NCBI GenBank assembly: GCA_003344405.1
Contig: NOWV01000170.1
Location: 62,001 to 126,000, forward strand
Length of the DNA: 64,000 nucleotides
Direction of reading: 5' to 3'
Origin: Trichoplax sp. H2
Taxonomy: Eukaryota
This document shows positions 1 through 64,000 of the stretch, one piece after another. The notes beneath the pieces were generated by a model. It was not told the DNA's origin. It worked only from the letters and a program-made list of their open reading frames with translations, and ran no database searches. How positions within the stretch are numbered: position 1 is the stretch's first letter; each line of letters begins with the position of its first letter. A program made the translations under genes and the position numbers.

Positions 1-2
1 CT

Positions 3-1718
3 GATGAAGGCTTAAAGATTCAATGTATTAACTTTCGTACTGATGAAATTACTCTAAACATTCAGGAAGAAAAAGTAGATGTGGAAAATGGTTGTGTTAC
101 CAGTCAAGGTCAATTAATCTTACCGTTGCAGCGAAATTTAATTAAAATCTACGATCTAAATACCAATCAGCATATTAAAGATATACCGGGAAGTTCTCTA
201 CGCGAATTTACTGGGGAAAAGAAACATTTAATGGGGCTTGTTCAGTCTGAAAATTTATTTACCTGTACTCAAGGTAAAATTGCTTATTGGAATCTAACAT
301 CAAGCATTAGTACTCCATTACTAGAATTGCAAGATGCTGATATACCCAATGTTATCCACTTTCTGCATAAGGAAAATGGCAATAATCACTCCTATGTCAT
401 AGCAACAGCAAAAGGCAATTGCATCTGTTTATGGAAATGTCAGGCAAGCGATGGATTCGATTTCAATCGAGAAGCTAATCAATCTAGTACAGCTTTTAGC
501 CCAACCCAAATTATGGCACTGTCTCCTGATCAACCGCGTTCCTCCTTAGTCAGTTATGAGGCAGAAAAACAACTTTGCACCGTATGGAACATGAATCAAC
601 AACCCATCTTGATCCTGAAAAAAGTCAAAACTAAATTATTTAATCAGGGCTTTCTTTTCATCGATAGTAAAAGTGCTCTTGTACGTGATTATGTCATTAA
701 TTTACAGACCCAATCGCCTATATGCCAATTACAGTGCAATCAAATCAATCCAGATACTATAGCTAAGAACAGTAAAATCATTGAAGAAAATAAATTAGCT
801 ATCTTATCTCAAGACTGTACCAATATATTTATTTTTTCATTATCGGATGGTAAGATCGTAACAACAATTTCATTTCCTGCTAATAGTACATGCCATAAGG
901 TTATTTATAGCGAGAATGGCCGAGTTGCTGTAACCCTAATTGGCAGTGATATCATGGCTTGGAATATCGTTGACGGTAAATTAATAGCAAAAAATACTCC
1001 CGCAACTCAACTCGATCATATTTGTTTAGACAACCAAGGCCACTATGTGGCCATGTTTAGTTATCATGGCGAAGTCAATAAAGATGGAACATCCAACTCG
1101 TTAGTCCACCTTTGGAATTTAGCCAAACAACAATTATTAACTTATAAATTAAACTACAGTCCACGAGCTGGAGGTCTGGCACTAACCAAGCAATATATTC
1201 TTGGAGGAGATAATTCTGGTGATATCTCGTTGTGGGCAACTGGTGATGGTAGTTTAGTTCAGCAACTGCATGGCCATTATCACGATGTATATAAAATAAT
1301 TATTAATCAACACGAAGATCGAATGTTGACCATGTCCGAATATGATTACGATGGTACTATCCGTTTATGGGATTTATCAGCTTTAGTTGAGTTAGCAGCA
1401 TTTCGCCCAGATTGGCGAATTGAAAGATCCAATATAGCTTTAATTGATCATGGTCAAAAAATTGTCATAACGTTAGATGGCATCAATCAGTTTATTATCG
1501 TTCAATTTCATTCTGCTGCTGTTGATGAAAATCAAATTATAACTGTATTTGAAGACGAAATTATTGATGTAAGACCAACAACTATCGACTTATCCCAAAT
1601 ACAACCTCCAAAAGATGCTGGAACAAATCAGCAATCACTGTTCCAAGCACAAGCCAAGCTAGAGAAAAAATCCAAGAAAAATCGGAAAAATGTAGCGAGA
1701 TCGTGTATACTATCATAA
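3..1718 (+). CDS. C-terminal exon of a WD40-repeat protein (NACHT/WD NWD-like), 5' truncated by the window edge; ends in a polybasic stretch plus CaaX
   Basis: The frame is open from position 3, so the GTG at 81 is not the real start. WD motifs are present (LHGHYHDV...DGTIRLWD, SGDISLWA). The C-terminus is KKSKKNRKNVARSCILS*. Confidence 0.8.
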   Translation, partial: DEGLKIQCINFRTDEITLNIQEEKVDVENGCVTSQGQLILPLQRNLIKIYDLNTNQHIKDIPGSSLREFTGEKKHLMGLVQSENLFTCTQGKIAYWNLTSSISTPLLELQDADIPNVIHFLHKENGNNHSYVIATAKGNCICLWKCQASDGFDFNREANQSSTAFSPTQIMALSPDQPRSSLVSYEAEKQLCTVWNMNQQPILILKKVKTKLFNQGFLFIDSKSALVRDYVINLQTQSPICQLQCNQINPDTIAKNSKIIEENKLAILSQDCTNIFIFSLSDGKIVTTISFPANSTCHKVIYSENGRVAVTLIGSDIMAWNIVDGKLIAKNTPATQLDHICLDNQGHYVAMFSYHGEVNKDGTSNSLVHLWNLAKQQLLTYKLNYSPRAGGLALTKQYILGGDNSGDISLWATGDGSLVQQLHGHYHDVYKIIINQHEDRMLTMSEYDYDGTIRLWDLSALVELAAFRPDWRIERSNIALIDHGQKIVITLDGINQFIIVQFHSAAVDENQIITVFEDEIIDVRPTTIDLSQIQPPKDAGTNQQSLFQAQAKLEKKSKKNRKNVARSCILS

Positions 1719-2554
1719 GTTAGATCTGAAGAAGTTGAAACAATATCTGACAGAGTCACAGCAATAGTAGTGAGGTAACAAACCAGATGCTGATTCTTTT
1801 CTTTTAACTACAGCATAGATTTGATTATGCAATAAAATACTGAAATAGTATTTCTTCACGGTAGATTAAATTATTTAAGATCAAGAATGATTCTTGCGTT
1901 ATTCATTCCAATAAACTGATGAAGTAATGAATAAAACTGCTAAACATATTTTCATGAAAGATAATTTGTCTTTGAAGAATTCTCCTAAATGAATTTTAAG
2001 TATCATCATTAGTGATAGGTAATTCACTTTCTTCATCATCCTTTCAATAATGAAATGATATCTTATCATGATAGCTGAAAAAATAAAATTTGTATAGAAA
2101 AAATTTTTCTTTATTACGTTTTAATTTATTAATAGCGCTATAACGTATGAAAAATTTTTCCACATTTATAAATGCTAGTTGTAGCAATATTTCTTGTTGC
2201 AATGCAGTAAGATATACTAGCTGTTTAGAAGACAAATTTCGACACTTTTTCGTTTTTTAATTAATGTTATGATAAACTAGCTACGATGTTGATTATATAA
2301 TCGCTAGTAAACATGATCAATAAACTTCAATCCCAAGTACTAGTTGCCATCTTCATTGTGAAATATCGTCCTAAATAAGTTCAACTTATAAATTAAATAC
2401 AGTAGGACACCAAATTGGCTACATTTAATCACGAAATGGAATCTAGCAGATACTTTACTATTGTAATAGAGAGTTATCGTAGGCTTTAACGTTATATATC
2501 TATGATTTATCTATGCACTCTTGTAGTAAGAATGTGCTCTGATTATAGAATACC

Positions 2555-2677
2555 AACACGCTCAATATATGAACGTTCTCACAGATGAGAAAACGCGCTC
2601 TAAAAATAAGAATACGAACACGCTCAATATATGAACGTTCTCACAGATGAGTAAACGCGCTCTAAAAATAAGAATGC
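2555..2677. repeat. 62-bp tandem duplication (2 copies)
   Basis: acacgctcaatatatgaacgttctcacagatgag.aaacgcgctctaaaaataagaat occurs at 2556 and 2618. Confidence 0.9.
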
Positions 2678-3084
2678 GCTTAATGGTACAGTAAATTGAG
2701 CTTTGATCAGAAGAGTAAAAGCGGTTGGTCCTCCTCGGCCACCGTACATTAGGGTTGATAGGCATACTACTCATGGCCACTTGGCCAGGGACTACTCGCT
2801 CTTTTCCACTCTCCACTGCAACAACATCATGTTCGCCAGTAGTCTGATATTCATTAATTATTACAGTAATGATCGAATGGCTACTGTAACACTCAATAAG
2901 TTACATCATGTAATCATTGGAGACATTGATTAGTAGTCTATGAGACCTTATTAACCACTCCATCATGACGGCAATGAAGAAAAGTTGAAACCCCATAGAC
3001 CATGAAGTCAGTAAGGCCTTTGTAGTCGAGATTGGATAAGGTAATATCGTGATGAAATTGTTCTTCAACCTGTTCTGGATAGTA

Positions 3085-4440
3085 ACCAATCCATCAATCG
3101 CCACGCTAGACTCGAGTCGATCCAAGTCCATCCGCTAGCTATGAACATTCCAATCTCTTGGCATTTATTTTGAGTACTGGAAAGGATCCAATACAAGCGC
3201 TCCAAATTCCCTTTGAATTTCGTAGAGCAGCAGTTTGCCATGCCACACCATGGACTACCGCTGTTGAACGAATGGCATCCTAGCTAGTCTACAAGGGCTT
3301 CCATTGCCTTTGACTATTGCATAGTAGCAAATTTCCTTACCATTGACTGCAGCTGTTGAACAGACTGTATAGCAACCAACCAATCCATCGTCACACGATT
3401 CTCTAGTCGATATGTTCATCAACTAGTTATGGACGTTTGCAATCCACTTTCCAATCCATCGTCGATCCAAGATTCATTTTGAGTAGTCGAAGGATCCAAT
3501 ACAAGTGCTTCTATTGCCTTTGACTATTGCATAGTAGCAAATTTCCTTACCATTGACTGCAGCTGTTGAACAGACTGTATAGCAGCCAACCAATCCATCG
3601 TCACACTACATTCTAGTCGATATGTTCATCAACTAGTTATGGACGTTTGCAATCCAATTTTCAATCAAGCGTCGATCCAAGATTCATTTGGAGTAGTCAA
3701 AGGATCCAATACAAGTGCTTCCATTGCCTTTAAATATTGCATAGTAGCCAATGTCCATACCATGGACTAAATCACACGACACTCTAGTCGATATGTTCAT
3801 CAACTAGCTATGGACGTTGGAGTTCATTAGCACTAAACGCTGGATATTTGCAATCCAATTTCCAATCAAGCGTCGATCCAAGATTCATTTGGAGTAGTCA
3901 AAGGATCCAATACAAGTGCTTCCATTGCCTTTAAATATTGCATAGTAGCCAATGTCCATACCATGGACTAAATCACACTACACTCTAGTCGATATACAAA
4001 TCAATCAAAATGCTAATGGACGTTGGAGTTTATTAGCATTAGACGCTGGACGTTTGCAATCCAATTTCCAATCAAGCGTCGATCCAAGATTTATTTGGAG
4101 TAGTCAAAGGATCCAACATAATCCAGGCGCTCCAATTGCCTTTGAATATCTCGTATAATAGCAGATTTGCATACCACACCATTGACTAACAGCGGTTGAA
4201 CGAGTGATATCTTTGCCTGCCGATGCTGGAATACCGTAGCGTTACTGCAGACTGTAGTGGAGATTTACGTCCAAGTTCATCAACTCGCTATTGCCGTTGG
4301 AGTCCATTTGCATTGGGTGGCACTGGGTGTTTGCAATCCACTCTCCAATAGAGTTTAGCATCGATCCAAGATTCATTTTGAGTACTGGAAGGATTAAAAT
4401 ACAACCGGCTAAATTCCCTTTGAATATTGTATAGTAGGCG
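3085..4440. repeat. Degenerate tandem array, ~200-210 bp unit, about 6 copies
   Basis: The motifs cgtcgatccaagattcattt.gagtagtc.aaggatccaatacaagtgctt and attgccttt..tattgcatagtagc recur at ~3301, 3511, 3721, 3922 and 4132, with more diverged flanking copies. Confidence 0.85.
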
Positions 4441-5922
4441 ATTTCGACCAATAGGGCCAATAGCAATTTATCAATGAATGAGTTCATGAATTATTAATCA
4501 AGTTATGGTCAATGAGTCTACCATTTCTTAAGCCTTACTGCAGCCAATGCAAGGACAAGTGAAATCAGTGATAGTACAAGAGAGTTTTCTTTTCATGCCC
4601 AGTGGATTCATTTGAATGGTAAGCACGCGAGCAATAGTCTTAACATCTTCTTCACCTTGGCTGGTATACTATTCAACAAGACAACACTTGATTGTAGTCT
4701 AATTTTTCTTTCATTTTGGCACTGCTTCGACCAAGTGTTCATTTTCCATTGCTAATGAATTGACAACACAAAATCTTCTCCATCGTCATCACAAACCCAT
4801 ACATTTTGATTTCTAAGCCACATTTTCGCAGTCTACGACAACACCAACGACGAGCAAAATCAAAGTAGAAAATTGTTTGCCGTTGGGACTTATCCACAAC
4901 CACATTTTTTCGCCATTCCAATCCAATCATCAGGATACAACGTCCAACAGCTCAATAAATTGATAGTATGGAAAGTTCTCCATTCTAGCAGCTGGAACTT
5001 GCTATCTTTCAAATAGAATAGAATACCCCCAAGGCGTGACAAAATACTATTTATTCGGCACAAGAGGATACCAAATAAAAGTTCCCACGTACGAAAGGCT
5101 CATCCATTACACGGAATTTGTTTTTCAACCGACAACCTTTTCTAAACGCTAAAATTTTATCGACGACTTCTGAAATTTCTGCAGTCTTGTAGAAATTGAA
5201 TTCAATTCACTTCAAACCGATCCATCATTTTTCATACAGGAACTTGTATTCTTATCATCTCCTTGTCAACAAGTTGAATTAATATCGGCAACAGCTTAAT
5301 TACCATCTACATTAATATAGTAGATATTATCCAATACTAATTACGCTTATCGTCCATTTTAAAAAAAATTCATCTCAGTTCCTTTCAACTGAAGTAGTTT
5401 ACAATCCGATCGACATTGAAATCTTCGTATAGACTAGCTGCATGTCCAAAACATTGAAGGTAACCTCCATGACGATTTGAATAGAAAAATTTTTTAAATA
5501 TCAACAGGAAATGAATCATTCACGATTACAGTAGAGACAAAACTCATTTTTATCATTCCTTGGTGGTCATTTCTGTACCAGCTTTTCACTAGTCACATTC
5601 ATTCAAAGAAACAGGAAATCAAGCAATAACGAACCAGTGCAGTCATATCTTTCATTTGTGATCAAAAAGACGTCAGGACTCTAAAGTTAAGGTACCATCA
5701 AATCAACACGACCTCATTGAATTAATAATTCATAATTTTAATGTCCTATAGGACTAACAATACTGCATAGACAGGATTATAATTCCGCATAAAATATCGT
5801 TTCAGTTGCGTGCTTGTTAAAAGGTGAATCACGAATTCAGAACGTTATAAATTTCACCAAGTTCTCACAATCAATTTCATCAACAACTGCAAACAAGGCC
5901 ATTCAGAAATAAAGTTATCATC

Positions 5923-8900
5923 ATGGCGACATCGATACTGTACAAAGCAATGGCTTTGATCTGTTGTTTAAGTGTACTTGCAGACTTTGGATTATTAACT
6001 GTATATCAAACCGCTTATGCTGGCGATGACTTTTACCAACTATTGGGCATTGCAAGATCTGCCGACAATAAGGATATTAGAAGAGCCTTTAAAAAATTGG
6101 CATTAATTATGCACCCAGACAAAAATGTGCGTAGGACAAAATGATCCTAAGCGTACTTACTATACGATAGCCATAATAAGATTCATGAAAGTTAAAGCTA
6201 CAAATAAAATCGTTTATCATCTTTACACGCTAAAAAATCTTATTTCATTCCTACCAAGTTAAGGTTGCTAATTTTTCTACTTGCTATTGCTACAGAAAGA
6301 AAAGGACGCCCATGATAAATTTGTAAAAATTAATCGAGCTTATGAAGTTTTGAAAGGTATGTCAATCTACCAGGCAGCTGCTAAGATTCTCCCTCACTAT
6401 TGAATATACATTATATTTAATTATCGGTTAAGTTTATCGTTTTCTGAAACTTTAATGAAATGGAATAAACACTGCAGTACAGTATCTAATATAATGTCGT
6501 TGAGGTATGAGGAATTGATTATTACAAACAAATGTGTATCCGCTGAAAAACGGCACTAGCTAAACTCTTATTTCTACAAGAGAATAGATGGAAAAAGGAG
6601 CTAAATTTTGCAAGTTAACATGATACTTTCTATTTGTACAGAAGAGAATTGATTTTTCGTTTTTCATTTCTTGATTATTATTGATCGTAACGGATGATTA
6701 AGACTCTGATTTACGTAAGAAATATGATTTACATGGCGAAGAAGGGTTAAAAGACGATTTCAACAAACCATGGCAGTTTCAGAGTTGGAATTACTACAAA
6801 AACCAATTTGGTAAAGTACAACAATGTATCCCGTTATTTTTTTACAAACGTACAGCCCCCTACCGTAGATTAACTGCTATCACTTCAGACGAGGATTAAA
6901 TTGATATAGTATTGCCAGTACATGAAATATAAAGATTACGATATCCTATCCAATGGCGATAGTTCTCTTGATATATAATTTAGAGTCAAATGTCTTGCTT
7001 GCAATGCTAAAAGATTTATCCTATAAATATAGGGATTTATGATGACGATTCCGAAATTATTACTCTCAATTTTGCTGACTTCTGTAAGCATTTATACAAT
7101 ATCACAATTTAGAACAGTATTTCTTTATTACATTGTAGTTGCTTTCTAAACTGTGGTTGTCTAACTGATGATAATAATGACTACCGTACATGTATTTTTG
7201 GTACAAATTTGATAGCAATTTCTTTTTGATACAGCTACGTAGACTTTTAGTTAGTGTACAAATACTTATCAGGTAGTGCTAACTTAATGATTCCTAGGCT
7301 AATGTCTGACAGTTTTACCAGTGATGAATTTATTTATTACGGCCATAAATTTGGCTCATAATTGCTAATTTTCTATTTTCAAAATCGACCAATTTCTAGC
7401 ATCCATTTCTCAATCAAATCAAATTTGGTTTATCAATTTTTATTCTCCTTTCTGTTCTCACTGTCATCATTTAGCACCAACAGTAAGCGATTATATTTCA
7501 AATATAATAGTAATAAATCTAATCCTGGATTTAATAAATCAGTACGGCTTCAATGTACCAATAAAAAAATGAGTCATTATTGAAGTAATTTTCTCAAAAT
7601 TTCACCAAAATAAATAAAATTATTTAGATACGATCATATTCAGGTTACATAAATAATTAAGTGCAATATGCCTCCCAACAACAAAATATAAATACAGTTA
7701 ATTTCTTAATACATTAATTAGTTGTAAGCTGAAGTAAACTGTACGTATTTTATGCCAATATATGTGCTTCTTAAAATAATGACTTTAATGAGATATTCAC
7801 TCAAAGTGTTTAATGCAAAATATATGTGTGAACATTTTCATTTATGTTAGTATAAGAGCTGTATCGCTAATGCAGGATATATGTTGCTTCAGTGGCGACA
7901 GGTTGCTAAGGAGCTGGAAGGAATCATTCGCATTGGAGCTGTCAATTGTCAAGACGAACAACGATTGTGCAATATGCAGCAGATTCGATCTTATCCTTCG
8001 CTTATGTTATATCCTAACGTAAGTCTATAAGAAACTGTCGGTATAAAATATAATAAACAATTAAAAATCTTCAGTCATGAATAATTATAATTTACTACAG
8101 AAAATACAATATCGCGGACAACGTCAAACTGAAGATTTAGTTCAGTTTGTTTTGCAATCAATTCAAGCTCAATATACTGTATTAACGCAAGGTAATCAGT
8201 CTAACCATTCACTTGGTCTTTGTCTAAATTTCGTGCTGGAAATTTTATTAATTACTACTAAAAGAGCTTATGAAGGTATTTTCTTACATTGTAAGTAATA
8301 TATCAAATTTCGGTTATTCATACGGTTTATAGCTAACTTCTTAACAGAAATGAATAATAACAAACTACCATGGGTTATTAATTTCTGTCCTTCTGTCATT
8401 GGAGGTATTAGGGCAAATATCAATTTGTGAGTTTGTATTTGTTGTTCATAGTACTATAAATCTTGTTTATTATTGCATTGTAGATAACGATTGCCTTGGC
8501 CAAAGTGAGATGTTAAAGTTATCCATTGTGATGGTAATATTTATTTTTTTCCGTTTAAGTCAGTAGCAACCTTATTTCACTACTGTATATTTTTGCGTAA
8601 TTTGCAGTTGAAACCATAACAAAATGATATGTCTGCTAAATACAACTTTCATTTGCCTTCATTCTTATTTAATGGTCATAAATAGAAACAACTAGCAAAC
8701 ACAGCTAGAATACATTGCAACGTTGAAACTGATTTATGCAACAAATTAAATCATTCAAATGGCATTTACTTTTATCCATCAAGAGTTAGCCAAGTTGATG
8801 ATTCAAAGGTACCATTGTAAAGAGTTTTGAGTATATTTGTTCAATGATGGAACTGTATTTCTCGCAAGCCCATATCACCGATAGACATCCCTTAATTTTG

Positions 8901-11900
8901 GAAATTTATAAACTGTGATTAAAATAGGATATTAGAAATATATGAATGAGGTTAATATAGATTAAATAGCTTCAAGCAGTAGTTAAATGATATCCATGCA
9001 ATAAAGTCTAATGTTCTGTTCAATTGAGCAGGCTGTTGTCTATTATCATACTTGTATAATTACAGTACATAGTCTTGCTAAAAAAATTCATAGTGCTGGT
9101 AGTTTTGATGGAAGTCAATAAACGTAAGGTTTTCAGTATAAAATGAATATCCTGTGTTATTATTTAAGGAATAGCTCATGGAATACATTTCAAATATAGA
9201 ATTAGTAAGGCTTTATTAAAGTATATCACTAAACTTACTAATGTAAGATGCCGTTTGTTATTAATAGAAATTGAACAGTTCGCATTCTCAGGAAATATTT
9301 CAAGAAATCTTAAAATTACTTCCGGAAATTCGAAAAATGAACGAAACTAACTATCAGGTGGAATAAACATGCTAGAAAAAATAGCTCTATTCATTTAATA
9401 GCTTGCATTGATACGCGATATTATTTTTCCTATATCTAATATCAATACTCTCAAATCTAATCACAACACAGGCAGATGATAAATCAATTAAGGATATACT
9501 TATCTGTAAATCGAAATGAACTACTTTAGTCCTTTCTCTAGTGTTGCTTATTGTCAATACTCTAAACTCACCATACAGTATACTATTTATTGTACGTCTA
9601 AATTCATTGAATATTATTTTATAATAAATATCCAATTTTGCATGACAAATTAGCATAGCTTTTACACTGTATGTAACAAGTACTTTGCACTTGACTGATA
9701 ATTATATAATTTACACCTGTTTTCTGCATTTTCTAGGCAACAACGGACAATGTAATGAAAGGAAAATTGAAGCCGCTCTTAGTTTATTTTATGGGCAATA
9801 AAGATGACGATATGCTCGAATTACGAAGACTACCGGCTTTATTGACAAGTAGAATCAAGGTTTGTCGACCCATATAAGAATCCTTAAGATAATTCTAGTG
9901 TATGGTATTAAGGGGATTCACAAACTAATTTGATTGCAATAGACTGCAGTTGTTGACTGTTCACAAGTTGGCTCATCTTGTCAAGATCTACACTTGTCAG
10001 AATTACCAAAGCTAGTATTATTTAAAAAAGGCGGTTACGAAATCCATTTAGGTAGATAAATAACTTGCTTATTTTGTTTAATCAACTGCAGTTTCTTGAG
10101 TTGTTAAGAGGTCTTAAAGTTATAATTCACTTTACAATTGCTTTATACCCGATTGCAAGATGTCCTACTCTATGATGAAGCATACCTTTCTATTGATAAA
10201 ATGTGTCTTAAAATAAATATGCCTTAAAATGCTTTACTGTACAGGTCGGCTGACTGTTTATGATGCCGCCCAATTTGCGAGAGAAAGTGCGACAACTCGA
10301 GTGGTCAACCTCAACCCACAATATTTCCAATATCAAGTTATTGGCGGAAAAGGAATGTGGTTTGTTGATTATTTTGCCCCGGTAAGTCTTAAATAATTGA
10401 TAGCATGTAGTAGTCATTGTGTCTGTAATGGATATATATCCGTTGCAAATGTCGTTATTCTATATTTCAATTAATTATAAATACTCAACTAATTACAATA
10501 TTAGTGGTGCCCTCCTTGTAAAATGTTAATTCCGGAATGGCGTAAAGCATCAAAGTTGATATCTTCAAGTAGTGTTAACTTCGGCACTGTGGATTGTACC
10601 ATCCATCATGAATTGTGTCGGCAGGTAAATTATTTTTATTGCATTACCTTGTTTTAAAGAATTTATTTGAATAGTAATATTCGCAAAAATTAAATTTAAA
10701 GTTTAGCACTAATCAGAGCTTCTACATAGAGCTAGTATTCATTATGCAAAATAACATTTTACTCTTATTTAGATGAACATTCGCAGTTATCCATCAACAA
10801 TTTTTTACAACGGTAGTTCGGTTAATATCTTTTCTGGTGACCGTTCTGCAGATAATTTGGTTGATTTTATTGAAGTAAGATTTTACTTTAAGTAGATGAA
10901 ATTATCGATAATAGATTTTCAAAACTACAATAATTGCTTTTTAAATATATCATACAATTCCGTTTAGGATATCATTAAGCCCTCAGTTGTCTCTTTGACA
11001 CCAAATACCTTTCGATCTCTTGTCGAGAAAAAGTCGACGAATAAAATATGGGTTATTGATTACTTTGCACCTTGGTGTAGGCCGTGTCTCCATTTCGCAT
11101 CAGATTGGAGGAAAATAGCCAAGGTCAGTGGAAGTACTCTTAATAAAGAAATTCAAGCTTTGAGAATATTCTTACTATATTCTGTGTTAATGTCTTAAAA
11201 TATGCAGAAATCAACTAACTTTACGAAATTTTTTACATAACTGTCTTATAGATTAAAATCATTATCTTGTGTAGTAATATAGTACAATAAGGGAAATAAT
11301 AGTATGATATGCTAAATACTCTTATATATTTGCATACGGTTGTTGTTTGTTGTTTATAATAATGGAGTAATTTAAGTTATTCAATAGTAATATATGATAT
11401 TCAGAAGCATAGGATAGTTCAGAAGTCAGTTGCATAATATCTTTGGATTAACATTAAATAATTCGACCTCAATTATAATATAGATGGTAGATGGCCGAGT
11501 TAAGGTCGCCAAGGTAGATTGTCAAATGTATGGTGAACTTTGTCAATCTAATGGAATAAGATCATATCCTAGCATAATTTTACATCCTTTAGGAACCTAT
11601 GAAAAAGGAAATCCTGTGTAAGTTATTATTGCCTTGTACTGAAATTGATAATTAACTTATCTCTCATCCATATTATCAACCAAAGGCGAATTACATTAAT
11701 ATAATCAATTATTTACAAATTAAATTTTTGCCCACCTGCCAATACTAGTCAATACAGATCTCGTCGAAAGACCTGGAATTCAGTTTTAGTTTGGATTCAT
11801 GAGCATTTACCATCCCTGGTACCACATATCAACTATTCTAATTTTTATGAAACGGTGATACGAAGTAGCGACATGTGGCTAGTTGACTATTATGCGCCCT

Positions 11901-13131
11901 GGTGTGGACATTGTGTGCAATTTTCACCGATATTTGAAAAATTAACTTCGGTATGTAGTAATTGCCCAGACTAATTAGAACAGATTTTTTTTAGACTGAC
12001 TTATTATTAAGTTCATATGTTATAGTTTATCACAAAATTTTATGATGCATTGTATTTATATAACAGCAGAGTAATAAGGTAATCAATGTCTGATATAAAG
12101 TCCTAATATAGGCTGTTGAATAGTTACAATGCTACAAAAACGATATGTAATAAATGAAATACAAATCTGTTTATAGAATTTCTGGGACATATTTTCCTTT
12201 ATAACGGTATCATATTCAAACATCAAAGTCAAGATTTTCAGTTTCTATAAGCCTTAATTGACTGCAATACATAATTCTGAATATTAATAGTATCTAACGT
12301 AAACTTAAAAAAGTGCAAATCTTTAATAATTTGTTAGACATCGACAAAAATCTACTTTGATTGCCAATTAAAGGAATCATCCGTTTTTTAGATGCTTAAA
12401 GGAAAAGCTAAAACAGCCAAGGTCAATTGTGAAGTTGAGCGTCAACTTTGCCAAAAAGTAAATATACGCTCCTATCCAACCATCAAATTATATCAAGGAA
12501 ACGTTAATAGTAATAACCATAATCAAGTAAGTTGATGCCATGCTATACCCAATAGGAGTGACGATTACAAATAACATTTACTGAAGTCAGTATTATAGGC
12601 GTACAGAAAGTGTACAATATAGATGGAAACATTTAGTTATATTTTAGCGATTGCCACCGCTGAGGCGCATATAGACCTTTCTAACATCAGAAAATGTAGG
12701 AGAATGTTGTAATAATTGACCGTACCATTCAGAAATTATACTTGATGACAATTGAATTTATTTTGTTGATATAATCGCAGTCTCTGTGATTTGGAATTTT
12801 TTTTCACGAGTATCCGGTTTTGATTAGTTTACGTGCATAAAATTATTTATTACGTCATTAATTGGTTTTAGTGGCCGGAAGGGGAAAAAATATCAAGTCA
12901 AAACCATCAGGAAATTTTTCGCATAGTTCTGCAAAAATTAAAGGTGATTAATTAATAATCTACTATAGCAATATTCCTAGAGAAGTGTCTTCAAATATTT
13001 GATTACAGCTTATTTATTGATACAATGGAATAAAATTAATCTGATAAATTTAAAGTAGTTCTATTAATCAGAAGTTTAATATTTTTTTGTAGGATCAAAA
13101 ACAATCGAAAATATCTCATGATGAATTGTAA
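5923..13131 (+). CDS. DNAJC10: DnaJ homolog subfamily C member 10 (ERdj5), ER disulfide reductase; about 22 exons
   Basis: Signal peptide plus J domain with HPD (exon 1, 5923-6126). Four thioredoxin CxxC motifs: FYSPFCSHC (~7440-7465), YFAP|WCPPC (10381/10505), YFAPWCRPC (~11060-11090), YYAPWCGHC (~11890-11915). The last exon 13093-13131 ends in the ER-retention signal HDEL*. Confidence 0.95.
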
Positions 13132-14489
13132 ACTGCAAAGAAAGTTTTTTCGTTAGCATAATTACTTTGAAGCATTTTTTCATTCTGTAGAATTACATTA
13201 GTGATAAAGGGTGAACTTATTCTAATATATTTGTAATTGCATTCATATCAATTAATCAATTAATACTATTTATCGAAATTTGGCTAATTCTCTTAATTTA
13301 TGCTTGACTTAAACAGTTTCGTATACAGTACTACTACTGTATTTCAAGTCCAGATATTCTACGTAATTAGATTTATTTTCTTGTACTGTTAAAATTTTCT
13401 CGAAATTTTGAAAAATTTGTCAATCTCGAAACAGTAATCTTTAATTTGTGAAGTAAAACAGCTAATCAAAAACATCACGTAAAGAGTTTCTTTTTTGTAA
13501 TAGTTATAACGTACTGTAGTAAATGATTGTTACCCGGTTAATTTATACGTTTGCATGTGATAATATGCAGTATTATACTGTACTGTAATACGCTTTCTGA
13601 AGTGTGGGTTTCAAACTAACTTAATCCTTTACTATTTTAAAGTAGCTTTGCATAAATGTTAATTTACACAGTTTAGTGCATTGCTTTACCAACTCTGTCA
13701 AACTATTTATGTTTTAAGTACGACGAATTTAGCGTTTGATTAATAATGAAATTACACTATTTAAAGGAGTTAACCATTTTAGAACTGAGCTTTGCTCTAG
13801 TTTATTTATTGTAAATACTTTAGGCTATGAAAGTACTTAATTGCCTATGCATAGTACATTGGACGAGGCAGAAATATTAGCGTCTTTATGCAGAATGAAG
13901 TAAAATCTCGATAGAATATGCAAGAGGCCAGTAATAAACTGTAACCTTGTATCTTATTTTTTAAATAATTAGCGATATTGATGCATTAAGGTTAAGTATG
14001 CTACTGTAATAAATTTTAATTTTAATATATTATTAATTATCGATAAATCGAATCTAACATATACTAGTACTGGTTTAGATCAAATTTGATTTTATTTAAG
14101 CATCGTAAAATTATGAATACGATTATATGCATTTCACTGATTTAAAATAGGCATTTCAAATAGACATCTCCTTTCATTATTAAATAAGCAGCAAATTTAA
14201 AAGTCATAATCAGTTTACAGCATTATCGATATTCTAGTCGAAAATGACTTTCAGTTAATTAAAAGACAATTAACAGGTAAACTAAATCATAGAAACGGAA
14301 TGATATCAGCATATTGGCTTATATACCTTATCAGTTATCTTCTTATTTAGTATTAAATTCTTAGTGTAGCTGTTAAGGATTGGAAATTCTGTATACCAGT
14401 CATTGCCATCGTAAATTTTATTGAGTAATTGTCACTTCCGAATTAACAGAGATTATTAATGATACTGTTACCGTCCAAGTACGAAATCC

Positions 14490-14596
14490 AGTCAATTCGC
14501 GAAATGCCTAGTCAATTTGCGAAATGCCCAAATATATTTCTTTGCTGATTATGTCAATTCGCGAAATGCCTAGATATATTTCTTTGCTGATTATAA
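14490..14596. repeat. Short composite tandem repeat (gtcaatt(c/t)gcgaaatgcc x3)
   Basis: Three copies of the 18-mer, two of them followed by atatatttctttgctgattat. Confidence 0.8.
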
Positions 14597-16990
14597 TCTC
14601 TATTCTTGCAGTAAATTTATTAGTAGATTAACAGCAATACAGTTATCAAGCCTTTCAGAATGATAAACTATAAATTACCAGTAGAACCCATGCTCGCTAT
14701 ACTTCTCGTACTATATCTAGTTCGTATGAACTTGGTACTTTTTACTGAACAGACGGGCTTTTAGATTTTGCTACAGATAGTCTGATTGTGCAAAAGTAGC
14801 CACAACAATAATATCAAATTATTAATATATTATAGAGTCCATTCCAAACTCTACAGTCACAGAATACCCTAATTGTGCAACTGATAATATATAGGTGGCA
14901 CTCTCCGATAGAATAGAAATTCAAGTATATTAAGATTAGATGCAAAAATTAAAACAGTTTTCTTTTCAAAGAACAAGTAAAGGCATAATAATTAAGGGAG
15001 CCATTAAAGTTGGGAGCTATTCATGATAACCCTCTAACAGAATTATACAACGCCTGAAATATGCGAGAGTGAATAAATGTACGCTATGGTAGGATAGGTT
15101 GCAAATCACTAGCAAGATTAAATCGTGCCAAGAGCTGAGGATAGATGTTCACTACTGAAACTCAATTCTATATTTATCCAGATAGATACGAGTACGTGCA
15201 TGAAATTTTTTCTTCTATAGTTCCTATTAAAATAGTATAACCTGCTAACTGAGTGCTACGTTAAGAATGAATAGTCTGCAGTGAAGAATCAGATAGATTT
15301 TGGTGATATCAGATTAACTTAACTTAGCTATTTATGCCTACAGTATCATTTACACGTACATCTCATATTTTACAATGCAACTGATAAGCTCTAAGAATCT
15401 CGCCGACTTAGCTAGCAGTTGGTATAATCTTCCTTCTACCGTCAATAGGAGTATTTACGGTTATAGGATTGTCAACGTCTTTGCTTGTAGCAGATAACTC
15501 TAAATCTCAGTTATTAAAGTGGAATGTCACTCTGTCAATATTGTATTAGTAGAAATCCTAGTAACAACATTTTGCAACAATACTGCCAACTATTTCTGAA
15601 TATACAGGAGTAAATACCTATTAACTACTTCTTTTAGTAACTTATATTTCCAACTCTAAATAGATATGTAGTGATGCACCCGTATTGATTATACAGATAG
15701 CTATATTTGTTATAGTTAGGTTGCTTTGAATAGATATTACCGTGAAGCTAATATTAGATGATTGCTAAGTACTATATTAGAAATTGTTGATGACTAATAG
15801 TAGCCAGTTAACTAATTATGCTACAAGATTTATGTAGCTAGAAACACAGGAGTTGTTAAGATGCCCTTCAAAGAAAGGACTAGGCGTTAATAGAAGATTA
15901 GTGGCATCTTAACTAGTATGATTTAGATTATAGAAAATAATGATGTACTATTGGAGAAAAGTATTTTGTTTGATGACTTATGCCTGATTGTAGATTAATC
16001 AAGTTGTCATAAATAGATTTAACGAAATGTTTATAAGAACTGTAGAGATGAGCCGACAGAGGAGAAGAGATTTCGCTTCGCTTTGAGCTCGGAATACTTT
16101 AGATTTTAGACTAGATTCTTGTAGTAATTAATTATTGCTCTACTATTCCTAAAACCTTGTAATAAAAGCCTTTTAGAAATACAATTTGACTAAGCTATTT
16201 GTTGTGAGACGCATTTATTTCATCTATGAAATTTATCTACTTTAAAGTAACATAACTTCTTTAAACTTTCAATTTATACACGTACGTACTTATAAATAGT
16301 CCGAATAAGTAAAACATCTTTTCAAACATAGAATAGTATAAACAGAGTTGCTAAATATAATACGGTAAATAATCAGATCTATGCGTGTATAAAATAAACT
16401 GAGATATTATACACTTGTAATTCAACATGTAGGATTCGAAATCTTCACCTTGGATTATTAGTATTGTAAAAGCTGTAATAGTGATAGGTTGGTAAATTAT
16501 ACAGACTTATTGGTGCTATTTGAAGATAAACTAGATGATGAGACATCATTAACTGTGCGCCGCTTTATTATACCAGCCATCATCTGCAATTACTTTATTA
16601 AGCATAACAAATTATTCTATGCCACATAGTGCTTATATTATATTGATGTTATACTTTTAATACACATAACTACCGTAATTAGCTGAAATCACATCAATAA
16701 TTAACTAACTAATTCGGGTGTACTCGTAAATACTTTGGCTTACTCTTGTGCAAGTTAATATAATTTACCTAGTTTAAATCAATTATTACGGTCATATCAA
16801 ACAATTAAGTTTTAAAAATCTATTCATTGTGATCATTTTCCCCTCTATTAGAACTTTTAAGAACTTTGAAGAATTTATCAAGTGCAAAATGATCATCGAA
16901 ATGAATAAAGTAAAATAGTATGCCATGAACAAGATAGTAGAAAGGAGAGTAAATTCTTTTAAAAACTTTAATCCTGCACGCATTCTTTCT

Positions 16991-19228
16991 TCAGTAATAG
17001 ACGATGATATCATCCATTTCTGCAAGTCGCCCATAGATCCCATCTAAACCTACATATAAAGTATTGAATATATTAGAATGACCGGTAGTGATATCTTTAT
17101 AACATAGTTTACTATCTTTTGTCCATGTTGGAGCTCCTGTTACTCTGTATAATAAGCATAGTCTACCAAATTTGGAATATGTCCAGTCGATAAGCAAGCG
17201 AAAGTCATACCATTGACCAGGGCTTAAATAATCTCCATAGAATGTAGATCCAGGACCAGTTACAACACGAGATTGAAAATGAGCATTAGGGCAGTCATAT
17301 GGACATTTTACATAACCAAATCCCAAGGTTTGGTTACGAACTACAGAATTGTAAATGAGCAAAACAGGTCCAGCATTATTGCCAGAGCCTGATGTAATTT
17401 TTCCAGTGAATTGAAGGTATGAATCGTTTCGCGAATAATCAAAAGTAAAGTTATATTCCCTCGTTACTCGTTGGCTCCAAACACAGCTAGAACCACTTGC
17501 ATACTTTCCCCTATTAGGATCTATTGCTACAACAGGGCCACAGTTTGCATCATGGCTAGCACCCTTCCAAGGTCCTTGACCTCTTAAGCGACCAACTGTA
17601 TAATTCTCAAAATTATCTATTAATATAGGCTTCCTGATTTTAGGTATAGTTATTGGTGTATTTGTTGATGAAATTGTCTCATCAAGAATTAACCATGTAT
17701 ATTCTAATGGCTTCTCACAGTGACCGATGCTTTCACTATCATATACTATAAAGATCGTATGAATTCCACCTCTTAAAAATGTTAATGTAATATTTCTTGT
17801 GTAACTATACTCCGATAAGTTACCGTTATCTAGCAAGTAAGCGTAACGTAATTCGCTATCAGCACTCATAACAAATTCGGATATAGTCTCATTTGTTATT
17901 TTATTCGGCTTTTTCAATAACTTTACTCTTGGCGATTTTCTCTTTATGGTAGAATTTTCTTTAGTAAATGAAGTCAGCCTGTTATATAGCACGTTCTTCA
18001 TAGAGTAAATTGTAGTACGCATTTGATATGTTGTAGATGGCATAATAGGTGATATGTCTTCCAGAATCTTAGGTTCATAAGAACCTTGATTAATCGGCAA
18101 ACCATACGACGATAACCATTTATTATCGTTAGAATAAATTTGTACGATACTGACCAACGGATTACCTTGACGTATAGAAAATTGTAAGCCGGCATTTCCT
18201 CTAACATCGTTTAAAATAGGTGAAATAATTTCACCTTTACCGTAGTTGACGAGATCGCCGATTAACCATCGTGTAATAACGAGCGCTGTATATGTAGAGG
18301 TCGTTATAGATTCTTCGTATCCGTAACGATGTGTTAAATCTTTAGGGAAATCGATATGTAGATAATGAGCAGCATGAAGTATTCCGTTGAAAACAGCGCC
18401 GTCTAATATTACATCGGCAGTATCTATAATACCATCTCCACTAGCATCGACTAAAGAAGTTTTCCACGGATTGAAATCACCTCTTATCGTCGCATACGAG
18501 ATATTATAGTTAGTAGTGAATTGATACCAATCTTTGTTTAACCAGTAAGTATACGAATTTCCTTCAAAATACTCACTCTTAGCCATTTCAATATATTCTC
18601 CGTATTGTTGCCAATTGTATTGAGGATTATTAATCTTTTCTATTTGTATGTGAGCATTTTCGCTTATACCTAAATTAGGTGTTCCTACTAATAATAGTTT
18701 TCGGATAGTATTCTTACCGTCACCCCATCGCATATAAGCTCTGGCGATTAATCCGCCCATACCATGAGCTACGATATCGACTTTATCAGTACCGATAGCT
18801 CGTAATATATTGATAATAGTAATCGATAATCTATCAGCATAAGAATACATTCTAGAAGTAGAACATCTCATAGAATCTGCAACGCCGCAATAGTAAGGTA
18901 CACTACCACATTGGTGAGGTATTAATCCGATATTAGAATGTTGTATGAAATATTGATAAGGATTTTCTCGATAGAATCCGAATTGGAATATTGTACGAGG
19001 AGATAGCGAGTTATTTTGTAAATCGTTAGATGTTTGCGACCATATTTTACCAAAGTCGTAATAATCGACTTGTGTTAAATAACGTTGAATAAGGTAGTCC
19101 CATGTATTTTCAACGTTTAAATTTCCACTGTGGCCATGAATAAAAATTATCGGATAGAATTGAGTTTGTTGGCAAGTTGCAAATGTCAACATGTGTACTA
19201 AGATAATGATGTTGAAAATGTTTGCCAT
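16991..19228 (-). CDS. Single-coding-exon 745-aa secreted protein: alpha/beta-hydrolase (EstA/PGAP1-like lipase fold), Ig-like/Y_Y_Y-like module and C-terminal beta-sandwich
   Basis: Uninterrupted ORF with a signal peptide (MANIFNIIILVHMLTFATC). Lipase-fold motifs: PIIFIHG (oxyanion), VDIVAHGMGGLIAR (nucleophile elbow), LLVGTPNLG, GDGII and a later His. Confidence 0.85.
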   Translation of the reverse strand: MANIFNIIILVHMLTFATCQQTQFYPIIFIHGHSGNLNVENTWDYLIQRYLTQVDYYDFGKIWSQTSNDLQNNSLSPRTIFQFGFYRENPYQYFIQHSNIGLIPHQCGSVPYYCGVADSMRCSTSRMYSYADRLSITIINILRAIGTDKVDIVAHGMGGLIARAYMRWGDGKNTIRKLLLVGTPNLGISENAHIQIEKINNPQYNWQQYGEYIEMAKSEYFEGNSYTYWLNKDWYQFTTNYNISYATIRGDFNPWKTSLVDASGDGIIDTADVILDGAVFNGILHAAHYLHIDFPKDLTHRYGYEESITTSTYTALVITRWLIGDLVNYGKGEIISPILNDVRGNAGLQFSIRQGNPLVSIVQIYSNDNKWLSSYGLPINQGSYEPKILEDISPIMPSTTYQMRTTIYSMKNVLYNRLTSFTKENSTIKRKSPRVKLLKKPNKITNETISEFVMSADSELRYAYLLDNGNLSEYSYTRNITLTFLRGGIHTIFIVYDSESIGHCEKPLEYTWLILDETISSTNTPITIPKIRKPILIDNFENYTVGRLRGQGPWKGASHDANCGPVVAIDPNRGKYASGSSCVWSQRVTREYNFTFDYSRNDSYLQFTGKITSGSGNNAGPVLLIYNSVVRNQTLGFGYVKCPYDCPNAHFQSRVVTGPGSTFYGDYLSPGQWYDFRLLIDWTYSKFGRLCLLYRVTGAPTWTKDSKLCYKDITTGHSNIFNTLYVGLDGIYGRLAEMDDIIVYY

Positions 19229-21929
19229 GATGGAGATTGGGTCAGAAATAACAACCTATTAATTAATTAAACGACAAAATTAGAATTATCTACGTAAATA
19301 AAGTTATCTGTGTCTGTTATAAGAGTAAATGATGTTAATGGAATACCAGTAATGTCTGTATCCAATTAAGCTATGTACCACTATCTTGATTTGACACAGT
19401 AACCAAACAGGAGAGTGATGAAAGAAATTTGATTACTTGAAAAAATGCGGATGTATGAGACGCTGAAATAACGAAAAAATACATTACAAATAAAAAGACG
19501 TATACGAGACGCACAGTGCTTTTTGTGCCTATTTTACCATTCTATATAGTAATATTTATAGTAACAGATATGTTAAAAAGACAAGAATAAAACACTCTTT
19601 TGCAAACTACATACTCAAAAACAACGTAAAGATTGCCATTTTTTCTTATAATTGTAAATTTAAATCAAAAAAGTGGATACTACCTTAAGATGGGCCTTGA
19701 AGCTGTTTGGCTTGATAATTGATAAGTGCAATTATAAGTTTCGGAACAAATTTATTGCCTAAGGAAATTGCTAAGCAACAACTGCTTACGTATCTGAATT
19801 TGGTAGTATAATAGATTGATACAATGCTTAATTTAGGCACCTTAATAAGTGGTCTAGGTACTTTATAATGACATTAATTTTACAAGTGAAATACGCTACT
19901 GGTGATGGTAATGACATTGAAAAGCTATAGTTTTTCTACTACCGTTAAAGCACTATTTAAATCTAGTGTTCGATTATCACTATATAATATTGCGAATAAG
20001 AATGCGGTAGTATTGATAATATTTTAGCTTAATGGTTACAGTATACTATCAAAGGCAACAAGTTATAAATACTAAGTCATTATCCGTAGTTAACATTTAA
20101 TTGCAAACTCTACCTGCGCAGCCAATAATTATAAAATTAGTGATTCTAAATGTCGTAATATAAAATGTAGTCGACTAAATGTAGAATACAGTCCAGTATA
20201 TTGCAAATCACTAGCAAAAATAACGTCAGCAATACCTGCCTACAGTTCTGTCTACATCCGGAAGTGAGTCACTTCTATCGAAACTAACTATCACTTTTGT
20301 TGTTATATATTCACATGTACAATTGTACATATACAATACAATGTGTAAATTTAAATTGCTTTCAGTATCCCCTGCTAGGATAGCATCAATCGTAATTGAT
20401 TGCAGTATACAATGAAGGATAGAATAGATTTATATGATGTCAGATTAATTGTTACTGCTAGCAGTATATCTCCATATCGTATTTTGCGCTTGGCGTAGTA
20501 TTTAATAATTAAGTATAAGGTTCAAAATGACTTTATTTTAGCCTGTTGTTATTAATCTCGTCCTCTTGTTGATTAGAGTATTGACCGTTTTATTTCACTT
20601 ATTCTGCATGTAATCGATGATTCCAAATCTCCATTTCTAAGCATGGGCTGTCAATCATTGCATTAAAATGATTTTACGATAACCGATCTATTATCTCTGA
20701 ATAAATCCGATCCTCCGATCCCCTCCCTATTTAACGAGGTGATCTATTGGAGTAGTTAAAATAAAGTAGAACGAGAATAGTGTGTGCAAACTTACCCTTG
20801 TACCTAACAGCACTAACAAACGAGATAGATAGATACTAAGAATTACTTTTACAATGTAAAAAGCACAGCAAAAGAGAACTATTTATAAAGGCTTCTTTAT
20901 TAGCGTATTTCTATGATGCAATCAAATTAGAATGTACGAGCATTCCATAGTTCAATATAGATCATATAGTACATATATGGAATTATGCTTTAATGCAGTA
21001 GAAATTAACTTACACCAAGAAAAGACTATACTGTATATAGTAATGTAGACAATAGTTTATTTTCTTTCTTGAAACTTCCATGGAAATTTTGATCGACGCC
21101 ACGGATCTCTCTTGCTGTTCAGTATATTTGACATATTGTATGAGAACTAATTCATCCGCGGATGCGGGAAATTCTCGAGGTATTCCGACTAATGTACTAA
21201 TTAGGCTACTTCTGCACAAATAATCAATCCCTGACCGATATCTGTTAGTCCTAGGTTACTCTTTATTTGAGACTTAGTAATGATCCAAAACGACGTTGAA
21301 TATTATTTGACCTTACGGTCTAACTGAGACAATCTCGATCACGGTGGATCTCACTACTGAACGTAACTAAATCAAACAGGGCACGCGATGGCGCTTAGAC
21401 TTCTCAAACAATTATAATTACTTATGATTGCCGATAACCGGCAACTACTAACTGCAACCCTGATGAGTTGATTGACTAGAATGGAATATATAGAAATGTA
21501 AACTACGGTTTATTTTATATCTTTAAACTTTCATGAAGATTTTATCTACGCCAACTCTCCTTTAGAACGAACAAATTTCTTTTAACCCTTTCATTATGCT
21601 CGTATTATATAATTATAGTTCGAGATCTTATCCCAATGGCGACTGACTACCGATGATTAACTGCTACCAGAACGTTCTGAATAACTTCTTCTACAATGTA
21701 TTAGCTATAGTTTCTAGACTCTGGCTGAGAAATAAGATGCAACAGTATCTGTATCTGCTTGTGAAGAACGCTCGAGATAGTCAATGTAGTCACATCATCA
21801 GTTGCAAATAGCTTGTTCATATTGGTGAAATGCCAGAGATTTACACTAGTTTCGGTTATTGGAATAGTTACAGTTTAGACATGTCGACTGGCGCATAGAA
21901 ATAAAATAGCTATCTGTATTCCTTAAGGG

Positions 21930-23890
21930 TTGTACAAAATGATGGGAGCAAACATATTGATCATCTCAAGGTGTGTAATCAAGGTGTAATAATAAGAGAT
22001 GCATAACACAACATAACAAATAATAAGTAACAAGAACAGGTTGTAGGAATACAGTCTATAACTGCAGTAGTAGCCCTCGCCATAACGTAAAAACGCGATC
22101 AGAGGTCAGATTTTCCCATAAACTACGGTATGTAAAATAGCATCGGTATGCAGAATTGGATGAGATTTGCTTAACGCTAGATATCTCAACATCGTAGAAG
22201 TATCTAGCCTTATACTATTTGACCTACTTTATGGAAAACTTGATTACAGAGAAATTCTGAGAGAATTCTCATATCCTGATAAAGGCTAGTGCAATAGTCT
22301 ATAAGGTATAATCCATTTCTCATTTCCCATTGCACCCTGATGGCTATCTTGTACCAGCCTTGCGTATTATGTAGATCAGTAGCTGCAGCTATAGACTTAC
22401 AAAGTGGGAAAAATTTTCTGTTGGAGTGACAAAATAACGGGAGCAAATATACAGATCAGCTAAAGGTACATAACTTCTAGGAGACTTTAAATCAATTTTT
22501 AAGAGTTTGATACTATTCCATACATCCTACAACTGAGTTCCACACAAAGCAATCCTCTATTTCTCTCTTTTCATTTCTTCCCGAAATTAATCTTGCTCCA
22601 AACTTGTGTTCTACCTAGTGCTGCAACCACAGATTTATAAAGGGAAAAATATTCCTATTTGAGTACGTTAGTTTCTTTTCCTTTTTAAACATATTTCTAT
22701 AACTTCCCTATAATAAGTATTGGTATTCTTAAGGTTTCAGAAACGACGGGAATAAATATAGAGACCATCTAAAGGTACACAAATACTAGCAGATTTTAAA
22801 TCACTGTGCAAGTATCTGTGACTATCGTATGTATTCTATAGTCGCTATAGTCTGCAAAACATAATGGGCATAATGCATTTCTCTCTTCCTTCCTGCTGCA
22901 TCCAGATGCCTGACTATCTTGCGCCAAGCTGATGTTCTGAGCTGATCATTAGCTGGAACGTAGAAAGGGGAAAAATATCTAAATTTCTATTTATACAGGC
23001 TAGTTTCTGTTCCCGTTTAGACATACCAACTGGTACTCACAAAAAAATAACTATGCCTCTACTGTCTTACACCAAGCTTGTATTCTGTGCAAGTCGATAG
23101 CTATATGATATAGGAAAGAAGGAGAACATTTCCATTTCAGTAAGGTAGTTTTTATTGCATTTTAGAGTACCCCCCAAAAATTACTATTAGGGTTAGGGTT
23201 GCAGATGCAGCTAAAATAGTCTGCAAAGCATATTTCTCCCTTTCTACTGCATCCCGATGCCTATACTGTCTTACACCAAGCTTGTATTCTGTGCAAGTCG
23301 ATAGCTATATGATGTAGGAAAGAAGGAGAACATTTCCATTTCAGTAAGGTAGTTTTTATTGCATTTTACAGTACCCCCAAAAATTACTATTAGGGTTAGG
23401 GTTGCAGATGCAGCTAAAATAGTCTGTAAAGCATATTTCTCCCTTTCTACTGCATCCCGATGCCTATACTGTCTTACACCAAACTTGTATTCTGTGCAAG
23501 TCGATAGCTATATGATGTAGAAAAGGGGGAGAACATCTCCATTTCAGTAAGGTAGTTTCTATGGCATTTGAGACATATTAACTACTACAAGAAACAACTA
23601 CGAGTACTTGTATTAAGGTTAGGGGATTATCGGTATCCTTAAGCATGGACTACTAAAAGAATACTTGTGGTTAAGGCCAGAGTTCGGTCTTCTTCTTGCC
23701 TCTATGGTCAGGGTATTTAGGTTATGCAAACTCATACGAAACCATCTCAAAGTGCATGGCTACGCGGAGATTTTTAATCCATTTTTAAGAGTCTGCCACT
23801 CTTCTATCCATTCTACAGCTGAAGTAGTCTTCAAAGCATAATCCATTTCTCCTTTCCCATAGCATCCATATGCCTATCCTGTCTTTAATG
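21930..23890. repeat. Nested tandem array: old degenerate ~300-bp units plus a young 203-204 bp triplication (23052-23570) carrying TTAGGG dimers
   Basis: tactgtcttacaccaa.cttgtattctgtgcaagtcgatagctatatg occurs at 23060, 23264 and 23467. An older motif, gggagcaaa.ata..gatca.ct.aaggt, occurs at ~21945, 22440 and 22748, with a related copy at ~23741. Confidence 0.85.
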
Positions 23891-24607
23891 CCATAAGTCA
23901 TGACGACCATTGCAGGAGCTTGCTGACTTGCTGCCCAGTACCCACCGATCGTTACTGGACGACATGGGATCATTGCAACTGTGTTTAGTGCAGCACTCTT
24001 GGAAAATTTTTAGTCCATAGATTACTGCTTAAAATAGAGCTGGAATGCCTAAAATATGACTCCAATCCTTCTTTGACTCACTTGGCATCCATCGGAAACG
24101 GAAAACCTTGCCCTAATGCGCTGACTGAGCAGCCTGCAAGCCTCCATGGGAGCCTCTACTACAGTACGCCATACTTCGCTGAGGGCTTTAGTCAGGCGTA
24201 AAGGGATTGGCAGAAAGCTCAACAAAATATTGATTTTAATGAGTGGCCCAGCCCCGAATTCATTCGCTTTTCCATTTTTGAAGGATTTACTTTCAATTGG
24301 ACTAACACTATACCACTAGACCCTTATAACGCTGAGCAATTGGCTTTGGATATATTTTTAGGGAAAGAGAATCTTGGAAGCAATCTTGAGCTATTTTGTC
24401 CTCTGTGCATTTCCCATACTAACCATCAGTCACGGAGAAATGTATGGTCGATTATACAGTACACTAGTCTACAGGTTGCGCCCTTTTAGTTTAGTTACGA
24501 TTAATGGTGGTGTAGGAGCGATCAACGAGAGATCCTGCAGTAGTTCAATTCGATCGTGATATAGTGGACGAAGAGCAGGAAGGAGACGAAAAATTGCAAT
24601 AGCTAAC

Positions 24608-27600
24608 ATGGACTTGGGTCAAAATATAGTTAGTATGAAAGCGTTGGAGAAGAATTCTCTATCGGATATTGAATTAACCAATGCTGAAGTAAGGCGATCA
24701 TCATCAAATCGTCGAGTAGGCAGATGGCATCGATTGGATGGGTTTAAGTTTTGCATCCATATCGATGCCAGAGCATGGACTAACTTGATTATCTGAGTCA
24801 TAACATCCATCGCTATTCTATTTTAGGATTTCGAAAATGGCGATGATGATACTAATTTGATCGATTCCAAGGATGACCTGGATCTGGTAAGAACAGCTTT
24901 TGTATCTTTGTCATCGTCAATGGTGTAAATGTTGTTTTAATCCGCAAGCAACCAGGACAAGATGGGCTTGTAGACGTAATACTGTACTAACTTGATCCCA
25001 TCTTTTCATCTTTCATTTTAATTGCTTGTCTATTTAGGACGTCAAGACTGATGTGATGGTTTCCAAGGGAAACAGTTCTATAGCTAGTAGTTCCTTCAAT
25101 TTTATCAATTCCATCATTGGCGCTGGTATTATCGGTAAGTTCAGCCTTAGAAACAAGCAATATTATTTTGCATAGCACTGGTCTAGCGATATGAAGTAGA
25201 TACCCTATAAAATAGGTGATCGTGAGCGACGAATAACTTCAAATCCTGCAATAGGGGATGCCATTGGGTCTATGAGTTTATGATCTACCGATAGAACTGT
25301 AAACTTGTGTTACAAGATGCTTGATTTTCAGTGATGGAGAAGGATCATCCATCCATGCAATATGGCCTATCCTGCCTAATTGGATGATCATACTTCTAGA
25401 ACAACAGAGCTTATTACAAATTTTGAATCATAACCTATCCAATCGCTAGTACAGTATGAATCCAGAGAAGTATTCGTTATCCTCTGATGTGAGCGTAAAC
25501 GAATCACTTGATGCTGGATTACCAGCGTAAAATAGGATCACCCATCGCTACAAAATGATATACCCATAGAGTAGCCTGAATTCTTACAGACCTAAATCAT
25601 AACCTATGCAATGCCTAGTACAGTATAAATCTAGAGATGCATGAGTTATCCACTGATATGACCGTAAACTCCTTCTATATGTACTTTTATTGCGAGCGTA
25701 GAAAATGTTTATCCATCGCTATAAAGTGGCGTAGTCTGGCTGTAGTAAGATATGCTGGGAATACTGCATAGAAGTACAGTAAGTGTAACAGTTTAAGAAA
25801 CAAGAAATTTCTTTCAATGTGGAGTGCAATGAACTAGCATGATTTACGGATCTTTATAATAGCCTGTCCAATATTAATCTGGAGAGACGTACATGCACAA
25901 GACATAAATTACTTTGTGTACTATTGCTATCATAGCTCTGCCCATAATTATCCTTAACCTTAAATCTAAATCTTCAATTATATCAGCATATTGTAGTAAC
26001 AATAAGGACAGCTGAAAAGATGACAGAGATGATTCTGTCGTTCAACTACTAATACCTCTCATCATCTTGCTTATAGGTATACCTTACTCAATACGAGAGT
26101 CTGGCTTTGTATTTGGAATCATTTTATTATTTCTTGTGGCTTATGTAACAGGTAAGATTACCTAGTTAACTTTCTTGTATCATTCTAATCAAGTTATGCT
26201 AGTAATGTAATGAAAAATGAATTTATTCTGGTCAACCTTCAATCACCCATGGTCTATATACAAGATTTTTCAATCCTATTACTTGTTAAATCTGGAGATA
26301 AAGCTAAAGTCAATACATACCAGGTAATTGATTGAATAGGTTTGTGACTGAAATAATCGAGCCAAGAAACTAGCAGTTTTGACGTACTGTCAATCGGAAT
26401 AAAAATCTAGTTTGGAAATGAAATAATATTCGTGTAGACTGTACAATGCACTTGTATTCTACTATACCGTACAACATACAGTTTTGTTTCTTTTGAATTT
26501 CGTAATGGCACACCTTTTCTATTAGTTATTTATTAATCTCCTAATCCAAAGTATGAAATAATAATAGACAAAGATCAACGCGTTGAATATCAAGCTACTC
26601 AAGTAGTAATAATTAGACTTAAATAATAGCAAACTTGATTTACTACTAATCCAATAAATTGCGTTGCCAAGCTATTCTAGAACAGCAGTTTAAATGTTGT
26701 AATTTCGTATTCTATCACTTTCATACAATGTTACAATATCAGCTTTAATACTCGTTTACGATATAATAGGGATTGGTTAAAGCAGCATTTGGTCGAAATG
26801 GTTATATCATTTTATCAATATGTCAGTTTGTTTTTCCATTCTCAGGTAATGAGTAGACGAAAAAATTTTTATATAGTTTCGCTATACTGATCCTATTTCG
26901 GATAATGAATTAGACATCAAATGCAAAGTAAAATTTATGAAATGCGTACAATTTTACTGATGCCTTTCTTTTATTTTACCTTAGCCATGATGGGTTATTG
27001 CGTTATTATTGGCGATACAATACCTGTCGTACTGTTCCGAGCTAGTAAGGAATTTTGCGCTTTGAATTACCTTCTATTTCTTATTTTATTTTATTTGTTA
27101 CAAGTAGCCTACAATCTCTATCCTTTGCTTCTTGAATTCATCTTATAAAATAATAACTAGTACTGAGTCTTAAAAAATCTCTCTAAATTGAATTTCTCTT
27201 ACTTGTATAGACGTGTAATTACGGATAGCAATTCAATTTTAATAATACTACCCTTGTCATTCTCTAGCTGGCAGTGAATTACTTGGCAATCGACAGTTTA
27301 TTATAGCAATCGCTGTAATATTCGTTATGTTACCAATTAGTTCCCTTAAAAAAATTGGCAATCTTGGAGCTGTAAGTTGATAGCTTAATTATTTAATACG
27401 TTAACTGATGCGTTGATAATAATAAGAAATATGTCTTTATAATGTAAGGTTTCCTTCGTTTCTTTGGTCTGCGTGGTATACATTGTTATTGTCGTTATCG
27501 TCAGAGCAGGAACACTTAGCACTGTAGTGTAAGTTATCTACAGGTCTGCAATTGACCATAGTATATTGCATTAATATACGAGCTATCTTATCAAATGAGT

Positions 27601-29093
27601 ATCATAGCTATCATGATATAAGCTTCAATTACAGCATTTTTCATAACATGTTAGACCTAAGACACCTGGAGCTTGGAACTTTGGTGGTTTTGCGGTTCCT
27701 CAGGTACGACACTTTTTTGTTTTATCACCGCAATTCTTTCAAGCATTGCATGCTATACGCGTATAGAATATTTAATAACAGTTGGATGTTGCTCCTACTT
27801 CAAACTAGTTGTAATTGTATTCCTTATTATAGGCTATTGGCGTTATGGCTTTCGGTTAGAATAAATCAGATTATGAATACTAATGATATCAGCAGTTGTT
27901 CTTTTACATAACTTAAGAACTAATCTAATTTTCGTTGCTACTACTTTAGCCTTTGCATGCCATCACAATACGTTTCTAATCTACGATTCACTCAAGACTA
28001 GAACAATTGGTACTTTCAAGGTTGTAACACACATTTCCGTAGTAGCTTCGCTTGCATTTACAATGATCTTAGGTGTTGCAGGATACTGTACATTTACAGG
28101 ATTTACGCAAGGTAATGTTGTGATAGAAGCGATGATTACACTAAAGATACTCTTAACTTAAAGAAGACAGGAATGCTTTACGACGATGATAAGCTTACTC
28201 AGAATTTCGTAACTATTTTCTTTCAGCCGACCTATTAAACAATTACTGTGATAATGATGATGTTATCAATGCTGCTAGAGTTTGTTACGGATTAACCATG
28301 ATATTTACCTATCCGATTGAATGTTTCGTTTGTCGAGAGGTTAGAAGTTATTGCCGTTTCTTTCATCTTTATCCATAAAGATGTACCCATGACTGATATT
28401 TGAAATTTTTACATAAGTTTTACATTCCAATCTCCTTACGATGTGACTAATGTTTACTTTGTTCAAAATCCCTACTTATCCGTAGGTTATAGAAAATGCT
28501 TTTTTCCATGAAAGACCTTTTAGTATGGTTCGCCATCTAGGAGTTACACTTATCATTGTTCTCATAACTATGGCAGTTGCACTTGCTACGAATTGTCTGG
28601 GAATTGTTATTGAATTGAGTGTAAGCATAATTGTCCGTAATATTACTCTATTATCATTATTTCTTATACCGTACTGTAGTTTTCATGTATTATTTACGTA
28701 TATTCTATCCTCTTGGCTAATGCTTGATTTTTATCAAATTTTTAAGGGCACAATGGGTGCTTCTCCAATAGGTAGGAACCTGCTCAATATTGTTATTTAT
28801 AATTCAATAGAATACTAATTTAAAGTATCTTCCTTTATGTTGATTTGGCTATTACAGTCTTCATTTTTCCTGCGGCCTGCTATATAAAGTTCCATCCAGA
28901 GGAACCTTTAAAGTCCTACAACAAAATTATGTCGATCACCTTAATCATCGTAGGAATTGTAGTGGGATCGGTAGGAACTGTTATGGCTATCATTTCTGCT
29001 TCTGGTTGCATTAATGCAAAGTTATACTACCCATGGTGTTCCTACAATAATGTCACCAACATAACTTATGCCACTCCTCCTCCAATATTCTAA
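24608..29093 (+). CDS. SLC38A11: Sodium-coupled neutral amino acid transporter, SLC38A11-like; about 13-14 exons
   Basis: Spliced peptides: SSFNFINSIIGAGII|GIPYSIRESGFVFG, AIGVMAF|AFACHHNTFLIY, GYCTFTGFTQ|ADLLNNYC, FTYPIECFVCRE, FIFPAACYIK. The start exon MDLGQN...TNAE|gtaagg is inferred. Confidence 0.9.
25290..25740. repeat. Degenerate ~169-bp tandem repeat inside an SLC38A11 intron
   Basis: aatcataacctat.caat...ctagtacagtat.aatc.agaga occurs at ~25426 and ~25595, with partial flanking copies. Confidence 0.65.
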
Positions 29094-29698
29094 AAATTGC
29101 ATATAGCTACACGCATAGATGATGTATTCTGTTCAGCTAAAGTTTTGAAATTTCAGCCCGTTTTGTTAATTGGGAATGTTAATGAAATTTTGTAGGTAAA
29201 CCAAATTAACGTGTATTATATCAATCAATTCTCTAACATTTTGATACAGTTTCAGTAGTACGTAATAATTAAGTAGAATGTATATATTTATGGTGTATTT
29301 GCACGAATATATTTCAATATATAACGTTTGATACATGTTGTATCATGAACTGCGTAAAATTGATATAGTCTTTAGTCGCATATATCTGTCTCATTCTTGA
29401 AGGCAAATGGTCCCCGGTGTCCTACCCGTACTTATTTACAATTGTGTAAATAGAATCATACATATAAGCGCACCGTCAAGAAAATTTTTCTTTGCTTTTG
29501 AATTAAATATCATGAACAGAAATGGATTTATTGAAACTATTCCGACACAAAATCATCAATTTAACGGATCTGCTATAACCATAGCCATGAATATTAGAGT
29601 ATTTTTTTTTATTCCATAATTTTATAAAGTCTCTTAACCTATGAAAATTATTTTCAAATTTAAAACTAATAATAAAATTTAGTGGGTCAGCAAAGTCG

Positions 29699-32600
29699 TT
29701 AACTATACCAAACAAGCGATCGTTTTACACTTTTTTTCCATGTATCATATGATTTATCGTACTTGTTACATTTATCTACACTAGGACAATAAAGAATTGT
29801 ATTTGCTTTCAATTTCTTAATATCATCAAGATCTTTCCAAATTCCTAAAACAATACATTAATGAAGATGTAAAATGGACAGTTAATGTCAAAACAGTCAT
29901 TCGCATATGATTCGCAAACGAGAGTCAAGGATTGAAATCATACCAATTCCTAGTCCCGTTAAATAAATTGCTCCTAGAATAGATGCATTTGTTGCAGTTG
30001 AATGATGAAGCTCTTGCTTTAAAACATCGCTGATTAATTGTGCTACTAGAGAACTCTTTGTAACTCCTCCATCTAATCTATAGGCATCCAAAAATAAAGC
30101 AGTATATAAAACGTTAATAATGCTTTTTTAAGCTAGATATATCAAGTTGATATCACGAGACGCTGCAAAGTATTCCCTTTTAGGACTACAGTATAGAGAA
30201 ACAACTTATAGAAAAAATTCACTGATAGCGAGTCAATTAAAAAACTGCAGTACTAATTCTTCCTTACTTAATGCTATTGATCGAAATATTTGATTCTACC
30301 AAGAAGGTTTCGTAAATTTGTCGCACTCTAGAAGAAAATCAAATCTTTTAATTCTCTACAATCATTAAACGGGAAAGTAGCAGTGTAAGGGACTTTTTAT
30401 AAGTATAACATGCTTTAGTTACCGATAAGCAAAAGACTCCAAGATAGCACGAGCAACGTGAGCTTTCGTTGTTTCAAATCCAAAGCCAATTAGTAGGGGG
30501 CTAGCCTTCCAATCCTTATAAGGTGCCTGAGATGGTGTTTTAACGAGAACTATAAATTAAAAGCCTTGTAATATTACTGTATGAGCGTCTTTGCTTTTCA
30601 GATCGTCAATACTTTAAACTTTATTCTACCTATCATATGCTTAATAAGGGAGATCTATCTGTTAAATTTTAATTTAAGAGTAATACAATACACTTTGAAA
30701 CCTGTAATCCATTAAATGCAGGAACAAAGTAAACGCCATTCGTATCTAAACAGAATTTAGAGTTGAGAATTTTGTCACGATAATGTAATGTAACAGTCAA
30801 TTTAAAGTATTTAAAATTCGAACTATTCATTAGATGATAGGATAAAGGCAAAATACTTCAAGCTATCTTCAATAAATAGTATAGGAATGTAAAGCTGTGC
30901 ATGCTAAGTAGACGACAGAACCAACCTCAATTTATATCGTAACTAATTATCAATTATTGCAATGAGTGAATATATACCCTTACCGTCCACAGTTGAAACT
31001 AGATCAACTATTTCTTGAGGACTGCCAATTTCAGCAAAGCTACATAACCAATCAATCACAGAGCCGGTACTTGAAGCATTACCTTCTGCTACATATACAA
31101 TACTTTGATCCTTCAATTTCCAACCAATTAGTGGGTACAAACCTATCCAAGTTCAAACAATGCTAGATTACTTTTAAATCGTTCAACAACAAATTCTAGC
31201 TTAAAATTAATTGTTATTATTATTTACTGGTGCTTCATAATAATAATCATAATTATGTAATGCATACCAGCTAAAGATGCATAAGGCTTCGAACCACAAT
31301 TAATAGTTAAGAAAGTACCAGTTCCTAACGTGCATTTCATATCTCCTTTATCAAAACATAAACCTCCAAAGAGAGAAGCTTGCTGATCTGCAATCTTTTT
31401 AAATATGTTTGTAAGATAAATTTAATATTATTGGTCATAAAATGATGGCTATAGTAATAATGGTCGATCTGATCCACAGAATGCTTACTATGGCCGTTAT
31501 GGGGATTGCCTTTCCAAATACTTCATTATCAGTTACAGCAAGAGGTCCACTTTATCATCAAGTAAAATTAATATAATAGAATGGGTATTAATAATAACAA
31601 TGTAAGGCAAATTGCAATAGCAATAAGATATTACCATAAACTTAAAATTATACCTTGAATCGACAACTTTAGGGAAAATAGAGAGAGGTATACCGACTAG
31701 CGTTGTAACGAAAGTACTCCACCCTGTCTGTTAAGTTCAGATGTCACAGTTAACTTCAGTATTTCGAAAGAAGTGCACTTTAGTTTCGGTAATGATATAA
31801 ATCTATAGTAGGTATTACCATGTAAGGATTAAATAAGCCGGTAGCGCTAGCGCAAGAGTAATCGGTAATATGTTTTTTACCTATGAGAAGCGTAATGATG
31901 ACGTGGAATATCATAAATTAGATATCGAATATTGTCAATGTTCACAATAAAGATATGACACAAAATTAATCGTAAGCGTACGGAGTTTTACTGATTTTCG
32001 TTTGCGGATAGATTTATCAAGATTGCATTTCATTGTCATATGAGAAATTCATATTAAATTCGCTTTCCAAAAGCAATTTATTTACCTCCGGTCATTTTCC
32101 AAATAAGCCACGTCTCTATACAGCCGTACAAGAGAGTACCTGTCCTGATTAGATTTCTTGCCTCGGCTACATTATTTAGCAGCCATAATAAACGTATAGT
32201 AACCTAAAACAAAATAATAAGATTGAAATAAGCAACAAGCATTATCTAAATTAATTGATCTTGCTCATAAAAGATTTATCGACACTCGCCTGTTGCGTAG
32301 TAAATGTTAAAACACTCGCTGCCTTGAAGAAATTATGTCTAGTGACAAAATGGCCTAATTTTCCGCCAATTCTAGCTACCTATAACATGAATTGAGAGAA
32401 TTGAACATTGCATTCCTATGAAGATACAACTTGTAGACGTAAATAGGTTGAATAAAATTTATTATTTTTTCAAATTCTAATAAATCATTTCTGTTTTTAC
32501 CCTAAATCTAAGAGATGCGTTCCAGCTATGCACATCTTCTGATACACGGGTATCTTGCCAGGTTATGAAATTATAGAGAGTTTTACCGGTATCTCTGTTA

Positions 32601-35354
32601 TTATTAAAAGAAATAATAACATTAATACATGGCATTTTTTCTAGAAGCTTGACAGCATTGTCGTAGCAAATGGTATCACCTATAAGCGGTTAACCAAGCT
32701 TGGACAGTATATACTGCATATTGATATTGTTATATTACATAAGATATGACGTGTAATCTTCGAAAATGTATTAATTTTTATCAAAATATCATAGTGCAAT
32801 GGTATCAGCATTGTGTGATAAATTTTATCGACTATGCTCAGTTTTTCACGACTGTAGGGTTCAATTGCAAGTGAATATAAAGTAATAGATGTACTATTTT
32901 ATAGATGAACATAACATAAAAAACTCATTTTTATACTTTTTAATAGTATAATAAATACAGTAGTATCTTTCAACATACTTGTTCCATATAGTAATGGAAT
33001 TTCTTTGAGTACTCATTCCAATAGCTGCTATATCTTCAATGCTGATTTTGGCATCTGATTGAAACAAAACCAATTAAAATATTTGAGCATCATTTATGAC
33101 TGGATATTGTGCGCTATTAAGGCCTACCTAATCAAGATGAGATCACAATTTCTAGGTTATTAACAGGTTAACAAAATAATCATATTTATGCAATTTACGT
33201 AAATAGAAACACATGCCCCTATTTAGTTGATAAGATCTCGGCTCCCATTAGATCTATCTACACAACTAAAATTGCAAGGTACTTTGTTGCTTTCCTAAGC
33301 CAGTAGTGCAAGACTGATAATACAGTTCATCAAGGTGATCATTATTGAAATTTTGCAAATAAAGACTGCAATACTGATCTGCTGTTCGAAATGATGATAC
33401 AACATTAGTCTACATTATTTCAGCAATATCTGAAGCAAAAAACTAAGCAAATATAGATAGGCATTGTATAAGGGCAATAGTAAATATTCCCAAGTTGCTA
33501 CTCCTACGTATAAAATGCATCAATTGCTTTCATAGCTGAATTTTTGCTAGGAGCAGCTAACATATGTATTAGTATCCAATGCGTAGGTGCAAAGACAATC
33601 GTGGCCAATCTGTTTAGCAGTTCTAGTTGTTGCAATTGTTTATGCTATTGAATATCTGCTGTAGTGCTTTACCATTTCATTATTGCATCTACATGTATAA
33701 TTGCGTGTAATGCATTGATCACAGCTGATGCTGCATAACTTGCCAAGTGCAATATAATACAATAAAATTTCCATTTAATAATATCGTAATATCAACAGAG
33801 GCTGAAAATCATTAGCACAAAATTCGTAGGGTATTTTACGATCAAATCATGCAACAATAGCCTTCTACAGTCATAGGATGCTAATGCAGTACAGATGATC
33901 CTAGGCATGACATCAACATAAAGAAGCACATTATTTTAAGCAAACTTTTTAAGAATAATCGATTGAAGATGAGACAAATATAATAACATGGCGTATATTA
34001 ACAAGTTATACTATAGCTATTAAAGTAGGTTAAGCAAACTAAGTGATATACCTTTAACACTTGCTTGAACACTTCGAATAAATTGTTGCCAAAGTACTTC
34101 TGGATTGATTTCCATCCAACCTCGATTGGGATGGATGGTTTCGATCTGTTAAGGCGATATATAATTTATCAATACTGTATTTCCGTCACTTAATTTAATT
34201 TATCTATTGTGAAGATGATGTAATTTATCAATCATGTATGGTCGTCATTTAATTGAATTAAGTTAATGGAGCATTCTATCGGTGATTAAAGATAGTTTAT
34301 ACACAGTATTTGTTCATCTTGAGTGGGATATTTTATGTACTATTAAATTCTGCTTCTTCTGTAACTCAGAAATTCCTTTTCTTTCACGTTGCATCAAGAT
34401 TAATAAAACACTGAAGTTAACATCTAGTAGAACCGAGCTAGACAAAAACGTAAGGCTTTGCGTAATCACTTACTAATGACTCGTATATCTAATTCTAATT
34501 AGAAATTAGATTTAGATGGTAAATATCAGAGTAGCTAGCTAACGGCATGATCTCAGGTAGAATCGATCAAGACCAAGATACAGCAAATGACGACTGACTA
34601 AAGCTAATTCAGGGTCAGAAATTAGATTATCATCATGACGGAATGATCATTAGAACGGTTTGCTAGTGACAATATATCCGGCAAACCTACTAAACTGCAG
34701 CAAGATAGGAAGATCACGACTAACTCAATTCGGGGAAAGCTATTAGATTACTATGATGGGAACAGAGACATCAGAACTATACACTAATGAAATTAATATC
34801 GGATGGCATCCAGAAAGACTACCTTAAGGTAAAATGGCTTACTACTACAAGTTGGAAATCCGATTGCCATGATGAGAAAATGAAAAATCAGATAGCCATG
34901 ATGAAAGAATATTCATCATCAGAGAGACCTGCTAACGATACAGTCTCTAGTAGAATCGATCAAGAATAGCACAGAATAAAATTCCGACCGACGAAAGCTA
35001 CTTAAAGATCACAAATTAAACTGTCAATGACAGAATAATTAAAATCATCCATAGAGCGAGCTGTTTAGTACTCGGCTACTCGTAGACAATATCTGGAAGA
35101 ATCGTGCACGATTATCGTAGGATAAAATCTAAATAAAGTACATTTAGAGTCAGATGAGGGATTCTAAAGTGATGAATAAATTAAATCAGGGTGAATTGAT
35201 TAAAAATGGTCAAATTAACTCTAGGAAAAGCCATCAAAAAGCTACTTCCTACCTTAATGATCGATTTTCCAATAACACAAGCCTGTTGATCGACGATATG
35301 ACAACAAATTTTACTGGTTCCAACGTCCACCACAGCGATATATTGTGCTTGCAT
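29699..35354 (-). CDS. GK5: Glycerol kinase 5 (FGGY family); about 15 exons
   Basis: Exons encode [100 protein letters not shown] and [13 protein letters not shown]. These match the GK5 subfamily pattern. Confidence 0.9.
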
Positions 35355-36622
35355 GATTTCGTCAATAACTCGTGGTCGTGATCAACGAACCAGTTGAAAT
35401 TTTGCCTAGATTAACTACCTATTTAATATTAAAACAGGCTTGTGTTGTCCTATCGATTTTAGTCGATTGTAATGGATCCAGAAAGGCAAAAAACAGTTCT
35501 CTAAATTAAAACACCACCGACACTCCGACAGTCGTCTTTTGCCTATCCTATGGCTCATTTATTCCATCATTTTCACCGTTGATTGCAAGATCGAACCACG
35601 CAAAATTCATCGATTATCCTACCACTATCTCTCTCTATCAAGACTAAATGATGCTGAGCAATGAATTAAGACAGCAACACAAGTAAAATACAATTTGCCT
35701 TGATAGACCCAATGAAGAAGATGGTTAAATAAATAAATAAACTAAAAATCTTGGCCATGTTTACAAATAAATCTAATTTATCTTATACTATAGCCTTGTC
35801 ACTATGGGCCATTTGCGTACCTTGACTATGGTAAGTATGTTAAATTCCTTTTCAAGAGTTGTTGCTAATGAGGGAGGTATGGAATGAAAGGGGGCGTTGA
35901 CTACCATAGAGTTTATAGGGTATAGTCGCGTTTTGGCTATCGAGTCCATACTGTATCCAGTATAATATTTCATCAATCTCGTGTACGATTGAAGAGTAGT
36001 CAGCAGTCATCAGTAGAAACTTTGCCTCTATTTTTTCAATCCCATTCAATTTTTTGAATGCTAACAGAGACAACTGTAGCATGCAAATCCAGCTGATCAT
36101 CTATCATCAGTTGAAAAATGAAACTTTCTTGCCTTACTAATGCACGAAAAACTAAAACTTGCACGGTTGTTACTCTCTCTCCCAATGCAACCAGCGCATG
36201 TCAACAATAACAAATGCTGTAGCAAGAAGAGCTGGCATGGAATGAAAATGGCACCATTGACAGGTTTCTACTTGGGCTAAGTAAACCACTGTGAGTGAAA
36301 TTAAAGCTGTATGTCTTACTGGTAAAATAGTAACTATATAAAACTGCCAGCTTTCAACGCAAGTCAATATTGCAAATCACCAGTATCCATGGCCTGGATG
36401 AAAAAAAAGACGACATCTCGAAGATTTTCCTCGGTGAATATTTGATCTTCAAGTGCAGACTTTAATTGATAGAACTGAATCATAATGAGACTAATTTCCA
36501 GTAGTACCGAATTTATTTCAAGACTGCGAGTATGATTTCCGTAATAAATCCATTCAATTTACTAATAGCTATTAGGTAATAGCTAAACAACAACATGCTC
36601 CATGACAGCAGCTCATTTTTGT

Positions 36623-37637
36623 GCTAGTTCCAGATCTGTAGTCATTGCAAAATACGATGAGAATTACGCGACTCTAACGTCCACTAATCCACAGCGAGGT
36701 ATTCAATGTGGAAAGCATCAATTTTAGAGGTTTTAAGATGCTCCTTGAGGAAATGTAAAGTTATTAAATGAACTAATGAGCTGCAAACTATGCTAGTTCC
36801 AGATCTGCGGTCCTTGCAAAATACGAAGAGAATTACGTGTTTCTAACGTCCACTAATCCACAGCGAAGTATTCAATGTGGAAAGAATAGATTTTAGAGGT
36901 CTTAAGATGCTCCTTGAGGGAATATAAAGTTATTAAATGAACTAATGAGCTGCAAACTGTGCTAGTTCCAGATCTGCGGTCCTTGCAAAATACGATGAAA
37001 ATTACGCGTCTCTAACGTCTACTAATCCACAGCGAAGTATTCAATGTGGAAAGAATAGATTTTAGAGGTCTTAAGATGCTCCTTGACGGAATGTAAAGTT
37101 ATTAAATGAACTAATGAGCTGCAAACTGTGCTAGTTCCAGATCTGCGGTCCTTGCAAAATACGATGAGAATTACGTGCCTCTAACGTCTACTAATCCACA
37201 GCGAAGTATTCAATGTGGAAAGAATAGATTTTAGAGGTCTTAAAGATGCTCCTTGACGGAATTTAAAGTTATTCAATGAACTAATGAGCTGCAAACTGTG
37301 CTAGTTCCAGATCTGCGGTCCTTGCAAAATACGAAGAGAATTACGCGTTTCTAACGTCCACTAATCCACAGCGAGGTATTCAATGTGGAAAGCATCAATT
37401 TTAGAGGTCTTAAGATGCTCCTTGACGGAATGTAAAGTTATTAAATGAACTAATGAGCTGCAAACTGTGCTAGTTCCAGATCTACGGTCCTTGCAAAATA
37501 CGATGAGAATTACGTACCTCTAACGTCTACTAATCCACAGCGAAGTATTCAATGTGGAAAGAATAGATTTTAGAGGTCTTAAGATGCTCCTTAAGGGAAT
37601 GTAAAGTTATTCAATGAACTAATGAGCTGCAAACTGT
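36623..37637. repeat. Homogeneous 169-bp satellite-like tandem array, 6 copies
   Basis: Unit starts gctagttccagatct at 36623, 36792, 36961, 37130, 37300 and 37469. Units differ only by scattered substitutions. Confidence 0.97.
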
Positions 37638-38066
37638 GCAAGCTCTGAGCTCAAGTTGCAGCCAAGCAAAATCAGCCAATGTTATTTTACCTTGTTCAAT
37701 GCTAAACAGGCCTGTAAACAAGGATATCGACATGGTACGTCGGAATCCTAACGATTTCTATCGAAAATGATCCCATGTTTGGGATACATGACTACGATTC
37801 AAGGCTATCTCTATAGAACATCGCAAACATGACATTTGTTGTGTTGTAGAGTGACCCAAACATGACTTCAAACCATACGATTGCTATATAGTATCACAAC
37901 TACGTCATTTCACCATACGATCGCTATACTATGTCGAAAACATGGCATATGCACTATTAAAATCATATAACACCCAGAGAGGATCGGATTGTGACGGACG
38001 GATGTCAGGCCCGCGACTTCTTATACAACTTACTCATGCTTCGTTACGCGTGCGTGACTGCCATCG

Positions 38067-38080
38067 GTTGCCCTAGCAAC
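38067..38080 (+). promoter_or_regulatory. RFX X-box upstream of EFCAB1
   Basis: GTTGCCCTAGCAAC fits the X-box consensus GTNRCC(N0-3)RGYAAC and lies 120 bp upstream of the ATG of a motile-cilia gene. Confidence 0.75.
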
Positions 38081-38199
38081 CAATAACAATTTCTCCTCGT
38101 CCATCGAAATCAACTTGCCATAGTTAATTGCTGTATGTTGATGAGAGACCATTAAAGGCAACATTTACAGTTGAGATTTTGAAACAAGAATTGATCAAA

Positions 38200-39620
38200 A
38201 TGACCTCGAACGTACCTAAGAGTTTCGCTAAAATGGCGGAAATAATGCATAAACCCACCCATTGTAAGTCTACTAGCTATGCCAGAGTATTCCTAATTAA
38301 ACACAATGTCAAGAATCATTTTGTGTTGACAGTAGATATCCACGATACGGTAGATCTAATATGGAGTCTAGAGTATTAAAGTTACGTTTGGCTTTTATAT
38401 TATCTGAATTTTTTTAATTTGATTCTTGAAACTATTTTGAATAGTTTGAATGGTGGCTACGGTTAACTTGTACGACTATAATTCATTTTTTAGCCTTTTC
38501 TACATGTCGTAATTTTCGTTTTATTTCCTATTTCAGTTAGCAAGCTAGAAGCTGAAAATCTTCTGAGAATGTTTTATAAATTGACTAGCGTTAAATTGGA
38601 TAGAACAAAGTTTCGTGACGTCTTACATAATTACTTTAATATGACTGACGATATACTCATGGATCGAGGTAAAAACGACATTTTTGCCTAGGACTGCGAT
38701 ATTCAAGGACTTATTCAATGATATTCATTACATGTGTATTCTTGTATTTAGTTTTTGCAAAGCGAATGATTGCCATCATTTAATTATATTCTATTTTTGC
38801 GACAATCTCAGTATTTAGAGCCTTCGACAACGATAATGACAGCTATATTAATGTTGACGAATGGATGAGAGGTTTATCGGTATTTCTGAAAGGCACATTA
38901 GAAGAGAAGATTAAATGTAAATAAAATGTTACCAATCGGTTGTAATGATAATACTATTCCAATCTCTTCATTTTACTCTTCTAAATACGCTAATATTTTC
39001 ATCTCTATATACATTTCAGATTGCTTTAATGTATACGACTTAAACAGTGATGGACACATTACACGTGAAGAAATATTCCATATACTCAAAAATTCTCTTA
39101 CAAAGGTACATACATATAATTCACACTGGAAAGGCTTTATATCCGTGCTGACAAAATAATTAAGATTGCGCGCATGGCACAACTTAAAACAATATTATTA
39201 ATTTCCATTAAAATTGTAGCAACCGACAGAAGAAGATCCAGATGAAGGAGTAAAAGATTTAATCGATCAGACAATAAGAAGGATGGATTATGATCATGAT
39301 GGCCGTCTATCTTTATACGATTATAAAACTGCAGTAGAAGCGGAACCAGTATTACTGCTGCAAGCTTTCGGAACTTGCTTGCCAAGTGATGAGGTTAATA
39401 AATAGCGTTATACTTAGTTTGTGGAACAAGGTGTAGGAATAGCTAATGAAAAGAAATAAAATCTCATTCTTCTTAGGATGCAGTTTTATGTTAAATTAGT
39501 ATTACGTTTCATTATTAAAATCAAATACTCAAGCAAATTAATCTTGTCTTTATTAGGTTCGAGAAAAATTTGTAAAACGATTACAAACGATTGATGAAGC
39601 AGAAAGAAAGTTCCGATTGA
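38200..39620 (+). CDS. EFCAB1: Calaxin / EF-hand calcium-binding domain protein 1; 6 exons
   Basis: Spliced protein: [101 protein letters not shown]..|[35 protein letters not shown]|..RKFR*. Confidence 0.93.
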
Positions 39621-40031
39621 CATAATTATGCAAGGACTAAGCACGATCAATGATCATTGCAAAGATTGTAATCGTGGACTAAGATTAAATTAACCACTAC
39701 TAATAAGCACAGTTTCCTCGTTTACTAGTACTTTACTAATTCTTCTTTAAATTGCTAATATACATCATGATACTACTAACAAGTTCCTTTATAAATTTAA
39801 CTGGGTAGAAGTAATACTGTGTATCTAATAAAACTACATACTGTTGCATAGTGTACATATACAGTATATATATATATATTCATATATACAATATCTCTAA
39901 ATAAAGTTATTATTTTATAACCAAAACTCACAGTTTCATGGTAAGATACCCTATATTGGGGCAATGTGAGTCTACTATCTTAATTAAGAAACGATTAATA
40001 AAAATATAACCATGCTAGATTCATTGAAGTT

Positions 40032-41563
40032 TTAATCACTCTCTACTCCACTTGATATTTCCATAGTATTTCCTTTCATCACATTTTCTCTCGCTTTTTC
40101 GCTTAGCCAACGGCGAACAATTACTTCTTTAACCGTAAACTTTTGAATACAGGATGGATGTTCTAATTCTGAATCTGATAAATCGGCTGGTCTTGTGACG
40201 TAACAAATTACAACATCTTTTGCAGAACGTTCATTTATTCGACTGATTGTAGACAACGCTATCCAATCCATACCTCTAGAGTTGTTGCATTTTGTCTTGT
40301 CAATACATTCAACGACAACGGAATAACTAAATCGCAGATATACATAAAACATGTTATTACAAATGCAGTTCTAGATATAACCTTGACCACCGTTTTCTAC
40401 AAGCTATACGTTTGTATTGTATTAATACCCATTGCGATAAATAATTCGATATTTACCTTGAATGATAAAACTCAGGGCCTTTATAATATAGCAAAAAATG
40501 AGTTCCATATTTAATACCACATTTGGGTACCCATCCTTTACTACGATAATAATGATAAGCAATGTAGTTTGGTATAAAATTCGGATTAGCCTGACAGCAT
40601 TTTCTCCATAGTTCGGTTATTTCTAGTGAACTATTACCGTCCACAATCTTTAGACAGTTAAAAGCATAAACTAAAAAGAAAGCCTCTTCTAATGTCAACT
40701 GTAGGTATTCATAGATGAGATAGGGATCTTTGCACTGCTTAGATCTTACCTATGAAACACAGATTAGGTATCAATTAATATTTCATATATGTTGATAACA
40801 AATCTAAAAATAAACTATTTATGCAAGACGCTATATTGAACCAATTATCGAAATAACACCAGCTTAATCAGCTTATTTAATATTCCACATTTATTGGCAT
40901 CAATCTAGCATAACTATTCAGGTAATACTTGCAAATTAAATCGGTTATTGAACAGTAAATAACACCAATTCAAGTTCTTATTGAAGTAACTAAGTTATTG
41001 TATCAATTAGATCACTTTACTTTGTCTGTTTCCTGTGGTATTTGATTTATTGTAGCACCTTCATTGTTACTACTGCCACTGCTATCCGAATGATCTTCAT
41101 TGGAGCTAGCAGAACTAGATGGAGCGGAGGCTGTAGCCGGTACGTTAGGCAATTCTTGACTGTTTCGGTGGCTAGCATACCATTCATATTCCTCTCTCCA
41201 CTGCTTATGTCTTTTATGCCTTTCTTTACGAATTGGTTTAAAACTGACCTGCAGCTTTCGTCGAATACCTTTACGAAGTCTTTTACGTTTTTTGGATAAC
41301 TGGAAGGATCCAGTTACAAACTGAAAGTTAGGCTTGCCGCGAGATAGAATTCCTTTACCGAAAAATCCCATTTCATACAGCATATTGATATCACCTTGGT
41401 TTCTCACCGAAATACTATCGCCATTCCATTTCGCTTCAAAGTAATACCAGCGGCTGATATCACAAGGCTTACCAGTGAAAGAAGCAATAGGGACAGGAAA
41501 AGGTGAGGTATCCTGGCTTTTACCAGCAATCTTAGCTTTAGCTACTGGACGTCGTAGTTCCAT
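40032..41563 (-). CDS. TSEN2: tRNA-splicing endonuclease subunit Sen2; 3 exons
   Basis: Motifs LYEMGFFGKGILSRGKP, EYLQLTLEEAFFL, YHYYRSKGWVPKCGIKYGTHFLLYYKGPEFYHS and VKEVIVRRW. The likely start is MELRRP at 41563. Confidence 0.92.
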
Positions 41564-42459
41564 GTCCAGCTCGGTCTTAGCAACAGCTAGCACATCATTC
41601 AAAGATCCAAGGTACACAATCCGTTTACGTATCTATCTCTATTTGCAATACTCAGTATTGTACCGTTTTCCCTTCTTATACAGTATTGTGTTATGCCGTA
41701 GATCACAAGAAGACTAAAACTTTATGACTTGGATTGGACTTTTTGGGTAAAGACAAGAATTTTGCAAACACGTCAGAAGTTGAGCTCTTGAATTACATTT
41801 ATAATGCACAGTCTAGGTCCTTCTCTTGACTTCTTTGCGTAGCAGGGATAGCTATTATACTATTGCCTTTTCAAGACTCTATTACTTAGTTGCTAGGAGA
41901 ACTAATTACCCAAATAAATAATGATAATTTACCTTCAAAATAGCAGAAACAAGCTGGACAATCTAAAAGTAGCCATAGCTAGAAGAAGACGAATCAGCTG
42001 GTTGCAGCATTTGCATGGCTTCAATACAATGTACCGTAGTAATCGGCGAGCGATGCTATACCAAACATTGCATTTGATCCTATACTAAGCAATAAGAAAG
42101 AAAGCTATCTATACTCTTCAAGGTCTTGATACAGTACAAAGTATGCTAATACCTCCATACTCGGATCGAATCTACTGTACTGTAGTCGTCGGTTATCGAC
42201 TATAGTAATGCTGAAAACACTATACTGGCCTTATACTGTGGCATATGCCCACTATCTACTTGTGTAAACCCTCTCTCCAAGACAACAGTGTGGTCGCAAG
42301 AATTGAGCTAAATGGACGAGATTTTTATTAATTAAGGGCTCAAACTCGATCGATATCACCTAGAAAGTGAATTTATACATTAATATTGCTATTAGAAGAT
42401 TATAACGTGCTATTTGCATCTTATAAGTTAGCTCTGGATACCTTTAAAACGGTTAAAAC

Positions 42460-44140
42460 ATGTTCCTAGTCGGCTTGACAGGTGGTATTGCAAGTGGTAA
42501 AAGCACAGTTTGCAAGACTTTGCAAGAGCTTGGATGTTGGATCATTGATGCAGATGCTTTAGCTAGAGAAGGTTCGAATAATAATCTAGTATATATTTTA
42601 TATCAATGTTATACTACGCTTATAACTGTTGCAAAGCTCATGGGAATGTAGTCTACTTTTGCCTATGGAGATACAGTTCTTGAAGACAGTTCTCTGCTTC
42701 CACCGCTAATTGCTAATGAAAACTGTTCAATCTTTCAGAAAATTACTGTGTGCAATAGTAATCAGAACTAGTACAAGCCTTAAAAGGCAGTTTCCTACCT
42801 TTATCGTCATGAAATCTGCTCATTTAGTAGATCTCCACTTGTAAGCGTAATGCTTGTTAATAAAAAAGAGCATGCTATGATACAATACGCTCGCCATGCA
42901 TAGACAGACCTTAAAAGTAGCTTTCTACTTTCCTATTGAATGATAGCTGTTTGATTTTATTTTTAATCAGATAAACATACTGTTAATTGAATATACTGTA
43001 ATATCGCACAAGATCACATTCAAGTATAATACAATGTTCTTTTCGCATTCTGAGATATGTAGAGTTATTTTAAGGAGATTTTTTTTGTCTTCTGTAATGA
43101 AAACTATTTAATTGGATTTAACACTACTTATAACCATAGTGTATATATATAAAAAAGTTTTATAATATACCAACCATCTTGAGTATTGACTAGTTTTACT
43201 TCATATATACGAATACTTGTAATAAATAGATATTTTTATCCCTTATTCTATAGTCGTCTTACCTCAACGGCCTGCTTGGTCAAAAATTGTGCAAGCCTTT
43301 GGTCAGGAAGTTCTGGAAGAAGATGGTCAACTAAACCGCCAGCGATTAGGCGATATTATATTTAAAGACCCGCAGAAACGCAAGTTACTCAATTCTATTA
43401 CTCACCCTGCAATCCAAAAGCAAATGCTTTGGCTTATATTTAAAGCTTTTTTAACAGGTAGCATACATAGATATTGTTGCTTTTTACACAAAACGGTAAC
43501 TGATATCATATAAATATTTTCTCCTTACCGTCAATTGACTTATGTGCAATTTTACCAAACGTAAGATGGAATGAAAGTCTATCCCAGAATAGATTTATAA
43601 CTGATTATAGATCTCTTTTATATTCTCAACAATCTTATTCTAATTTATAGGGGAAAAGTTTGTCGTACTCGATATCCCTTTACTGTATGAAGGTGGAAAG
43701 TTATTAAAATACCTAAACCGTGTTATTGTCGTCTACTGGTGAGTATACCACAGTATCATGCAATATTATCTACAATGTTTCAGTGAAAATATTTGATTGA
43801 TTAATTATTACTATGCACGTATATACCGCTGTTGAGATACGGTTTCTCATAATTTCTCTCTAGCTCAAGATCGCAACAACTCGAGCGGTTAATGAAGAGA
43901 AATGAGCTGACTTTAGATCAAGCAAATTCTCGTATCGATGCTCAATTAGATATAGAACAAAAACGCCAAAAAGCGGATATAATTATTGACAATACGAAAT
44001 CAGAAGAAGAAACAATACAGCAAGTTCGTAAAGTTTATTTTGAATTAAATCATTCTTGGAGTCATTGGAAATTGCGCTTACTGTTAATAGGAATGTTATT
44101 TAGCTCATATTTGATATTTCAGAAGGTAATCCTCACTTAA
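42460..44140 (+). CDS. DCAKD: Dephospho-CoA kinase domain-containing protein; 4 exons, C-terminal hydrophobic tail
   Basis: [17 protein letters not shown]-loop, [39 protein letters not shown]. Confidence 0.93.
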
Positions 44141-44432
44141 TATAATTTAGCTTTAATTTATTGACTGTTTCAAAAAATTTGAAGGCTACTTTGTATACCT
44201 AGGCCTATTTTATCAGTGATTTTTACACTTGTATGTACTGTAATTTAAATTTGGTGTATAACTGTTTCACTTTATAATGTACATACGGTATAATGCAGTT
44301 GATTCAGTCAGGATAGAGGCTTGTTTGCTTGTATTTATCCTAAACTCGAAAGACTACTTAAATCATGCCCTAAAAATTGGTAAACTCTTTGAATAATAAA
44401 AATATATACAATAGTGTAAGTATCTACCAAGT

Positions 44433-45725
44433 TCATTCCTCACTTCCTGCCAACATCTTAGTAAGTGGATATCTTGAATAAGATATACTCAACAGATATT
44501 CTTGTAAGCCAGTCGGCATGGAATTATAATGTCTTGTTAAAAATGAAAAAGCATATTCATCCAAGGAATTTGCATGGAATACAGCTTTTTCAATTGCAAG
44601 CAGTACATCCTCCGTTTTGTAATCTTCAGCTGTAAACTCCAGCTTATTGAAACAAAACTTCATAACTATAAATGTGGTTAAAATAATTTTATATGAGGAC
44701 AAGATAGATATCAGATAGCTTCTAATCAAATCTAAATCTAATGGAAATAAATATGAACTGCATTGTCAAATCTTACATTTAACAAAATAAGAATCTCCAT
44801 GTTCTTCGTACGTCTCTTGATCTAAAGTTTGCCACATAACTTCACTTTTTCTAGCTATAGCGTCATCGGATGGTATTAAATTAGTAGTAGTAATCTCATT
44901 TAGAATGCTTATTATTTTAACATCGCTGTCTATCTCTCGTAAATCTTCTCGCAAAGATTTGCAAAATGCTTCTAAGCCAAACATTGCCATATTAAAAGGG
45001 ACAAATTCAGGATGACCAATTCGACTTGCCGAAGATAAGATATTAATAATTCTACCGTGGCTCTTTTTTATTAGTGGTAAGAATGCTCGAATTAGCTCGA
45101 TAGAATTCCATAGATTGTTTTCTAACTCAATTTTACTTTCTTTAACTGAAAACCATTCTACTCCTGCTATAGCAAATGATGGCGGACAATTTATGATTGC
45201 CCATAATTGCTCATGAGATAATTTCTTCTGGATAAGATTAGCGGTAGCTTTTGGCTTTTTAGCATCTAACCTTACAGTCTTAAGACGATTTGAGCATGCT
45301 TTAATTAACGCTTCTTCGCCTTTAGCTGTGATACATGCAGCATAAACGCACAATCCTAAACGGTCGAAATGCTTTACGATAGTCGAGGCAATTCCATGAT
45401 CAGCATATGCAACCAATATCGTTTTATTAAGATAACCTCGAATAAAGGCCGGCTTGCGGAATAACTTCCAGATCACAATGAAAGTAAAGACTGTAACGAT
45501 AGTAATCACGCATAGCACTTTTCTATCGTGAAAGTCAATCTGGTTTACCTTAGCATTCAAATTTGTCAATCTAGAGTACAAGCATATTATGAGTTTGAAT
45601 AATCGATATCAAAGAACTTATTAAAACTGAAGCTATAGAAGTAAATTAATCACTCATGGCTTATTCATTGTACTAATACATACTTTACGTTTGCTATCTT
45701 ACCTAGATTTTATTAGGGCCTCCAT
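44433..45725 (-). CDS. RDH/HSD17B6/BDH1-like short-chain dehydrogenase homologue with degenerate catalytic motifs; 3 exons
   Basis: Exon 1 MEALIKS(R)|gtaag (45703-45725) splices into the long exon. It has an N-terminal TM segment and the SDR-like motifs LCVYAAC, LWAIIN, FLPLIKKSHGRIINILS and FGLEAFCKSLREDL. Confidence 0.8.
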
Positions 45726-46159
45726 GGATTGCTATTTGGTTATCAAATATACTCGTGTTGCGTAGTCAAAAGTGATACTGACACACTATAATATGATCTG
45801 AAGCAAGGTACTAGCATTTGTGATACCCATGCTAGTATAAACTGTTCATATTTTAACACAAGAATCGAGGGCTATAGCTAATTGATTAATTCAGCTACAA
45901 TCTGTTGTGATAGCTTGACCATATGGTTCATCAATGAATAAATAATACTTTATTAGATATCATAACCATAATATCGGATCTATGTTTGTCGAAATAAACA
46001 CCTTATTTGCTATTAAATGATCGATCCTATGTACTGTATAATAGTACGATAGGAGAAATGTACCATGAAAAGCTTCATCATTAGAATTCTATCAACGGAG
46101 GAATTCCAGAATCTAATGATTGACACTACATCGATACCAATCTTATAAAAACGGCATTG

Positions 46160-46204
46160 CTGTAATCTAGAGACCCTCTATCATAGAGGGTCTCTACTGT
46201 AATC
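46160..46204. mobile_element. 29-bp TIR-only element (perfect 14-bp inverted arms) with an 8-bp target-site duplication, hAT-like remnant
   Basis: ctgtaatc|TAGAGACCCTCTAT-c-ATAGAGGGTCTCTA|ctgtaatc. Confidence 0.7.
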
Positions 46205-46928
46205 TATACAGCAATGTAACCTTTAAAAATCAATTTTTATAGTTAGATTATCTATAACTTTTGTAACAGACGAACAAAAATACCTCTGAAGTCAAGTAAC
46301 AACGGTTAAACATCAGACATAAATATCAAATACATTTTAAATTAAAATATCTACAGATAATTTGACATGATCGCATTCGAATCACCTGAAACTCTCATCA
46401 ACTAAAGTGCATAACTACGCATAGATACTACAAAATACGTTGAAAATTCATTTGCAATACTATTAGTCCAAGCCTTTTAACAAACTACCAAATATTCGTG
46501 TAATACGTGTATGTTAGGCCGGATAAATTACGAATCTTTTCATTCTTTCATACTACAATATTTAATCACCTCAGTATTATTTGCGTAATTTAAGTGCTCG
46601 AAGTTTATCAACAATTTCGGATATCACATCTGTATTCTCAATTTTCTCGCACATTTATAAATATAACAGAAATAAATATATATTTTGTATTTGATTAATA
46701 AGAATTTTCTGATAACACCAATAAATTTTTGTTACAGTTTCGAAAATGATGTTAAAATTTTATAAAGGCCAAATTTAATCCCGATTATTGTCCTATCCAT
46801 ATTAACTACTTACACTGAAGATATCGATATCAAATCAAGTGATCTATAATTTATATACATATTCTGCCGATTTTTGACAGTTTTATGAGATTAAGATCTA
46901 CATTACACATCTAAGAAGGGACGATATC

Positions 46929-49900
46929 CTACTGAATAAATTGCCATTTTTGCTCAGGATCGTCATTACATATCTTCATTGTTATCATCATGTCATTAGT
47001 GTTTAATGCCAAACACAGCCCTCGGGAGATATTATATATTCGCTTTTTCTATCAGATAAATAGAATTACCATTAAACTTAGAAAATATTCGTACTTAAAT
47101 TTCAAGCACAGTATAACTTACACGACCATATGCAGAAGATATATAATATTCTGTACCTTATCATAAATCCATTCTTGTGAACTTAGATTTCCACATTTCT
47201 TAAGTAAGGGGACAATCGTACCACCAAAATGTGCTATGTCAGCACAGTACTTATGTAGCATGAGCATTCTCGTATTTAAATACATCCACTTCTAAAGTAT
47301 TAAGCAGATATGAAAATTATTAATGATGCTGCTGTGTATTAGATAGATTGAAATAAATTAATTAAGTAGTGTTGCTGACTTTGTTACGTAGATAGTATGT
47401 AGAACAGTTCAAAGAAAAATTTTGCTTTATTTGGTATAATTTATTACAGTCGAATAGCATTTATAAAACTAAAAATACAATTGCATTCATAATATTCTGG
47501 ATATCAAGGTATTACGAGGAAAACGTTCAGATACCACCCATTTCAATTGTAGTTGTATTTATAGCCTTGTACTTACTGCTTTTTCAATCTTCTTACATTG
47601 TCGAGCAAGCATTTTCTCTCCTTTGCGAAAGTTTTTAACTTTATTTGGTGCACTTAAGCAATATAAACTATTTCCAGCATTTCTTATCTAAGCAAAAAAG
47701 TCATAATGACAAATAATTAATACCGAAATACTTTCTAAGTCGTGAGATTTTTTATGCGATATAATTAACTTGTCCAGTTTATAAATAGGACTACTAATTT
47801 CAACATTATACAGAAAAAATAGTTCTACTAACTTTGCCTTGCATTAAAGACTTTGTTTCAGGTGTTTTTAAGTTGTTAGTTACAAAAGAAATTCCTGATT
47901 TTTGTTGACGGATTTGTTCTGAGTCAGTTGGAAGGACAAGTTCTGGGTAAACCTCCTGTAAATACCAACGAAAGGGTTTGCAGTGGAGCGACTGTCTTAA
48001 TTTCGTCCGATTACTGATATCTCCGTATAGCTTTCTATCACGCAAGTCAGGTCTTAGATTATAATAGAGTTCCTTGTAATCATCCATCCATACTTCAGCA
48101 ACACGTTGAGAGTTTATTTCCATGCTAAATTTCTTATTAGCTGTGCCATACGGTCTCCTTGTGCGAAATATATGACCAACACGTGAACATGGAGCGATCT
48201 TTAATTGGCCTCCACATTGCCATATTCTAAAAGAAATTTCTAAATTTTCTCCTCCCCATATTTCCATTTGATCATCATACGCACCAATCTGAAAAAAATA
48301 TTGCTTACTCATAGCAAATAATCCACCAGCCATCGTAGGTGAACTAAAAATGGTACAAAATTAATAGATTCGCCATAAGAGCTTCATTTAAATTTAAATG
48401 TTAAAATTCTTCCAGTAAGCACGAAACGATTGAGAAAACAATGACTTAATTGGTTAACTAATTATCACATACCGAAATGGCTTTGTCGGACCGCTGTATA
48501 ATGATTGAGGTACAGGTGCCCATGCAAAATGAAGGCCCCAACTGAATCCCCCACGTACAATGGGTGACGCAGTATATCGAAAGGTATCAAAGTTAATAAT
48601 ATCGATGATGGGACAAATGGCTGTTTGAGGATTTAATTTAATCTCAGCTACTAAAGGCTCCAACCATCCAGCATTGACTTCACAATGTGAATCTAGGAAA
48701 ATAATAATTTCGCTATTTGCCATTTTTGCACCAGTTAATCGAGAGCGAATTAATCCTTCTCTTTTATTGTTGCGAACAACTTTGACAATACCACTCAATG
48801 ATGCTTTAACGATTGTCGCTACTTTACGATATAGATCTATCATGTATAACATGAATTAATTTGAAAAGAAAAAGTGTTAGAAAAAAGAAACTTAATTAGC
48901 AATTAAGAACTAATTTAATTACTGTAATCGACCCAAAATAATCCCTAGCCATCTTCTACGTTAAACATAAATTCATTTTAGTGGTCGTACAATACAATAT
49001 CTATCGTCGCCTTTAGTAATCATTTATTTTCTATACAAATTTGATTCTTACCATACATTCATATAAACTATCTTTGTACAGTAATGATCTTATTGTAAAC
49101 TAAAATTTGAGTTACAATAATAATTGTAAATCATGCAAATATTGCAGAGTGTTGATTTTCTATCCTTACCTATAGAACTATAATCATCAATCAGTATGAT
49201 TTCATGTACAAGATCTGTTGGCGATCGATCCAATACGCTATAAACAGTTCGAAATAAAGCTGAAAGAGCTTCTTCATGGAAACAAATAATAATACTGGCT
49301 GCTGGCAAATTGCTTTGGTTATAGAAAGTCCCTTCTAATCGACAGCTGTTGGATACGATAATAGATTATTAGCATAATCAGTATAGTGCAAGAACTCTGG
49401 CATAAACATACACGCATGAGTAATCTAACAGTAATGAAGTACTAGAATAAAGTATCATCAACAGTTATATCAAGTTTTAATTAAGTTATGAATGGAACTG
49501 CAGTACCTTGGATGCCTTGTATCTGGTATATCACGTAAAAAACCAATCCGTTGGCTAAGTAATTCATTAAAAGCGTGCTTTTGATAGCCTTTTTGATAAA
49601 ATTTCAGTTCAGAAGTAGTTCTAATCCTTCCCATCAGAGGTTGATCTTCAATTTTAGTTCTCTGCATAGAAATAAGATTGGCTTTTGTCCATCTGGCTAC
49701 AGTCTACGAATGAATGAAGATTCAGCATGCATTTAAATCATGTCAAATTTATTTTAATTTTATAACTACATATATAGTAAGCATTCTATTATTCGTGTAG
49801 TCCTTGTATTGCTAGAAACTGTTGATGTCATATCTGAGCAATCAACAGCTAATCTCTTTCGTTCGCATAATTACCAATTCTAGGGTTCAATATCGATTAA

Positions 49901-51053
49901 CATGACATTCAATTGTATTACGATAGGTTATTTTAAAGTAAACTTGAAACTACCCGCATAATAGTAGTAATAACGTTATTATACTGGAAAGCGTTGACGT
50001 AGTATTGATTACCTGATTTTGATGACTGCCTCCATTTAACGAATATGAAGAATTTGAGTTAGACTTAGAGTGTAGCTGTTCACGTATCGAATCATTCTTT
50101 ACGTGCAATAAAGTTTCTCTATTCACCACTAATAATGTCCGGTTGTTGACAGTACTATTTTGCTTTAATTGTATGACAGGATGTGGCAATCGATGTTCAG
50201 TTTGATTAGTAGTAAGTTGGCTTGCATAAGATTTTAGCCTGGATCTATCCATGACTGATTGACTATTATTTTTCGAAGACTCAGCTAAGGTATTTTTCAT
50301 TTTGAGCTCTTGTGTCTTGATAGCAGATGTCTTCTTTATTTTATCATTTAATCTATGATAGTTTACCCCTCTACTGATATTATAATGTGATTGACTGCTT
50401 TCGATTCCACTAGCATTGATCGATCGATTGGTCGATTTCAAAGGAACGTTATTTGTATTATTAACTTCCTTTTTTGCCTGTTGATGCCATTTTTTTACTT
50501 TTCCAATGTTTATAGTAAGATTTCTGTCTTGGTATTGTTGTATAGTAGATGATGATACATTCTTTTCATCCGATGTGGTGGCAGTTTTATTGCTAAGAAT
50601 TGGAGAACGTCTCTTCAGACTGTCCTTAGCAACATCAACTAGTAAACGTTGTTTGCCGTTGTGTTCAATAAAATTCCCTCTATACTTTACCTCTGTTGGA
50701 CTGAGACTTTGAGACTTTATAAGGCGATTTCGTTCTTTCATCGATTTAATTTTACTTTGATGATGAACCTTTGTCGTCTGTTTGTGATATCTCAATTCAT
50801 CATCGGATTCTGAGCCTTTTTGAATACGAGGAATGGCATTAACATTTCGAATAATTTCCTTACTATCATCCCCAGCAATCTTTACGATAATTCGTTGTCG
50901 TTTATACCGTAGTTGCTGATCAAACCAAGGCGTTTTTGAATGAGTTGTATTACTGTAATGAGAATAAAATGCAAAAACGATACACCAAAATATCGTAGTA
51001 AGTACTAACGGACTGCATAACCTATATCGTCTGATTCTCCTCAATAAAGGCAT
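46929..51053 (-). CDS. GALNT11: Polypeptide N-acetylgalactosaminyltransferase, GALNT11-like, with a long stem region and ricin lectin domain; about 8 exons
   Basis: Type II TM segment, then [46 protein letters not shown] (DxH), [37 protein letters not shown], and a ricin (QxW) end QKWQFIQ*. Confidence 0.88.
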
Positions 51054-51889
51054 GATTTCCAATTTCGAATTTATTCCTAAACCATCTAGACCACTTTAAC
51101 CAGAATATGAGCAAACGTTTACTCCAATGTAGCGGTAGAAAACTATTGGGTGTTCAAAATTGAGGTTCGAATTGAATAATCAATACGAGCTCATCGTCGT
51201 CACTCCGTTATGTTATGGGCATGATTAGGCCATGGCTAGTTAGAAGCGTTTGTTCGTCTACTGCAATTAATGATAGCATAACAACATTTTATAGTGATGA
51301 CAATCGATTTGGCAGGTCTATATCACACTTAAATTACTGTCAAACTGTCATGTCCATTAGCTACTGTTGTCTTACTGTATAAGGAATTATTGATAATCAA
51401 AGCTTTTCAACATTAACTTATTGTAAAAATAGGCTGAAATAATGATGATGATTGTCTCGTTGAACTCGATGATAAAGGCGTTTTCTTCCTGTTTCAATAT
51501 TGAGTTAATTTGTTTATAACCATGCTCTCTATTACTTTGAATTGGTCTAGTGATAGTGTCTTTATACCACTAGCTAGTCTTGGTACACCAAGAGTCTATT
51601 ATAATCCAATTATATAATTACTTTTACAATTTGTAAATAATAGCAGCCATGAGACAGGTGCAGCTTGTACAGCAGCCGGAGAGAGGGCTGGGTGTCATGG
51701 TGATGAACAGCAGTCGAATTGAACCAACCCAATCAATGGATACAAGGCTCATTTATTAACGGCTATTGGTCCTGTTTGCGTCTATAAGTTGCTATAGTCC
51801 GCCCAAAACGTTTTCTATCCTATGTTATTTCCAGAACCGATGGCGGGCTATTTTATAGCCTTTGCGGAAATGTTCTACCCACTGTATAG

Positions 51890-52515
51890 CCATACAACAG
51901 AATTCTGGCACTCTTTCAAGCCATCTGGAGCGACTCCAACCTTTCTCTTTTAGTATTTTCAATGTCATTGGCCTAGTTTATCCTATAATCACGATGGGAA
52001 TACTTTAGATACCACAGAGTGATATATAGCCAGTCAATTTTTGTACTCGTTTTACTATTAGCCATGCTAAGCCATCTGGAACGAACATGGTCTGTTGATG
52101 AAATGGCCCTAAGATAGCCGTCTACTCTATGCTATAACATACAGGATGCATAACATAGACGAGTTTAGAGCTGTCTAGCCTATCATTCTTGTACTCTTTC
52201 ACTCTCCATCATTTGGAAACGAGCATAGTCTGCTTGATGAAATGTTCTCTATGCTCTAGTACAATATATCCAGCAGTTTATATTGATACAGCGGATATTA
52301 CAGATTAGATATACGCAACTCCAGCAACTGATCCCATTATAATAATTATCGAATTCTTACGCTCTTTTTTTATTATTAGCCATCTGAAATAAGCACAAAT
52401 TGCCTTACAATGACTATGGAAATATTCAATATATACTCTGTACACACTATAGCGATACAACCAGTAATTTTTGCACTCTCTCAACTACTTTCAGTCACCT
52501 AGAACGGAAGTGATC
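51890..52515. repeat. Highly degenerate ~130-170 bp tandem array upstream of GALNT11
   Basis: The motif (t/g)cactct...agccatctgga(a/g)cga recurs, sometimes followed by ttgatgaaatg, at ~51908, 52045, 52190, 52360 and 52475. Confidence 0.55.
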
Positions 52516-53888
52516 TCTTTCTAAATCTCTATTTAAAATATTCCATCTACGATAGTTTCCAATGCGCTTACGTAGTGATATAACTTTAGTTGTACACCTA
52601 TTACTATTGTACTGTATAATGAATGAACTATATACTCTATGTTATACAAGATCAGCACTACCGAGGACTCTAAAACAGTTGAAAGATGTTCCAACGTGTT
52701 GCCTTAAATTTTGCAGAAATGTACATTAAATTTAGCTCAAATTCCACGCAGATAAAAATCAGTACAACCATGAGCAATTGGCTCTTGATGTTTTGATTCC
52801 TTTTCATTGCAGTTTTGAGTCATTTTATATCTTTAAAATTTCGAATACAAACTATCAGTCACTGACATACTGTATGCACACTCGGTCTAACCAATTTAAC
52901 AAGTCACATCGTGTTACTTGTCTTATTACACAACTCCTAAATGAAAAAGGTCTCTGATCTACAGTATTGAATGTCCAATAATGTTCTCTATACAAGTTAT
53001 ATGCAACAGTACTGAAACCTCAAATAAATTTCTGACGTAATCGACTACTTGCCACGTATGCAATCCTGCACTAATACTTTACCTTGCTAGTTATAACAAA
53101 CATACAAGTAGATTTCGCCCTTTGAGAACTATGATAGTAGCACCAGCTGCCCCAATGAACATCGAATGAAACTACTGTCAATCCTATAGTAATGCTTAAC
53201 TCCCCATCAGATATAAAAGGAAATACCTACGCAAAAAGAATTTGACTCAATTTGTGTGCCATATGCCTCACATAAAAAGGCAACTGAAAACTACGGGGAA
53301 AGGCTTATCTAAACCTTTTTCATGAAATTGAAGTACCTTAGAGTACTAGACCAGTGTACAGTCACAATTTCGATACAGCAATACAACTCAAAAAGGAAAT
53401 GTAAATCATCAGTCAATTCGGATCCAAAATAGCAAGTAAACCCTATTTGTAAAACTTGACGTGTACAGTATACACCAAGCAAATGAATGCGCTTGACCTA
53501 GAATTTTATATTATACAGATCTACAAAATACGATCCTCACATTAACACATTCGGCAATGGTTTAACTCTTTATTGAACAAAAAGTACAATCAGCGCCTAT
53601 ACGCGTTAAAAGACAATACAACTACAATCGTCATTCCTCAAATGGTTCTAAAATACTTACAATCAGCACCAGCATAAATTATCGACAAAGGAACCAAAAA
53701 TATCCAAAAATAACTAGTTCATTTCAGAAACGGACGAACACGCATCAGATTACATTAGTAACTAAGCGTACGACTTCTATCGGAAATACTACTTCCGTGA
53801 TCGCGGACGGTGTCACCAACATGAAGGAATCTTAGAATAAAGTTATGCTAGAATGTCACGAAAGGTGGAGATATTGTGGATTTGGAGA

Positions 53889-56800
53889 TTAATATCGTCC
53901 TATAAATGTAATAAATATGATTTAATCAATCTCGATTGAAGAAATAAACGCAAAAAGATACAGAATATAAATAATATAGTACTAACGCCTAGGTGATCTG
54001 GAATATGAACGCGAGCGGGATCTTCGGTACCTTCGCCTGTAAACGATAAATTAAGTTGTAGATTTTGCCGAGATTAGAAGCTAACCTTAACCCTCTCCAC
54101 TTATATCCAATTAAGTGTTATACAATACAAGCAATACTTACGTTGGTTTACCCATATATATGCCAGGTGTTGGATTATGAGGACGTTTTGTCATTGAGAA
54201 ATCAACTCGAATCCTGCGACCATCTAATTCATAACCATTGGTACTTTCTTTAGCCTACATGTATGTCATGACAATAAGCCATAGTACGATAACTGAAATT
54301 ATTCCCACGCACTAAGAAGCATAATTATATCCATAATTCATTGAGATCTATTGCTAACCTCATAAGCATCGCGCTCATCTTCAAAGTAAACGAATCCAAA
54401 CCCTCGTGAACGCCCAGTCTAATCATATTTATCAAACAATAAGTTCCAGGATAAGCAAAAATTAATGGATTCATTCAATTACCTGATGGTCATACACGAT
54501 TTGGATATTTTCGATATCTCCATATTTTTCAAACAAGTCACGAAGTTCTCTTTCAGTTGTATACAAACTCAATCCAAATACACCCAAAACTCGGCAAGGT
54601 GAAGGATTAAGCTGTTAAGAATAGATAAAGTGTTCATTATCAAAGTATAATATTGCGATCATTGCAAGAAAATATTCTACTTGAAAATACTTTGAAATAT
54701 GCACGTGATAATGTAATGACTTGACTTACCCTGCTACGTTTTTCTCTCCTATAATAAGGTGATCTAGAACGTGAATACCTCGATCGCCGCCTTGGCGAAC
54801 GAGATCTTGATCTTTCATATTTAACGCAAAGAATAAACATTTATAGCAAACTGACTAACATGATTCATCTAACAACTGCAAAATGTTATTGTTTCAACTG
54901 TATTCCTAAATAGCACTGCATGACATTAATTTATACTACTTATACACTGAACAATTTCATGATATAGTCGAAGCCTACTACAAAGTAAAAAGCGTAGAAT
55001 ACCTTCTGCGTCGAGGAGAACGAGATCTTGATCTACGTTTTCGCCTTGGAGAGTAGGAACGAGATCGAGACGGTGAACGTGAACGCGATGCTGATCGAGA
55101 ATAGGAACGGCGGCGCCTATAAGAACCTGATCTTGATCTCCTCTTCGATCTCGATGATGATCTCCGCCGGCGAGAACCCGAACGAGAGCGTGATGACACC
55201 TGAGAATGTGAATCTGACCGAGATCGGCGACGTTCATGATCAGAGTTTGATCTCGATCGCCTTTTACGATAAGAGTTTGATCTAGATCTTGATCTTCTTT
55301 TATTGTCAGGAGAAATAGACCTGGACCTTGATTTCTTGCCTCTATCGTCTAGAGAGTCGTAATCACGATCTCTATCCTTTATGGACGAATGGCGGTCTTC
55401 CGTTGAGAGCTAAAAGACAAATAGATCCATTATTTAGCAATACTATTATTATGATTACCTATTGAGTCATTTTCTATATAAACCCCTTGGAAATTGTCCA
55501 AATTCTCCTGTACCGTACATTACCCAGATATACGTATTCTGCACATGATGAATACAGTTTATTTTACTTACTATCGTTCACCTTCGATTGTAATTAAAGA
55601 TGAATTCGGGTTGGTATTGCTCGTTCAAGTACACATTTAAATGTAACATCACTACCGCTATATGCCTCTCTTCTTGTCTTACGTGATCCAAACATTACTT
55701 CTTAGTTGAATCATATTATTAAATATACTATTCTATATGCTACAGTACACTGACATTGCTGCGTTGGTATGTGATTAATATACTATCTTTCTATCATGGT
55801 GAAATAAACTGGCTAAGAATAGACTCCTTCACGTTACCTATAATACTTTTATTAAGTATACTTATTTGATGAAAATTATATTTTTTTTCACTTATCTGCT
55901 CTAATTGTACTTAATGCCAACTATATTAACATAGAAAACGTACTAACTACTGCATACACAAGACATCAGGCACTTAGCATAGAGTAGACTGCGTAGTACT
56001 TCTAGCACTAAGGCAAGAAAATGTCACTAATAACTGTAAAGGTATAACTAACGTAGGATTGGCCGTAGTTTCCTGTTGTTTACGTACTAATTAACTAACC
56101 GGAGACTACTTTTTTGCAATTACGTGAAAAGCATTCAAAAACAACAGCAATAGCATCGTTACAAAGGTTACGAAATACCTTAGCACTTCAAGTTCTCTAT
56201 GGTCAGAACTCGAACAAGGTGCATTGCACACTTACTAATAACAGTAAGTACTATCAAACAGCATTAACAACATGCACGTTATAAAACAATCTGACACGTT
56301 GGAAGTTCTTCCCAAAAATTAAAATCTCAATCTGCTGTACGGTTGCTTCATTCAACGCTATTGGAAATGAATAGAATAGCAATGCACGACTAACCCATAA
56401 CAAGGGCTACTGTATTTGATAATATAATATGTAATCCACTGAAGTAGAGAACAACGTTAATGTACTAAGGTCCAGGAATGACTGGAAAGTAGTGAACGCT
56501 GTTTAGTAACTGGTAAAATACTACCCAAACTAACTGATAACTAGAAGAGGATGTAAAGTAATCCTACTAACTTCCAAGTTATAAGATGTATGGAAATAGA
56601 TCATAGCATAACGTAATCAACTAAAGCCATCTTGTTGTTATTGCAAAGTGTAACTACATACAATTTCAATACAGCCTAGAAAAAAGTGTGGCACGCAATT
56701 TTTTACTTCATTTTGTCCGAGGCAAAATGACTTTTGGTATATATATATATATATACAAAATTGAGTCAATTGAAGGTAGACAACAGCATTCATTAAGATT

Positions 56801-58280
56801 TTCTCTTCATGATGGAGGTTGATATTTTCTAATTTCATGATTTTCGCGACTTCTTGGCCGAAACTAAGGTAACTTCAAACCAATCATTGAATGGTGTCTT
56901 CGCTTCCTTTCTACATATCTATCCTACTTCAAGTGCAACGACTTTGCTGCTTTTGAGATTTGCATAGGCAGTGTTCAAGCAAACTTTGCGTTAATGATGA
57001 AAGAATGCATCAACTTGTATATAGTAAAGTATCATCAATGCAAACGATTGTAGGCTATGCATGCTACTACTTGGTGAGAAATGTAGTAGAACCACCTGAT
57101 TTATGAACAATGCAAAATTATTATGGTTATTACAGTCACTAATAATACAAGCTAGAGTAGCTTGTACTACAGTATAGCATCAGAAAGTTGTTCAACCTCT
57201 TGCTGAAGAAGTATGACGTTGTTGAGTACGAAATCTTCTTCTTCCTACCGTAATGGTTCTATTTTTAATTTATGGTGCTTTTCTGTACTGTGGCTATGTC
57301 AGCTTGAATTTTTTCCTCTTTTGCAAGCTTGTCGATTTGATAGTGGAGTACTAATCAAAGGATTGGATTTTTAGTTCTTGAATTTTTTCCCCTTTTTTTC
57401 ATTCTACAAGTACATGAAAAGAAAAGCGCTTGCCCAGATATGTGTTAACGGTTTCGTTGATGTTCTTGTTAAGTACTTTATATTTTGGAGGGCTTGCTAG
57501 AGTAGACTGTTTTCTGAGGCATTTTCTCGTTGATAACCAACGATTCATTTTCCATGAAGATCAGGTAGATTAAAACTGCGCTACTGTAGCCATCTTCATA
57601 ATATGTTATCATCTTCGTACTTCTTCATTTTCTAGGCTAACTACAGTGATGTACTTTGCAAAGTTAACGTTAATAATATAGCAGGGAATGCAGGTAGTCG
57701 TGGACGTGTCAACAACCCCCAAAAAAATGTGGACATCAATATACTAGTTACATATTCATATTGAATCAATGTCCAACGTCTAGCAAAAATTGGTGTAGTC
57801 GATTAATTACAGTACTGGCAAGCGGACACCATGAAATCTTGCGATGATTTTTTGCTTTTTTTAATTACGTGTAATTTGACGTTTTGACGGTAGTGTTCTC
57901 AAGGATTAAAGCTTCTGTGTTGCTTCTGAAGTGTTGCCGTGGTGGAATTGAAAACTCTCTACCTATTCACTTGCCACTGTCATGATTGAAGGACGTTCAA
58001 CGACGTCCATAAACTCTTTTTTTCCTATTCTGCTTCTTTTCCAACGCGCACTGAAATACAATCTTCCTCGCTCATTTTCACTTGCTGCAGTACGCAAACC
58101 TACTCATGTATTGTACATACTATTCTATCCAGTACTACTGCCACTTTCAACAACTTTATCTGGCTACAAAGGTTTGAGCCAACTGGATAAAAGTGATTGG
58201 CAGATCCAAAAATCCAACACAGACAACAATTTATTCTACTTATCCTTCATTCTTACCTTAGCATCTGGGCTATCAGCCAT
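53889..58280 (-). CDS. TRA2: Transformer-2 splicing factor (RS-RRM-RS); 8 coding exons
   Basis: Exon 1 MADSPDAK|gtaaga (58257-58280), an RS exon from 55409, then the [26 protein letters not shown]..|[12 protein letters not shown]..|..[29 protein letters not shown], ending [11 protein letters not shown]. Confidence 0.93.
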
Positions 58281-58549
58281 CGTAATGCTTCTACTTCAAA
58301 TAGTCAGCGGCGAGAACTATAAATCAACTTTTCCTTCCCAATCAGAGACACAACAAGAAAGTTGTAGGAAAAAAAAATGCGCGCTTAGATGCCTCCAACT
58401 CCTGAGCGACTGCAAAGAAAACGTGGGCTTTTGTACACTTTGTACCCGCTCAGGAGTGCTGCCACCCTACTGTACAGTACTAGGCCGAGGTGGCAAGTCC
58501 AGTCAGAGAATTTCCAATACCGGAGTCCGGTACGCTAGACCTCACGTCA

Positions 58550-58588
58550 CGTCACGTCACTGTACACTCAGTGTACAGTGACGTGACG
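58550..58588. promoter_or_regulatory. Perfect 18-bp inverted repeat built from GTCAC/TGACG (CRE/ATF-like half-site) units in the TRA2 upstream region
   Basis: cgtcacgtcactgtacac-tca-gtgtacagtgacgtgacg, about 270 bp upstream of the TRA2 ATG. Confidence 0.6.
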
Positions 58589-58895
58589 CGTCCAACGGGT
58601 TGACGCCGGTGGCACGCAATCTCTTTTGAGACGAGAGAGCGTCAGCCTACTCTGGGGAGATGAGCACAACCAATGTCATCGTTGTAATAGGATGATGAGT
58701 ACTACTCTTATTGTCATGCGTACAGGATGAGGTCATTGGAGTGACGAGTTATTTTGCGCACTGTACTACACTGCTTTTATAGCAAATGGCAGCCTCTCTC
58801 AATTTGTCAAGGGGTAGGAAGAAAGCTTTCCTTCTCTTTTACTCTACTATATATATATATAGATATATTATTAGTAGCCGAAGTTAGTGTGTTAG

Positions 58896-59258
58896 CCAAG
58901 CAAGAGATTTTCATTCCGGATAATCTTATAAAGCTCCAATCTTTTTTCCCCCACAAATAAGGATACTACATAACAACTAGACTAGAAGATCGCTCTTCTT
59001 CGACGAATCCATGACAGGATACATACTCATATTTATGTCGGTAGTACAGTAGTACAGTACGGTAATCCAAGCAAGAGATTCTCATTCCGGATAATCTTAT
59101 AAAGCTCTAATCTTTTTTTCCCCCACAAATAAGGATACTACATAACTCCTTTAGTAACCATCATAACAACTAGACTAGAAGATCGCTCTTCTTCGACGAA
59201 TCCATGACAGGATACATACTCATACTTATGTCGGTCGTACAATGGTACAGTACGGTAA
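58896..59258. repeat. Tandem duplication of a ~170-190 bp unit (2 copies)
   Basis: ccaagcaagagatt.tcattccggataatcttataaagctc occurs at 58896 and 59067. actagactagaagatcgctcttcttcgacgaatcc occurs at ~58976 and ~59169. Confidence 0.9.
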
Positions 59259-59960
59259 TAGAGCGTCAACAAATTCCATTCACTCAAAGACAACAACATC
59301 AAATCATTCATTAGTCCAAATAGGGATAATACAGGATTAATAGAAATCCACTGGGATGGACGTGATCCCCTAAATGGTATGCAAAGTAGTTCTTCTACCG
59401 ACATAGACAATTTAAAATTGGACGCTATAGTACACTCGAGAGGACAACATGTTTATTTTCTTTTCAGACGTAGATAAAGGGAAAAAATATGGCTGAAACT
59501 AGCGTAAAATTACTCTACTTTCGACCATGATGTAGCTCGAAAGAACAGTCGAAGCACATAGTAATCATTACTATGTACTATACTTTGCCGTCCAAAAGTT
59601 GAAAACGTAAATAAACACACCGTAGAGACCTCATTTAAGATTACTGTATTCAAAAATGTCATTCCGTATCCATGATACGATATCATGCAGTTCGGTCAGG
59701 GATGACAAAGAGTCGGGAACAAAAATTAAAATACGACTGAAAAGGATTTTTCATTTAATGAACAAAAATGTAAAGGCTGACTTTTTTCCTCTTCATTTTA
59801 CGATACTGAAAGACTGGAATAGTGCAATATACTGCAGCCAACTTAGTGCCCACTTTAATGTGCGAGCTTGTCAACAGTGTATAATGTGCGGCTACAGATG
59901 GACAATGCAGCTAAAATGGCCAGCAACAAGGTTTGGCACATGACATTTTTGTTAATGGAA

Positions 59961-60818
59961 AGTCCTCTCTCTTCTCATCCTGCTCCAGTACCGCAGTCTG
60001 TACCGTCTGTAGGTTTTACAATGGCTTACATATTGATCGACATATTGATACTGTACTGTATGAGTTAAAGTCCTCGTTCTGTCTCTCTCTCTTCTCTTCC
60101 TGCTCCAGTACCGCAGTCTGTACCGTCTGTAGGTTTTATAATGGCTACAATATTGATCGGCATATTGATGCTGTACTGTATGAGTTAAAGTCCTCGTTCT
60201 GTCTCTCTCTCTTCTCTGCCTGCTCCAGTACAGCAGTCTGTACCGTCTGTAAGTTAAAAGTCCTCTCTCTGTCTCTCTCTTTCTTCTCTTCCTGCTCCAG
60301 TACCGCAGTCTGTACCGTCTGTAGGTTTTACAATGGCTACCATATTGATCGACATACTGTATTGATGCTGTACTGTATGAGTTAAAGTCCTCACTCTATC
60401 TCTCCCCTCTTCCTGCTCCAGTACCGCAGTCTGTACCGTCTGTAGGTTTTATAATGGCTACCATATTGATCGGCATATTGATGCTGTACTGTATGAGTTA
60501 AAGTCCTCGTTCTGTCTCTCTCTCTTCTCTGCCTGCTCCAGTACAGCAGTCTGTACCGTCTGTAAGTTAAAAGTCCTCTCTCTGTCTCTCTCTTTCTTCT
60601 CTTCCTGCTCCAGTACCGCAGTCTGTACCATCTGTAGGTTTTACAATGGCTACCATATTGATCGACATATTGATGCTGTACTGTACTGTATGAGTTAAAG
60701 TCCTCACTCTGTCTCTCCCCTCTTCCTGCTCCAGTACCGCAGTCTGTACCGTCTGTAGGTTTTACAATGGCTACCGTACTGATCGACATATTGATGCTGT
60801 ACTGTACAGTATGAGTAA
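59961..60818. repeat. Higher-order tandem array of ~120-bp (A) and 70-bp (B) units: A-A-B-A-A-B-A-A
   Basis: The core cctgctccagtac(c/a)gcagtctgtacc.tctgta occurs 8 times. B units (60191-60260, 60504-60573) lack the 3' half. Confidence 0.95.
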
Positions 60819-60855
60819 CGGTATAGGAAGGATACAGTATAATATAAAATTTTCT

Positions 60856-60869
60856 GTTGCTATAACAAC
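60856..60869 (+). promoter_or_regulatory. X-box-like RFX site upstream of CFAP69
   Basis: GTTGCTATAACAAC is an imperfect X-box palindrome about 250 bp upstream of the inferred ATG. Confidence 0.5.
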
Positions 60870-61115
60870 CAAATCGCTAACTTGATATCATTGCTTGTTG
60901 AAGCGCTATCGACGAGAACCTGAGTAAAAGGAGGCAGACTAATTTCAGTGAAAGTTGCATATACTTTAAAATAGATATATATAACTGGTTGTAACCTACT
61001 TTAAATCAATTTTTCCCTAAACTCAAATACAACGTTATCACCTACCGACAAATAACGTATTGCTACCGTAAAACGTTCTGCATCAAAGAAGTTATTTTTG
61101 CCCAACGACCGCAAC

Positions 61116-64000
61116 ATGAACGACAACGAAACTCAAGGTTTACCTCAAGCTGAGAACACAGTTAGCGTAAGTTGTTCGTTGCTGTTAATCGGCAGCTCAC
61201 CTTGCTCATATTACTCGGCCTGAATTTCTTATATAGTATTCCTTTTTGGGGCGGCAGTCTACTTTACAAAGGATTAACTCTGTAACAAGCTAAAAGAACT
61301 ACGCTTAATACTGTATACATACTGTATTGCTAGTAAAGAAATCATTCAAATATTGACCCTACGTCTTTTATCAGTCACCTCATCCTACATCCCAATCATC
61401 TTTAGGCTGTTAATACTGTAAATGATAATTGCTTCAAGACCCTGGATTTAAAATTGCAAACACATTACTGTAGTATCAACAGGCATACATTCACAAATTT
61501 ACATGGCATAGTTTTGTATAATCGAGGTTGATATGGTTTATATCATCTGATCAACTAGTCTAATAACCAACAAATTGTGAGATGTTATAAATTGAATCAC
61601 ATTAATGGTAGTATTAAGAAAAATCCACTGATAGAAATATTAACACGTATTAATATTAAAATATGATAAAAAGTTAAATCAAGTACATGCACAATGCAAA
61701 TGCTAGCAGTATGTACGACGGTATATGAACCAACCTTGAACCTGCTATGTAGCCTGCAAATATTACAGCAAAACTATCGCACCAATTGTTTATTAATAAT
61801 ATCAAATGCTTTTATATCTATGTAATATGTTGTGATGATTTTGCTAATGTGGTGTTGCTTCAACCAATCATGACAGTATTCATTCAAGAATGTCATCAAG
61901 CTCTTCACAAATAAACATTCGGTACGTAATTATGATGGCTAAGACCATTTAACTACATTAAATAGCTATGCATCTATCAAATAGAAGACATAAGCGTGTT
62001 ATCATTGATGTAAAATATTGTATCTTACATACTGTAGTAAAACACAGTAATATTTATTATTTAGAAAATGTTACTAAATACACTAACTTTAAAAGTATAC
62101 ATCTAACCAGATCAGAATAAGCTATTGATCACTTTTACTTGAAAATTACTTTTTTGAATGATATTAAAGAATATCTTACTGATCTTCAAAATCAACTTGA
62201 ATATAAATAACATAGGATGATCTATACGAAAGGCATAATTTTGCTGTGAAACGAATTTGTAAACAGTTTGGCGATGGATTCGTATCTTTTACTACACACT
62301 TTATGACAATCAGAATAGATGCTTTTATTTATTAGGAGATTTGCTCATCATTGTTTGACCATTTAGAATTCTTAACCAAAATTTCAGTATATGCATGATT
62401 TAGCTGACATTTGTAAGGTCTTAAATTTATGCAACGAAAGAATGCCAAAAGTCCCAGAATATGAAGAAGCAATTCATAATATCATCCGTTTGTGCAGGTA
62501 TCGATCAACTGAATCATTTAATCCTCATAATAAGATGTGTTTAAATTAGAATATATTAAATTAATTTGAAATTTGTTACATTTTTGCAGCAAACCTTTCG
62601 CGAAGAAAAGATACTCCGATGAATTAACCTATAAAGACAATGTGGTTGATATCATTATAGAAATTGGTACGATGAGATTTCGAGCACAAGCTAATTTTAT
62701 TATCTATACTGTAATAAATTCTACAACTATAACATTATATGTATAATACTTCTTATAGGCAAATCATTACTCCAAGACAATGCAATTGTCCGTCGACAAG
62801 CCTGTAAAACTCTCATGAAATTCGTTACTAGTAAACGTGAAGATCAAGGTACTGCGAATCAAGATTCCATTTTAAGTTAACTTAATCCTGGTTTTACACT
62901 AATGATGCCATTAAAAGTAGCATTAATATTAGCTAAAAAAATTCTTTTATTTGATATAGACTGGATCACGTCACAAGACTACATAGAATTTATAATTATA
63001 AAGTCTGAAATGTCAGTGACAGCTATTTCAGCATTATCTGTAACAAAGGAGTATGACATACTTTGCGATCTCCTGGAATTGACGCTATACCTATCATATT
63101 CCGGTAAAAGTGCCCTAATTGTAATAACGGAGCTTTAGCTATTATCAAATTTAATTTTTCGCTTACTGTGATTACCATCTGTCTTATAAATAGCTGAGAA
63201 CTGCTTAGAAATGCTGTCTGCAAAAGCACCACGTCAAATCTTTGCTATTCTAAACACTGATGATCCTTCGCAACGGTAAAGACTAACTGTTTAGTATTTG
63301 GTTAATGAATATTTTCCTACACCGCAGCTTTCAAAATTATTTGCCTGTTTAGTAAGCAAATTTAAAACTTTTCCTACTTAGAATTCTTTTTAAAAGTACG
63401 GAAATAATTTGGAACCTACTTGAGTTAGGTTCTGGAGAAGAGGTATGAAACGACTGTCGATAAGATATGTGTATACGCGCAAATTAAATTTACTTATCTC
63501 CATTATTCTAATTATTACACATTTTTGATAATCATTTTAAATTTTGGCAAATTCATAGCTTGCTCAACAGCTTAATTGCATAACTTGTATTAGGTAAGTT
63601 CGTACTGCAATATAACGACTATATTATGCACTATATAGCTAATGCTGAAGTAATTAATTTTTAACGAAATGTTTTATAGAGCTGCTTAAGTTGATTACAT
63701 TTAAATATCTTTCTAATTTCACAATTTAGCGAACTAAAGAAGGCCTTACTCAAACTAATCCAGTCAGGAAGTAGTAATGCTGATCGTCAACTACGGTAAA
63801 ATGCACAAAACTTTTACAGTTTTTAATGATGTCAGAGAGGGGCTACTTCATAATATTGTCATCGCTAATGAAATAGGAACGATCTAATGGTCATTGCCAA
63901 TCTAATTGCTAATCAGAATCCATTTGTACCATTTGTGGTAAGTTAAATTAACCTAATATCCGTTTAAAACTCATCGTTAAAATTAAGATACGATACTTGA
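61116..64000 (+). CDS. CFAP69: Cilia- and flagella-associated protein 69 (armadillo-like), 5' part; continues beyond the window
   Basis: Exons encode DDLYERH..GF|YMHDLADICKVLNLC..IIRLC|KPFAKKRYSDELTY, DDPSQ, ILFKSTEIIWNLLE and DRQL|RNDLMVIA. The start exon at 61116 and exon 2 are uncertain. Confidence 0.82.
62282..62387 (+). other. Candidate U12-type (minor spliceosome) GT-AG intron in CFAP69
   Basis: 5' splice site GTATCTTTT; branch point TTCTTAAC at 62369-62376, 11 nt before the intron end; no real polypyrimidine tract. The join GDGF|YMHDL is in frame. Confidence 0.72.

Follow-up and report, generated by a model that had tools for sequence, protein, structure and literature searches.

Glycine in place of the nucleophile serine in a transcribed lipase-like gene of bacterial type from Trichoplax

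Class-2 lipases, non-catalytic hydrolases and bacterial genes in Trichoplax

Bacterial class-2 or family I secreted lipases (Bacillus LipA type, Pfam Lipase_2, PF01674) share their fold, the P-x-x-x-x-H-G motif, the A-H-x-M-G-G motif with identical flanks, and the order of Asp and His with a protein encoded in a 64,000-nucleotide stretch of Trichoplax sp. H2 DNA (contig NOWV01000170.1), hereafter called the window. By fold, the window protein also resembles the Streptomyces lipase 5h6b, lipases of Proteus and Pseudomonas, and the PhaZ7 depolymerase. It differs from the class-2 lipases in having Gly for the nucleophile Ser, approximately 150 extra insertion residues and two further domains, and in that an animal genome encodes it and its mRNA is spliced. 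Uncharacterised proteins of 590-610 residues from uncultured bacteria (P0015, P0002, P0004, and P0016-P0018; loci L001 and L002) match it with 31-36% identity over approximately 500 residues. They contain the same hydrolase and middle domains, with 49 invariant columns, whereas all of them carry Ser at the position of Gly156. In P0015 and P0002, the two that were scanned, the C-terminus is a short '3-coathanger stack' (GCX_COOH) tail, in contrast to the 228-residue lectin-fold domain of the window protein. P0015 is deposited as 'MAG: hypothetical protein [bacterium]'.

Non-catalytic proteins with a hydrolase fold are already known, as is gene transfer into Trichoplax. Neuroligins carry Gly at the position of the active-site Ser. 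PMC8526735 describes them as having a non-catalytic α/β-hydrolase fold, devoid of the active-site Ser and serving in binding. Neuroligins and other cholinesterase-like adhesion proteins of animals resemble the window protein in that the fold is kept and the Ser is lost; unlike it, they belong to a cholinesterase-like family that is ancient in animals, membrane-anchored and not bacterial in origin. As regards gene transfer, passages of Driscoll et al. 2013 (PMC3641634) report 12 bacterial-like genes on large animal scaffolds of Trichoplax adhaerens, one of which is called 'a bacterial lysophospholipase (MhpC)'. This MhpC may be the gene described here, and those passages make no mention of a missing nucleophile. 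Our literature search found no paper on the gene, apart from its possible inclusion there as MhpC.

The C-terminal 228 residues form a jelly roll that matches legume lectins of the ConA-like lectin/glucanase fold. The Atlas neighbours of this domain are bacterial surface proteins, including one cluster in which 35% of the members contain Sialidase-like_CBM. Compared with ConA-like, LamG-like and sialidase-CBM-like modules, the domain has motifs of its own and matches no Pfam model.

Domain architecture and nucleophile elbow

The reading frame of 745 codons is preceded by an in-frame stop within the spliced 5' UTR (Table 1). At this composition, a random frame of this length would be open with a probability of about 2e-24, in agreement with the initial annotation, which had described the ORF as intact. 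Among ORFs of at least 60 aa on either strand that overlap positions 17000-21000, only two short overlapping minus-strand frames accompany it. A tblastn search with the lipase-like protein found no second copy within the 64-kb window.

Table 1. Features of the lipase-like gene and its product (positions in the window)
Feature	Position	Strand	Basis
Complete CDS, intronless	16991..19228	minus	745 codons plus stop; ORF list
N-terminal hydrophobic leader, ~21 residues, MANIFNIIILVHMLTFATCQQ, presumed signal peptide	19166..19228	minus	sequence; modelled helix 2-16
α/β-hydrolase domain, residues 22-330	18239..19165	minus	AF2, Foldseek, Pfam Lipase_2
H31-G32, oxyanion-hole motif (PIIFIHGH)	19133..19138	minus	invariant in A4; aligns with PVVMVHG in solved lipases
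Nucleophile elbow V-A-H-G-M-G-G, residues 153-159	18752..18772	minus	gta gct cat ggt atg ggc gga
GGT, Gly156 replacing the nucleophile Ser	18761..18763	minus	read in 745-aa ORF and relatives' alignment
D265 (GDGII), presumed catalytic acid	18434..18436	minus	invariant in A1 and A4; after strand 244-250
H288 (HAAH), presumed catalytic His	18365..18367	minus	invariant in A4, nearly so in the wide alignment A2; after strand 281-284
Middle beta-rich region, residues 331-517	17678..18238	minus	no Pfam family
C-terminal ConA/legume-lectin-fold domain, residues 518-745	16994..17677	minus	AF2 and Foldseek
5' UTR intron 2, 91 nt, GTATTC...AATAG	19256..19346	minus	joint 19253>19345 (cut +2) in RNA run X19 and X12
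5' UTR exon 2	19347..19462	minus	X12 contig piece 19345-19462
5' UTR intron 1, 152 nt, GTATGT...TTTCAG	19463..19614	minus	one contig only (X12)
5' UTR exon 1, 3' end	19615..19631	minus	X12 contig loose end

Hydrophobic leaders also begin the bacterial relatives. The hydrolase domain matches Pfam Lipase_2 with 31.7 bits (cut-off 20.3; E 1.4e-7) and is modelled by AF2 with a mean pLDDT of 87.3. Its top Foldseek matches are bacterial secreted lipases, at E 7.5e-8, and PhaZ7. The model places a strand at residues 150-155, a turn at 156 and a helix at 157-168, and the block has a pLDDT of 98. The elbow reads VAHGMGG on the minus strand (18772..18752, V153 to G159), as the initial annotation had it. 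When solved Bacillus lipases of the LipA type are aligned, 'kvdivahGmgg' lies against 'kvdivahSmgg', so that the Gly falls exactly at the nucleophile position and a register shift is impossible.

A family consensus with Ser as the nucleophile had been proposed from the outset, and it holds among the relatives. AHSMGG is the commonest elbow motif, found in 70 of the 132 relatives that cover the site, and the nucleophile position is occupied by Ser in 122 of these, by Gly in 4 (P0064, P0114, P0047, and P0009), by Cys in 4, and by Pro and Asp in 1 each. All 10 of the closest relatives (alignment A4) and all 7 of the first relatives (alignment A1) have Ser. In 80 prokaryotic loci, the motif H-x-[MLQ]-G-G gave 80 matches, 79 with Ser and 1 with Cys, for a pattern that admitted S, G, C, A or D only and did not assure one match per locus. 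The nucleophile Ser is encoded by AGT or AGC in the four closest prokaryotic loci, and a single A-to-G transition therefore suffices for a Gly codon, which bears out the earlier remark that GGT is one transition away from AGT. The tree requires separate changes to Gly for P0064 and for the window protein.

The other catalytic positions are kept, as had been claimed: H31-G32, the Asp of the DGII motif (D265) and a His (H288) are invariant among the ten closest relatives that make up A4. The triad role of D265 is presumed from its invariance and its place after strand 244-250, and H288 would be the catalytic His; in a profile search of solved structures, the alignment extended over the parts around the oxyanion motif and the elbow only. 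The pattern is HG-G-D-H in the window protein against HG-S-D-H in 38 relatives. Compared with a class-2 lipase, the protein has the Pfam match, the fold, the oxyanion HG, and the Asp and His, and it lacks the nucleophile Ser in the elbow; a catalytic residue is lost and the fold is kept, as in a pseudo-enzyme. The central claim of the initial annotation, that Gly replaces the catalytic Ser in an otherwise intact lipase-like ORF, is borne out. Three features escaped it: the bacterial type of the gene within a placozoan genome, the three-domain build of the protein with its lectin-fold C-terminus, and a second allele with pN/pS near 1 in that C-terminal part.

Neither the middle region nor the C-terminal domain was assigned a family by the Pfam scan, and the NCBIfam scan gave a far sub-threshold match only. 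A weak hint of Y_Y_Y appeared in the middle region of one relative, P0002 (E 0.054). Residues 428-526, approximately, match a repeated unit of giant proteins, with as many as 16 stretches matched in a single protein. The C-terminal domain is modelled as all-beta with a pLDDT of 85.8, and Foldseek matches it to legume lectins at E 2.5e-7 with a TM score of about 0.5; both AF2 and Foldseek give it a jelly-roll fold. It has 13 sequence relatives, the window protein keeps 28 of its 29 conserved columns, and its motifs are IDDFExY, SGSGNN, and WYDFRLxIDW.

Bacterial affinity, host setting and expression

The best protein matches, at 31-41% identity, come from MAGs and metagenomes, and the protein search returned no animal-named match to the lipase-like protein. 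No orthologue from another species was found in the protein collections searched. A profile search of genome contigs with A4 recovered two full-length relatives only. In the tree, the window protein lies within a group of 12 rows of MAG and metagenome proteins, the other 11 of which bear Ser; the branch that places it has an SH-aLRT support of only 82%. Its end branch is the longest in the group (0.82 vs 0.15-0.68). Since uncultured bacteria and metagenomes supply the closest relatives (31-36% identity), the sequences point to a gene of bacterial type that was acquired horizontally long ago and now has host-like codon usage. Viral contigs were also considered as a source: none of their 49 pattern matches is a relative, and a viral route of acquisition is unsupported.

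The gene lies physically inside host DNA and is expressed by host machinery, as indicated by animal genes in the window, by contigs of other runs that contain the whole stretch (X4 and X8), and by GT..AG introns that are spliced. An adjoining exon is 99% identical to a GalNAc-transferase of Trichoplax sp. H2. An SDR-like neighbouring ORF has a best match of 70% identity. Stop-free frames of at least 100 aa make up 19% of the window vs 85-100% of five bacterial loci, and the GC3 of the CDS is 0.275 vs 0.28-0.34 in neighbouring ORFs. That the animal transcribes and splices the gene follows from two contigs of RNA origin in which GT..AG introns of the 5' UTR have been joined. Intron 1 is defined by the X12 contig, whose 17-letter loose end at 19462 matches 19631-19615 exactly.

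The stretch containing the gene is found in 20 of the 24 listed public runs, from 7 studies. Codon 156 was checked in X4, X8, X12, and X19, which represent four studies and two organism labels, and the substitution was present in all the data examined. Over 16500-19253, X12 differs from the window at 0 positions, X4 at 2 and X8 at 3, with no C>T or C>A change among them. X19 spans the codon, and every C>T or C>A change in it (5 and 2, respectively, all listed) falls at 16743-17432. Because no C>T or C>A change lies at the codon, AGY, TCN, and TGY codons are all excluded in the four runs. Reads showing AGT or Ser had been named as a finding that would overturn the initial annotation; no Ser codon is possible in these four public runs. 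An assembly error or a private allele is likewise not supported: the runs agree at the codon under two organism labels.

Readings of the missing nucleophile

We favour, with moderate confidence, the reading in which a placozoan acquired a gene of bacterial type whose product is now a secreted pseudo-enzyme, acting by binding and not by cleavage. Trichoplax would have acquired the gene horizontally and taken it into use. Its product would be a probably secreted protein of three parts, with a class-2-lipase-like hydrolase, a beta-rich middle and a ConA/lectin-fold C-terminus. One AGT-to-GGT change would have cost the hydrolase its nucleophile Ser (Gly156), with the oxyanion HG, Asp265, and His288 retained. 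Because the acyl-enzyme cannot form without a nucleophile, the hydrolase domain would be a pseudo-enzyme. The hydrolase cleft and the well-preserved lectin-fold domain might engage an extracellular ligand that bears lipid or glycan, for example on food or microbes. We infer secretion, loss of activity and a function in binding, including the repurposing for lipid or ligand binding that the initial annotation had proposed; of its suggestions, the pseudo-enzyme reading is the best supported, with a codon that is real, common to four runs and carried on a spliced transcript. A bolder version, in which the placozoan disarmed a captured lipase by the Ser-to-Gly change, fused or kept it with the lectin-fold domain, and uses it as a secreted protein for the recognition or capture of microbial or algal surface lipids and glycans, is quite improbable; on that account, the many amino-acid differences that separate the two alleles in the lectin-fold domain would reflect diversifying selection, not decay.

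The gene could alternatively be at an early stage of decay, dispensable after the loss of the nucleophile, still transcribed and so far free of stops and frameshifts; transcription by itself is no proof of function. The second allele bears on this reading. It is represented by a contig in RNA run X19 (16608-17534) with 46 differences from the window, six of which are unlisted and leave the site count incomplete; 26 listed CDS sites differ, 20 of them non-synonymously. Between the alleles, pN/pS is 0.96 over the last 180 codons, to which this value applies, with 22 other X19 differences unlisted, and omega of 0.3 or below is rejected (p 0.0065). One of the changes, D729G, strikes a conserved Asp, and together with the ratio it looks like relaxed constraint. 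A ratio near 1 in the C-terminal part keeps decay a live rival, to which the lack of an orthologue in the protein collections searched, the long end branch, and the deviation of the window protein at 13 of 36 nearly invariant A4 columns (any relative, at most 6) also lend weight. Against it, all 745 codons remain open in a genome rich in AT; 5.6% of single changes in the CDS lead to a stop, and the probability of no stop after 2% neutral divergence is 0.08. Both alleles are open and free of CDS indels over the part seen, vs two indels in the 3' flank. Apart from the 28 lectin-fold columns noted above, the window allele keeps all 49 invariant columns of A4, and 17 of the 18 allele replacements lie outside the conserved columns of the lectin-fold domain, which is also consistent with variable surface positions. 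On balance, we regard decay as unlikely, albeit the most serious of the alternatives.

That the protein is still an enzyme seems very unlikely to us. The Asp-His pair and the oxyanion hole would have to act on water or on a nucleophile carried by the substrate, or support a Ser-free reaction, and no member of this lipase family is known to dispense with a Ser, Cys or Asp nucleophile. The retention of the oxyanion HG, Asp265, and His288 despite the loss of Ser speaks for such an activity, but the Asp and the His have a part in shaping the fold as well and may persist without catalysis. The recurrence of Gly in 4 other relatives and Cys in 4 implies that the family tolerates other residues at the position, and the separate origins of the Gly in P0064 and the window protein point the same way. 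An artefact, whether the codon was misread or misassembled or bacterial contaminant DNA entered the assembly, is extremely improbable. Only its prior speaks for it; some of the runs may have supplied the assembly or derive from shared clonal cultures. It is contradicted by the agreement of the four runs, the whole-stretch contigs, the spliceosomal 5' UTR introns joined in RNA contigs, and the host-like composition with animal genes in the same window.

On either reading, as a pseudo-enzyme or as a decaying gene, annotation pipelines would label the protein 'lipase' or 'carboxylesterase', and would probably be wrong on its activity. If it is merely decaying, the gene is an ordinary snapshot of a transferred gene being lost. 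If the capture of surface lipids and glycans were true, one of the simplest animals would possess a bacterially derived molecule of innate recognition. If it is a working pseudo-enzyme, it would offer a simple test case through the single-codon revertant G156S, and would bring together gene transfer into Trichoplax and the use of dead α/β hydrolases as binders, both of them known themes: an early-branching animal would have converted a transferred bacterial hydrolase gene into one for a binding protein.

Glycine at the nucleophile position of an intact reading frame

At the nucleophile elbow the minus-strand sequence is gta gct cat ggt atg ggc gga, in frame with a 745-codon ORF. The initial annotation, which had described VAHGMGG with glycine in place of the catalytic serine within an intact frame, was confirmed on both points. 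A frame of this length has a computed chance of about 2e-24 at the local composition, and the plus strand at 17000-21000 holds no other ORF of at least 60 aa in the ORF listing. The protein matches the Pfam model Lipase_2 with 31.7 bits (cut-off 20.3). Aligned with solved Bacillus LipA-type lipases, the window has 'PIIFIHG' against 'PVVMVHG' and 'kvdivahGmgg' against 'kvdivahSmgg'; since the elbow flanks are identical, the register at Gly156 is not shifted. AlphaFold2, run on residues 1-340 with a 44-row alignment, gives a model (mean pLDDT 87.3) in which strand 150-155, turn 156 and helix 157-168 form a predicted classical nucleophile elbow. In Foldseek this model scores best against secreted lipases of bacteria and against PhaZ7, a depolymerase. 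Its confidence is lowest around a Cys-rich insertion (C107, C114, C122; pLDDT <50 at 115-124), where relatives carry different insertions.

Features of the lipase-like gene and of the window
Feature	Position	Strand	Basis or remark
ORF, 745 codons	16991-19228	minus	ORF listing
V153-A154-H155-G156-M157-G158-G159	18772-18752	minus	in frame with the 745-codon ORF
Gly156 codon GGT	18763-18761	minus	sequence
5' UTR intron, 91 nt	19346-19256	minus	GT..AG once the cut is moved by 2; X19 and X12
Second 5' UTR intron, 152 nt	19614-19463	minus	GTATGT...TTTCAG; X12 contig end
Upstream ATG, putative uORF	19637-19639	minus	38 codons, in frame with main ATG and ending before it; presumed first 5' UTR exon
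Cys-rich insertion, residues 107-122	18860-18910		hydrolase domain
3' flank, looks like a dispersed repeat	16587-16692		in each of the four runs, contig depth about 10-fold higher and many loose ends running into unrelated sequence
WD-repeat-like motifs, 571-aa open frame	3-1718	plus	runs off window start; unusually long, given how intron-rich the window is
Short-chain dehydrogenase-like ORF	44766-45581	minus	best database match 70% identity; next, spider proteins, 33%
Tandem array, 169 nt x 6	36620-37639		93% matches
Tandem array, ~205 nt x 3.3	3290-4116
Tandem array, 203 nt x 2.5	23053-23569
Complex 120/313-nt tandem array	59965-60816		repetitive ORFs from its two strands: 59933-60385, 60391-60789

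Relatives and bacterial origin

Seven of the seven first relatives read HSMGG. We examined 160 relatives (13 from a first search and the best 150 of a second, three common to both), of which 28 match only other domains. BLASTP alignments cover position 156 in 132 proteins: 122 have Ser, four Gly like the window (P0064, P0114, P0047, P0009), four Cys (P0061, P0084, P0099, P0120), one Pro (P0054) and one Asp (P0159). Judging from these alignments, the nucleophile has been lost or changed repeatedly among relatives. The ten closest, 28-33% identical over a 515-residue alignment that leaves out the C-terminal domain, all have Ser. H31, G32, D265 and H288 are among its 49 invariant columns, so that the oxyanion HG, Asp and His noted initially are indeed kept; a profile alignment gives HG-G-D-H in the window against HG-S-D-H in 38 relatives. 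Across 80 prokaryotic genome loci, 80 matches to H-x-[MLQ]-G-G (allowing only S, G, C, A or D) comprise 79 Ser (46 AGY, 33 TCN) and one Cys. In the four closest loci the Ser codon is AGT or AGC, so a single A-to-G transition suffices for GGT, as had been proposed.

Searches of 5.8 billion and 1.84 billion proteins gave best matches of only 30-41% identity; those that carry a name are 'MAG: hypothetical protein [bacterium]' or proteins from JGI metagenomes. The ESM Atlas contains a letter-for-letter copy of the 745-aa protein, which had thus been predicted before. Among prokaryotes (185,579 species, each represented by one genome), near-full-length relatives of the 515-residue query occur only at L001 and L002, two loci of unclassified uncultured bacteria; partial or distant ones occur in Nitrospirae, Magnetococcales, WOR-3, Woesearchaeota and others. 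The two closest bacterial relatives adjoin an RHS-repeat protein and a Tlde1-domain protein (L002, 5666-7591; L001, 4613-5032). This is a neighbourhood of polymorphic-toxin or secretion-effector type, which may hint at the role of the Ser-bearing bacterial proteins.

When 73 hydrolase domains were placed on a maximum-likelihood tree, the window fell, with moderate support (SH-aLRT 82), into a 12-member group in which 11 rows from metagenomes or MAGs bear Ser. The window's end branch measures 0.82, and those of its neighbours span 0.15-0.68. No relative was found on viral contigs, and CDS composition is the host's (GC3 0.275 vs 0.28-0.34). Together with the low-identity bacterial matches, these results would fit an old transfer from bacteria. 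Driscoll et al. 2013 (PMC3641634) name 12 candidate bacterial transfers in T. adhaerens, one of which, possibly this gene, is 'a bacterial lysophospholipase (MhpC)'.

Host context and the C-terminal domain

Stop-free frames of at least 100 aa make up 19% of the window, against 85-100% of five bacterial loci. The gene lies among a WD-repeat-like frame, an SDR-like ORF and a polypeptide GalNAc-transferase exon; the last shares 99% identity with 'Polypeptide N-acetylgalactosaminyltransferase 11 [Trichoplax sp. H2]'. This identifies the window as placozoan DNA. In X19, an RNA library, and in X12, contigs join 19253 directly to 19345, omitting 91 nt, and the X12 contig reaches 19462 before 17 letters that match 19631-19615 exactly. 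Both introns lie inside the 5' UTR, the CDS is intronless and the spliced leader has an in-frame stop upstream of the ATG. Because GT..AG introns are spliced, the gene is transcribed and processed by its eukaryotic host.

Residues 331-517 can be aligned with bacterial relatives, and giant proteins carry repeated units that match about 428-526 as well. The segment 518-745 belongs to a family of its own, with 13 relatives and the motifs IDDFExY, SGSGNN and WYDFRLxIDW, that no Pfam model matches; 28 of its 29 conserved columns are kept by the window. The model of this segment is all-beta (pLDDT 85.8) and in Foldseek resembles legume lectins as well as further jelly rolls of ConA-like type (E 2.5e-7, TM ~0.5), with bacterial surface proteins as Atlas neighbours. 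A bacterial LCAT-like hydrolase (P0024) ends in the same domain, whereas the two close relatives scanned (P0015, P0002) carry a short '3-coathanger stack' tail instead.

Allelic variation and the reading of the protein

An assembly error or private allele had been considered for codon 156. The stretch occurs in 20 of 24 listed public runs (7 studies, two organism labels), and we compared four, one per study (X4, X8, X12 and, under the other label, X19), in detail; they are only partly independent, as the assembly and some of the runs may go back to one source or clonal culture. X12 shows no difference over 16500-19253, and X4 and X8 show two and three, none C>T or C>A. The X19 contig 18007-19253 spans the codon, and all C>T (5) and C>A (2) changes of this run, every one listed, lie at 16743-17432. 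A Ser (AGY/TCN) or Cys codon requires C>T or C>A at 18763, and is thus absent from all four runs. An artefact is very improbable.

Early decay of the gene is a more serious alternative, which we nevertheless consider doubtful. For constraint speak the intact ORF and the conserved columns kept in both alignments; a stop would arise from 5.6% of single changes, and the probability of having none after 2% neutral divergence is 0.08. Against it speak the window's deviation at 13 of 36 nearly invariant columns (9 in the hydrolase domain; next highest relative, 6) and the probable alleles. X19 contains a contig at 16608-17534 that departs from the window by 46 differences (depth 16.2) and, parallel to it, a piece like the window (18.5); both branches join one contig (32.5), as two expressed alleles would give. 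At least 26 of the differences in the first contig lie within the last 180 codons, and these 26 comprise 6 synonymous and 20 non-synonymous ones (pN/pS 0.96); omega <=0.3 is rejected (p 0.0065) and 1 fits. Of 18 replaced residues, 17 lie outside conserved columns, and D729G affects a conserved Asp. Either relaxed constraint or diversification of a lectin surface would account for this pattern. Alleles that diverge strongly have been described in these animals: Kamm et al. 2018 (PMC6057997) give a mean dS of 0.024 between the two Trichoplax lineages and call allele differences 'substantial'.

With Ser156 gone, the protein cannot form an acyl-enzyme as serine hydrolases do. Residual or different catalysis, which the recurrence of Gly and Cys among relatives would favour, is improbable. 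We consider it reasonably probable that the product is a secreted, non-catalytic protein that would bind through its hydrolase cleft and lectin-fold domain. The original interpretation is partly supported: its pseudo-enzyme part is the best-supported reading, and a private allele is not supported, given the agreement of four runs. Neuroligins offer a parallel, the fold being kept and the active-site Ser gone; they use an alpha/beta-hydrolase fold for binding (PMC8526735). The significance would be modest unless a binding or recognition role is shown. Dead alpha/beta hydrolases are already known; on present sequence evidence the window protein is probably another, and what it would add is a bacterial origin and a placozoan host.

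Follow-up and report, generated by a model that had tools for sequence, protein, structure and literature searches.

The first intron of the Trichoplax TRA2 gene gives rise to unproductive RNA forms that may take part in Tra2 self-control

Tra2 proteins regulate their own level in two ways: vertebrates use a poison exon, whereas flies retain an intron. Autoregulation reportedly featured already in the original work on Tra2-beta. Strong sequence conservation is a hallmark of the vertebrate TRA2 poison exons, and in flies the retained form limits Tra2 function through a shortened product. The vertebrate TRA2A and TRA2B poison exons are described as elements of an AS-NMD feedback, and the Tra2-beta motifs are given as AGAAGA, with GAAG as its core, and AGAA (PMC3240583, PMC11791180); the poison exon of Tra2a measures 306 nt (PMC3240583). 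The Drosophila tra2 pre-mRNA retains its M1 intron in a negative feedback (PMC3245930, PMC1669769), in which Tra2 bound inside the intron represses its removal, wherever it is bound, and in which the silencer spans 78 nt with five CAAGR repeats (PMC3245930). A similar logic is found in SR genes, where depending on the lineage the same intron is either retained or holds a poison cassette (SRSF5/srp2; PMC4379411). The latter study makes no mention of Tra2 and contains neither a TRA2 case nor a placozoan case, and our own evidence for Trichoplax is at the level of contigs.

The TRA2 gene analysed here lies on the minus strand of a 64-kb stretch of DNA from Trichoplax sp. H2 (the window), and its exon joints were derived from RNA contigs (Table 1). 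The joined coding sequence comprises 291 codons and has the domain layout of TRA2, i.e. one RRM between N- and C-terminal RS domains: arginine and serine constitute 65% of residues 1-170 and 15 of the last 25 residues, and exon 4 matches the Pfam family RRM_1 (E 2.2e-8). A search of the PDB yielded only RRM entries of human TRA2B (2rra, 2rrb and 2kxn; E 4e-9), with 25 of the 26 aligned residues identical. Named matches include Nematostella transformer-2, which is 79-81% identical to the 43-aa exon (one of the searches scored 11 candidates only), and Bufo transformer-2 (58-60%). The RRM_1 match, the identity to the TRA2B RRM and the identity to Nematostella transformer-2 therefore identify the gene as TRA2. 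No isoform fragment was matched when the first 45 residues encoded by exon 2 served as query. The protein encoded next to TRA2 by a neighbouring gene shares 99% identity with one from Trichoplax, which places the lineage in the Placozoa.

The 5' end of the RNA is probably position 58399, as indicated by a loose adapter end on a contig, and the leader between this position and the start codon is devoid of any other ATG; on the 3' side the RNA contigs end at 53519 to 53560. Intron 1 is a genuine spliced intron: in a contig of RNA run X4, position 58257 is followed directly by 55409, and the 2847 nt left out have GT..AG ends (CT..AC on the plus strand). This contig has a depth of 750.1 and a short side of 30 letters. 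An earlier sequence-only reading had proposed an 8-codon exon 1 followed by a phase-0 intron of 2847 bp, and other TRA2 introns of about 60-190 bp. Both proposals are borne out by the RNA joints, which put the remaining six introns at 191, 118, 64, 104, 105 and 87 nt.

Table 1. Features of the TRA2 locus, with positions as counted in the window.
Feature	Positions	Strand	Description and basis
Exon 1	58257..58399	-	119-nt leader and 8 codons (MADSPDAK), ATG at 58280; X4 joint 55409->58257
Intron 1	55410..58256	-	2847 nt, GTAAGA...TTTTAG, phase 0; X4 joint
Exon 2	55003..55409	-	main RS1 exon, without Met codon; RNA joints
Exons 3-8 and 3' UTR	53519..54811	-	RNA joints, contig ends, RRM_1 match
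Exon 3	54730-54811	-	RNA joints
Exon 4, RRM	54483-54611	-	RNA joints, RRM_1 match
Exon 5	54359-54418	-	RNA joints
Exon 6	54142-54254	-	RNA joints
Exon 7	53987-54036	-	RNA joints
Exon 8	<=53899	-	RNA joints
First in-frame stop (TAG) if the exon 1 donor is unused	58236..58238	-	open frame of 14 codons
Internal alternative 5' splice site	56171..56181	-	aag/GTATTTCG, last retained base 56179; X10 joint
Sub-intron removed in the alternative form	55410..56178	-	769 nt; X10 joint
Intron sequence retained upstream of the internal donor	56179..58256	-	candidates for the 5' limit: exon 1, an unseen acceptor, an internal start
GAA/GAAG-densest part of intron 1	56657..58256	-	counts per 200 nt
Donor-like hexamer cluster	55947..56571	-	7 GT[AT]AGT (six GTTAGT), surrounding the used internal donor

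The RNA evidence consists of assembled contigs only, which come without strand, ends and rare forms. Runs X4 and X10 behave as RNA without carry-over of DNA because the flanks of the gene are silent: X4 has a depth of zero in both flanks (52300-52793 and 58475-59700), and X10 has a depth of zero in the former and of at most 1.67 in the latter. In run X1 the depth stays level at about 81 throughout. Contigs of X4 and X10 cover intron 1 in its entirety, at roughly one eighth to one quarter of the exon depth; the contig depths, which can not be used to rank gene parts, are 98.6, 36.5, 92.3 and 244.6 versus 399-750 for exon contigs in X4, and 57.4, 35.6, 82.9 and 122.5 versus 671.7 in X10. At the exon 1 donor, both runs contain an unspliced branch (contig 57878-58286, which includes 30 nt of exon 1), and in X4 it has a depth of 244.6 versus 750.1 for the spliced contig, i.e. 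about a quarter of the total. A further X10 contig (55382-56051) runs unspliced across the exon 2 acceptor, so that the donor is crossed in both runs and the acceptor in X10, by contigs in which mature and nascent RNA look the same. For intron 2 there is little or no unspliced signal in either run, as estimated from bin depths. The word shares of 14 RNA-labelled runs amount to 0.56-0.68, values that could be reached only if most of intron 1 were present, as genomic 31-mers wholly inside exons make up about 17% of the stretch by our own arithmetic; we gave these shares little weight because the share of run X9 (0.66; recorded as RNA) is not reproduced by its contigs, which number five, none of them on TRA2.

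Unspliced RNA of this kind would also be expected of an ordinary long first intron, in which nascent or incompletely processed pre-mRNA accumulates far more than in introns of 60-190 nt. First introns are commonly the longest, the depth of the intron contigs falls in the 5' to 3' direction (122, 83 and 57 in X10, the library types not being on record), and three of the runs recorded as RNA are random-primed libraries, for which unspliced RNA is expected. The size of the unspliced branch at the exon 1 donor (about a quarter in X4) argues against this explanation, as does the fact that genes for SR-type splicing factors are described as being under unproductive splicing across kingdoms (PMC4379411). 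Nevertheless, the ordinary intron is a strong rival, and it may quite possibly be correct.

Besides the unspliced RNA, an unproductive splice form of intron 1 exists. One contig of X10 joins 55409 to 56179, skipping 769 nt with GT..AG ends on the minus strand, at a depth of 144.7 (about 22% of the exon depth of 671.7) and with a side of 28. The internal donor, AAG/GTATTT at 56179/56178, resembles the constitutive donor of intron 2 (aag/GTATTCTA). It is surrounded by a cluster of donor-like hexamers, a post hoc observation: intron 1 has 8 GT[AT]AGT on the sense versus 1 on the antisense strand, whereas other segments of the same length have 1.4 on average and 6 at most, with none of the 546 reaching 8. 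For an ordinary intron, the joint would represent an error at a cryptic site or a transient intermediate; its occurrence in one of the two RNA runs, the X4 contig continuing straight through 56179, fits that explanation, but a joint depth of 144.7 versus 671.7 for the exon far exceeds the usual noise at cryptic sites, and the hexamers cluster around the very donor that is used. A recursive splice site (ratchet point) at 56179/56178 was considered and rejected because a pyrimidine tract is absent: AG/GT is present but the 20 nt upstream are purine-rich, and no joint from exon 1 to 56178 occurs among the RNA contigs.

The sequence retained in front of the internal donor may begin at exon 1, at an unseen acceptor or at an internal start. 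In X10 this stretch is covered by two contigs, 56179-57876 and 57878-58286, that continue from exon 1, and among the X4 and X10 contigs, which drop rare forms, there is no joint of exon 1 to an acceptor inside intron 1. The junction has a depth of 144.7, more than the average of 82.9 over the 1698-nt contig on its upstream side, and simple retention of the whole 5' part is therefore an insufficient explanation. A short, better-covered exon beside 56179 would fit this mismatch, and could be a cassette poison exon of the vertebrate type, i.e. one that extends from an unseen acceptor to 56179, contains stop codons and responds to Tra2 by being included. Plausible acceptors preceded by pyrimidine tracts are present at 56357, 56438 and 56540, 179-362 nt upstream, an in-frame TGA is present and three GAAG occur in the 200 nt before the donor. 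However, the contig that would connect exon 1 to such an acceptor is absent in X4 and X10, contig 56179-57876 of X10 spans every candidate acceptor without a break, the region adjoining the donor is not the GAA-richest part of the intron, and exon skipping is described as infrequent in non-bilaterians (PMC6142364). We consider a cassette exon of this type very unlikely.

The unspliced and the internal-donor forms are both non-coding with respect to Tra2 (RS1-RRM-RS2) because of their stop codons. The former runs into the TAG listed in Table 1; the latter meets an in-frame TGA four codons before the 56179/55409 joint, and no frame started by an ATG passes through this joint into RS1. The premature stops of the intron-1 forms have six or seven exon junctions downstream. 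In contrast to the fly with its shortened product, the next in-frame Met of the Trichoplax protein is residue 255 of 291.

A mismatch in depth together with an unbroken contig would likewise fit a separate transcription unit in intron 1, either with an internal start and a first exon ending at 56179, which provides more cover beside 56179 without an extra junction, or as an independent non-coding RNA in sense or antisense direction, the contigs carrying no strand information. Against such a unit stand the contiguity of the RNA contigs from exon 1 through the intron, including the 30 nt of exon 1 in the branch 57878-58286, the minus-strand GT..AG ends of the alternative joint, the lack of an ATG-started frame through that joint to RS1, and the absence of Rfam families, tRNAs and Pfam families from intron 1; all in all, it is quite improbable. 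No open frame inside the intron exceeds 78 aa, none of the 27 intron 1 open frames of at least 40 aa matches a Pfam family, and comparison of the intron with the rest of the window revealed no similarity beyond TA runs. No Rfam family reaches its gathering score anywhere in the window, a lax scan giving only a chance-level match to mir-4860 (E 0.89) upstream of the TRA2 gene. Neither a transposable element nor a nested gene, either of which could have explained the size of the intron, was thus found by these searches (ORF, Pfam, Rfam, tRNA and self-similarity within the window). On the opposite (plus) strand, an open frame of 209 aa at 57952-58581 was treated as a chance occurrence; it has no Pfam match and the RNA cover of X4 ends at 58399.

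As to motif content, the suggestion of GAA/AGAA-rich blocks on the sense strand proved correct for the enrichment and incorrect for the blocks. The sense strand of intron 1 contains 77 GAA (53.4 +/- 5.4 expected) and 28 GAAG (11.3 expected), numbers reached in none of 1000 dinucleotide shuffles, and 33 AGAA (20.5 expected; one of 1000 shuffles), versus 50, 9 and 14, respectively, on the antisense strand. Neither the GAA nor the GAAG count is reached by any of the 546 other 2847-nt segments taken from both strands of the 64 kb. Among the 256 4-mers GAAG is the most over-represented (28 vs 8.9, z 6.4), its reverse complement occurring 9 times, and among the 64 3-mers GAA takes second place. In size the excess is modest, GAA being 1.4-fold and GAAG about 3-fold above expectation. 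The GAAG density is 11.1 per kb in the 5' part versus 6.5 per kb in the 3' part, and longer Tra2-type motifs are few (AGAAGA 3, GAAGAA 4). The local maxima of 5 GAA per 40 nt and 8 per 100 nt are matched by random placement in 68% and 50% of 2000 trials and reached by 15% and 8% of the other segments; since these maxima are at the level of random placement, the excess is diffuse and does not form discrete blocks. Accordingly, no dense exon-sized GAA/AGAA cluster was found in intron 1 for any of nine combinations of motif and window size (p 0.13 to 0.93 versus random placement). CAAGR, the repeat of the fly silencer, is not enriched in intron 1 (CAAGA 7 vs 4.1 +/- 1.9, CAAGG 1 vs 1.8). In an ordinary first intron the GAAG excess would have no role in TRA2 dosage, and its diffuse distribution without exon-sized blocks is in keeping with that; the rank of GAAG as top 4-mer, its strand-specificity and the lack of an equal among the 546 control segments are not.

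Taken together, we tentatively favour, at a probability that falls somewhat short of even, a reading in which intron 1 is spliced and yet diverts part of the pre-mRNA into non-coding forms as part of a negative feedback by Tra2. Tra2 would bind the GAAG-rich sense RNA and steer splicing away from the exon 1 donor, with intron 1 as a whole removed more slowly or the internal donor preferred, such that a high level of Tra2 leads to less productive mRNA. The intron-retaining and internal-donor forms would either be broken down by NMD or stay in the nucleus, two fates to which intron retention has been linked (PMC6142364). Such a feedback would be of the general SR-protein type, combining retention of the intron with use of an alternative 5' splice site and lacking a short cassette poison exon, and exon skipping is indeed described as less used in non-bilaterian animals than in bilaterians (PMC6142364). 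Of the self-regulation through a poison-exon-like element that had been proposed for the locus, what remains is a non-productive intron-1 form, unspliced RNA in both runs and a GAAG excess; a cassette exon was not found among the contigs of X4 and X10, nor an exon-sized motif block in the intron. We infer that Tra2 autoregulation via intron 1 is plausible.

The locus shares with the vertebrate TRA2A and TRA2B systems the gene family, an intron situated after a very short first coding exon and before RS1, premature stops and a sense enrichment of GAA/AGAA. It differs in that an internal 5' splice site and an unspliced intron take the place of a cassette with two junctions, and in that the motif excess is diffuse and extends across about 1.6 kb, in contrast to the multiple binding sites that the vertebrate exon has within about 300 nt (PMC3240583). 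The positional equivalence with vertebrates rests on a short N-terminus that can not be aligned. The vertebrate exon 1 comprises 12 codons, a length partly supported by an exon starting at ESRS in metagenome locus L009 and by the N-terminus of Bufo TRA2A. Among 80 of the 111 confirmed metagenome TRA2 loci, identity in the RRM exon is at most 73%, and none is therefore a near relative. Two motif peaks at these loci were discarded: in L008/L007 the GAAG peak that precedes the TRA2-like gene consists of a 25-nt minisatellite, and the GAA peak in L021 lies upstream of the ATG and not in intron 1. In thirteen mRNA-like contigs the TRA2 frame is preceded by a leader of 459-1207 nt, in which GAA occurs at an unremarkable 13-36 per kb.

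At a higher level of generality, self-regulation of Tra2 via intron 1 could be older than the divergence of placozoans from bilaterians. In the ancestral state, Tra2 would then have bound a GAAG-rich part of intron 1, by which the exon 1 donor is held back and retention or internal donors are favoured, and the short, ultraconserved poison exon of vertebrate TRA2A and TRA2B would have arisen from it later, in condensed form and at the corresponding position in the gene. We regard this scenario as unlikely, if worth stating. A search of one collection of papers found none naming both Trichoplax and 'poison exon'. If the intron signal is nascent RNA, the finding reduces to an ordinary long first intron. 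Because placozoans branch outside the Bilateria, a verified Tra2-responsive unproductive form would date the feedback to early animals and, moreover, would show which of the two architectures, poison exon or intron retention, came first.

Intron 1 of the minus-strand TRA2 gene of Trichoplax sp. H2 is a real intron, RNA from it is present both unspliced and in a non-coding splice form, and its sense strand carries an excess of GAAG. The gene model is based on assembled contigs of four public sequencing runs (X1, X4, X9 and X10) which, placed on window positions 52300-59700, gave the TRA2 joints and the depth. Spliced joints are present in the RNA runs X4 and X10, and all of them read CT..AC on the plus strand, i.e. 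GT..AG on the minus strand. The joint of intron 1 is contained in a single X4 contig (depth 750.1) with 30 letters on the exon 1 side. Together with the ATG at 58280, this joint yields 8 codons in exon 1 and a phase-0 intron, which is the arrangement modelled earlier in the sequence-only reading. The RNA 5' end probably lies at 58399, where an adapter-tagged contig ends, and the resulting leader of 119 nt contains no ATG.

TRA2 introns and RNA contigs across intron 1 (contig depth cannot rank gene parts, and contigs reveal neither strand nor rare forms)
Feature	Position	Strand	X4	X10
Intron, 87 nt	53900-53986	minus	joint	joint
Intron, 105 nt	54037-54141	minus	joint	joint
Intron, 104 nt	54255-54358	minus	joint	joint
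Intron, 64 nt	54419-54482	minus	joint	joint
Intron, 118 nt	54612-54729	minus	joint	joint
Intron, 191 nt	54812-55002	minus	joint	none
Intron 1, 2847 nt	55410-58256	minus	joint	none
Intron 1 contig			55449-56051, depth 98.6	55382-56051, depth 57.4
Intron 1 contig			56022-56140, depth 36.5	56022-56140, depth 35.6
Intron 1 contig			56111-57853, depth 92.3	56179-57876, depth 82.9
Intron 1 contig			57878-58286, depth 244.6	57878-58286, depth 122.5
Exon contigs			depth 399-750	depth 671.7

The joined frame comprises 291 codons, and R and S make up 65% of residues 1-170. Exon 4 matches RRM_1 (E 2.2e-8), exon 6 is identical in 25 of 26 residues to human TRA2B RRM structures, its sole structure matches, and 7 matches were found among 11 scored candidates, the named ones being transformer-2 of Nematostella (79-81%) and Bufo. 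By sequence similarity, the gene is a TRA2 orthologue. That the window is placozoan follows from a GalNAc-transferase gene nearby, one exon of which (47806-48360) shares 99% identity with a Trichoplax sp. H2 protein (next best at most 69%). A side feature concerns 54748-54811 (minus strand) in exon 3: the main X10 mRNA contig keeps, adjoining exon 2, 18 letters only of this exon. This fits a putative alternative acceptor ttattatag/G at 54749/54748, derived from contig coordinates and not from a listed joint, which would shorten the frame by 63 nt without shifting it, with a loss of 21 RS1 residues (270 instead of 291 codons); the acceptor used in X4 is 54811.

A possible promoter element lies ~150-190 nt upstream of where the TRA2 RNA probably starts, at the highest GC content of the region: a perfect 19-nt inverted repeat (58542-58588), with arms at 58550-58568 and 58570-58588 and an overlapping TCACG x3.8 tandem. 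Cores of the ACGTCA type are similar to bZIP sites. Two direct copies of ~170-190 nt, 92-100% identical, occupy 58891-59260, and a tandem array with units of ~120 and 313 nt lies farther upstream (59965-60816). At 52829-52864 a 36-nt match in all four runs has long unrelated contig sequence on both sides and is either a short repeat common to several loci or a fragment of a transcript that originates at another locus. The window also holds long uninterrupted frames of 754 aa (16991-19255, minus) and 571 aa (3-1718, plus) in an otherwise short-exon genome.

A transposable element or nested gene as the cause of the long intron 1 is unsupported by the searches made. No open frame wholly inside it exceeds 78 aa, none of its 27 ORFs of at least 40 aa matches Pfam, neither Rfam families nor tRNAs were found, no sequence except TA runs is shared with the rest of the window, and its internal repeats are trivial. 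A transcription unit internal to the intron is an improbable explanation of the RNA cover over it. A plus-strand stop-free frame of 209 aa (57952-58581), antisense to exon 1 and the promoter, has no Pfam match, and X4 RNA cover ends at 58399; the frame lies where GC content is higher and has probably arisen by chance.

Intron 1 is covered by contigs along its full length in both X4 and X10. Run X1 is read as DNA because its depth is flat (~81 over all 30 bins) and it has no spliced joints, and 5 contigs of X9 matched within 52300-59700, none on the TRA2 gene. The flanks are near-silent in the RNA runs (52300-52793: zero in both; 58475-59700: zero in X4, at most 1.67 in X10), so that the cover of intron 1 does not represent DNA carry-over. 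The contig 57878-58286 starts 30 nt within exon 1 and thus marks an unspliced branch at the exon 1 donor, and X10 contig 55382-56051 spans the exon 2 acceptor unspliced. The cover falls from 5' to 3', as expected of nascent RNA, and an ordinary intron that carries nascent RNA plus splicing noise is a strong rival explanation of these data, only slightly less likely than the reading favoured here. The contigs of both runs break at 57845-57877 beside an A-rich run (AATTAAAAAAAGCAAAAAATC), with depth higher on its 5' side (X4 244.6 vs 92.3; X10 122.5 vs 82.9), possibly reflecting internal oligo-dT priming or an intronic poly(A) site. Two X4 contigs of the leader region 58215-58399 (two alleles; depths 1526 and 1786, sum 3311) have several-fold the depth of the contig that links exons 1 and 2 (750), and at 24-45 nt into the intron (~58233-58212) an AATAAA precedes a GT-rich run. 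Early termination of TRA2 RNA might be involved, but no poly(A) loose end is listed.

The non-coding splice form is seen in X10 as a joint from 56179 to 55409 (769 nt skipped, short side 28 letters), whose depth of 144.7 exceeds the mean of the adjoining upstream contig (82.9). Its donor, aag/GTATTTCG, is similar to the one that serves intron 2 constitutively, aag/GTATTCTA. X4 lacks the joint, one of its contigs continuing through 56179, a point in favour of noise. A true cassette exon is quite unlikely; among the X4 and X10 contigs, none links exon 1 with an acceptor inside the intron. When the exon 1 donor is unused, the ATG frame stops after 14 codons (58238-58236); a TGA also lies four codons ahead of the alternative joint, and exons 2 and 3 lack a Met, the next in frame being residue 255 of 291. 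Every form containing intron 1 sequence is therefore non-coding for Tra2, and the stops of these forms sit far upstream of later exon junctions. Donor-like GT[AT]AGT hexamers, noticed post hoc, number 8 on the sense and 1 on the antisense strand of intron 1 (546 other 2847-nt windows: mean 1.4, maximum 6, none as many as 8). Of the sense-strand hexamers, seven fall within 55947-56571, surrounding the used donor, and GTTAGT/GTTAGC is a real donor type in 2 of the 7 TRA2 introns.

Motif counts were compared with 1000 dinucleotide shuffles and with 546 other 2847-nt windows on both strands. The sense strand of intron 1 holds 77 GAA (shuffles 53.4 +/- 5.4), 28 GAAG (11.3 +/- 3.0) and 11 GAAGA (3.4), none reached in 1000 shuffles, and 33 AGAA (20.5; 1/1000 as high); AGAAGA (3) and AAGAA (11) show no significant excess over shuffles. 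The antisense strand has 50 GAA, 9 GAAG and 14 AGAA, and none of the 546 windows matches the intron's GAA or GAAG count, which bears out the proposed GAA enrichment. When k-mers are ranked without prior choice relative to the remainder of the window, GAAG comes first of 256 4-mers (z 6.4) and GAA second of 64 3-mers. GAAG density is 11.1 per kb in 58256-56179 vs 6.5 in 56178-55410. The local maxima equal those of randomly placed motifs, so that the GAA/AGAA-rich blocks described from the sequence hold as a strand-specific, diffuse excess but not as discrete blocks. A strand bias as strong as that of GAAG is shown by TAGTA (17 vs 6.3 expected; 4 for its reverse complement) and TTAGT (15 vs 4.6; 3 for its reverse complement), and the donor-like GTTAGT sites account for this bias in part only.

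The intron follows a first coding exon of very few codons and precedes RS1, which is the site of the vertebrate TRA2 poison exon, as had been proposed. Its architecture nevertheless differs, because the contigs show no two-junction cassette and the intron has no dense exon-sized motif cluster. Fly M1 retention is alike in principle, but its CAAGR repeats are not enriched in the placozoan intron. Among 80 metagenome TRA2 loci, kept out of 111 confirmed ones, RRM exon identity is at most 73% in all. A putative first exon of 6-7 codons followed by an intron of ~340 nt, modelled by eye in one of them (L021), suggests that the position of intron 1 is common to both genes and its length is not. The L021 motif peak was rejected as an intron 1 feature, being a stretch upstream of the ATG. 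The peak in L008, a metagenome contig with a TRA2-like gene, was likewise rejected as a Tra2-site cluster: it is a simple tandem repeat, an AAGAAGA-rich 25-nt minisatellite of ~9 copies (4500-4730; also L007 1-420), ~4.6 kb upstream of the RS1 exon. Within the literature collection searched, no paper names both Trichoplax and 'poison exon', and wider searches retrieved no placozoan or cnidarian TRA2 case.

A role for Tra2 itself leans on published work: Tra2-beta binds AGAAGA/AGAA (PMC3240583, PMC11791180); Tra2 bound in an intron represses splicing regardless of position within it (PMC3245930); unproductive splicing is general and flexible among SR genes, in a study that does not mention Tra2, with fungi retaining one SRSF5 intron at which animals have a cassette (PMC4379411); NMD and TRA2 were present in early animals (PMC5560861); and exon skipping is less frequent in non-bilaterians (PMC6142364). 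We tentatively favour, at somewhat less than an even chance, the reading that the unproductive intron 1 forms would reduce productive TRA2 mRNA in this placozoan, and that Tra2 would steer the splice choice by binding the GAAG-rich RNA of its own first intron.
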